Of a stretch of DNA of 64,000 nt, positions 1 to 64,000 are shown one piece after another (positions within the stretch are counted from its first letter, which is position 1; every line of letters starts with the position of its first letter). The notes beneath the pieces were generated by a model. The model was not told the origin of the DNA. It did no database searches and saw nothing but the letters and a program-made list of their open reading frames with translations. The stretch is taken from the NCBI RefSeq assembly GCF_000143415.4, contig NW_003314361.1, positions 531,697-595,696 on the forward strand, given 5' to 3'. Source of the DNA: Selaginella moellendorffii. Its lineage: Eukaryota > Plantae > Lycopodiophyta. Both the position numbers and the translations under genes were made by a program.

Positions 1-706
1 TAGGCCTACATGACAACTTTTGACGAGTGAACCTTGAGAGATGAGCATTTCCATCTTGACTTATTTTGACTCACCTGCAACTTAAATGATCAATCAATGG
101 GTCTAAAGAGAGAAGGAAAAGCTTTTACCATGAAGTATTTGATATGCTAGATCTTTTCCTTTGCATGGCTCTTGAAGCTTATGCACAGCTATTCCAAGTC
201 TGTAGTCCTCTCCACATCTTTAGGCTCTAACTCTCAATTATCAAAATGTTCTTGCAGCTCTTTTTTGCTTCACGCTGTGTATCACTCCATCACTCACTGG
301 GTTCGTGGGTTCATTTGGATGGTTTCTCTGATCAAACAGCTTTTGTTGGATACATTAGGCATTTTCTCGGACAATCTCAATCTTTTGTCTGCAAGTTGAA
401 GGTTTGTTTGTTTTTTTTTTTTTTTTGGGGGGGGGGGTCCTCACTAAAGGGGCTAGAGAAAGCAAAGTAACACACACATACATAGCTCAATGTGAAAGGT
501 GTCACTCTTTTATAAATTTTGAGATTATTCATATGACATCTAGCCCTATATAGAGGAATCAAGGGTAATTATATGCAACATGCTTTATATCCCCTAAAGT
601 TAGGTATAGACAAAGAGCAAATATACAAATGAATATGCGTGTAAATCTATTTTTTAAATCAATTGAGCGACACTCAATTGTTAAAGGAAATATTCATCAT
701 TTTAAG

Positions 707-781
707 CATGAAACACCCTTTGTAAGGTGTGAACCACCCTTTATAAGACATGATCCACCCTTTGTAAAACATGATCCACAA
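707..781 (+). repeat. 21-bp tandem repeat, about 3.5 copies
   Basis: catgaaacaccctttgtaagg / tgtgaaccaccctttataaga / catgatccaccctttgtaaaa / catgatccacaa, followed by gtatatata. Confidence 0.8.
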
Positions 782-3334
782 GTATATATACCTTCTTATA
801 GAAGAGAAATTCCATCTAGTGAATATGTTCTATATAGGCAAAGTTATATAACTACTCTAGTAAGAGTTATAGCTCAATTTTTGCATATGTTAAATCACCT
901 TATGTGCTAATCAAACTTTTGCTAAACGAAGCAGTCGAGAGGATTTATGCCATAAATGCAAAACAAAGAGCTGTAGGCTTGCTACTAAGCGTATGCATCA
1001 ACCTTGGAGATATTGTTAGTATCACTTTAATCTTTAAAGAACTCGAACAAGCTTGGAGATATTAGAAAAGGGTTTTGTCTAAAAAGGTGAAATAGCTTCA
1101 GACACTTCTAGAAATTCTAAAATATATTATAAATTTAAAAAAATTATCATACAAGCTTGAACAAAGACTTGTATTGACCATAACTACCTGTTAGCGAAGA
1201 GGTTAGTGCGAAATTTACCTTGAAAAATATTTTTTATCTAAATCTGAAGTAAAGTCTTCCACAAATTAGCTATCACTTGTTTGAAATGTTACCTAATGTC
1301 ATTCTATAAGCAAATTGATTTAGAATAGGCTATCATGTGCTAAACAATTTGACCTTTATATTAATTCCACAGGATAATTTCATACATTGGTTTCTATGCC
1401 CCATTCAAATTAGTCTCTAGTATTGATCCATTTAAAAATGGTTTGCCTAAAATTTGCCAAGAGTGATAGGCCACTCTTTTTAATTTCACAGTTGTAAAGG
1501 CAAGGTTGGATATAATCCAGACCCACTGTGAAGCAAAAAGTTATTTTGGATTTAGTTATCACACGTCAAAAACCTTGCACTAAATTAATCTTAACCACAC
1601 TAGGTATGGGCAAAAAGGGAAAGTCCTCTTATACACTTAAGTGGAGAAATTGAGGATTGATGACCTTCTATAGTCCTGATAAAAGTTGAATGAGGGAATT
1701 GGGGTAAAAAAAACAAGAATGTTTATTAGCGATCCACCACATTTATTAGAAGATACATTTTTCTTATAGACTCAGACAGAAGTTGGTTAATCCCCACTTT
1801 ATGTGACTAAGCAAAAGTATAAGAAAGCAAAAACTAAACTATCTCGTGTGCCTAACTAAGCTAGCAAATGATAGATTTAACAAAACTACTTAAACAATTC
1901 GACAAATTATTGAGTGAAATATTTAACAATATTTTGTTTAAGGTATACAGAAGTCTGACTCTTAGTACTTTTACTATTGATAAAGAAGGTGTGATAATAC
2001 ATCTAAATTACTTTGTAGGTACATAATGTAAGCAAGAGAGTTATTTATACAAAAATAAAATAGTACTAGAATTTTTCATAGACAAAGAGATAGTCTGCCT
2101 ATTTGAGATAGATGCAAATTCTGAATATTATAATCTGTAAAGGATTTATAAATTTCTTCCTATTAGATAATTGTTAATATTTTATGCAATATTAGGCAAA
2201 TAAACTATTGTAGAAACTTTAACAATTCACAATAAAACTTGGATACCCATAAGAAGAAATACACTTGCTAATAATTTAGCTAATAGACATTGAATCAATT
2301 CTAAATCTGGATTGATAGGCAACAAAATTTTGTGGAGTAAAAATTTCTTAAGGTGGACCACACTTAAGTAAAATAAATATGCTGTGAAAAATATTATTTG
2401 CTGCTCAAGAAATTTTTAGATCTTTCATATAAGAAATATCCTAGACATTTGGCCTCTACAGGAAAACCATCCCCATTTCAAGATTTAATGTTCAGCTAGG
2501 TTTTGCTCTTAAGAGTGATTGATAAGCTAATTACAAGGAGAATACATTGTATACCAAAACTTTGTACCACTCACTCTATGAATGAGGCATAATAACTAAG
2601 CTTGCTATAGTAGCAATGCTAACAAACCTCAAAATATATAAACATAGACGAACAATTGATCTTATCTATAAAGCTTTAAAGGGCATAATCCCTATACATA
2701 AAATTGTCATTGTTTATACCAAATAAGGTGATAAATATACAAAATTTCCCTCACAATCTGATGAGTGGAAGGCAGTCTGAAAAAAAGTATTCACAAAATC
2801 TAGAACGAGATTATAAAGCACTTGCTCATGATATTTGCATTGTTAACCTCCCTTTAGAACAGACTAAATCATTTCTCAACCAAGTTAAAGAAAAGCTTGA
2901 AAGAGAATGAGTGAAAGCATATTGGGTACATCTCGGTGAAGAGGAGATTAAAAATCCCAATACGATTTTGACGGTCATCTAGAATATATGAATCCATATA
3001 CTACTCTTCTTTGGCAACATTGGCATATAAAAAACATTTTTACTTCAGTTGAGAGTAGTGGAATATAAAAAAATTAGAATGATTCCCCACAAAAGGAAGA
3101 AGAGCTAAATTTACAGCCCTTACCTCTCTAACAATGATCTAAGTTCCCTTATGAACCAAATACCTATTTTGCCTATATTAATTGCAAATTAAAGCATTTG
3201 TTGTCAAATTGTAATAAACACAATAGCAATTACAAGAATGGTAATAGACACCGTCATTACATATCCATCCTTTTTTGGAAATTGAAGAAGAGGACCTATA
3301 ACTGAATATTGAGCAATACACAGAAGCAATCAAA

Positions 3335-3850
3335 CTCAATCACGCAGATAGGTAGGAAAAGAATCTTTTCCCCTATACACTAAAAAAAAAGGCCAAAAAC
3401 TGGTACTATGATAATGATGTCAAAAAACTTGGCACATTTTATGAGTACATAACATTTTTCCTTAAAGCTTTCTCTATGGAAATAAACCTAAGATAAAACT
3501 ATAGTGAGTTGCAAAAGTTTCATCAAAGAAAATCCGAGACAATCAAAGAATATACAACTCGATTCAACAAATGTTATAAGCATTATAAAGAACTCAATTA
3601 CGCAAATGGGTAGGAAAAGAATCTTTTCCCTTATATACTCAAAAACAAAGCCAAAAACTGGTACTATAACAATAAACTCAAAAAGTTTGGCATATTTGAT
3701 GAATAAATAAAGTTTTTCTTTAAAACTTTCTTTATGAAAACAAACCCAAAAGAAAACTATGATGAGTTGCAAAAGTTTTATAAAAAAAAATTGAGATAAT
3801 TGAGGAATATACAATTTAATTCAACAAGCGTTATAAGCATTATAAAGACT
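3335..3850 (+). mobile_element. Degenerate retrotransposon gag (capsid) segment, tandemly duplicated (about 258-bp unit x2)
   Basis: Both units read approximately RIFPYILKNKAKNWYY...F...ENYDELQKF..K.ETIKEYTTRFNK, a Retrotrans_gag-like pattern with stops and frameshifts. Confidence 0.65.
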
Positions 3851-5201
3851 TAGTCTCAGATAAAATATGCCTATATCTATATATACAGGGCTTCAAAAAA
3901 ATTTATCATAAACATGCAATAAAGACAGTTTATATAGATTTTGATGACTTGAAAAAATATATGATTGCCTACCATAATCTCATAAAACAATATGAAATGG
4001 TAGATATGGTGAAGTTAAATGAAATGATGACTCTTATAAATAAGGAAACTAATCATCTAAGAAGCCTCAAATTGTAAATCAATCTCAAACAAAAAATTTG
4101 GTATACCAAATGAGGCATAGCAAGGTGATAAACAATTGAAAATCTCTTGCGAGTTTAAACCAAAAGATAAAGTCCTTTAGTATCAAGGCAAAATAGGCTC
4201 GTGGAAATAAATTCAAGAAAAAATGAAATAATCCATTGATTTTATTTAAGATATCAACTCCAAAAACAATTGAAGTGCACACCTTAAACAAGGACAATAT
4301 TGCAATATTAAATTTAATCTGTTCAAGGAAGTACCATGAAGATATAAACATAAATATTGTCTATATCTTAAAGTACAAATTATGGATAAGCTCATGAATG
4401 AAGCCCTCACAAGAATTTATCGTGATGAGCTACCTAAATGCATAAATAGAGTGGCCAATTGAATGAAAGAAAGGGGTCTAAAAAAATTCTACAAAGCTAT
4501 ATCAAACTTTGTAGAACCATAGGAAGCCAAACTGGTTTTTCAATTATAAGATCTTATAAAAATAGCTTTCAAAATGGATGGAGGGGATATTAAGATCACT
4601 CAAGATCTTATTTCTAAGCTTTTCTACCTCCCTATAGAGCTAGAACAAAGGAATTGAATAAAAGAAATAATATTTCCTGATAAAATCATATAGGGATCTA
4701 TTCATTTAGAACAGAGGGAAAATATATGTCCCTTGGGAAAGATTCATTTTTATGCTAAAGAAACCCTTATATATTTGAATGCTTTCTTTGATAGAGAAGT
4801 TCCAAGGAAAGAAATCAAAAGATACATTAGATAGATATTTCTTTCTCTAGAGCAAGCCTTCCTTCAAAATCTTGTTGGTATGGTATATAAAAATTTTCTT
4901 TAAGCAATATAAGATTTAGAGGAAAAGAAAAGAAAGGGTAAATACTCTAAGAGTAACATTTACATTTTTCTTGCCCAATTCTATAAACTCTGTTAACAAA
5001 CCATAAGGATTAATAAGTAGAGATTACTAGACCAATAAGAAAAATAATTTTTCATAATACATTTGCATACAAAAACAAATAAAGGCAAAAGGACAAAATT
5101 TAAGGCTAACGTAGTAAGGTAGGGCAATCTAGGTAATTTGGAAGTAACTAGGGAGATTCTTTTTCTCTCTCGCTCTTAACTTCTCACTCACTCTACCGCC
5201 A

Positions 5202-6042
5202 NNNNNNNNNNNNNNNNNNNNNNNNNNNNNNNNNNNNNNNNNNNNNNNNNNNNNNNNNNNNNNNNNNNNNNNNNNNNNNNNNNNNNNNNNNNNNNNNNNN
5301 NNNNNNNNNNNNNNNNNNNNNNNNNNNNNNNNNNNNNNNNNNNNNNNNNNNNNNNNNNNNNNNNNNNNNNNNNNNNNNNNNNNNNNNNNNNNNNNNNNNN
5401 NNNNNNNNNNNNNNNNNNNNNNNNNNNNNNNNNNNNNNNNNNNNNNNNNNNNNNNNNNNNNNNNNNNNNNNNNNNNNNNNNNNNNNNNNNNNNNNNNNNN
5501 NNNNNNNNNNNNNNNNNNNNNNNNNNNNNNNNNNNNNNNNNNNNNNNNNNNNNNNNNNNNNNNNNNNNNNNNNNNNNNNNNNNNNNNNNNNNNNNNNNNN
5601 NNNNNNNNNNNNNNNNNNNNNNNNNNNNNNNNNNNNNNNNNNNNNNNNNNNNNNNNNNNNNNNNNNNNNNNNNNNNNNNNNNNNNNNNNNNNNNNNNNNN
5701 NNNNNNNNNNNNNNNNNNNNNNNNNNNNNNNNNNNNNNNNNNNNNNNNNNNNNNNNNNNNNNNNNNNNNNNNNNNNNNNNNNNNNNNNNNNNNNNNNNNN
5801 NNNNNNNNNNNNNNNNNNNNNNNNNNNNNNNNNNNNNNNNNNNNNNNNNNNNNNNNNNNNNNNNNNNNNNNNNNNNNNNNNNNNNNNNNNNNNNNNNNNN
5901 NNNNNNNNNNNNNNNNNNNNNNNNNNNNNNNNNNNNNNNNNNNNNNNNNNNNNNNNNNNNNNNNNNNNNNNNNNNNNNNNNNNNNNNNNNNNNNNNNNNN
6001 NNNNNNNNNNNNNNNNNNNNNNNNNNNNNNNNNNNNNNNNNN
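5202..6042. other. Assembly gap (N run)
   Basis: 841 consecutive N. Confidence 0.99.
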
Positions 6043-9000
6043 AGTCCATCTATGCATCTGATAGTGACACACCTTTGGCTGATCAATCTAGCGAGATGAA
6101 GCAGCCATAGCAGTAGCAGATGCTACAGCACTACTACAAGGTCAAGGCTAGCTGCACCTTCGCTCACAAGACCACAAGTCAGCCAAGCGAGCCAGCAATC
6201 TGAAGCTTTATGGAGGAGCTTGCTCAACACACCAACAAAACATGCAAGAAGCCGGTTGATACAACTGGTAGAAGAAGAAGAAACAACAAAATATTGTACA
6301 CAGGTCTTAAGTTATCTCAAGACAATCATTAAGAAAGTGGATGGACTCATAGGCAAGCAAAATCATCAACACCACATAATCCAAGAACTCAAGAGCACAA
6401 TCCCAGCTTCCACATCCACTGATGACAATCTATGCCGAAGTATTGAGCTTATCACTATGAAGACCAAGCTTAACAACCTGGAGTAGGTTTTGGAAAATTT
6501 GACTACATAAGAATAAGCAATAGCTTTGTCATGAGGGAGTGATAAAGAAGTAAATGTTTTATATTGTGTATCATCTTAGGCAAACCAAAAGAAAAAAACT
6601 TAGGCAAAATGGAGTTATGCCTAAACTTAGGCATAAAAAAAAAAAGACTCAACCTAGGCAATGCTCGTCATAGACAAGCGAAAAGTAGTTAAGAAAGGTT
6701 ACAAAATCATTAAGTATATAAATAGCACTTCAATGTGCTGGAAAACAACCCCCACTCACTATTGTATGCATTTGTATTGAATTAACCATTTTTTCTCCCA
6801 CCTATAACTGTTTTTACAAAGTAAAGTTGAAAGAGTGACATATGTTTATCCTTATTCATGCTTTTGGGGTTTGAGGCTGAGTTCTCTTCTATTCTCCTAT
6901 CAATTTTTCTTTTCTTCTTTTCTTCTCTACATTCTTGTTTCTTTTGTTTTCTTTTTTCTTTTTATCACTATTTTGCAGGCATGGGCAAGAATGTGAGTAT
7001 AAGTAGAAAAAACTTTACTCAAAAGCATGAGGCTAAATGTTCAAACTCATGGTGATGAAATGAACCTTAAGAGTGATCATATTTTCTAGCTTGGTTATAA
7101 GCTTAGTGAGATTTCCTGATTTGGAGAGCATTTGACACAATGATCAAAGGATTGCATATATTAAGTAAGTGAAGGAGTATCTGGTCTACTTCAAGAAGAA
7201 TGGAAGCATAGAAAATCTAGGCAGTGGAAGGGCTGGATGACAACACCAAACATGAACTAAGAATAAACATGTAGAACTATTCAGTTATAGGTAATATATC
7301 TTATTCTAGAGTGATATTTCCACTATAAAATGATTATAACAAACAAGGTATTAAAAGTGTAGTGTTTGGTTTAGAAATGGCTCACTTGCTTGTATACTCT
7401 TTGCTCTTTACTATGGCTTCAATCTTGCCACTAGCATATAGTCTTGGCTGCAAACTGCCAAGCTCCCATTTTCTACTACTACCAGGCACTTGAATCTCCA
7501 TAAGCATCCTTCCCAATTGCTGGAAATTCCTGCAAAGAACTATTATGCAATGTTCTTAAATCTTGCTTGATCCAATTTATGATATGGGTTGCTGAAATCT
7601 CTTAATCTCCTACTGGCTTTATGCTCTGCTTGCTACTGCTTCCTGCTTAGTCCCTTTGCACGGCTTGGTGCCTTGATGCAACGCCTCAAGCATCTAGCGC
7701 ATCTACCAAAAGCTTCAAGCATTGCAAAAAGGGACTACAATCAAGAGGCTCATCCTCCTCCTTGTCTTTGGCCTCCTAGCCAGCAAGTGCCATGCCTAGG
7801 ATCAGGGAGCCAATTGCTCCAATACCATGGTAGTAGTGAAGAGACGTGCACGAGGATGAAGAACTTTCTCTATGTATTCAACTGTATATGGATGGTACAT
7901 ATATATGGAACTATTACCATGTAGGCATAACTACATGCCACATCGTCTCTACCTCTAATAGAGGAGTATGAAACTCCTACACCCATGTTCTCATTGTTAT
8001 AATGGGCCTCACTAATACCTATTCATCCTATGTGACAACTTTTGAAGAGTGTCAAATTTGATTCAACACTACAAGGTGAGCATTCCATCTTGATTTGTTT
8101 CAACTCACCTGTGAGTAAACAATCAACCAATGCATCTAAAGAGGAAGAAAACCTTTACTGTGAAGTCTTTGATATGCACAGCTCTTGAAGCTTTCCACAC
8201 AACTGCTCCAAGTTTGTAGTTCTCTCCAAATCTTCTAGCTCCAACTCTCGGTTATCAAATCAATCCTGCAACTTTGAAGAAAGCAAAGTAAAAAAGCTTA
8301 TCCTCTACAAAACAGAGAGAGATGTTACCTTCAGCTTCACAAATTATTTCTGTTTGCTTCTGTCTCATCACAAGCTGGCAAATGTAAAAGTTAAAAAGCA
8401 TGAGGCTAAATGCTTAAACTCGATGAACCTTATATTGAGCTAATATTCATTTAGATTAATATTGATTTTATAAATTATAAATATAATTATAATATATAAA
8501 ATTTCTTAAACACTTACAAGTATATTCTAGCTTGGTTGATATGCAATTAAAAGTAATCTGGTGTTTATAAATATTTATAATTTAAAAATTTTCTTAAACA
8601 CCAAGTAAATTCTGAGAAACTATGGATTGATTCATATTGCTATGGTTTTGGCATGCTCATGCTTTCATGTTATTTTTCTCTTGTTATTTTCTTGCATCAA
8701 TATTTCAATATTGCTTCAGAAGTGCCTTTGCACTAAACTCTTATTTTATAAATGTACCAAGCTTAATAAGACAAGAATTTGTGAAGATAATTTTTAGATG
8801 ACAAAACTATTTGATGATCTTTTGGACTTGGTTTCCTGACATAGGTTCACAATACCTAGTTTTTATAACCAAGGGAATACTTTAAGAATATTCTATAGCA
8901 TGAAGTTTGGAATGCCTTAGGGTTGGTTAGGGTTCATTCTTTGTTCATTTCATTGGCAATACATTTTTTTGGGGATGGCAGAGGAGTGGCATATAAATCT

Positions 9001-9339
9001 TGATAAGGAGTATGGTTTTAATGATGATGGCCATGACAAAGAAACTCTTGATGATATTGTTGCAAGGCAAAAATGCTAAATTATTGAGGTTCAAAGCGAT
9101 GTTAAGGAGGTTAAAGATTGTGCCTTTCTCATTAAGGATTTTATATTTCATATAAATCTTGAAGGTGTGAATCAGTCTTGTATCTATGATATTACCATTG
9201 ATATGTGAAGCATGCCATATATTATAGTATTGTGGAATGAAAGTCATCACTAAATATTTGTGACAACTATAAGGTTTATTATTGGTTAAAATCATAGGAA
9301 AGTTATTGGTCTATTGATTTTTTTTTAAAAAGTTTACAA

Positions 9340-11172
9340 GCTATATTTCTTTGTGGTGGAAGAACTACATTAATGGTAATCCTAAGTTGACTTCTTGAAG
9401 TGATTTTAAAAAGGTTTTCCACACTTTATTTATCAAGAAGTTTAAAAAGGTTTACTAGTTGCTAAAGATCAAGTAGAGGGATGCATATCCCACAACTTTC
9501 ATGATCTTTACTTTAGTCTTACAGCATCTATAATGAGTTCTTAAAGAAAGTTAAGAAGGATATTCTAGTAACATTGACAATAGACCTTTTTGCCAAAATC
9601 ACTAGTCAACTTGGTCAACTATAGTCAACAAAATAGTCAACAGGGAAGTCAAAGTGATGATTAGTTAGCCAATGCTTCATATTCAGGGAAAAAGCAACCA
9701 TTATTGCGTTGGAGCTTGAAAAATAGAGATAGCAATGAAGCTAAAAGCTTTATTTGGACCAATAGAAGAAAATAAGATGAAGTGTAATTGTTTTTATTGC
9801 CATAAAGTTTTGAACATCATGGCAAAGACTATCTTTTTATGAAGGTGTTAAGGGGAATATAAAATTCATTATAGATACAACTCAAGAGTTTCCTGCTTTT
9901 CCACATCTCATGGCAAAAGTTTAAGAACCAAAGTCTTAAGTTCATATGAACTCTCTAAAGTTCAATGGTTTTGTATGCAATCAACTTATGAAAGCTAAAA
10001 AAGACATTTAGGGTAATGAGATTGGCATTCTTTTTCATCCAAGTGCTATTCACAACTTTTTTTTAGCTCCAAGGTGATATAAAAATTTAGTTTATTTATG
10101 AAAAAGAATTTGGTAATCTACAACATAGCATTCATGTTTATGGTGAATAAACTCCAAATGTTCTTCGTATAGATGTTCTTCTTAGGAAGGAATGGTTTTA
10201 TAACAAGAAACTAAGGATTGATTGAGAGTGCAATGTTCTACATATTGAGGTTGGTGCCTTGTGAAAGAAATTGTTAGGACAAACAATAATGATACTCCAT
10301 TGATTTGGAGTTAGTGAAGCATGGTATACCCATTTTTTTCTAATATAGTCATGTTTGATTTGGAGTATATTTATGGACATAGGGCTCATATGAACTACAT
10401 TTAGGAGGAGTTTTGTAATGCTGGATGAGTTACTTGATGATTTGCCCTCAGAGCATGGGATTCAATATAAGATTGACTTGGTTCTTGGAGCTACTCCTTA
10501 TCATCAACAGCTAACTCATACTAATCCTGCTAAATTTGAGGATAACTTGTTGAATACCTTCAGATAAGATAGACTTTTTAATTGACATGATGGGAATATA
10601 TTTTTCACTATCCTACCATTTAATCCCTTGTAGTTATAAAGATGCTATGTAGCATCTTTCTTCTTAACTATCACCACTAGGGTAGACCAAAAAGTCTTAT
10701 TTTCTCAATCGTCTTTATGGTGCTTAGTATTTTACAAAAATTGATTTAAGGTAAAGTATTATCAAATTTGTGTAAAGTCAGAAGATGTTTGAAGACCACA
10801 ATTCACATGATGACAGGTCAATATGAGTTTTTAGTGATGCTATTTGGTTTGACAAATGCTCTTTTGACTTTTTAGAAGTTAAGTTTTACAGCTTTACTTG
10901 GGGAAATTTATAATTAATTATTTTGATAATATCTTAGTGTTTAACTCTATAGTGGAGGAACATGAGATGTATATGTGAAGTGTTTTGCAACTTTTAAAGA
11001 ATAACAAACTCTATTTAAAGTTATCCAAGTATGAGTTTTTCTTGGAAGAGATTGGATATTTTGAATATTTGACTTTAGTGTATAGTGTGAGAGCTGATCC
11101 TACAAAGATCCAAGTTATAGTTGACTGACTTATACCTTTGACAGTGTATGATATTCATAATTTCTTTTGTAT
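9340..11172 (+). mobile_element. Decayed Ty3/Gypsy gag-protease-RT remnant
   Basis: WWKNYINGNPKLTS (gag); ILFHPSAIHNF (protease-like); DDLPSEHGIQYKIDLVLGAT; YFTKIDLR..YYQICVKSEDV; GQYEFLVMLFGLTNA; YFDNILVF (decayed YxDD); VRADPTKIQVIVD; many stops. Confidence 0.85.
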
Positions 11173-12649
11173 GTTGAGTAGTGGGGGATCCCTAACTATG
11201 CCTAGATGCTCAACACTTTACTCATCTCATGCTTTAGATGTATCTCCAAAACTCCATCTCTTCTCCCTGGCTTTTATACAGTGCATAAGAATATTCCAGA
11301 AATTAGAATATTCTCTAGATCTCTCGCTCTCTCTCAGGTGGCTAATGGCTGCATCCCAATAGGTGACCACAGTGGATCGGGCATGCTTGCTGCATGAAGA
11401 GAAGCTCTCAGCCTTCAAATGTCTGATGCAATGCCTATATTAGAGAACTATAGAAACTGGAGAAACCAAAATAAAGAAAAGAAACAAAGGAAATGGAAGA
11501 AGGATAGAGTTTGGAGTCATAGGGAAAACCACATGGGGAAAACTGTAAGTGCAAACTGAACCCAAGTCCATAAAGAAAAAGGAGAGAAAACCAAAGAAAA
11601 TGATATGAAAGTTGTGAAAACAGTGATCAATATAGAGAAGAGAATGGAAAATCAAAGTTAGAGGAAGAAGCACTCCCTTGGACCACAACCTTATGGGTTC
11701 TCAAGCCTTCAAGAAGTTCCTCAAGTCACCCAAGCATACAATGGAAAAATGAGAGAGATGTGTGTCAGGGATTTGGATAAGAAAAAGGTGTGGATGTCAG
11801 GACTAGTAGCTGTGGTGTTGGAGTGCTTCGTGCATGTGACCACAATTGTTGCAATTGATAGTAAAATTTTATTGCTCCTTTTTGGTGCTAAAGTATGAGG
11901 TGGTGGGTACACCATCCATCCACCATGCCTGAGTTTTGGTGTGTGCATCAGGTCCAACCAGCTGGGAGAAATCAGCTTCTAGAGTTGAGATTTATGGTGG
12001 TTATCTATTTTTGTTGATCCACTTTGTAACTTGACTTTCGTATGTTCAAACTTGTTGAAACTCTGCTGGAAGCTTTTTATGATCTGTCCCAATATAGTGA
12101 TGGTTAAAAGTCCTAAAACTATAGTGTGCATGGCAAGATATGGATGAAAATGTGAACTGGGCAAATGTAACAAAAGATAGACAATAGTGTAGGAAGTGAT
12201 TGTGACTGTGAAAGATGGTTATGAGTGAATCAGAGTGGTGAGAGTGGGATGTTGGAGAATGTGATATAGAGTAAGGAGAAAAAAGGAGTGATGCATAGCT
12301 TGGTAAACCTTGAGGTCCCAGACGAAAGAGATTAATGCCACCTCGAGAATTGGGATCCAAGAAAGAGACTTCTTCACAGTGGGTAGGGTCCTGGAAATTA
12401 CAAAGAAAAGTGAAATAATGAAAAGGAAAGAAAAAAAGAAAAGAAAATAAAGAAAAGAGTCACCATGTGAAGTGTTTGAGGAAGTGGTGATCTTATGCAT
12501 ATTGGAGCTTGACACCATTTTCATTTGAGAGAACATAAGCACCCCTGCCAATGTGCCATGTCATAAAAGAATGGACCAGTCCATAGTGGTGAAAACTTGA
12601 AAGTTGGAGTGTGGCTCTAGAGCCTCACTAAGTCGCCATGTTAGAATGG

Positions 12650-13620
12650 GCTGGCACAACAGGTCTTGTTATGTCTTGAGTTTGAGTTTGGTGCATTGGG
12701 CATGTCTTGTAGATGTCTGAAGTTGTTCTTCCAGAGCTAGAATCTCCCATGCTTAGGCCTGTAGTATGTCCTCCATCATCCCAAACACTGCCTCATGATG
12801 AAGAGAGAACTTGAAGCTCAATGGGGAGTATAGCTTCTATCCCATACACCAAAGAGAATGGTGTTGTTGCAACTAATGTCTTGTACATTGTCTTAAATGC
12901 CCAGAGTACTGTGCAGAGATGTTTGTGCCATCTCTGAGGATGTCTGTTCACCAACTTTGCTAGCAGTACCTTCATGATCTTCTTGTTGGATTCAGCCTGT
13001 CCATTGGATTGAGGAAAATAGCTGCTACTATGGACATGTTGAATCTTCAAGAGCTGGAGAAGGTGTTGAACGACCTGGCTTTAGAAATCCTCCACCTTTG
13101 TCAAAGATGAGCTCTGTGGGGATGCCAAAGTGACACACGATGTGCTCGTTGTTGTTGAGTACTAATCTACACATCTGAGGGGAACAGCCTCAATCCATTT
13201 GGTGAAGTAATCTATTGCAATGAGGAGCTAACAATATCCAATGGAGCTGGGAGGAGATGTTGGGCTGAAAAAATCCAAGCCCCACCTGAAGAATGGACTT
13301 GAGAAAGACATGGGATGCTGCTCCGAGGGTTGTGTTGTTGGCATTATAGACCCTGTTGTGCATACTCCTTGGTGTCCTTGTGGATTGTTGGCCAGAAGTT
13401 GCCATGTAGAAGGAGTTGTGCTATTATGTGAAAAGCTTTGGAGTAGAGCAAGAATCTCAGTCGCTATGACACATCGGAGAAGAAGGCCCTGAGCAATATG
13501 ACGGTATAGTGTGCTGTTGAGGAGGCAATAGTCTCGGGTCTGCCACTGCAAAGCTTGTTGTTTCAAGTGTGGGAGGTCTGATGGAGGAGTGCTTATCTCC
13601 AAATACTTCACTACATTCTC
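12650..13620 (-). mobile_element. Decayed Ty3/Gypsy integrase remnant
   Basis: LYRHIAQGLLLRCV, FFRWGLDF, IAIDYFTKWIEAVP, SSYFPQSNGQAESNK, VLWAFKT, TTPFSLVYGIEAILPIEL, spread over shifted frames. Confidence 0.9.
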
Positions 13621-14479
13621 CAAAGCTGTCAGCACTACAAACATCATCTCTGTTGTCACAGCAATTATGAACTGATTGGGATTGAGTACACGTTGCTTTT
13701 TGAGGATAAACTTTGGTTGGAACTCCTGGATGGTGGAGATCCAGGTAGTCTTACACCTGATCTTCCTCACCTCATCCCTGGAAGCCATCATCGCTTGCTT
13801 TTTTTATCCTGTGGTTTCTTGTTCGATTTCCTCCTCGAGTTCCAAATCTTGACCTTGCACCTCACCAAGTACTGCTGCCAAGATACACCTGAGAATTCCC
13901 AGCACCCAATTTAATAGAGCATGAATCTTTTTATTGGAAAGAAAAATAAAACATACAAAAGCATTGGAGGTATATAAACAATGCATAAACATATTAGTAT
14001 CCCAGTATGCAAACTCTATCATCCTAGAGAGAGATAAAGGAATTTATTTTTAGCAAAGTTCTATCGCTGTCAAAGCCCTAGCAACGACCAGGGAACTTTA
14101 GCCATTAAGCCCTTGTTGTTGCTGCTGTTGCTTGGTGGGTGTTTCATGCCGACATTACAATTTTTCTTGGCGTTTGTAGTGCAACCGTGTGTGAATTTAT
14201 GTTGTAACAGGGCTAGATAATTTTATGATTGTTGAATTTCTCAAACTTTCCTTGTTAATAGCAGTGCTGTTGCTTCAATTAATCCTCATTACTCCCAAAT
14301 GAGACATGAACCGGCTGTGAAGTTGAAGAGTCTCAGACTGGGTAATCTTTTGAGATGGTGCAAGTTGTTAATGATCACTTGAGTTGCTTGACAATAAAAA
14401 ATCTCAAGAGAAATAAAAATAAGAGTTTTAAATTGTATAACACTGACCTTTAGTAAGCTGTTACAAATTCACGTATATA

Positions 14480-17001
14480 CTATATGATGACAAATTCACT
14501 GGAGATTCCCGTGAAGTTGTCAATCTTTCCCATGAGAGCTTTGGAGGCGCCAAAGAGTCGAAGCCTATACGTCCCTGCCAATGCATCCTTTGGAACTTTC
14601 CATTTGATCGTTGCCGACGGTCTCTTCCACACGAACTGGACGCTCCAGTCATCGTCGTCGTAAGCTGGAGTCCAAACGCCTGGAGCACTTTGGAACTCCA
14701 CCATGGTGTAGCTTGCCTCCGTCATAAGGTTGTTCCTCGGGGAGCCGGACCAGAAGGTGGCCTCCACGGTGTCCCCAGCTCTAAACGAAGCGTTCCTGGC
14801 GACATCTCTGCTGACGTCTCCAAATTTGATGCCGGCTGGAGTGGTGTCTGGGATCACTTCTGGGAGTAAGGAGATTTGCTTGCTGATCAAGTCCGGTGGT
14901 GATGGTCCTTTGGCAACTTGAGTGTCGAGAACTAGTGCCTCGGCTAGCTTCTTAAACTCTTGAATATAAGCACTCAGTGTGTGAGGCCCATACAACGTAG
15001 AAGCACCCTATAAAAACATTTGCTTAAGCCTCTCGAAACAAGGAAGATCCGTTAGTTACCTCGTAGCGTTGGATCTGATACTCCTCAAGAGTTGTCACGT
15101 AGGATGAATAGGCATTCGTGAGGCCCGATATAACAATCCGAACTTCTTTGTCATACTTTCCGTTGCTCTTCTCGACCAAGGTAGCCTTCACTGCATCTTT
15201 CAAGCGTCGTCCAGCCATGGTGGTAAACTCTGGGCACAACAAATTAAAGTCGTCAATTATAGAGTTGATAGCGGAAAGTGTGTTACCAGAAGGAACTGAT
15301 AAAATGAAGAGTTGGCCAACTTGGAGGATCTGGATTGGAAGGATCGCTGGCTGCAAGAATCACTTAAATACAAAAGAAAATAAATTCTGGAACTTCTTAC
15401 AGCCCAGTCATACGGAAAAAACATCTCTCCAGTGTCGAGAAGAACTGGTTTCGGGCTTTGACAGGCTACTTGCTTTTCGGTTGGTTTCCTCAGCAAGTCA
15501 CGAACAGCTTTCCAGAATGGATTTCCCTGTAATTTCAGGTCAGCTCCAAATCGAGAATGAATACAGCAACTTACGTCAGTGTCTCCTTGCTTGAAGTCAA
15601 AAGCTCCTGGCCCGTCTGTCGTCCCAGCAGCAAAACTAAATCCCATGGCAGCAGGACAAGTCGTCGCCGACTGTGCTGCTATGCTAATGTTGGTAAAATC
15701 TACGTAGCTTTGTCTGTAATTCACTGGTCCCTTCAGCAAATCTTTTGCATTCGCAAACAGCTCGATTGCTCTTTCCATCTGTCGCGTTGCTATAATCTCT
15801 GTGCTGGCAAAGTGGTCTGGGTAACTGGAATACAAAAGCTATAGGCGCAGAAGTGTCATCAAACTTAAAAACTCACCCTGGTCCTCGAGCAATGCACAAC
15901 TCGTTGCTACCGTTACAAGTGCTATGGTTGAAATCGCAGCGTAGATTTGTGTCGCCACAGAAGGCACCTAGAGTGTTTGGAGATACGTCGCCTTCATTTG
16001 TCTGGGCAAAAGCGGCCACAAAAGAAGTCTTGCTCCTCACACGACTTGTGTTGGCTGAAGGCTCCCGCTTCACTGATCGATGGTCAAACCAGTCTTCCAT
16101 AAAGCGAGAAGCAGCACCTTTGTTGTCACCGCTTACCAAAGTGTTCGTGTTGTTCATTGAAGTACAGTGGACAGGAAACCAGTTCACAGTGCCAACAGGA
16201 CCACGCTGCGCGTCTACAAGCTTCAAAAGAAGCATGCTTTTGTCGACGTCGTACTTGTATCTCTTTCTTTCTTCGGCAGGGTTGTTTAAATAAGCACTGG
16301 GGCTTCTGTTGATGTTAGCATCCAAAATTTCTCCTGAAAAAGAGGGGAAAAAAAAAAAAACAAACATAAAGTGTGAGGAGGCTATTCAACGCAGACTTGA
16401 AAGATAACCTTCGTTCACGAAAATCGAACCGGGCTTCAAGTTGTTATGAGCTTGAGTGATACTTGCCACGGCCCCGTCAACAATAGCATCAAATGACTGT
16501 TTCACGAATCCGAGGGATGTTATACTATACAGGAGGTACTGCAAGTAGCCACCGGGTCCTGAATGCGTATGTATACCACTCAATGCCACATTCTTCTCAG
16601 TGTACAAATCCCCGTACCTGGAGTCAGCAGTGAGAGAGCATTTCACAATAGCTAGCTCATTACCTTGTCTTGAGCTTGGAAAGCACAGCAGTAGTCACAG
16701 CTTGCGAGGCCATGCACGCGTCGAGGCTCACGTAGACGATCCTGTTCCCGTCGTTTCCTGCTTCTGCAACGATGAAGGCTCTCGATCTTAGCCTGAGATG
16801 AATTCCCGCAGCATTCTGTTTTGGATTTGCGTATCCCATCATGTTGACATCGGCTGCAGGACCTGTTATGTCGTAGCTCCCCGCTCCAAGAAGATAGTCC
16901 GCTTTGCAACGGTAGACCATCAAGGATGCTACAAGGAAAGCAAGCATCTTGAAAAACGCCCCCGAAAATACATGCTGATCAACAGCTCGTTTCGACTCCA
17001 T
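14480..17001 (-). CDS. NCER: Neutral ceramidase, multi-exon; start at 17001 or 16947
   Basis: YLLGAGSYDITGPAADVNMMGYA, LSGIHTHSGPGGYLQY, NWFPVHCTSMNNTN, GDVSPN, AMGFSFAAGTTDGPGAFDF, EFTTMAGRRL, YGPHTLSAY; hydrophobic N-terminal signal/anchor. Confidence 0.95.
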
Positions 17002-17355
17002 AATTTTGGCTTGAGCCTCGCATAAACCGTCGTCGACAGCGACCAAAGAACGAGCATTTGGCTTGCCGTCTGAGCTGGACGAGTCTCTTTCTCGGATCGA
17101 TGAAGCCAAGAACTATGCACGAGAGAAGATGAAGCGTTCAGCTTGTCATATACGATGTCCGGAAAGATCCTAACGAAAACGACAAGGATCAGAACAATAA
17201 GATGCTAAATCGACTTGCCTGATTCTTCTGGCATTTCGGAAAAGAAAGAACAAAAGGTTTCAAACAAGATGCTGCATCCACCAACTTATGAATGAAGATG
17301 AAAATTTACCAACCAGGTAAGTGTTTTTTTTTTCCCCTCCAGAGCAAAGGACTAC

Positions 17356-19361
17356 TCAAACAAGCGCTGACAGTTGTATCCTCAAATTGTCAGATTCTCC
17401 ACACGGCCCGATTAATCTGTCTAGACGATCTGGAAGCACGGAGAATATTTAAAAAGGAACGTTTGCGAGAATAAAGAAGAAAAAAATACTCACCATTGAG
17501 CTGGAGAAGTGCTTTCCCAATATCAGTAAGAAAACCGTTCCACTCTGCGTTGTTGCTTTTCGTGGAGGTCGGGTCGTCTTTAAACTCCACCAACTTGCGG
17601 GCGGGGGCGCATGAGAAGTGCTGTAAGTCATCAGTGCTGGTCGCGTCACTGCTATAACCCACTGGCCTTTCGGCGGTTGACCATCTCAAGTCATCAGTGC
17701 TAGTGCTACAAGAGATACACCTGTTGCCGTCTTGATCATCGTGATTCCAACTTGACGGCTCCAAGTTGAGGGAGCTCGGCGTGACCGGTGTGACTGGCGA
17801 GAAGGGCGCTGTTTCAAGTGAAGAAAGTAGTGACTGAGAGGCCAGCTTTGTGTTCGATAAGAGCGAATTTGTCCTCGTCCCTAATGAGTACCTCTCCGCA
17901 TCGGATACTCTCTTTGCTTTTGCTATGCACACCCCCTGCCCTGTGAGCTCCTTTCTCGAGGGCCAACTCTTCCTCTTCCACTTTCGACTGTAGTGCCTAG
18001 TTGGAGACTTCGTGGAGACGGGAAATCGTGATTCTGTTGCATACTGCCCCTTCTCGAGAACTCCCAAAAGAGAGGACTTTCCACTTTCCCTCAGGTCAAC
18101 GAACTTTAGAATGCCCCACTCGCTCATGACATCGTTGAGCAGTTTCTGGCTCTCGAGATCCAGATTATTTCCCCTGACATCCAGTGCTGGCAGACAAAAA
18201 TCCACAACAAACAAGATCAGATTCTGGGGACTCATGATGGAGAATATATCTTATTACCTTCGATGGATGGCCCAAGGCGGAATATCGTACACATTTCCCT
18301 CACGGACGCTACTGTTAAGATGTTCCACGACAGATCGAGAACCCGCAGCCCGCATCTGTTCACACTGCGGCCTGGCATTTGTCTGTAGACGCGCAGGCTG
18401 TTTTGCCAATCTTCTTGAATTTTCCGAGACAGATTCGCCTGTCGCATGACCAAACACGATAGAGAAAAAGGAAGAAAACCATAGAATGGAATAAATAAAT
18501 CACAGACCTTGAGAATAGACGCCAAAACTGGAGCTACAGCATCAGTAAGATTGCATCCTGCAAGACAGAGCACCTGCAGGGATGCACAATCACGAAATCC
18601 TCTAGCCTGCGTAATTTGATCACTCGAAAACAACATCAGTGTTTAGTCAGAGGCAAAATGCTTTCTTTTCATCTTACCAGGAGATGAAGGTTAGAATCTC
18701 CAAGCCCACTGTTTGCAAAAGACAGATGCTTTAGTGTCTTGGACAAGCCTGAAAGAACCATAGACCATCTTTAAGCCTTTTCCAAGTTCAAGAAAAACGC
18801 GAAAAAAGTCTAGCTTACATAACGCATGAACGAGAAGCTGTAAGTCTCGTTTACACAAAGAAAATCCAAGCTCCAAATGCTGCAGCCACCCCCCTGAAGA
18901 GACTGACCACGCCAAAGCTCTGGAAAAGAACAATGTAAGAAGTAAAAAAAAAACACTAAAAGAAAGAAATCACTGACCTGGAGAAGTTGAACATGGCGTC
19001 AGCATGTCTGGGACTGAGAAAGGTGAATCGAGGCTCTGAGGAACACCAAAATCTTCCATCATAGACAAAAAAAAAATCACTGGCGCTTACCAGCGTTGCG
19101 GCCAATCGAAAGCTCCAAGCTCGAAATCCTGCCGTCCTTGAGCGCCAGCGCAAGGGACGCGAAATCCGAGGCCTTCAACTCCTGCAAATCCCTCTGCCAA
19201 ACAAGAAACAAGGATTATCCCCGTAGCTCCCGGCGATCGACCCATCCCTAGCTAGGAAGCGCGAATCCCATCGCCCACCTTGACGCTTTGAACGGCCGGA
19301 GAGCGCATTTTTCCTCGTCGACGTTAGGGCTAAACAGAGGAGAGGCATATTCCAGAGCCAT
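17356..19361 (-). CDS. RNI-like LRR protein resembling centrosomal protein CEP78, multi-exon
   Basis: Spliced reading: LQHLELGFSLCKRDLQLL...LSKTLKHLSFANSGLGDSNLHLL|ARGFRDCASLQVLCLAGCNLTDAVAPVLASILK|ANLSRKIQEDWQNSLRVYR...GLRVLDLSWN..ALDVRGNNLD; parallels the CEP78 'GCNLT..A.ILK....R.EE.WAESLRY' signature as I recall it. Confidence 0.65.
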
Positions 19362-20204
19362 CCACGTGGGCGAGTTAGGGTTAGGGCAAGCGCATTATTT
19401 TAACCTCCTTTTTGGCGCACAAAGAATGATGTCCCGGAAAACCGTTGGAGGACGGCACCACCATCCATTTTTTCCGTACGAATGATTCCATTCCATGCCC
19501 CCCCACATAATTGAGCCCTAATTTCCCTTTTTCCTTCTCTCTGAGGCCACGAAATCGCCCCTTGGCAATTTCGTGGCTTAGAAATCCTTTGACAAAATCT
19601 CGCTACCAAATGCTTGCGTCTTTGCTTCAAGCTTTCCCATCCCATCCAATCCAAACGCTTCTTATCTACAATGCCTGTGGTGCCCAAAAAAGAGGGCAAA
19701 AATCTTCTGCCTCCACAGGAATTTCTCCTCTTTTTCTCCAACTTTCTTTCTCTCGATCGCGCGCTCGTAATAATGCAGCCGTGAGCGTGGGTGTTTTATC
19801 GCTCTCCAGATTTTACCCTCGCCCGGTATAATGGCATATGCCTTGGGAGATGCGCTCCCAAATTGGGAAGAAGCTCTTGGAGCAAAATTTTTGGGCGCTC
19901 TCCCCATTTTTTTTTTACCCCTCGCCTGCTTTTCCTTTTTTTCCCGTTCGCTGTAAACTATAAAGCTCTCGCTCGTTCCCACTCGTGGAGGTTTGGTTTG
20001 GTTACTAGGATTTCTTTCTTCTTGTGCTTCCTCTCATCGCCATCGCTTCGTCGCTCTTGCGTTCTCTCTCTTTTTTCCTCCTCTCTCTCGCGGCGCTGGC
20101 ACTGTGCGATTGAGCGATTGATGATCGGCCAAATCGGCCTCGAATAGCGATCGATTGATCGCGGGTTCGATTCGATCCCGTAATATTTCGATCGATCGAT
20201 CCCA

Positions 20205-23200
20205 ATGCCGCAGTATCCACCTCTCAATTCCCAGGACGATGATCCAGTCGGCAAGCCCCAGCCGCGGCGCAAGGAGGCGGCAGTGGCGGCGGCGGCGCCA
20301 TTCGTCCCGCCCAATCTCAATCTCCCGCCCTCGCTCGCCTCCTCCCGGGTGGAGCGCCTCGTCCGCGAGAGGCAGCTGCGGCGGAGCGAGCGCGCATCGG
20401 CATCCGAGGACGCCATCGACGAGGACGACGCCGCGGATCAGCCGCAAGAACAGCCGCCGGCCGATAATATTTCGCTCGAGCACCAAGCGCGCGACGATAA
20501 TCCGCCGCCATCGCAGCAGCAACAGGAGGATCTTCCGGCCGATCAGGGAGGGGGCGAGAAGCAGCGCCTGCTCGTAGTCGCGAATCGATTGCCCGTGTCG
20601 GCGACGAGGAAGGGGGACACACAATGGAGCTTGGAAGTCAGTGCTGGAGGGCTTGTCAGCGCATTGCTTGGTACGTTGTGTTCTTCCATTCTTCTCTCCT
20701 TCTAGCTACCTAGGGCATTTAAATGGGAGCGAGTACCCTAAATTTGCTCTCTTTGAACAGGAGTGAAGCAGTTCCAGGTCATCTGGATTGGCTGGCCTGG
20801 CGTCTACGTCCAAGACGATGTGGGGCGTCAGTCGCTGGCGCAAGCGCTCGAAGAGAAGGTAAGCCTTTGCTGGATCGAATTTCTTTCTTGGTAGGAGTCG
20901 TATCGTCTTCCAATTTCCGTGAGTGAATTAGAGGAGTTCATCGTTTTGTTGCTAGATTCAATGAGCTAGCTATGCATTCTTTGTTGTTGTTCTTCTTCTT
21001 CCGGAAGGGTCTCTTGTACACTGCTGTATGATGACTGAATTTTTTTTCCCTTTCTGTTAAATTCTTTGCAGGGATTTGTCGGGGTTTTGCTCGATGAGGC
21101 CACGGTCGATCAGTATTATAATGGCTACTGCAACAACGTTTTGTGGCCACTGTTTCACTACATCGGGCTTCGTCAGGAGGACAGGCTTGCCGCTACCCGG
21201 AGCTTGCAGTCGCAATTTAACGCGTACAAGCGTGCTAACCAGCTGTTTGCGGATGCAGTCATCAAAAACTACCAGGAAGGAGATTTCGTTTGGTGCCATG
21301 ATTATCATCTCATGGTTCTTCCGAGCTATCTCAAGGAGTATAACAGCCACATGAAAGTGGGATGGTTCCTTCATACGCCTTTTCCTTCCTCCGAAATTTA
21401 TAGAACTTTGCCACTGCGCGCAGAGTTGCTCCAGGGAGTTCTTGCAGCAGACTTAGTCGGGTAAGCTTTCTCGTTTATTCATGGAACTTCACGTTTTCAT
21501 CGAGCATTGCTCTTGTTATGTAGATTTCACACGTACGACTATGCAAGGCATTTCGTCAGCGCCTGCACAAGGATACTGGGCCTGGAAGGTACTCCCGAGG
21601 GAGTGGAAGATCAAGGAAAGATAACCCGAGTTGCAGCGGTACTGCCCGTCTACCCTTATATTCAGACGCTCTGATTTTTCAAGTTTGTAGTTCCCTGTTG
21701 GAATCGACTCCGAGAGGTTCACTCACGCCGTGGAGACGGAAGCTGTAAAGCAACATATTCAGGAGTTGAGCGCTCGCTTTGCTGGGCGCAAGGTTTGACT
21801 CTTTGTATCAGCGAGAAACTAGTCTTTTACGTGTTTTTGCATACCAGGTTATGCTCGGCGTAGACAGGCTTGACATGATTAAAGGAATTCCGCAAAAATT
21901 GCTTGCCTTCGAAAAGTTTTTAGAGGAGAATCCAGAGTGGCGTGACAAGGTTATTTTGGTCCAAATTGCTGTTCCGACGAGGACGGACGTGTTGGAGTGT
22001 ATGGCTCTTTTGCTTTTCTGTATTTTGCATTCTAAAGTCTTTCTTCCTTGGCAGACCAGAAGCTAGCAAGTCAGGTGCATGAGATAGTTGGTCGCATCAA
22101 CGGTCGTTATGGATCTCTTACGACGGTCCCGATTCACCACCTTGTAAGGTTTTAAATTCCATCGCCTTGGAAGATATCCATAAATGTCTAATGCAGGATC
22201 GATCAATGAAGTTTCCAGAGTTGTGTGCCCTTTACGCCATCACCGGTGCGTTTTTCTTTGATTTGTTCTTTCTCTTTCTGTTTTGTTTTTCTTTATCCGC
22301 TCAATTATTGTGTGAACAGATGTGTTGCTTGTCACTTCGCTGCGGGATGGCATGAACCTTGTGAGCTACGAGTTTGTGGCTTGTCAAAATGTCAAGAAAG
22401 GCGCTCTTGTTCTTAGCGAGGTAAGTTCTCTCTTAGTAGTGCTAATTAAGAATGCTGGTGAACTATAGTTTGCAGGCGCTGCTCAATCTCTTGGTGCTGG
22501 CTCCATCCTGATAAACCCTTGGAACATCATTGAATCTGCCAACGCAATTGCGGAAGCACTGAACATGCCAGAGGAGGAAAGGGAAGAACGTCATCGTCAT
22601 AACTTCATGCACGTTACGACTCATAGTGCTCAGGTGTGGGCAGAAACGTTTACGAGGCAAGTTCTACTCTTTTCTTTTCTTTTTTTAAACTCACGCACCT
22701 ATTCAACCAGTGAAATGAACGACTCTATTTTGGAGGCTGAGTTGCGTACTCTGCACATTCCTCCCCAACTGCCAACGGAAAAGGCCATCGCTAACTATTC
22801 GGCATCGAAGAATCGTCTCATGATTCTGGTAACGTAGTGCTATATTTCACCATCATAAACTGACGGCTGCCTGCGATCCAGGGATTCAACTCTACGTTAA
22901 CTGCGCAAGTTGAAGCTCCACGTGGAAGGGCCCCTGATCAGATTAGAGAGATGAAGATACGTCTGCATCCTAATCTCAAAGAGGTGTTCAACGTCTTATG
23001 CACTGATCCAAAGACCACTATAGTAATTCTGAGCGGAAGCGAGCGTGCCGTATTGGATGAGGTACTTCGCTGTTCTATTGGAGTATAGGATCACTCGCGA
23101 TATTTTGCAGGCCTTTGGCGAGTTTGACATGTGGCTGGCAGCAGAGAATGGGATGTTTCTTCGCCACACACAAGGAGAGTGGATGACAACCATGCCTGAG

Positions 23201-24264
23201 CATCTCAACATGGATTGGGTTGAAAGCGTGCAGGTTTGCTTCGAGAAAAGAAAACTAGCAGCTTAAAAGCTTCTTCTTTTCCGTGTTGCAGCTAGTGTTT
23301 GAATATTTTTGCGAAAGAACACCACGCTCGTTTGTAGAGACGCGTGAGACATCATTGGTGTGGAACTATAAGTACGCAGGTACAGTGTTTTCAAGCATTC
23401 TCAATCTCGATTCGTAGCCTCACAAAAAACTTTTTCTCTTTCTTCTCTTCTTTTCCTTTCCAGATGTGGAGTTTGGCAGAGTACAGGCCAGAGACATGCT
23501 TCAGCACTTGTGGACAGGACCAATCTCCAACGCAGCCGTAGACGTTGTTCAAGGTGGAAAGTCAGTGGAAGTCCGTCCTGTTGGCGTTTCGAAGGTCCTT
23601 GTAGCTTTTCTTTGTTATGTTTTTTTATTTCCTCGCAAACATCGAGCTGACAAAGCTCTCTGTGTGTTCCATAGGGGTCCGCGATCGATCGCATCCTCGG
23701 TGAGATCGTGCACAGCAAGCACATGCTTTCGCCAATCGACCATGTCATGTGCATCGGACACTTTTTAAGCAAAGTAAGCTCTTCGTTTCTTCAAGCTCGA
23801 GAAAAATAGTTCCTTGTTGGAATGCACAGGACGAAGACATCTACACCTTTTTCGAGCCAGAGCTCCCGTTTCTGGACGCGGCAGTCTTCAGCAGCAAGCT
23901 TCAGGACAAGCGAGTGAGCAAATCCTCGAGCAAGCACGGCAGCTCACGCCATGCCAAGTCCCACCCGGCCACCATGTCGCCGGACAGGAAGAGGAGTGAG
24001 GAGGAGCAGCTGATCGAGGAGGCCGGGAGATGGGAGGGGTCGTCGGTGCTGGATCTCAAGGGCGAGAACTACTTCTCCTGCGCGGTGGGGGCGTCCAAGC
24101 GCTCGCTCGCTCGCTACTGCCTCAACTCCTCGGACGAAGTGGTCACCTTTCTCAGCTCGCTCGCCGCCGCCACCGAGACGTTCCCCAAGAAGGAATCGTT
24201 CAAGAAGAGCGGCTGGCACAGCCCAACGCCACGGTCACCCAGAGTGGTCACTGTGAGTAACTAA
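20205..24264 (+). CDS. TPS1: Class I trehalose-6-phosphate synthase (TPS plus TPP-like domain), multi-exon
   Basis: [14 protein letters not shown]-terminal motif, [90 protein letters not shown]. Confidence 0.97.
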
Positions 24265-24326
24265 GAACACACCTTGGTCTATTGTATAAAGCTCTTGGTT
24301 CTACCTTCGAGGATACCACGATTTGA

Positions 24327-24545
24327 TCAAGCGCTACTACTGACCTTGGAGCGTGATAAGAGTCGAGCTCTGGAATCCACCCATTGGAACGCCACTTCGC
24401 TGTTTCTATGCCATAGAAGGAAGATGACGATCGCTAGCACCATTGTCAGCAAGAATAGGAAGAATGTCCTCGCCTCGAATCCACAGATGTCTAGCTCTTG
24501 AGGTACTTCTTCTTCTTCGCCGCCTGATAGCATTGGATCCTCCAT
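24327..24545 (-). CDS. Putative 72-aa single-pass membrane micro-protein
   Basis: MEDPMLSGGEEEEVPQELDICGFEARTFFLFLLTMVLAIVIFLLWHRN...; ATG in gctATGg context; telo-box about 70 bp upstream. Confidence 0.5.
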   Translation of the reverse strand: MEDPMLSGGEEEEVPQELDICGFEARTFFLFLLTMVLAIVIFLLWHRNSEVAFQWVDSRARLLSRSKVSSSA

Positions 24546-24616
24546 AGCCGGAGCAAGAACACGGCCACCACAATGCACAGGTGGACTCCGTGGGCTTTCG
24601 ACACGTCGAAGGACCT

Positions 24617-24702
24617 AAACCCTAGTTTTTAAATCGCCGGATATTCGTTGGGTGGGAAGAATTTGAAACTTAGGGCTCTTGTATTTAAAATTTAGGGCTC
24701 TT
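24617..24702. promoter_or_regulatory. Compact bidirectional promoter with telo-box
   Basis: AAACCCTA at 24617-24624 and ttagggctctt twice, inside the 161 bp between divergent ATGs at 24545 and 24707. Confidence 0.5.
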
Positions 24703-24706
24703 TGTC

Positions 24707-27223
24707 ATGGCGGACAGCGGCATCGCTAGGGATGTCAATTGTCTGCTCGATCCCAGCGTGTCCGTTCGCAAGGCGGCGCTCTTGCGCCTGGACCACGGAG
24801 TCCGGGCCCGAGGCGAGGAGGAAATTCAGGAGCTAGGTAGTGATGCCGTCATCAAGGCTATCTTGCGGAGGTTTGCTGATCCATCGGAGAAATGCCGTTG
24901 TCTAGCTGTGTCGATCCTTCTCAGGTAAGCACTTTAGCAACGCTAGCAGTATCGACTGTTCGTTTTCTTTCTTTTCAGCCTTCTCGAAATTATTCCAGGA
25001 TGTGTGGTGAGTTTGCTGCCTTACATTCTTCCAGTCGTGTCGGAGCGCTTGCCATTAAGATCTCTTCCCAATGAAGTAGAGTTTGGAACGAAGGTAGGCC
25101 AAGGTACCATTGAGAAACAAACTTCTAAAGGTAAAAGAGAGAACGTCTTTCTCAATTAGAAAACTTGGGTGATATTCTTTGGTTGTGACTTCTAGGATGG
25201 ACAAGAAGAAGCTTTACTAGAGCCATCAGAGGAAGTCCGGCTTTTCCTCGTTCGGCTCTTAACCTCCTTACTCAACCATGCTCCTCGACTCATCCATCCC
25301 TTCGCGTCCGAGGTTGCGTCTATCATCATGGTCACCGCAACTGATTCATACCCGGAAGTTCTCCTGGTACAAACACACGCTCTTTCTCTATTTCTTGCTA
25401 ACATGCCTTTGGCAGGAAACCATGACTTTGCTAGAACGGTTCACAGATACCATGGATCAAAAGATCAAGCCAATTGCCAAGCAGCTGGTGTCCGTGATCT
25501 TACGCTTGCTTGTACACAATCGCTACAAAGTGCGTGTCGCTGCACTCGGCGCTGTTCACCGGTAACCAACAATTTGCAACTGATTTCAATGCACCTTACA
25601 TATACTTGATGTAGGCTTGTTCTTTGCGGTGCTCACGAGAGCATTTACGACCTCACGGCTTACCAAGATCCCAATCTGGTTCCAATAAAAGCATTCTATC
25701 ATCCCTATACGAAGGCAAGCTTACACCATATTCAAGCTAACGGGGTGTAAGTATTGTTTTGTTCCATAGACACAATATCTAGCGTTACTGGCAACGGATA
25801 AATCGGTAGCTGTCCGGAAAGAACTTCTTTGGGTTATTGCGAGCTGGTTGATGAAACTTGACGAAAGAAAGCAGCACGAGGTCCGTCTTGTACCGTAAGA
25901 GTCTTATATTCACAACAACATTCTTTCATCCTGAACGTATTCTTCTTTGAACAGGTACGTCATTAGTGGCTTCAATGACTCAGACGAGGAGGTTCAAGCA
26001 CTCGCTTTTCAACTAATGGAAGAAATTGGTCGACAGTAAGTAAGAGCCCGGATTTATTCTGTTTCTCGGAGTGACAGGTAATTATGCGTTTCAGGTACGA
26101 GAGTGAAAACGAGAATGAGGTGAGGGACTTGAAGCAGTACTTTCAAGAATCCACTGAAAACATTTTGATTGGAAGCGAAGCTTTGCCGCCTGTTTTCAAG
26201 CGTAAGTTGTGTTCTTCAGTGTTGCTCTTTAGAGTTACCATGGATTTTCTTCAGACCGTCCTTGTTTGGGAGCCAGGATACTTGTGAGAAACTGTTTTAG
26301 CGTTCTTCTCTATGCAATAGATGCTGATCTCCACGCCTGGACCAGTGGAACGAAAGAACTATCATCGAGGTTCCTGTACACTGTACTGATTTTTGTCGAA
26401 GAAAACGCCACTATGCATCTTGAACCACTCTGCAATCTTTTCATTAAGGCTTGTGGTGACTTGGTGGTGCAAAAGGCGGTATGTCATCGTGAGTTAAATT
26501 GTTTCATTTACTTCCATTTCTGTTCCACTATTTCAGATCTTGGAGTGCGCAAAAGTGGTTGGATTCTTTGTTGATCCATCCGCTTATCTGCCTATTATAC
26601 TGCCACATCTAAGTGGTGAGCTTTCTGGACAGTCAACAATACAGAGCGCAGGGCGGACGCTAAAGATTTTATCTAGTTTTCTGGCCGGGACCCCATCTTC
26701 TCTCCTTGCCAAGCACGTTCCTGACATCTGTTCGTCATTGACAGAGCAAGATCTTCTCACAAGCATCGACAGGTAAGCATTTTGTTTTCTGCCATGGAAC
26801 TGAGCTGATGTCTAGTGACGTGAATTCGGGGATCGTTCTGTCATGCAAAGCTATGGTGGCTGCCTCTTGTGAAGATGAATTAGCCTTGCTGTGGATAATT
26901 CTACATGCAATTTCGGCTGCCGAATTCAGTAGAAAGCCTTCTGAAATGGTGACTGAAAGTGGCTATTCCCTCAACTTTTCGAGTAACCGGGGTTTTCACA
27001 GGCGGAATCCGTTCTCAGGGATCTAGCAAGAGCAAGCAGACGTGAATCCTCGGATAAACTACTGGCGGATCATGCGGATTCCATTCTAAGCATGTTACCA
27101 GACCCAGAGTTCTGGATCATGCGTTCCCTCCAACCATTTATCTTTCGCAGGTTGCTGATAGCCGGGGCAGCGTGCGGGAATGAAATCTTGAACGGGTGAG
27201 CTTGCTGGAAGAACTTTGTTTGC

Positions 27224-27272
<49 letters not shown>

Positions 27273-27503
27273 CATTCACTCTTTCTCTCGTCTTCAGGTT
27301 GTTACTTCCAATTCTATCGGGTGGAACGGGCTGCATAGCTGAAAGCGTTCGCGAGACGTAAGCAAAGGAGTGTCCGTTTAGTAGTTCTCACAAACCTCTT
27401 TCGCAGGATACTATCAACTTTGGGACATTTGGAACACGACATCAATCTGAAGCTACTGGTAGATGCAAAGACCAAGCTTTCACAAACCGAAGCAATGGTC
27501 TAA
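24707..27503 (+). CDS. DNAAF5: HEAT-repeat dynein axonemal assembly factor 5 (DNAAF5/HEATR2)-like, multi-exon; 3' end approximate
   Basis: RDVNCLLDPSVSVRKAAL, ILRRFADPSEKCRCLAVSIL, LPYILPVVSERL, EPSEEVRLFLVRLL, DSYPEV, LVHNRYKVRVAAL, LATDKSVAVRK, RPCLGARILV. Confidence 0.75.
27224..27268 (+). repeat. (CT)n microsatellite in an intron
   Basis: About 18 consecutive tc units. Confidence 0.95.
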
Positions 27504-28100
27504 ACTTACAGGTTCTTTAACAATATTTTATGTAACACAAACTTCTTTCCAGGACTTACGAGTCGAATAACAAACTCTCGGGAGCGTCCAGTTCGTGTAG
27601 AAGATACGCTTGGCAACAATCAAATGGAATGTTCCAAAGGATGCATTGGCAGGAATGTCTAGTGAAATTCTCATTTAGCTAGTTTTCTTCCTTTAGTAGA
27701 CTTCCCAAATGCAAAAAGGAGATTAGCTCGACGGCTGGATGGTGTTTGGAATTGTGATCAATGGTTGTGTGTTTGTGGGAATCAACCATAGTATATTATG
27801 CAATTTAGAACTTTTATTTCTATTTCTCTTGAGATATTTGATTGTTTGAAATGGGAAAGGGAGGTGATTGTCAAGGACTTACACCATTTCAAGGACTACT
27901 CAGTCTGAGACTTGTCATAGCCAACTCGTATCTCGTTTGGGAATGTTAAGAAGCTCAAGGCTTACTTGAAGTGGTTGCATCCCCTCTGCCCATGCTGTGG
28001 TGAGAAAGCAAAGTTTGATTACTTCAATAATCATTATGTCATCTAGCCCCGTTACAAGTGTTGCGACAACAAACATCAGAAGTTCATATACAGTGGCACC

Positions 28101-28445
28101 ATGAGGCCAAAGAAGGATTATGATGTCAACATGGAACGCCTCAAAAAGAAAACCAAGAAGCAGCAGCAGCAGAGGCCAAGCAGGTTTGGTGGTGGCAAGA
28201 AAGGCATAGCATTGGTGCATCAAAGCCCTAAAAGTGACCAATTGTTTCTAGTCAACAGTGAGCTCCAGAGCTTGATCGAGTCTCTCATGGAAGACATGAA
28301 AGATGGGCATGTGTCAAAGTACACATGTGGCATATGTGGGGAGGAAGTCCACATGGATTTCAGTGAGGAAAATGAGAATCTCAAAGAATTTGTCAAAGAT
28401 TTCAAGGTTGATGAGGGGGATGATAATGGTACTACTACAATTTGA
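28101..28445 (+). other. 114-aa ORF of unknown nature (basic/polyQ start, CGIC motif, acidic end); possibly TE-derived
   Basis: ATG-initiated open frame inside a CpG-poor repeat-like tract. Confidence 0.25.
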
Positions 28446-30173
28446 GCAGCTCATAACACTGACAATTCACAATCTGAGCTTTTCAATGCATTGATCCCTG
28501 CATTAGATTGAGAAGATATAGATATAGATGAATCTTGGTCGTTTATTCTATGTGGCATGGATTTGTTTATCAAATTAAAAGCATCTTCTATATTTTCACT
28601 GGATACTCTAAAAATGGAATACAGAAATGCACAGGTGGAATATTTACCCTGATGCCAGTATCACTTTTAATTGAATAAGTATGATGATTTCAATTTAAAT
28701 TAATTAAAATATAATATTTCTAGTTAGAATACATTAATTTAGATTTATTCTATTATATATATCTTTATTAGGAAATTATTATTAAAAATAAATAAATCTA
28801 AAAATAATATTTTACATATTTTTCCAAGCATTTCTGACATAGTATATTTATATAGTTTAAAAGAATAATTGTATCTTTGAATTTATGATTTTATTTAACT
28901 ATGATTTTTTGGTTTGTTATTCATTTGTAGAAGTGGTGATCCTAGCAAGGCTTATTTTTGCATATCTAGCCCACAATCACATAACAAACCCACTCATATG
29001 GTTTTTTGGATTTTGTATAGTTTTCCATGTGTTAGAGTGTTTTCTTTATATAACGTGTAGAGATATATATGGCCTTTTTTACTCTAGCACCAATAAATTC
29101 TTAGAAATACATGTTTCAATAATCTGCTACACATTGCATGTAGCAACTCTTGGTTTGATTAGTAGTAATGTTGTTCATATTTATTAATATAATTGATCAA
29201 ATGGAAGTTTATAATTTATAAACACAAAATTAATCTTATTGAATATCAACCATTAGATGGTAGAATAAACTAGAATATACTAGGAAGTGTTTAGAAAAGT
29301 TTATAAATTATAAATACAAGATTAATCTAAATGAATAACAACCGTTAAATGGTAGAATATCCTTAAATATTCAAACATATATCCACTACCATGGTTTGCT
29401 TAAGAAACCCAAAAATAAAAATAAGTAATTATAGAATCACTAGTAGAAGCTTTAGAAGCTGCACTACTTTCTAGTATATAGCTCTTATCAAGGTGCCTTT
29501 CCTTGGTTGTGTCTCTTATTGTGCATATCATGGCTCATGCTCATGAGTCCAGCCATAGTGATGGTGCTACCTCATTGTGATAGCACTTCACACAGAGAGA
29601 CTTTTAGTGACTATGAGTCCCTTAAACTACCCAACTAAGCTTCAGAACAGGCTCAAGGGTTTGATTCTCTTTGAGATTATAGGATGTATTGAGTTCTAAG
29701 GCTCTTCTTTGTAGGCATATCACACGCCTTCCCCTTAGGATGATATTGTTGAGTGCTACAGTAAACGATTGGTTTTTGTTATTTTATTTATTTTATTTTT
29801 GATTCAGTGGCCTTTCTTGCAGATCATATCCACCGCCTCCAACTGTATCAATCTTAAAGTTGTCTGCAAAGGAGTTCATCACAACCAACTTGTTCTTGAC
29901 GAGCTTAAGGTACTGCTTTGCTTACTTGTTATAGTATCATTAGTACTACCATGAAATAATATACCATCCTAGTGAGAATAGGTTGTATCTTATACTTCAT
30001 TCGGGCAAAACACCACCTCCTGACCGTGATCTAGCTAAGGATTGCAGTTTCAAATCAAAGCAGCCTTTTGTGACAGTGTAAAACTTACCAAAGAAAAGAT
30101 AAATTCTCAGAAGTTAACTAGGAAATTCTTTTCATCTGTTAAAGCAAAGTTTAGGTCATTATGTATATAGGTC

Positions 30174-31346
30174 ATGGCAAGGAAGCGAGAAAGGAGCGAG
30201 TGTCCTCCACACCCAGGTTTCATAAAGAATCTTTGCTTCCAGTGTGGCCAGCCAAAACCTGAGAGTGATGGTGGCGATGGCGAAGGTGATGCTACACAGG
30301 GCTTGCTCTACCACAAGGACTTTGCGGAATTCCAGATCTCTCAGGGCAGTTTCGAGAGGCTCCGGGAAGAACAAGCCCAGAGGGCACTCGAGCATCGCAA
30401 GCTCATGCTGGTGCTCGACTTAGATCACACGCTCGTGAACTCGGCCAGCTTTGACGAAGTTTGCGCCGAGGAGAAGCCCTTCCTGGAGAGCATGTACGCG
30501 AGAGATCCACCCAAAGGGCGATCGAAGCTCCTCCACAAGCTCGACGATTTGCAGCTATGGACGAAGATCCGGCCGTTTGCGCTGGAGTTCCTGGCCCAAG
30601 CGAGCAAGCTCTTCGATCTCTACGTCTACACCATGGGAACGAGGATCTACGCCGAGGCAATGCTCAAGCTCTTGGATCCCACTGGAGTGCTTTTCAAGGG
30701 GCTGGTCTCCAGGAATGACAACGATCTCACGGATCATCGCGACAGGAAAGACTTGGACACTGTTCTTGGGCAGGAATCGAGCGTCTTGATCGTGGATGAT
30801 TTGCCGGAAGCTTGGCCCGAGGAGCAGCACAAGAACTTGATCCAGATCGATCGCTACCACTTCTTCTCGTCGAGCTGCAAGAGCTTTGGCTTTGACGAGA
30901 GCTCCAGCCTGGCGAGGAGAGGGATTGACGAGAGCCACAGCGGCGGGAGCCTGGCGAGCCTCTTGCAAGGGCTCGAGACGATCCACCGCGATTTCTTCCA
31001 GTATGGCGAGTTTTCCTTCCTGGAAGACGTGCGAGACACCGTGAGCGAGCTGCGCAGCCATATCCTCGAGGGCTGCAAGCTCGCGTTTAGCAGCGTGGTG
31101 CCCATCGATTGCGAGGATTCGCTGTGGATCTTGTGCGAGGGTCTGGGCGCCGAGTGTGTGCTCGAAATTGACGATTCCGTGACACACGTTGTGGCGATGG
31201 ATCCGGAGAGCGCTAGGGCGCGTTGGGCAGTGGAAAATGGGAAGCATCTTGTCAATCCCTCCTGGATGCGAGCAGCGGCTTTTAGACTGGGCAGGCCCAG
31301 AGAGTCCGAGTTCCAAGTGCGCAGACTAGGTCTCGAAGAACCCTAA
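30174..31346 (+). CDS. CPL4: RNA polymerase II CTD phosphatase-like (FCP1/CPL4-type), single exon
   Basis: N-terminal CPPHPGF..LCFQCGQ, catalytic LVLDLDHTLVNS, TKIRPF, YTMGTRIYA, KDLD.VLG.ES.VLIVDD, C-terminal BRCT (VTHVVA...HLVNPSW). Confidence 0.9.
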   Translation: MARKRERSECPPHPGFIKNLCFQCGQPKPESDGGDGEGDATQGLLYHKDFAEFQISQGSFERLREEQAQRALEHRKLMLVLDLDHTLVNSASFDEVCAEEKPFLESMYARDPPKGRSKLLHKLDDLQLWTKIRPFALEFLAQASKLFDLYVYTMGTRIYAEAMLKLLDPTGVLFKGLVSRNDNDLTDHRDRKDLDTVLGQESSVLIVDDLPEAWPEEQHKNLIQIDRYHFFSSSCKSFGFDESSSLARRGIDESHSGGSLASLLQGLETIHRDFFQYGEFSFLEDVRDTVSELRSHILEGCKLAFSSVVPIDCEDSLWILCEGLGAECVLEIDDSVTHVVAMDPESARARWAVENGKHLVNPSWMRAAAFRLGRPRESEFQVRRLGLEEP

Positions 31347-31478
31347 AAACAGAGTGAAGAGCCCTAATAAGGATGGGATTCGAACCTCTGACATTGCCGC
31401 GGATCGTAGCCGTTGAATTTGAATTTCGCGGACGGCTGTGGATCGAGATGTGGAAGGGGAGGAAATTAGGGTTTAAGG

Positions 31479-33108
31479 ATGAATAGGCTAGCGGAGTACC
31501 AGGCGGAGCTCCACCACAAGACGCAAGGAATCATCCACGCCAAGGCCAAGGCCGCGGAGGATCTGCGATGGGTCAAGGAAAATGTGGAGAAGATGGAGGG
31601 AACTCTCTCGGCGTTTCACGGTGCGCGGCGCGAGGTAAATTTCTCTCTTCTTGGAAAAGAGGACCAAACACTCTCACAGGTATCTTTGGAGAGGAAGCGG
31701 CAACTGAGGGACGATCTAGCAGCAATTGAGAAACGGTAGAGTAAGATTTCCAAGTTTTTTTCTCGCTCCAGGCCATGGTTTTTCTGATTTGTGAAGTTTG
31801 TGTAGCATGTAGCATGGCAGAGAGGGCGTTGGAAGTGGAAGCCCGACTCAAGGAAGCGGCGGCCACCGTGGTTGGCCTCAAGGACAAAGTTTGCTGCCTC
31901 GAGAAGGACTACAAGGCCGCAAAGTCGCAAGCCGGATCCAAGAGTAACTCGCCGCCACCCTCGACCAGCACCACCACAAACGTCGTCGACAACCACGACA
32001 TCATCAAGGAGCGACTGGAAGTCGCCGAGGCACAGCTCGCGCACGACTCGGACCTCGTCTCCAAGCTCTACCACCGCGTCTGCGTCCTCAACTCCAGCTT
32101 GGTGGAGGCCAAGAACAAAGGCGCTCAGCAGCAGCAGCAGGGATCATCCGCCGGAGCCATCACCGCCACCTCTCCAAGGCGGCTCTACGTGAAGCACCAC
32201 CGCCATCCAAAGGCCGGCTCTTCCTGCGATGGCAGCGCCAAGACGAGCCCCCGAGATGGCGATCCGAAAGATGGTGACAATTTCGCGAGTACCTCGGCCG
32301 GGAGCAGTGCCGTGACAAGCCCACGCAGCGATCAGCTCGCAAACGCGTCGGCGGAGCTGCCGCGGCCGCTAAACGACCATGAAGTGGACTGGATCCTCCA
32401 CGTTTGCGGGAAGAACTTCGAGGACGTCGGGATCAAGCTCTCGGACGCCAACGAGAAGCTTATCTCGCAGCTGCGAGACCGGGTGAGAGTTCTCACGGAC
32501 GAGGCCAAGAAGGACAGGACTCCGAGCCCCGGGAGGAGTCCGGAGGGAACCACGACTCCGCCCCGGTCTGGAGTTATGTCTCCCGCGGCGGCAGTGTCGC
32601 CATTCCAGCCTTCTCCAGGAGTGATCAACATTGGAGAAGCTCCCTCGGTCACGGTCCAGAAGATGGAGGACTCGCTAACGCAGGTCCAAAATCGGTGCAA
32701 GGCTTTGGCCGCAGGTATGGTGTGGAATCATCCATCGCTCATCTCTCTCGAGCTTTGCAAGGTTTGTATATAAACTTGCCTCGATCTTTGTTCTTGCAGA
32801 GATTGATTACATGGAGAAGAAGAAGGCCGCGGCTGTAGATGCGATCAAGACTCTAGACGCTGCCATCTCTGAGAAGCTTCCCCTTCTCAAATCCGCAACT
32901 CTGGATGCGAAGGTACTTCAGAGAGCTCGCTCGTTTGGGATGACTTTTTTTCTTCCAGAGGCTGAGAAGATGTCTCAAGCGTTCCGAGGAGGAAGAAGAG
33001 CCCATCAAGGAGACGAGGCTTGCCAACCTGATCAAGTTGTTCAAGAAGCCCGATAAGAACATAGAAAAGTACTTGATCAACAGAAGAGGAAACAAGTTTG
33101 ATGTGTAA
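31479..33108 (+). CDS. Uncharacterised coiled-coil protein, about 5 exons
   Basis: Coding-like composition, GT-AG introns, heptad segments alternating with S/P/T-rich SP/TP tracts; last exon LRRCLKRSEEEEEPIKETRLANLIKLFKKP...KFDV*. Confidence 0.7.
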
Positions 33109-33536
33109 GAAACGCTATGAAATGAAATTTTTTTACAAGTTTTCTCTTTTGTGCTTGTTCTCAAGAACCAATTCTTCATCCATATCTATGTTTTCCGGTC
33201 GGAATGATTGCTCTCCTTTGTTCCAAGGATTAATCCCGGGTAGACTACTCCGGGCAGCAGCAGCCTTGGCAGCACGAATCACTTCACTCTCGCGTTGGCG
33301 GCCGTCCACCTTCTTCGCGCTGCCTCGCGCTGCCGCAATTCATCCACCAAAGTTCTTGAGATGATCTCTACCAATCCCTTATAAACTCAATGTTACTATA
33401 AAGCACTCTCTTGCGCTAGCCTGATTCCTCCTCTGCTTCACTCATCTTCCTGCCCTGCGGCTCGATTTGAGCAGCCTCGTCTCCAAAGAACTGAAGGCTG
33501 AAGAGAAACTTCAAGCTCGAGAAGTCTTTCCCTTTG

Positions 33537-36430
33537 TCAACCTCCAGCCGCTGGATAAGTCGCGAGCTGGAAGTTATTCCCGTCTCGGAGTGCTAGTCCC
33601 AGCATATGTTCCAAACTGTCGCCTAGCCTATGCACTTCAGCCGAAAGTGCCACCCCATCTTCTGAAGGACTTCCGCACACTGCAAGCAGGCAGAGCCCGT
33701 CCGACGTCAAACAAGGCCCCAAAAAGGACGGCGGAAGTTGGATGACTCGAGCTTTCATCATGGCAGGCTGCACCACTTGAAAAACCCGGCGTGTTACGTC
33801 AGTGACGAGAAGTTCCTCTTTGCCCGGTACAAACTCCATCCAGGTGATGCCTCTGCTGCCCCTATAGCCCCCAAGCTGAATGGTCACTCCGTTCGAAGTT
33901 AACTCCCGGAACGACTCGTCCAATCCGAAAACTTTGATCGATAAAGCTGACGAGTTCCAGAGAGCTAGAAGCCTCAAAGACTTGTCAAACGCGAGAAGAT
34001 CGGCTCCTCTGTTGAATGTCTTCGGCGGTCCAGTCGAACGTGCTCCAAAGTAGCCGATAAGGTGTATGTCCAGACGGGAAGTTAGGACATCTCTGATGAA
34101 AACGAGCACCTGGCCTGACCTGAGGAGGATGACTTTGATCAGCACCGACTGAGAAGAATCCATGTCGAAAAATTCCCGCTGCTCAGCGAACCTCGGAATA
34201 ATCAGATGTTCGAACTTCTGGGCCTGCGCTTCCAAGTCCTTTGCGGGTACGAGCTCGACTGCTTTCCACGACACGCGCTCGTTCTGAGGTACTTTTCGCC
34301 TGAACATAACTCTGACTTGGCCGTTGTATCTTTTCTCGCTGCGAGTAAGCGTGATTGTCGGGCATGAGGCCCCAGGTTAGAGAGCTCTGACCTGTATTCT
34401 GCCACCAATTCGGACTTTTCTCAAGAACACTTCGTCCACGTCTTCGAAAGCGCCTCTCAGAAACTTAAGTCGCCTGTGCTCATAGATTGCACCCGCGCAG
34501 GAAGTTACTGGATTCCCCGCCACGAACTCAGTGTTTTCTTCCCCCGTCAATTTTCGTGCCACTTTTTCTCGCATAGAGTGGCATTCCTCGTCACAAACGG
34601 GAACAGGAGATCGTTGCCTGCGAGCGCAACTGTGAAGAGTGCCTCGTCTTCTGCTTCGAGAATCCCGAGCTCTGCTTTGTGGCTGATTACGAATTCAGCA
34701 AAACGAGCCTCTCTCTCAAGGCCTACACTTCCATGGAAGCCAAGCCAAGTCAAGAATCCAGAGTCCACAGTGTCGAACTTGATGTGGCTTTTGCCGCTTC
34801 TCCAGAAGATCCGAAGTGCTTGTCCGTGAAAGTGTCTTTGCTGAACACTGGACTCTTGCCGCAACCACTGCTAGTGAGCTTGAGGATGCATTGTGAACCA
34901 TTGTCATTGGTTCCGGAAAGCCACTCTCCATACAGCACGAACCCGGACTCTCGGGTGCCAGACTTCCGTATGGTGTACGTGTTTTCGCCATCAAATACCA
35001 CTCTCGAGCCAACGAACAGCATGAAGCCCCGGCTGCTATCACCTGTCAAGAAGCTGTTCAGCCTGGACTCCAGAGTCTCCAGAATTCGTTTGTCCTGATC
35101 CGTGGTAGACGTGCCAGAATTTTTCGTGTAGTCGAAAAACTCTCGACCACTGGGACTGCCTAGTTGAAAAGCTGCACCGTGACCATGCTCCTTCGAATAT
35201 ATCCCTTCTTCCGTTGCCTCAGGTAAGCGAGAAGCCCGTCTGCAAAGACCTTCAACACTACCATCATCATCACCATCTGGTAGTGTTTGTTGTTGGAGAG
35301 TTCTCTTAGGCGTTCCTGCCTCCGTTGTTCAACCGCATTGAGCTTCGTGCTCAGATCTTTGAAGCCTTCAAGCTCAGCACAGCTTGTGAACGTCGAAAAC
35401 GTATCTTCACTGAGCTGGCTAAAGTTGAGGTTGACATTCCCCCACTCCTTCATTTTCCCTGGAACATCCTTGTGGTCTACTCGTCACCCTGGTATTTGGT
35501 CGCCAGAGTGTACTTCTCAGGAACAAGCAAAGCACACCGATGGAAACCTCCACTCCAGAGAGGAGAAGAAACACTGGAAGTCATCCGCAGCTGGAAGCCT
35601 CACACCACCACAAGATCGTTCTCTGACGAGTTGACAATGGATATCTGCAGCTTTTGTGTCTGGTTCTTCTTCGGTCCCAACTTCCCATTGCCATCCTCAA
35701 CGTCAATGCAGCAGTAGACCGTGTCACAGAGATCCAGAGGTAACGTATGAAGTTGCAAGATACGTCACCCCGTCGTGCAGCCGAGAACTTCTTGTCCGGG
35801 TGCCAGTAGAAGAGCACAAGCTTTTCCACGGAGAGTGCTCCACAGAGTCCAGGCAATAGCAAATCCTCTCGAAGGGCTTTCACTTCTTCGTCTGGAAGTT
35901 GACAGTGGTGGAGAAGAGCTTCGGCCACTATACGCTTGCTCCCGTAAAGACCCACAGTGGCTAGAAAGGAGCTGTCCAGAAGAGAGAGCTCCAGGATCCA
36001 GCGGCCGCTAGAAGATGACTTGATCGATCCAGGAGCCAGCGTGTTGAAGAGAGCAGAGATGTCGGCTCGAGTGAGCAACACCTTCTCCACGAAGCTCAGC
36101 TGCTGTGTGTCGGACTTAATCCCAATGAGATTGAAAAGAGCGCTGGATTGGAAAGACTTCTATTGGATCGCAGACACCCGCGTAGGAAAACCAAAATTTC
36201 TTGAACCTAGCTCTTACCTCGCGAAAGGCTCCAACACTTGCGCGATCGAGCCCTGTCCGCCGAGAAGCAGCCACCAGAGGAGCCTCGAAACCCCAGCCGC
36301 CGCGCCAAATGGATATGGATCGCCAGCGTTGCCGGCGCGGCGATTATCGAGGCGATGGAAGTGACCGATCGTGCGGGCTTTACTAGGGCTTTCACGAAAT
36401 TTGGAGGGAAAATTTGTCCACATCCAACGG
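33537..36430 (-). pseudogene. Frameshifted, truncated N-terminal part of a large fungal-type protein (family resembling VLIG-GTPase/vWA giants)
   Basis: FVEKVLL..ISALFNTLAPGS, LDSSFLATVGLYGSK, LFYWHP, NFIRYL/LDLCDTVYCCID (needs a 1-nt shift), LLAFDKSLRLLAL, FGLDESFREL, MEFVPGKEELLVTD; coding pieces in several frames. Confidence 0.55.
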
Positions 36431-36614
36431 TTCAAGATTAATCTTAGTATTTAAAATAATAAGTACACGTTTATTACCAATTCCAGGACAAACCTTTAAA
36501 TTTTTTTGCTGTGCATTTCTATGGCTGGACGCGTGGAATCTCCTATTATCTTGACAACCCTAAAAGAAATATTGGGATCATTTAGCTAGGGCTGGTGTTG
36601 GAGATCTTGGATCC

Positions 36615-39314
<2,700 letters not shown>

Positions 39315-39606
39315 AAGGATTTTGATGTGGCACAGCACTCGTTTCTTCTTTTGTGAATAAAACTACTTTTCAGGATGCTCCGTAACTTCTCCACAAGAGA
39401 TCGAAACCAAATATTTAATGTCATGGAATACACATGAAATTCCATGTTGAATTGTCAGAGCTTATCGTGTACTTCTTCACAAAGTAAAGGTGAGTCTACA
39501 GGAACTTTTGGAAAGAAAGAATTCGATGACAATCGCAAAGGTCAGCTTAGAATAGAATCAAAGACAGTAAGTTCATCGAAGGCATAGAAGTATAGTGGAG
39601 ATGTAG

Positions 39607-40610
39607 CTAGGAAGAGACCTCCGTGAGCAAGGGAGAAGTGGCTGGATCAGTAGCATCCGATGCGTGCTTCCCCGAGCTCTCGCCACGACAAGGCGACTTA
39701 TTAGAGTTCCCTTTGGATGCTGCCTCTTTCGCAGTTCTGTGAAACATCGTCACGGTTCCAAGAAAAGAGCGAGAGGGTCTACTCACTTCTCACGGCGTCT
39801 CTGAAGAAAACGCTGGAGTGATGCCTTTCGCGCCTGTGGCAACTCTGGGAGAACAAACAAAACGAACGTGTTAAGATCGCCCAAGCAGTGAATTCGTACC
39901 AGAAGAAGAGATCACAACTTTGTTGGTGTTAGCAGCAACGTTGATCGAAGGCCACGACTTCACATCCCCGGCCAGGAGCATGATCGCATAAGCCTATGAC
40001 AAGAACTTCTCTAGAAGTTGCAAAACCAAAGGAAAAACGATGCCTTGTCTGGCGAAACGTCGTCAAACACGGACACTGCTCCATCGTAAAACATCGTAAG
40101 ATTGGCGGCGTCCACAGCAGCGGCAGCCTTGAGATCGATGCTTGTCCTGCCACCCAAGAGAGACAGACAAAGAGGAGAAAAGCAAAGCCAAAAGCGAAGA
40201 AGAAGGCTCAAGTAACTCTCTAGAGAGAGAAAGTAAAACTCCACGTACATTGCCATGGGTTTCTTCGCTGGAGCCTCGTCGAGCGGCGGAGATGGGCTCC
40301 TCTTGGCGGCTCCACTCGAAGCCGGGGAAGGATCGCACAGGCTCTTGAGCGAGAGAAGTTGCTGCACGGCCTGGGCCTTGTTCCAAGACGGACGGCGCAT
40401 TCCTGGAACGAAACTCTTGAAAAGTTCGTCGAGAGCGTTGCAGGCACAAGAATCTCACATACCCTTCTCCTTGAGGTAGCGCCGGCAATCCTCCCGAGTG
40501 AGCTGCATCACGTCCTCGTCCGTGAGCTCCTCCAGCTTCCTCAACCTCTCGGCGCTGACGCTGGTGGACACCTTCTCCTCGATCCCCAGGAAATCGACCA
40601 TGCTAGACAT
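39607..40610 (-). CDS. PPD: PEAPOD-type TIFY protein
   Basis: PPD domain LEELTDEDVMQLTREDCRRYLKEKGMRRPSWNKAQAVQQLLSLKSL; ZIM/TIFY LTMFYDGAVSVFDDVSPDKA; Jas-like LPQARKASLQRFLQRRREK. Confidence 0.92.
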
Positions 40611-40696
40611 TTCATGCTAGGATCCTCCACTCAAGGGGCTCCTCCTAAAACTCGCTCGCCTCAGTAGCTATAGCTGGCTATGGCGGACAAACTAAA

Positions 40697-40726
40697 ACGC
40701 ACGTGTTAATCGATGTACGCACGTGG
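40697..40726. promoter_or_regulatory. Paired G-boxes upstream of PPD
   Basis: ACGCACGTG twice, with CACGTG at 40700 and 40720. Confidence 0.55.
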
Positions 40727-41019
40727 AAATTCGAGAGAATATACTCGGGTAAGTTGGGCCAGTGAAATATCTGTTTTCGGAGAGTTCCACCGCAACAAAC
40801 AGTACCTAATACCCACACACACATAAATCATGGCACCTGCTAGAAAAGGACTAACCAATGTGTTTTTTGTAATTCAAAAGCAAATAAAATGAAGTTGAAT
40901 GAAAACTCAAATCTGTTTTCATATTTCAGTCCCTCTAAAAACGAATGCAGCTCATGAAGCTCTCAAAGGAACCATGAACTTGTTTTGCGAGAGAGCAGCA
41001 CTGCAACAAGACTAGTACG

Positions 41020-42150
41020 CACAAGAACCGCTTGCCTGTGAGCTGTTCCACCATTTTGTCTATAAAGAAAACATCATGCTCTTGCTTGATCGGCATGCCA
41101 AAGTCGGCCACTCCACATCGGGATTCATCAGTTGAGGATGCACAGCTGCTCCTTGCTTTCCTGCCAGTCGAAGTCTAAAATATGCACCTCATACTCTGGC
41201 GCGTCCTCGTCTTTGATCGCGGAAGCTCTGAGCATGACGTTGCCCAGGCGCAGGTCCCCATGCACAAAGCTTTTCGAGTGGCCCGTGGCTGCAGTAGCAG
41301 CAGCAATGCAGGGCTTGAGCTTGGCAAGATGATTTGCGTCTTCGCGAGCACCCTCTACCACGTCCACTGCTGACACCCACCCAGCGTCACCTATGCTTAC
41401 CATCCACCAGTTCATGCTGGTTTGCTTCACAGCCTTGAGCGAAGAGCCTTCGATCATCCGGCTGCACAACGTTGTCAAGATTCCTCAGCGGCCAAGGGAT
41501 GGTCGCGCCTTGCCACCTCACAATGAGTTCTTCTCTGTTTGCTTCCTCCACGAAGATGCAAATGGCCCCAGTCGTCCTGATCGCCTCAAAGTCTCCATAA
41601 CACGTCGTCACAGGCTCGGGCCAAAGTTGTGGTCGCTCTCCATCGATGCAGCGAGGACATGCAGGACTTCCACGTTGATCACGAGCGCATTGGGGCTTTC
41701 CAGTCCAGGAAGAGACGTCCCACTCTCTTCGTGGCCCATATCGGCTTTCACTCCTCCAGAAAGCGCTGCGTATGGTATAAAAGCCTCCCCAAGGTATTTG
41801 GCCAAGAGCTTGATTGTGATCTCGTATACCGCTCCGTCACGTACTCGGGATCATCTCCCAAAAGCTCTTGGCAAACTTGAGATCCGTAGCTTCGATCTGG
41901 CCATGCTTGAGGTTGTTGGCGAGGTTGGAGAAAGGCTCGTAGAGCAGTGGTGGAACAGCAGCTTGCGGGACGTAGCACGGGAACTCTGCTGGATTCTGGG
42001 CCTGGTATTCCCTCCACACGTAGTGATCGCACAGCTCGGACGGTCGATGATCTCTTGCTTTGGAATGAAATTCAATCGCATTTTTGGTGTCTATGACCTC
42101 AAAAATACTGATTTGAGCTTGCACGAAGCTCTCGAGCATCCGAGATTCCT
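41020..42150 (-). pseudogene. Frameshifted fungal/algal-type protein kinase-like (APH-fold) gene
   Basis: FVHGDLRLGNVML, VHILDFDW/(A)GKQGAAVHPQLMNPDVEWP/DFGMPIKQEHDVF across frameshifts; upstream AVPPLLYEPF. Confidence 0.7.
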
Positions 42151-43587
42151 CCTCCGTCGATATGAGTCTAGATGCGAATCAGGATCTGGCGGCTAATGTA
42201 AAACCAATTTCTGTACAATATATCGGTTAGAAAAACAAATTTATATTAACAATTCGATAAAAGTGGTAATGACCAAGAGCAACTGTCAAATTACCCTTGA
42301 CTTCCATCTGCACAACCATGAGATAAGGTTGGAGCGCAGAGCAATAGGGCAGCATTTCGTTTTCAGAGAAATACTTTATTCTTGGATGATTGTCTTTGCA
42401 TGTGTCCTGGGAAATCTCTTCTGAGAGCGTCATTGTCATCCTTGTCATTGAGCTGGCTAAAGAGCAAGGCTAAAAGATCTCAGAGCTTGAGCGATAGTAA
42501 TTCTGTAGATGTTTGTGAGTGAAAAATGGCCTCAGATTTGAGACAGTTTAACTCACTCAGTATCATCTGGAAGATCAATATCAGGAAAGGTTCCTGAGCT
42601 AGGTTTGTTAATTTTATGGATTTGGTACTTCATTGATACTTGTATAATGCCTTGTTCAGTTGAATGTTTTATGTGTTTATGCTGGCTAATCCCACAGAAC
42701 ACGGCATTATGCTTTTGGTCATTTAATGCAGAAGTTTGTAGATGGCGGATCCTGTCATAGAGTAAAATTGATAGAGTCTTCACCATTTATCTTATGTTTC
42801 TTCATGGATAAATGCCTAAACTTTGGCATTCCCGAGTCTTAGAAGAGCTAGCAAGCCACACAGTTTGATCGATTGTTGCCTCCAAACAAAGGTCTCTCTT
42901 TCGTTGCTACATGTTTGCAACAACTGAGTTAAAACAGAAACCCACAATATTACCTGCATGACACTGACAGTCCTGGTTGAGCAATCATCCTCAGAGCAGC
43001 TGGAAGTTTGGATGCTCTCAAATGAAATAGATTATGCAATCTAACAACCCCTAGGTTGAGAGGTTTGAGATTGATCCCAAAGTTCTCAATAGCTTCCTCA
43101 ACTTTCTGACCTCCAACATGCTCCCCAACGTTGCCATTGGCACATTTTCTTGAGCTATAGTCCAAGCTCTCTTCATGCATATGGTAAATTCTTTTGGAAT
43201 TTTGACAACTTGGAGCTGTAGTCCAGTTGAAGAGGAGCTTCACAGGTGGCTAGGAATATGGCAAGCTTTAGGTGGTTAATCGCAAGCCACTTAAATGAGT
43301 ACTTGTATCCTAGGGAGATCTTAGCACAGCTCAAGGGGCACCAAAGGCTCCAATTCTGCAGCAGGAACCATTAGAAGATCTTTCCTTAGATGGTGACTAA
43401 GTAAGACACTATTGAGAGCATGATAGTTACCAGCATGATTGCCACCACCTCATCACTACCAGGAGGAGAGTGGTATAATGCCATTGTGCCTGGCCATTAC
43501 GTGCTCAAAATCTGCACGTTAGGAATATTCTTGGTGCCATCACTTTGTCTGGAAAGTCTCGGTGCTATGCCCCGCATGTCCCATGCA

Positions 43588-43662
43588 AAAAATATTATGC
43601 ACACAATCAAGTTTAGATTGTTATTATAGCAATCCAAATGTAATTGTGTGCATAATATTTTT
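43588..43662. repeat. Near-perfect inverted repeat (hairpin)
   Basis: AAAAATATTATGCACACAAT (43588-43607) and ATTGTGTGCATAATATTTTT (43643-43662); inner segment also largely pairs. Confidence 0.85.
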
Positions 43663-44282
43663 GTATGCAATTGAAAATAAAAATATATATCTGCATATGT
43701 GCATATTCAAAATATTGTAAATTAAAAAATAACTGAAATAATAAGAACATAAATATAGAATATTCAAAAATTTAAAAAGTATTTAGTATTCATTTCTAGT
43801 TAAAATAACTCTCTGATTCTTTACTAGCATCAATTGATAAAAATGCTATCAAACTGTGATTTTATCTAATCAAGCTATGAGAAGCAAAGATCTCCTCATC
43901 TGCTTCACAATAGGAATCCCCACAAGCCTCTTGAGGACCTGATCTATCATATTCTGCAAATAATATTCTCATAGTATGGATTTTTTTCAACTCATGAAAA
44001 ACATTTTTGCAGATCCCTTTCTCAAAGCTGCTACCAATGTATATTTTAGAGGACTATTAATCCATAAGAAGATTGCTACAAAAGTCATTTAATGTAAATC
44101 CAGTTTAAAATGCTCTTACTAGAAGAACATTCAGCATGCATCTAAATAATATTGTAAAATCCATCCAACAAAGTAGTAATAAGACATTCAATACAGAGAT
44201 TTGTCAAATTTACAGCTAAAAATGTACTGTTTCAATCTCCAAAAACTGATTTTTTTGTCTTCTCATTGTCCATGGATCATCA

Positions 44283-47200
44283 TCAAGATGGTGCCAGTTG
44301 CGTTGTCTCAAGCATGATGTTGAGCTTTTGCCTGTGACGATTGGAGTTCGTGGAAGCGTCCCATGGCATCCGCTGCAGTGGCTTGAGCAAGCTTGGATTG
44401 GCGAGAAATCCCCCGGTGCGCTGGAAGTTGAGAAGCTTAGACCGGAACTGTGCCTTCATGCTCTCGGACACTCCCATGGTTTTCTTGAGCGGGATGGACT
44501 TGGCCGACGACCTGTCGTGCTCCCATCTGTGCGTGAGGAAGCTCGACGCCAGCGTCGTCATCTCGTGGAGCGTCATGGGGAGCGCGTTGGCGTTCTTGAG
44601 CGCCAGAGCTCGTCCCTGGTGTCTCTGGCAGTGAGCACACTTGGTCTCGGCTGGAAGTCCGCTCACGCTCTTGACGTAGCCCCGGGTGGTGAAGCAGTGA
44701 TCCTGGTGGTCGTGTTGGTGGCGATGGTGGTGGTGGTGGTGGTGGTGCTGCTGCTGCTGCTGCTGCTGCTGCCCGATGGTGCTACCTTTAAGCTTCTTGG
44801 TGGTGAAGAAGTCCGAGATGGTCTTGCTGCCGAAACCAAGTGTGTGATCATGCTGCTGCTGCTGGGGAGAGTTTGACGACGTTGTTTCCAGCTCCGACGA
44901 GTGCTCCCTGCGATGGTGGATCGGGATCTTCGGGCATGGCTGTGCTTCCACCCGGGGAAAGAGAATGTCGTTGAGTGTCGTGGTGGCCTCGTCCACTGCC
45001 GAGCTTCGAGCTGAGGCTGAGTCCGGCCTTCTCCCGCCAACTCGCTCCGGTATCTCGTCGAAGAGCTCCACCAGCCTTTGCACGCTTTCTTCCCGATCGC
45101 CTGGAGCTTCCTCGACTTCCACTTGGACAATCTCTTCCTCCACCTCCATCGCTCTCGACTTTGGCGTCGACGTCGCGGGAGAGGTGATGGGAGATCCAAC
45201 CAGTGACATTGCCATGGACACGGAAGAAGTTCCCAGGGAGACTGTCGGCGATGGCGATTTCTTTCCGAGCCTGCTCGACGAGCGCTTGACAGTGGTCGTC
45301 CTGGTTGTGGTTGTGGTGGTGGCGGTCATCGTCGTGGTCGTGGTTGTCACGGTTTGTCCATCGTTTCTCACTCGGCAAGCAGCGGCGGCGGCGGCAGCGG
45401 CAGCAGCAGCAGTAGCACGTTGGCTCAGTGCCTCTTTCCTCAGGATCGCTACGTTCTTGGCCGCTTCACGAGCTCTCTTTCGCAGCTCCATCTCCGCCCG
45501 CCGCTTCTCAGCCTCCTGCCTCACCACCTCTTCCTGCCTCTTCTCCTCCTGGACTTTGGCTATCTCTTTCTTCACTTTCATGTCAAAAGAGTGCGTGAAG
45601 AGCTCGGAAGCTCCGGCTAGGCACCGGTCGTAAAACTTTTGCAAGTTGGCTTCCTCGGTCGGGTAGATCATGTCGAAGCTGCCCCTGGTTTCGCCCTCGA
45701 CGTGGTTCTCGCAAGTTTCCTTTGTACTGACTTCCTCGGCTACGTCAGAATCTTCGCATTCCTCGACCAGCTTCCCATAGAGCCTGAGCTGCGAGTCCCG
45801 TCTCTCTTCCATCTTAACTTTGCTCATTCCTGTGGGATCGATGTTGACGAGCTTCAGAGTGTCGAGGATAAGTGCCTCCTTCACCATGTAGTCCAGCGGA
45901 GTGTCTATAGAAAACGAAGGAGAATGGTTCACCTAGAGAAATCTCCCAGTCAAAAACTCGTGCTCGGCAAAAGTAAAAGCTCGGTTACACTACCTCTAGC
46001 AGCCATGGCTTGCACTTCTCGTCGACAAGAACATCCAAGCCAAGCAGCTCAAAACACGAGCGTCCATTGTCGTCCTCGTTGAGGCACGTCTTGTAGCTGT
46101 GAGCGAGAACTGGGACGATGGCGATGACGGTCAAGACCACCATCCTTTTGATCTGCTCGTAGAGCTGATTGGTGTCAAAGCCCTCCGCCGCCAAAGCCTT
46201 GAACAACGCAGTGAGTGTCCACTTGCTACCTTTGTTCACTTCGGTGGTACTGCTGTTAAACTCAAACTTGGAGCTGTACTTGTTGAGCGAGTAGTTCGTG
46301 AGGTGCATCCGGCTCACTTTGATGTTCTTGTGGTCGGGCTTCATGTACTTCTCCGTGCAAAATCGAGCCAAGCCTTCTCTGCAAATGCAAACGATGGATT
46401 CAGCCATGGAACAACGTATAGAAAACACAGGACGACTTACCTGTACAAGTAAAGTCGCAGTGGATTGCACGACAGTATCAACACGTAAATCCGCAAATCA
46501 AACTTGTAGCCATTGAGCAGCATCGGCTTGGTGAGGTACTTCTGTGCCACGAAGTTTGCTCCATGCAGACCTTTCATGGCGTTCTTCACCTCGTCGGAAG
46601 TTTGGACGAGAACAACGCCTCGGCCCTGTGGAGAGGACGAGATCAAATGGCAGATCTTCACGCTATAGAATTCAAAGAAAGAGAGAGTTAAGTTACCATG
46701 GAGCCAGTGTCGGGCTTGAGAATGTAAGTTCGCGGCTTGGGAGTGTTAAATCTTGCCATGAACTGCGTGAGCTGGTTGGGGAGGATGAAAGCGCGCGGGA
46801 AGAACTTATATGCTGCAGGAAAGATCCTGTAGACATAGAATATCAAAGTGCCTGAGCAAAGCAACAGTTACCGACGATCACGGAAGAAACGAGCAAATAG
46901 TTCTCTAACTCTTAAAGAGATTGTCAAAGCAAAAGCTTGCGAAACATGAACGAGAACTTACTTGCGCATCATGGAGAGGTTGCGAGCCAGCGCCTTCTTG
47001 CGGCAAATCTCCAGCATTCCCACGAAATGGTTGATCTTCTGGCCGCGCTTGAGCATCATGAGCTTGTCGGGACCGATCGAACAATCTGTTCTTCCAAGAG
47101 AGAAGAAAACGAGCGTGAGATGAGTTTCGCGAAGAAAACGATGGAGCTAGCTCGAGATCACCTGTCCAGATGAGATGCCATGGCTTGCTATCATCGGTGG

Positions 47201-47378
47201 TCACCTCCCAGCCCAGCTTTCGCAGCACGATGCGAAGGATTTGATAGCGGCAGCACGAGAGATCCACGCGAATGTAGCCACACACGGCCTTCTTCTTCTT
47301 CTTCCTCCTCTTCTTCTTCCTCTTGGAGTTGAGACCCGGGGCGACGATGGCCAGCGGCATCTCACTCCTGGCTCTCAT
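44283..47378 (-). CDS. TTLL6: Tubulin polyglutamylase, TTLL6/TTLL13-like, multi-exon; start approximate
   Basis: WHLIWTD, QKINHFVGMLEICRKKALARNL, YKFFPRAFILP, YILKP, QGRGV, VAQKYLTKPMLLNGYKFDLRIYVL, EGLARFCTEKY, MHLTNYSLNK, CFELLGLDVLVD, PWLLEVNHSPSF. Confidence 0.85.
44714..44771 (-). repeat. Coding trinucleotide repeats (polyQ-polyH)
   Basis: (CAG)8 followed by (CAC)n in the TTLL tail; polyA and polyT runs also at about 45290-45415. Confidence 0.9.
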
Positions 47379-47727
47379 CGCGGGCGCCCAATTGGATCAG
47401 CATGCCCGGCCAGGGCATGAGCTCGATCGATCCATGATCAGCAGCAGTAGCCACTGGGTGAAACCGCCGATCCTCTGGGAAAACGCTTGGGGTTCTTCAC
47501 GCACCCCATCGCCCCCCAAGCATTCACTGTGCTGTGGACTTGGATCGCGCAGCCAATCACCGCCGCCACGCTTGGCATCTCTCCCTCCCATCGCTCGCCG
47601 CCCACGCCTCGAAGGGCTGCTATGCCGGCCGAATCTGACGTGGCGCTTCCGGCGCCCACGGTGGACGCCACCTGGCGCCGCCACGTCCGCCCTAATGTTT
47701 TAAAACCCTAGCTTAGCGCTGCGAGCT

Positions 47728-49274
47728 ATGGAGGCGGGGAAGCACCGCGAGGAAGGGAATGCGCTCTTCAAGTCGGGGAACTATCTCAAGGCGGCGGCGG
47801 TCTACACGCAGGCGATCAAGGCCGATCCCGGCAATGCCACGCTCTACAGGTAAGAAACGGGCTGGATTCTTCTTCGATCGCGTCATTCGTTTTCGTTCTT
47901 GGTGCGCAACTGCAGCAATCGCTCGGCGGCGTTTCTAAATCTTCTCAAAGTTACCAAAGCTCTCGCGGACGCTGAGACGACCGTCAAGCTCAATCCGACA
48001 TGGGAAAAGGTTCTTGCATTCTTTCTTCTTTCCCAAGTTGGAGTGGATCATCTTGCAACTCTTGTCCCGTTCATTCATTATAGTAGCGCTTCAAGGATTT
48101 GTGCTTGAGTGGATCATCTTGCAACCATCAGTCATTCATTCTAGTATGACTTCAAAGATTTTTATTTGAGTGGATGATCTTGCTTGCATTTCATTCATTC
48201 ATTCTAGTAGCGCTTCAAGGATTTTTTCTTGAGTGGATCATCTTGCAACGATCACTCGTAAAACAATGCCTCCGGTGTTTCTACAGGGGTATTTCAGGAA
48301 AGGGTCGGCACTAGAAGCCATGGATCGCTACGATGATGTAAGCTTTACGTTCTTTGTGCCTCGATACTTATTGATGCCTTCGCTTGCGCAGGCGCTTGTT
48401 GCGTACCGAGAAGCCTTGGAACAAAATCCCCAGAGCGCAGAAGTTGCCAGTAAAATCAAAAGGCTCTCGCAGTTGATCAGAGACAGAAAACGTGCCAAAG
48501 AGAAACTGGCAAAATCAAACGGGACTACGACAAGCTCGGCACTGGAGAAGATCAAGACCGAGTTTGTGAGTATAGAATTCCCCTCTACACTACAGTCTTT
48601 AATTTTCGATTTGGCAGGGCGACACAGATATCGAGAAAAAGTCTTACAACTTTGTCAAGGAAGTTATTGAATCGGGCATGAGGGAATGGAGCGAAAACCA
48701 TGGAAAACTAGATCCAGCTGTTCGTTTCTCCGTCGGGAATCCCCCAAAGCCACCAGCTGAAGAGGTTGCAACGCTCGTCTCGATTTCCAAGGTATACACG
48801 AAGCTCTTCTTCCTCGTTCTCAAACTGACTTTCGTTTGTTTTAAGGCGTTCGAGTCTCCGGACACATTGTCCAGTTGTGTGTCCTTTCTACGACAGTATG
48901 CCGTAGATACAGCTTCAGAGTGCGCTTGCGTGGTGGTGTCAAAAGCAAGCATCGCCTATCCACAGGTAAGAAGAAGTTCTGTGTTTTTGAGACTTCAGCT
49001 TGTAAAAAAACGATCTTTTACTCACAGGTGTGGAAGGGCCAAGGCAGTCGGAAGTGGAAACACACACAGTCAGACGGATTCTTCGTACAATTGGAGGCAC
49101 CGTCGCTGAGAAGAGCGTGGTTTATTTCTAGTTTTGTTGACAAGGGGCAGACAATTTGCAGGTAGAAGCTTAGCGATTTCCTTATCTGCGCTAATAAAAC
49201 CTGTATTCTCTTGCAGGGACATCGAATCTCTTGATATCGATTTGCATGCAGTCATGGCTCCGCTTTTTAGATAG
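47728..49274 (+). CDS. Conserved plant TPR-repeat protein, multi-exon
   Basis: EEGNALFKSGNYLKAAAVYTQAIKADP, SNRSAAFL, NPTWEKGYFRKG, AFESPDT, WKGQGSRKWKH; telo-box at 47703. Confidence 0.9.
48041..48250 (+). repeat. Intronic minisatellite, about 61-66 bp unit, about 3.3 copies
   Basis: gagtggat(c/g)atcttgc at 48041, 48107, 48168 and 48231; ttcattcatt..agta and ttcaa.gatt in each full unit. Confidence 0.85.
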
Positions 49275-51058
49275 TGTATTCAACTTGCTACGGACGAGTT
49301 TTAACCCCGCGTGTACAATCACTCAAACTGGTGCTGCTTCTCGGCAAAGAGATGGAATGATCAACGAGGCAACGAGAAGCAAAGAAAAAAACCTGTGAGT
49401 AGTTTCAAAGTTTTCTCTTGGATCGGATATGGCTTAGAATTAAGAGTGAAAAGGAGGGGATGGACCCGAGATGGAGATGGTGTGCCCGACACCATCGTCA
49501 CGCAGTGACAAGCGACGAGCTGTTGAGCTTGGTTAAGCGGTCAATTTGCCAACAAGCTCTCTTTGTTTGCGTAGCTCGAGTGCCACAATCAGCTGGAAGG
49601 AGTGGGATAAGCAAGCAAAGAAACAAGCAAGCAAGACGAACAAGACGATGAGCTCTCAAGCGAGAAGAGAAAGAAGAAAAAACTATGGCAGAGCTTTGAT
49701 CCGTGAGCCATGTTGGTTGGCTTGTCTCCATCGCTAGCGCTATTCGAAGATTAAGATTTTGGACATCCATGCCATGTCTCTATAAAAAATCGATTTTTTC
49801 TCTGAGGAGGTCCTCTAAAGTATAGAGGAACGTACGTGAGTCCTCATTTATTAGCTGGGCGCCGTCAGATCTTAAGACAGGAGAGAGATCCTGGGCCGTT
49901 AAATAAGATGAGACAGCAAAGCGCCGCGTGGCACCATCTGGGGTTTTAGGGTCGTCGTCGTCGTCGCGGGGCATCTTCTTGGCGGGCGCGCATCATCCTG
50001 GACGCGATCGATCGCATTTCACTCGCCAGCGATCGATCCATCGCATTGGTGAGTTGATGATCCCCCTCCCGGAGTGAGTAACGCGGGATGGCGATCTTCC
50101 GCGATTCCTTTCTTTGCGATCATGGATTTCGCGTGTGTGCTTGCTTGCTTGTGCTTGTTTGAGAGCTAGCTAGGTCGCGCTAGGCGTAGTGCTTGTGCCG
50201 TGATGCGATCATACATCCAACGCATTGCACAGTGTGTGTGTGTCTGTGTGTGTGCGCTTTCAAGCTTTGCTAGTATTGAGCCAACTTAGTCTAAAGTTTG
50301 TCGCTGGGAGGTGGGGTCTCTAGCGCACAGACTGTACACAGTGTGTGAGCGTGTGCGCAGTTTTCTCTCCTTTTGTGTGCGCGTTTTCTCGTTGAATCTT
50401 CTCTGGCTGCTGGCTAAAATTTTTTCTCCTTCTTTCTTCTATCGCAGTGACAAAAAAGTTTGTAGCTGGCTTGCTCGCTCGCTCGCTCGCTCCTTCCTTT
50501 TGATTTGAGTGATTGTTTGTGTCAGTCGTGGCTACTTCTTCCCGATTTCGCATTGGGTGTCAGGTCAACGTGCTACAGGGCGCTTGCATACCAAATTCCT
50601 TTTTTTTTCTCGAGTCTCTTCTTCTTCCTTGCTTTGCCTTGCTTTGCCTTGCTTGTATGTAGAAATGGTATGTATATAGGCTTTCTTTGTTTCTATGTGT
50701 CCTGAGCTAGGAACACTAGGCGTGGTGGTGATAAAGAGTTTTTTGTTAGCGGTTTGTCGCGTCAAGGGAGATGCTCTCTACAGTAGCCTGATTCGTGTAA
50801 GCTCTGTAGACTATTTCTCCTCTCCTTTCTCGGTCTGTCTTTCCCAATTCTTGTGGTGTGAAGGTGAAGGGGTCTAGATCTGGTTTGTCTCCCTCATTCT
50901 GTTTCGTCGCGCTTGAGCTTGGTGCAAGTTCTCTCCGCTGTCTTCTTCATGGTACGTTTTCCTCTTCTTGTACTGGCTCGGCCGAGATCTTGCGGACGAA
51001 TTTGACGCTTGCTTTGCTCCGCGGTTGCAGTGACCACTGCTGAAGTCGCAGCGCTGCT

Positions 51059-52467
51059 ATGGGTGGATCACAGAAGTTGTTCCAATCGCTTGGAATCATC
51101 AAAGTCAAAAGCTCATCTGAGGAAAATGTAAGACCTCTTCTTCCTTCTTGCAATTTTGTCTTTGGCACTGTCTCTGAGCACCAAATTGCTGGCTAGAGAT
51201 GGCTGACATCTTGCAACAATCATTAATGTTCTCCCTGACTTAAATTTTCTTTGCAGCAGAAGAAGCCGAAGAAGGCCAAGGGAAGAAAATGGAAGTTCTG
51301 GAAATCGTCTATCCATGCCACAGATGACAAGCCGCAGGTGGTGGTGAGGAAACCCGATTTTCCCCATGGTTCTCAGGACTGGGCTGCCGTTGTTATCCAG
51401 ACGGCCTTTCGCGGATATATGGTAAGCACAGTAGCTGCTTGAGTTTCCTGCTCATCTCTTGGATTTCCAGGCTCGGAGAACGCTCCGTGCCATTAAAGGT
51501 GTCATTCGGTTGCAAGCGCTCGTCCGTGGTCGCACCGTCAGAAAGCAAGCTTCCATCACGCTTCGGTGCATGCAGACTCTGGTCAAGGTCCAACGCGCTC
51601 GCCAGACGCGACTTCACGAAGCGTCCACAATGCGTACCATAACTCATCGCCCGATTCCAACCGACAAGACTCCAGAGGTCTGCTTTCGCTTCCTGTTGTA
51701 GCAACTTTGAGATGAGCGTGTCTCGTTCTCGCAGAAAGGATGGGCTGATGGAGTTCGCACGAAGGAAGAAATGAAGACAAGGATCCAGCAGAAGCACGAA
51801 GCGGCTGTGAAGCGCGAGCGCGCCTTGGCGTATGCTTTCTCACATCAAGTAAGTCACAAGCTAAAGATGTTGTTTTGATTGACTCCTTTCGCAGTGGAGG
51901 GCTCATCCTCGACCACCAACGAAAGGCGCGGAGAATCCTGAATGGGAGTGGGGGTGGCTGGAGCGTTGGATGGCTTCACGCCCCTGGGAGAATCACACCG
52001 TGGAGGAAGTTCTAAAGAATGGAGTCCACAGCAAGAGCTCCGTGCAACCGCCGAGCAAGAGTCCCAAGGAGAGCGAATGCGTTGACTCGCCAAAGAGCGT
52101 CCAATCTAACAGTAAGTTCCAGCCGACACCGGCCTCCGAGATAAGCTCGCCAGCGTCCGTCAAGGTCACTTCCACTCCAGGCAGGACGACGAGCAATGGC
52201 TACACCAATTACGTGGTGGTGAACGGGGTCGAGAAACCGGTGGTCAAGTCGAGGTACATGAATCCCAGGAAAACTCCAGGCACTCCGGACCAGAGCAAAG
52301 ATCGACCATCCAGCCTTCCAAAGCAGAGACCATCAAGCGAGGATCTTGAGTTCCAAAAGAAGCGGCTCTCACTCCCAACACCCAAGATCAAGGCTCTCAA
52401 CAAAGAAGTGACTACTCCCACAAAGTCTCCGGTGGTGACGCCCAAGAAGGCTACCATGGTGCTGTAA
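51059..52467 (+). CDS. IQD: IQ67-domain (IQD) calmodulin-binding protein
   Basis: [13 protein letters not shown]|[62 protein letters not shown]. Confidence 0.93.
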
Positions 52468-52850
52468 GCTAGCTCCGCGTCCTCCTCAGGTACGAAGCTC
52501 CAGAGATTTGCTTCCTCTTCTCTACTCGCTGGTCGTCACAGTAGCTATCAATCATGTTTTCACTAACAGGAGCTCGAGAGATTTGTGTCCTTTGGAGCTG
52601 TGCCAAGCACTCACGATCAAGGATAAAAAGAAAGGCACACAAGATAGAGTTTTGCGTGGGATTTGATTGATCGATAGCTCTCTCTCTGTCTCTTTTGTGT
52701 AATTTGCTTTTTTTTTTAAGTGGCTTTTGTAAATACAAGAAGAATGTTCCTTTAAAGAAGAATTCTGGTAACTAACTGCTATCGTTCAGCCGGCATGGCG
52801 GTTGCCACCACTGGAACGCTTCACATGAATTACCGTTACTCACCGACGAG

Positions 52851-52858
52851 TATAAAAA
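52851..52858 (+). promoter_or_regulatory. TATA box of alpha-tubulin
   Basis: TATAAAAA about 100 bp upstream of the ATG. Confidence 0.55.
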
Positions 52859-52909
52859 CTGGTCAGGCGAAGAGGAGAAGAGCTCCTGTTAGTTCCAAGT
52901 GTCTGCTGA

Positions 52910-54498
<1,589 letters not shown>

Positions 54499-54526
54499 CT
54501 AGACCAGCTTTCGTTGTAGAGAACCG

Positions 54527-55708
54527 CTATTTCTTGAAGCTCTTCTTCTTCACGTAAACCGTAAAGCTACCTGGAAACTCGTAAGTTCCATCTCTCAGCT
54601 CCCTCTGCGTCTTGTAGAACCAGTCCATCTTGATGTTGTCGATGGGTATCGTCGTGCAATCTGTACCCGGTCCCATCTTTCTGGCCTTCACCACCCTGTA
54701 AGCGTAGAGCAGCACGTCGATGTCCGAGATATACTCGATCGTGTTCCTGTAAATCCCATCCGCATCCGGCTTCATGGTCGACAGCTTCGCTTTCACTCGC
54801 TCGATGTGAGGATCCGAGGAGAAGAAGCGAGGCGTGTAGTCGTACTTGTTTGCGATCCTCAAGTACTTGTCTAGCTCCCCGCGGAAGTATCTCATCCTCT
54901 CCTCGCTGGTGGCGTTCTTGGGCATCGTCTTGTAGTGCAAGCTCTCGTTGGGATTGGGATCCAGTCCACTTCGTTGGCCCTTGGGACGATCCCTCACAAA
55001 GTCGAGATCTTCGTCCTTGACATCCGTGGTCATGCTAAACTGGCGCTTGAGCTCGGCCCACTTGTCGAAAGGTATGTCCCCTCGCAGCTTCTCAACGTCG
55101 AAGTCATCAACGTCCAAGTCGTCGTCCTTCTTCCTCTTCTTCGGCATGGAATCGTGTTGCTTCTTCATCTCGATCCAGTCCTCGTACGAAACTCCAGCTC
55201 TCGCGAACGGCGAGAACTTGTAGTCCGTCGAGAAGGAGTAATCCACGTCCTCGTCGTCCTCCGTGTCCACCTCCGAGTCCGAGCTGGGCTTGTAATTCTT
55301 GTCGAAAAAGCCGTAGAACTTTGTCTCGGTGGTGGGCTTCGGGAACTCGTAAGTTGGATCCAGATTCTTGGCGCCGTCCGGATCCTCGTCCCATACCTCG
55401 GGATCGATATCCAAGTCCTCATCGTCGTCCACTTCCTCTTCTTCATCGAAATCCTCGCTATCGCTACGCGAGTAGCTGCGGGAAAAACCTGGAATAAAGA
55501 AAATCCATATCTAAGGCCGGATCAAAAATTTCTTCACGCATACCGAGTGATAGAGACGATGGAATCGTGGCGATCGCGCCGCGCATGGACCTGTGCGGCT
55601 AATCCATTCAGACCTAGGCGCTAGAAAATCCGAAAAGCTGCTCGCTTACCTTGCGATCGACAATGTAGGGCGATAGCGCCATGGAAGTCGCCATAGCCGC
55701 GCTAGCAT
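54527..55708 (-). CDS. Putative mitochondrial 355-aa protein: presequence, acidic region, C-terminal group II intron maturase RT0/RT1-like module
   Basis: Exons 55708-55650, 55590-55544 and 55488-54527 join in frame (1068 nt, GT-AG introns of 59 and 55 nt). Starts MLARLWRLPWRYRPTLSIARSMRG...FSRSYS; ends DGIYRNTIEYISDIDVLLYAYRVVKARKMGPGTD...IDNIKMDWF...LRDGTYEFPGSFTVYVKK. Confidence 0.8.
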
Positions 55709-55724
55709 TGAGCTTGGCGAAATA

Positions 55725-55801
55725 AAACCCTACACCCTCTCTTCCCTGCCACGTCGGAGGCTATCCAAATTGCTAATAGGCAATCCTCAAGTCCACGTGG
55801 C
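55725..55801. promoter_or_regulatory. Bidirectional promoter elements: telo-box and G-box
   Basis: AAACCCTA at 55725, GCCACGT at about 55748 and CCACGTGGC at about 55793, between divergent ATGs at 55708 and 55962. Confidence 0.5.
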
Positions 55802-55961
55802 AGATTGCGAGTGGCCGAGAGCATTGAAAGAAATCTTCATACTATGCCACAGAAGTGAATTTGTGGCTGGGCAGCGCGCAAAGACAAGCTCGTTGCTCGC
55901 GCTCCCTAGGGTTCTTAGCGCCGGCATTCTCGATTCCCATCGTTCGATCGCTCGATCGAGC

Positions 55962-56954
55962 ATGGCAGCCGCCGTGGTGGCCACAGGGATCGACGCCGCC
56001 ACCAGCTGGAAGCAGCAGCTGGTGTTTGGGAATGGCATCAGGGTTTCCAGCTCCTCCGCCGCTCTGCCATCGCCGCGCAAGGTCTCCAGATTCGTGGTGA
56101 GGGCCACATCGGACAAGCCAGCCACGGTAATGTGGTCCTTCCCCTGTTTCATCGATGCTATGCTACATTGTGGAAATTTGGAGAGATTGATGGAGATGTG
56201 CTCGTTCTTGTGTGCCAGAAAGCGAATAGGCAGCTGTGGTTCGCGTCGTCGCAAAGCTTGTCCTACCTAGATGGAACGTAAGCTCTCTAGAATCCATTCC
56301 ATTCGTGAAGAGTTTGATCGATTCCTGGACAGGCTTCCCGGAGACTATGGCTTCGATCCCTTGGGCCTCTCCGACCCGGCGGGAGCTGGAAACTTCATGA
56401 CTCCCAACTGGTTGTCCTACGCGGAGATCATCAATGGCCGCTACGCGATGCTGGGAGCCGCGGGAGCCATCGCTCCGGAGATCTTTGGCAAGATTGGGAT
56501 CATCCCACAGCAGACTGCAGTGGTGTGGTTCAAGACCGGCGTCTTCCCTCCCGCTGGAACTTACAACTACTGGGCCGACCCCTACACCTTGTTCTTCCTG
56601 GAGATGGCGCTCATGGGCTTCGCCGAGCACCGGCGAGCGCAGGACTACTACAAGCCCGGCTCCATGGGGAAGCAGTACTTCCTGGGATTCGAGAAGTACC
56701 TGGGAGGCTCGGGGGATCCAGCGTACCCGGGAGGGATCTTCAATCCTTTTGGATTCGGCAAGGACGAGAAGTCGATGCGGACGCTCAAGATCAAGGAGGT
56801 GAAGAATGGGAGGCTGGCGATGCTGGCGATTCTGGGCTACTTCATCCAGGCACCCTTCACAGGCGTCGGTCCGTTCCAAAACTTGCTCGATCATCTCGCG
56901 GATCCATTCGCGAACAACATCCTCACGAACTTGAAAGTTTACAGCACTTTCTAA
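55962..56954 (+). CDS. LHCA3: Photosystem I light-harvesting chlorophyll a/b protein, type III
   Basis: [83 protein letters not shown]. Confidence 0.96.
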
Positions 56955-57165
56955 GCGCTCATAACGCTTGTTCTTCTTCGCTGTCATCTTTCTTTAGAAA
57001 CCGGATATCATGCCAAGAACATTTACATGTTCCTCAATGTAACTATATCTTTGTGAATGATAAAAAATTGGTTTTGATGGTAATGCCATATCTTTGTGAA
57101 TGATAAAAGTTTGGTTATGATGGTAAAATTGTGGTTTTTGGAACAAATCTACCAGCAGGAAAATC

Positions 57166-60100
57166 TCAGAGCTTGCTGCGCGCCATTTGTGCTCGAAGGA
57201 CTCTTCGCATGATTTTGTTTGACGCTGTGCGAGGAAATTCCGGACGAAGAACCACCGCATGGACCTTTCAAAAAAAAAAAAAAAAACAAAAATCAAATTT
57301 TACGCAAGGAACTTTCTTCTTTTTTTTTTTCTCGTGCTCACTCACCTTGAACAAAGGATTTAAGTTGTCATGGAGAGCCTTCAAGAAGATCCTCTTGAGC
57401 ATTTCTGGGTGATTTTCACCTGGTGGAAGAGCACCTTTGAGAACCGCAGCGACGATCAAGTTGTCGGGGCCGCCGCCTTTTCCTTGAGGCATGGCTATGG
57501 CTGCGGTCTCAAGAACGCTGCTGTGCGCGGTATTGCAAACACGCTCGATCTCCACAGAACTCACCTGCGTCATAAGAACAGTCGATCATCAACCAGAGAG
57601 CCTGGAGAAAAACGAAACAAAACAGACTCTTTTTTCTTACTTTGATGCCTCCAAGGTTCATGGTATCGTCTGCTCGACCTTTAGCTTTGTAGAAGCCTCC
57701 GGCTATTCGCTCAAACACGTCGCCATGCCTCCGAAGTTGCTAGACACGCGAAGAACTTCAGGAACTTCACGATGATAAATCTTCTGAAAGGTACTTACAA
57801 TCCCATTGATCACAGGCATGCCTTCGAAGTAGACTTTGTGATGATCAGCGTTTAACAGCGTGTATGAAGCTCCAAGAAGCTTGGGGAAGAGAGCAATCTC
57901 TCCAGAGCAAGGCTGGTCATCTGGCTGGAAAGTTTTCCAAACGTTTATGCTGATCGATTTACAAACGGAATGAAAGCTTACGTATGGTCTTCCGGAATCA
58001 TCAAGAAGAACAAAGGCTGCCGTCAAGCTCGGAGTGCTGAAAGCTGCAAAGGCCTGCGGTTGGAGCAGTGATCCGTGAAGGAAAGCAGAGCCAAGCTCGG
58101 TTCCACCACAACACTCTAGAATTGGTTTATACCAAGCTCTTGCGCTGAGCCACAGATCGTCATCGATACTAGAAGCCTCACCAGTTGTTCCGAACGATCT
58201 GCCGCAAAAAACAAATTTTTTAAAGAGTTGCACAAACTCTCTCGGTCATCCTATAGATTACCTGATACTCGACCAGTCGAGTGAATCCATGCAGTTGACC
58301 TTCTTCCAAGTTTTTACCATGCTCGGCACGGTTCCCAGAATCGTAACTCTTGCATCCTGTGCAGAAACATCTCAAGAAAGAAGATAAAAAACGATTTTTT
58401 TCACCTGGACAAACCTTCCGAAAGATCGTCCGAGAGGAGACCCGTTGTAAAGTGCCATTGTTGCTCCAGAGAGTAGACAAGCAGAGATAATATAAGGTCC
58501 CACCATCCATCCCAGATTCGTTGGCCAGCAGTAAATATCACCAGCTTGGAGATCGAAGTGTGCCCATGAATCGGCAGCACATCTCATGGGAGTTGTCTGG
58601 TTCCACGGGATTGCTTTTGGCTCGGCTGAATGGAAGCACGAATCTCAGAAAAGAAAACAACACCAACTTTGTAGAGTTTGGAGAGTTTTTTCATTCAGAC
58701 CTGTAGTGCCTGAAGAGAAGAGTATGTTTGTCCATGACTCGACGGGTAATTGCACAGCTGGGAACTCGTCTCCAGATCTGCAAATGAATCTGAGTGACAA
58801 TGCTCCAAGGTTTTCGATAGTTTCCCTGTACCTGTTTGTGCCGTTTCCATTTGCAAAGAACTCCTCCCAAGAAACGTCTTGGTTTCTGATTGGAACGCGC
58901 ACTGATTTTCCATCCGATGGAAGGACGACTGCCTTTGGTGGTTTAGCTCCCAGAACTCGACTTCATAGAAAACTGGATCACGCAAAACCTGAAAGATATG
59001 ACTTTGCTCTTTACCTGTACAACGGGATTGCTTTACCACCTCTCACTATCACATCCTGTAGAAGCTCTGGTAACAGCTGAAAACGTGAAAGTTTTGGAAA
59101 TCACCTGAGTGAAGATCCCCTTTGCTTTGGAGATCGCCAGGCGAGCAGCGATCTCCGAGGAAACAAAGCTGTCAGCTATTGACACTACCACGCAGCCCGC
59201 GAGAATTATGGCCAAGTAGATGATAACAGCGTGGATGTGCATTGGCATGTCGATGGCGATTCGATCTCCTCTTTGGAAACCGGCAGCTTGAAGCGAGAAT
59301 GCCACTCGGCTGCAAGAGAAAAAAGAAAACGAAAGAAAGGAAGAACGTAAGTTCCTAGTAAACTATGGATGAATGGAACTTAAATTCACCTGACATGGTG
59401 CCGAAGCTCCCAAAGTTTCATTGTGCTGGGAGGCAAATCATCTCCACCTTCGTCTCTCCATTTAATGGCGATTCTATCGTCCGTCTTTCCGATACTTGGC
59501 TTTGGTAGCAAGCAACAGTGAGCAACGTTCAAGACAGCACCGGGTAGCCATTTTCCTGCTGGACGTGACGAATCACTCGAGTCCACCATTTGTTTGGGTT
59601 CCACAGAAAAATGCAAGCTCAGCTTCTCAAACGCAATGGACCAGAAAATCTGAGAAGTTGGAATGAAAAGTTTAGAGCAATGGAGGAACGAGAAAGAAAT
59701 GGTTTTTTCACCTCCGGATGCTGAACCGAGAACTTGTAGAAGTTTGTAAAGCTCGCGATTGGATCAACGTGTGCCTTATTGCCGAGAAGTTCGTTTCCAC
59801 GAGCCTCGAGGAGCTGTCCAATGCTCGTACTCCTTGCGATCTCCCTGTAACTTTGAGCGATCAAAAAAGAAAAAAAATGCAAGAAAACTTATACAGCGAT
59901 GGAAACCAATACGGTGGTGGACCGCATTGCAACTCGTCCCAATTCTTGTAGATCGAGTAGTACATGAGCTGATGGAGTGCGTGAGGATGTCGAGGCGTGA
60001 GCAAACTTTGAGATACAAGCCTCCATATCGACTCGAGTTTTCCAAATCCTGCCCTTTGCAACGCTACCTGGAGCTCCTGGTAGAAGTGTAGAGCCTCGGA

Positions 60101-60172
60101 TGGTTCTAGCCCCGCGCTCTCGAGATCGCCCACATCCAGTTCTTCGACACTCTTGGCACCAAAGCCTTCCAT
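57166..60172 (-). CDS. Peroxisomal acyl-activating enzyme 17/18-like, copy A
   Basis: [38 protein letters not shown]-terminal [22 protein letters not shown] (PTS1). Confidence 0.88.
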
Positions 60173-60231
60173 CTCCAAGCAAAGAAAACCCTTTGGAGCT
60201 CATCATCTTTGGCGAGAGCTTAATAATTATA

Positions 60232-60300
60232 CTCGATCATCTTGCGGATCCATTCGCAAACAACATCCTCACGAACTTGAAAGTTTACAGCACTTTCTAA
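60232..60300 (+). pseudogene. Duplicated 3' fragment of LHCA3
   Basis: [22 protein letters not shown] copied at the duplication junction. Confidence 0.9.
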
Positions 60301-60513
60301 GCGCTCATAACGCTTGTTCTTCTTCTCTGTCATCGTTCATTAGAAACCGGATATCATGCCAAGAACATTTACATGTTCCTCAATGTAACTATATCTTTGT
60401 GAATGATAAAAAAACTGGTTTTGATGGTAATGCCATATCCTTGTGAATGAAAAAATTTTGCTTTTGATGGTAAAAATGTGGTTTTTTGGAACAAATCCAC
60501 CAGCAGGAAAATC

Positions 60514-63500
60514 TCAGAGTTTGCTGCGCGCCATTTGTGCTCGAAGGACTCTTCGCATGATTTTGTTTGACGCTGTGCGAGGAAATTCCGGAAGAAGAAC
60601 CACCGCATGGACCTTTCAAACAAAATAAAAAATAAAAAATAATCAAATTTTACGCAAGGAACTTTTTTTTTTTTTTTATGTGCTCACTCACCTTGAACAA
60701 AGGATTTAAGTTGTCATGGAGAGCCTTCGAGAAGATCCTCTTGAGCATTTCTGGGTGATTTTCACCTGGTGGAAGAGCACCTTTGAGAACCGCAGCGACG
60801 ATCAAGTTGTCGGGGCCGCCGCCTTTTCCTTGAGGCATGGCTATGGCTGCGGTCTCAAGAACGCTGCTGTGCGCGGTATTGCAAACTCGCTCGATCTCCA
60901 CAGAACTCACCTGCGTCATAAGAACAGTCGATCATCAACCAGAGAACCTGGAGAAAAACGAAACAAAACAGACTCTTTTTTCCTACTTTGACGCCTCCAA
61001 GGTTCATAGTATCGTCTGCTCGACCTTTAGCTTTGTAGAAGCCTCCGGCCATTCGCTCAAACACGTCGCCATGCCTCCGAAGTTGCTAGACACGCGAAGA
61101 ACTTCAGGAACTTCACGATGATAAATCTTCTGAAAAGTACTTACAATCCCATTGATCACAGGCATGCCTTCGAAGTAGACTTTGTGATGATCAGCGTTTA
61201 ACAGCGTGTATGAAGCTCCAAGAAGCTTGGGGAAGAGAGCAATCTCTCCAGAGCAAGGCTGGTCATCTGGCTGGAAAGTTTTCCAAACGTTTATGCTGAT
61301 CGATTTACAAACGGAATGAAAGCTTACGTATGGTCTTCCGGAATCATCAAGAAGAACAAAGGCCGTTGTCAAGCTCGGAGTGCTGAAAGCTGCGAAGGCC
61401 TGCGGTTGGAGCAGTGATCCGTGAAGGAAAGCAGAGCCAAGCTCGGTTCCACCACAACACTCTAGAATTGGTTTATACCAAGCTCTTGCGCTGAGCCACA
61501 GATCGTCATCGATACTAGAAGCCTCACCAGTTGTTCCGAACGATCTGCCGCAAAAAACAAATTTTTTAAAGAGTTGCACAAACTCTCTCGGTCATCCTAT
61601 AGATTACCTGATACTCGACCAGTCGAGTGAATCCATGCAGTTGACCTTCTTCCAAGTTTTTACCATGCTCGGCACGGTTCCCAGAATCGTAACTCTTGCA
61701 TCCTGTGCAGAAACATCTCAAGAAAGAAGATAAAAAACGATTTTTTTCACCTGGACAAACCTTCCGAAAGATCGTCCGAGAGGAGACCCGTTGTAAAGTG
61801 CCATTGTTGCTCCAGAGAGTAGACAAGCAGAGATAATATAAGGTCCCACCATCCATCCCAGATTCGTTGGCCAGCAGTAAATATCACCAGCTTGGAGATC
61901 GAAGTGTGCCCATGAATCGGCAGCACATCTCATGGGAGTTGTCTGGTTCCACGGGATTGCTTTTGGCTCGGCTGAATGGAAGCACGAATCTCAGAAAAGA
62001 AAACAACACCAACTTTGTAGAGTTTGGAGAGTTTTTTCATTCAGACCTGTAGTGCCTGAAGAGAAGAGTATGTTTGTCCATGACTCGACGGGTAATTGCA
62101 CAGCTGGGAACTCGTCTCCAGATCTGCAAATGAATCTGAGTGACAATGCTCCAAGGTTTTCGATAGTTTCCCTGTACCTGTTTGTGCCGTTTCCATTTGC
62201 AAAGAACTCCTCCCAAGAAACGTCTTGGTTTCTGATTGGAACGCGCACTGATTTTCCATCCGATGGAAGGACGACTGCCTTTGGTGGTTTAGCTCCCAGA
62301 ACTCGACTTCATAGAAAACTGGATCACGCAAAACCTGAAAGATATGACTTTGCTCTTTACCTGTACAACGGGATTGCTTTACCACCTCTCACTATCACAT
62401 CCTGTAGAAGCTCTGGTAACAGCTGAAAACGTGAAAGTTTTGGAAATCACCTGAGTGAAGATCCCCTTTGCTTTGGAGATCGCCAGGCGAGCAGCGATCT
62501 CCGAGGAAACAAAGCTGTCAGCTATTGACACTACCACGCAGCCCGCGAGAATTATGGCCAAGTAGATGATAACAGCGTGGATGTGCATTGGCATGTCGAT
62601 GGCGATTCGATCTCCTCTTTGGAAACCGGCAGCTTGAAGCGAGAATGCCACTCGGCTGCAAGAGAAAAAAGAAAACGAAAGAAAGGAAGAACGTAAGTTC
62701 CTAGTAAACTATGGATGAATGGAACTTAAATTCACCTGACATGGTGCCGAAGCTCCGAGAGTTTCATTGTGCTGGGAGGCAAATCATCTCCACCTTCGTC
62801 TCTCCATATAATGGCGATACTATCGTCCGTCTTTCCGATACTCGGCTTTGGTAGCAAGCAACACTGAGCAATGTTCAAGACAGCACCGGGTAGCCATTTT
62901 CCTGCTGGACGTGACGAATCACTCGAGTCCACCATTTGTTTGGGTTCCACAGAAAAATGCAAGCTCAGCTTCTCAAACGCAATGGACCAGAAAATCTGAG
63001 AAGTTGGAATGAAAAGTTTAGAGCTATGGAGGAACGAGAAAGAAATGGTTTTTTCACCTCCGGATGCTGAACCGAGAACTTGTAGAAGTTTGTAAAGCTC
63101 GCGATTGGATCAACGTATGCCTTATTGCCGAGAAGTTCGTTTCCACGAGCCTCGAGGAGCTGTCCAATGCTCGTACTCCTTGCGAACTCCCTGTAACTTT
63201 GAGCGATCAAAGAAGAAAAAAAATGCAAGAAAACTTATACAGCGATGGAAACCAATACGGTGGTGGACCGCATTGCAACTCGTCCCAATTCTTGTAGATC
63301 GAGTAGTACATGAGCTGATGGAGTGCGTGAGGATGTCGAGGCGTGAGCAAACTTTGAGATACAAGCCTCCATATCGACTCGAGTTTTCCAAATCCTGCCC
63401 TTTGCAACGCTACCTGGAGCTCCTGGTAGAAGTGCAGAGCCTCGGATGGTTCTAGCCCCGCGCTCTCGAGATCGCCCACATCCAGTTCTTCGACACTCTT

Positions 63501-63518
63501 GGCACCAAAGCCTTCCAT
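60514..63518 (-). CDS. Peroxisomal acyl-activating enzyme 17/18-like, copy B
   Basis: Same motifs as copy A, SKL terminus, keeps its own upstream region. Confidence 0.92.
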
Positions 63519-63668
63519 CTCCAAGCAAAGAAAACCCTTTGGAGCTCATCATCTTTGGCGTGAGAGCTTATTAATTTGTCTAGGTCTAAGCTTACCGGCC
63601 AGTCCAACGATAAAATCACCCAAGATCATACTTTGGTGTTCTTGGTCTATACTATAGATAACGTTTCA

Positions 63669-64000
63669 ATGGCGATTCTCGAGGTTCTAGCTCCAGATAT
63701 TACATGGCAGAGCCCATGGAAATCCTTGTGGGCGACCAGCAACCATAGCGTCCCACTCGCATTCTCTAGAAGAACCACGAGAAAAGGTAGAGTAGCGCAT
63801 CCAAGGCACATAGCTGTAGTCACGAGAGCCACTTCGTCTAGGGAGAAAGAAGAAGCTCTAGAGCAAACCAAGCGCTCGACATGGTTCGATTGGAACAGCG
63901 AGTGGTACCCGGTAGCGATCGAGCAAGAACTAGACAAGGGAGTTCCTCACGCTGTCACGATTCTTGGAAATGAATTGGTTGTGTGGTGGGATAGGAACGG
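63669..64000 (+). CDS. 5' part of a chloroplast Rieske oxygenase, PTC52/ACD1-like (PAO family); runs off the window
   Basis: Open frame MAILEVLAP... (transit-like) then WFDWNSEWYPVAIEQELDKGVPHAVTILGNELVVWWDRN. Confidence 0.85.
   Translation, partial: MAILEVLAPDITWQSPWKSLWATSNHSVPLAFSRRTTRKGRVAHPRHIAVVTRATSSREKEEALEQTKRSTWFDWNSEWYPVAIEQELDKGVPHAVTILGNELVVWWDRN

Follow-up and report, generated by a model that had tools for sequence, protein, structure and literature searches.

The question raised by this locus is whether a protein that holds little more than the first subdomain of a group II intron maturase can be a working gene product, and in which process it would take part. The gene lies in the nuclear genome of Selaginella moellendorffii, on the minus strand (55708..54527) of a 64,000-nucleotide stretch of contig NW_003314361.1 (positions 531,697 to 595,696), hereafter the window. 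It has three exons and two GT..AG introns and encodes 355 amino acids; splicing of both introns gives a clean coding sequence of 1068 nt that starts at an ATG at 55708 (Table 1). The preliminary description had proposed this frame, with two short introns that the open reading frame track had missed, and it is borne out by the sequence, the NCBI model and transcript contigs. The best protein match of the product is the NCBI entry ‘uncharacterized protein LOC112343584’ (P0001, 355 aa, 98% identical). The two proteins differ at 8 residues because P0001 represents the other haplotype: it is encoded on scaffold GL377731.1 between the same neighbours, with a chlorophyll a/b-binding (LHC) gene, the 355-aa gene, an alpha-tubulin gene and an IQ-domain gene. 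That haplotype of the locus forms a separate 208-kb scaffold (GL377731.1 19711-26892) with identical gene order. Over the 1182-nt gene, the haplotypes show 22 differences and no indels.

Table 1. Features of the 355-aa gene and its product, in window coordinates.
Feature	Position	Strand	Basis or remark
Whole coding span, ATG to stop	54527..55708	(-)	LOC112343584, allelic copy
Exon 1, codons 1-19 + 2 nt	55650..55708	(-)	sequence; joint in transcript contigs
Intron 1, 59 nt, GT..AG	55591..55649	(-)	absent from contigs of runs X1, X2
Exon 2, 47 nt	55544..55590	(-)	sequence and transcript contigs
Intron 2, 55 nt, GT..AG	55489..55543	(-)	absent from contigs of runs X1, X2, X5
Exon 3, including stop TAG (54529-54527)	54527..55488	(-)	sequence and transcript contigs
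5' UTR	55709..55734	(-)	contig ends 55728 (X1), 55734 (X2)
3' UTR, overlapping the 3' end of the convergent alpha-tubulin gene	54441..54526	(-)	contigs to 54499 (X1, X2) or 54441 (X5); exact end uncertain, strand not being readable from a contig
Residues 1-44, putative organellar presequence, Arg-rich, acid-free, ending SRSYSRS	55463..55708, interrupted by both introns	(-)	composition
Residues 45-261, acidic, aromatic-studded, mostly predicted disordered	54812..55462	(-)	pI 4.3, net charge -30; pLDDT mostly <50
Residues 262-355, RT0/early-RT1-like module, pI 9.5	54530..54811	(-)	TIGR04416, maturase matches, hhalign, tblastn, pLDDT
Residues 268-351, best-supported module core	54542-54793	(-)	homology searches

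The gene is expressed and spliced. The stretch is present in 20 public runs from 8 studies, in most of them with ~0.75 of its words, the share that a spliced mRNA should give. Contigs from 3 runs of 3 different studies, placed on 54300-56000, carry both splice junctions and lack exactly the 55-nt and 59-nt introns; the missing stretches have CT..AC ends on the plus strand. The runs are presumed to be RNA, and contigs without introns that are otherwise identical to an intron-bearing genome can hardly be anything else. Run X2 bears a different organism code; its contig has 0 other letters over 54499-55486 and 55648-55734, and the code may come from different labelling, or the species may be the same one listed under a second name.

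These contigs also show where the coding sequence ends. Those of runs X1, X2 and X5 cross the stop codon unspliced, to 54499 or 54441. A potential donor site just before the stop (CCAG|GTAGCT, near 54570) is unused, the contigs showing no joint there. Hidden downstream exons or a nested tubulin gene were ruled out by the transcripts, the list of open reading frames over 46-53 kb and tblastn. When the full-length maturases P0009 and P0011 were searched by tblastn against the 64-kb window, they matched at 54551-54784 only, and no other reverse transcriptase piece (RT2-7) or X domain was found; the same type of search found no RT2-7 or X-domain piece near the paralogous gene LOC9642249. Since transcripts cross the stop and tblastn yields no further RT or X piece, the truncation of this maturase-like protein is real. 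The preliminary description had argued that the alpha-tubulin gene leaves no room for more exons. This holds: the tubulin stop codon (54496-54498, plus strand) lies 28 nt from that of the 355-aa gene, and the contigs run unspliced through the latter.

The flanking genes are close on both sides. The intron-bearing alpha-tubulin gene (52952-54498, plus strand) is convergent with the 355-aa gene, and transcript contigs of the two overlap at 54441-54528, their 3' UTRs being therefore mutually antisense. On the other side, the LHC gene (55962-56954, plus strand) is divergent from the 5' end of the 355-aa gene. The start codons of these two genes are only ~250 nt apart, for which reason they may share one bidirectional promoter.

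In the protein, an N-terminus rich in Arg and free of acidic residues leads into a long tract that is acidic and disordered, and a basic module of ~85-94 residues forms the C-terminus. The first two parts had been described correctly from the letters of the sequence: the first 44 residues contain 8 Arg (18%), 9 Ser and no Asp or Glu, with RSYS in their last residues, and the middle is very acidic, as its isoelectric point confirms. The presequence-like region contains an amphipathic segment, LARLWRLPWRY (muH 0.80). Within the acidic tract, a KKRKK run occupies residues 152-156, and residues 192-261 are alignable with the S. moellendorffii paralogue P0002. The protein ends in KKKSFKK, without the K/R-rich tail of 15-30 residues that most family members carry.

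The single-sequence AlphaFold model has a mean pLDDT of 41, and with a 40-sequence alignment residues 290-350 reach a pLDDT of 82-90, forming two helices and an extended end. A Foldseek search of this 40-row model, an excised helix pair in a largely disordered protein, against the PDB found no match at E<=1, and an exhaustive VIA fold search with the same largely disordered model returned Z<=3.6, mostly for a single helix at residues 209-255. No meaningful fold match is expected, because the helix pair sits excised in a largely disordered model.

Sequence comparison identifies the C-terminal module. An exhaustive phmmer search of 1.84 billion representative proteins returned 12 proteins at E<=1e-3, and the matched maturases include P0004 (2e-5), P0009 (797 aa, 3e-4) and P0011 (881 aa, 4e-4), the last being fused to a cox1 exon. 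In Pfam, P0009 and P0011 comprise RVT_1, Intron_maturas2 and HNH, and the fragment P0004 comprises RVT_1. The stretch matched by the window protein spans 60-147, 241-317 and 103-185 in the three maturases, where RVT_1 starts at 146, 316 and 181, respectively; the match in each stops at the first RVT_1 residue. The claim that the protein ends at the IPK-equivalent position is upheld, and the protein comes to its end where RVT_1 opens in P0009, P0011 and P0004. The window protein itself gave no Pfam match at E<=10, either with the whole ORF or with the last 87 aa, RVT_1, GIIM and Intron_maturas2 all being absent; this blank is explained by the start of RVT_1 just past the matched segment. The sole NCBIfam match was TIGR04416 (group_II_RT_mat), over profile positions 3-62 of 353, with E ~0.04 and a score of 13 bits against a cut-off of 300. 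The same profile is matched in the same register, independently, by P0002 and by P0003 of Diphasiastrum.

Profile comparisons that leave out the window protein lead to the same result. The family C-terminal profile A4, built without it, had one PDB match at E<=10, to residues 34-97 of LtrA, and its comparison by hhalign with an alignment of maturase N-termini gave a probability of 99.2% (E 9e-20, 86 columns). The hhalign of the window protein against alignment A5 is biased, A5 having been assembled from the protein's own matches, and was not relied on. When the last 86 aa were compared by tblastn with 72,556 plasmids, 11 weak matches resulted. At least 5 of them (three loci and their twins) proved to be group II intron RT N-termini; 2 further ones are annotated ltrA, and two Pantoea matches share their alignment. 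Neither phmmer of the last 101 aa against the PDB, which found no match, nor an ESM Atlas feature search with the window protein, which returned noise, contributed further. The motifs common to the window protein and the maturases are a DG.Y..(I/L).E..S lead-in, a D.L..AY..(V/I)K helix, PG.D..T, WF, L+DGTY.F.P and (V/I)Y(V/I).K, the last of which takes the position of the RT1 motif (V/I).IPK.

A likeness arising by chance or from composition could be argued from the lack of any Pfam match and from a single-model E of only ~0.04. It has a negligible probability and is in practice refuted by whole-library E-values of 2e-5 to 4e-4 against bona fide maturases, by a constant register that ends at the start of RVT_1, and by the hhalign and LtrA results obtained with the window protein excluded. 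The likeness of the module to maturase N-termini is far beyond chance, and by sequence comparison the last ~85 residues are homologous to RT0 and early RT1 of mitochondrial-type group II intron maturases, in agreement with the assignment originally made for the final ~80 residues. Among the features of a group II RT/maturase, the RT0/N-terminal extension is present. Three defining features are not found: RT blocks 1-7 (fingers/palm, with the catalytic YADD) are absent, with no RVT_1 match at E<=10; the X/thumb domain is absent, with no room for it past residue 355; and the gene does not reside in group II intron domain IV, since it occupies a nuclear locus with two spliceosomal GT..AG introns. 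The 355-aa protein is therefore outside the maturase family proper. Because the catalytic RT blocks, the thumb/X domain and the endonuclease are all missing, it is neither a reverse transcriptase nor a self-sufficient maturase.

Far from being an orphan, the window gene belongs, as a fast-evolving paralogue, to a family of similarly built short proteins. The phmmer search also recovered P0002 (342 aa, E 1e-21), which S. moellendorffii encodes at another locus, LOC9642249, and whose likeness begins ~70 residues before the module, as well as short proteins ending in the same module from the lycophyte Diphasiastrum (P0003, 273 aa) and from ferns. A profile of the lycophyte and fern members reached more ferns (Ceratopteris, Adiantum) and four angiosperms, and a profile of the angiosperm members reached at least 333 protein clusters. 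The angiosperm proteins are about 265-330 aa long and 65-80% identical from monocots to eudicots, and all are ‘uncharacterized’ or spuriously named, for example as nucleolin. They have no Pfam family, and their profile matches no PDB chain, which argues against a subunit of a known complex.

Family members share an acid-free N-terminus, often with a conserved RSYA/RSYS motif, an acidic aromatic-rich tract and an RT0-like module, and they end at most 30 residues from the IPK position. The window protein fits this build in being short (about 205-365 aa in the family), in its acid-free N-terminus followed by an acidic tract, and in its C-terminal ~90-aa module truncated at the RT1 IPK. It differs in lacking the long basic tail present in P0002, P0003 and most fern and angiosperm members. 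LOC9642249 is likewise built of three exons, its two short introns interrupting the presequence region. This paralogue, located at GL377565.1 4887516-4894674 (gene at 3001-4159 therein) and provided with a long basic tail, is nearer than the window gene to the Diphasiastrum protein and is the better match to P0009 (tblastn E 4e-14). In the angiosperm orthologues (A3 columns ~150-400), three LW(T/S)GS(D/E)(E/D) repeats and a nearly invariant DKLFEFEE.PKYRT block stand upstream of the RT0 module; neither is matched in the Selaginella protein. Acidic or unrelated residues take the place of the RT0 loop PG.D..T in fern and angiosperm members, and the flanking helices are kept.

In a maximum-likelihood tree of the module, the family is separate from maturases (91/81), with the lycophytes basal and the ferns sister to the angiosperms; the branch of the window protein is 0.64 long and that of its paralogue 0.29. 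The branching order agrees with the species tree and indicates vertical descent from one truncation event that preceded the divergence of vascular plants. As all members share one truncation point, domestication of a maturase gene's 5' end most likely happened a single time, ahead of the divergence of vascular plants. Past the IPK-like position, the tail of P0003 (residues ~245-265, I.KK..G.GK...AP.D) resembles the rest of RT1 (IPK.NGK.RPLGI..PRD), which hints that the ancestral truncation may have fallen just after RT1. Bryophytes, gymnosperms and algae were not among the matches of our word-based searches, which cannot show absence. The proposal of ‘possibly an undescribed class’ stands in that the family has no name, Pfam family or PDB chain in the databases consulted; it does not stand as a Selaginella oddity, the family being old and widespread.

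A decaying relic, that is, a truncated nuclear copy of a maturase transcribed by chance and without function, could account for a fragment of a larger ancestral protein whose window copy evolves faster than its paralogue. Selection speaks against it. The haplotypes are separated by 10 synonymous and 8 non-synonymous codon changes (allelic dN/dS 0.18), with the frame intact in both; half of the eight amino-acid changes fall in the first 32 residues and a single one, a conservative R/K exchange, in the module. Spliced transcripts occur in many runs from 8 studies, and the same truncated build has been kept in lycophytes, ferns and angiosperms, with the high identity among angiosperms given above. 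The gene is under purifying selection, and a relic is highly improbable. The earlier proposal of a domesticated, RT-less fragment of a group II maturase fits the homology, the truncation, the expression and the existence of lycophyte, fern and angiosperm orthologues under purifying selection.

Concerning its location, the protein is probably mitochondrial, judging from its N-terminus. Composition and motif suggest a mitochondrial presequence cut near RSY|S, an R-3-like site. Alternatively, the protein would be an acidic one of the nucleus or nucleolus, its basic runs serving as nuclear localisation signals and its N-terminus being no presequence; the KKRKK run and the K/R-rich tails of orthologues sometimes auto-named ‘nucleolin’ could be read in this way. 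We give this alternative little credence, since acid-free, Arg/Ser-rich and poorly conserved N-termini (17-57 residues) occur family-wide and are followed by the RSYA/RSYS motif typical of cleaved mitochondrial presequences, and the ‘nucleolin’ names stem from acidic low-complexity matches.

The best overall explanation of these observations is a domesticated RT0-only protein, putatively an organellar accessory factor in intron splicing, to which we assign a probability of about 0.55. Canonical maturases dock on intron domain IV, with high affinity and specificity, through their N-terminal subdomain RT0 (PMC9321910, PMC13172542). Because RT0 anchors canonical maturases on domain IV, the basic RT0 module of the mature protein could bind the RNA of organellar group II introns and/or a resident maturase whose RT0 is missing or degenerate, and through this binding the protein would assist splicing as an accessory factor. 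The basic RT0 surface may be modulated or masked by the acidic tract. For any role at all in organellar group II intron splicing, we would offer even odds at best. The ancestral RNA contacts may have been lost, given the replacement of the PG.D..T loop in ferns and angiosperms, and the window copy may have drifted in function, given its missing basic tail and its long branch.

The degenerate loop with its flanking helices kept, together with a large disordered tract, acidic and rich in aromatic residues, that keeps its character throughout the family, would also suit an RT0 module repurposed away from intron splicing and maturase-derived by descent only. Such a protein could serve as an adaptor between proteins, as a chaperone of basic proteins, or in the organelle as an RNA or nucleoid/ribosome-biogenesis factor, and there is a precedent in MatK, whose degenerate RT region became a protein-interaction platform (PMC13172542). 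Yet none of the solved structures, those of plant mitoribosomes and respiratory complexes among them, has a family member as one of its chains, the only recognisable domain derives from a splicing factor, and no specific alternative is indicated. Repurposing seems rather unlikely to us.

A stronger form of the splicing hypothesis supposes a maturase split between two genomes, in which the nuclear RT0-only family supplies RT0 and the first RT1 strand in trans. Plant mitochondrial maturases would then be heteromers of an RT0 subunit and an RT/X subunit, and the part supplied would be the module that MatR reportedly lacks and that is degenerate in nMATs. In Selaginella, each of the two RT0 paralogues would work with nuclear maturases of its own. 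The mitochondrial DNA of S. moellendorffii has 37 introns, none with an ORF, and no matR, its nad1i728 holding nad4L instead (PMC5654404). Eight nuclear maturase loci are reported for Selaginella, and all mitochondrial maturases of S. moellendorffii are stated to be nuclear, according to the passages of PMC3927076 that cite Guo & Mower 2013. We consider such a split improbable.

Dozens of degenerate group II introns in plant mitochondria and plastids depend for their splicing on maturases whose RT0 is reported as lost or degraded. In bacterial systems RT0 provides tight and specific docking on the intron. A nuclear-encoded, strongly conserved, probably organelle-targeted protein that is nearly RT0 only is a candidate for the missing docking function; should its function differ, it would be a clear example of how a piece of a retroelement protein can be domesticated and put to new use. 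In practical terms, hundreds of ‘uncharacterized protein’ entries in crops are without a Pfam model, and naming the family and testing one orthologue would annotate all of them.

Four known systems can be compared with this protein, nearest among them the nMATs and the pair MatR and MatK. First, the likeness to LtrA (PDB 5G2X) and TIGR04416 covers residues ~268-351, which align with LtrA 34-97 and TIGR04416 3-62. Compared with LtrA-type RTs, the window protein is devoid of the fingers/palm past the first strand, of YADD, of the thumb and of the DNA-binding or endonuclease domain, and its gene has spliceosomal introns instead of being intron-encoded. Secondly, nMAT1-4 are likewise nuclear genes derived from mitochondrial group II intron ORFs, which bear organellar presequences and whose RT0 belongs to the same mitochondrial-type lineage. 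The 355-aa gene is also a nuclear gene of maturase descent, its presequence being putative and suggested by composition and the RSY|S motif. However, the nMATs (~700 aa) keep degenerate RT1-7 and the X/thumb domain, the seat of their splicing function, whereas the 355-aa protein has neither; its sequence closes at the RT1 IPK and includes an extended acidic tract that is absent from maturases. Thirdly, MatK was recently shown to function in a heteromeric complex with nuclear-encoded partners (PMC13172542). This MatK-MKIP1-EMB3120-ValRS2 complex is a precedent for an RT0-less plant maturase that works with nuclear-encoded proteins (PMC13172542), although these partners (a branching-enzyme homologue and others) are unrelated in sequence, are plastidial and have no known link to the RT0-only family. 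Our literature searches found no paper on an RT0-only plant protein or on a MatR partner of this kind. The membership of this gene in an RT0-only family that extends from lycophytes to angiosperms is new here. Finally, MatR (mat-nad1i728g2) and MatK are degenerate organellar maturases that act as general splicing factors. Both are reported to be without RT0, and the RT0 surfaces of nMATs are described as degenerate (PMC9321910, PMC13172542). By published description, MatR and MatK are thus the mirror image of the RT0-only protein, as RT0 is missing from them and the later RT motifs and the X domain are kept (PMC9321910, PMC13172542).
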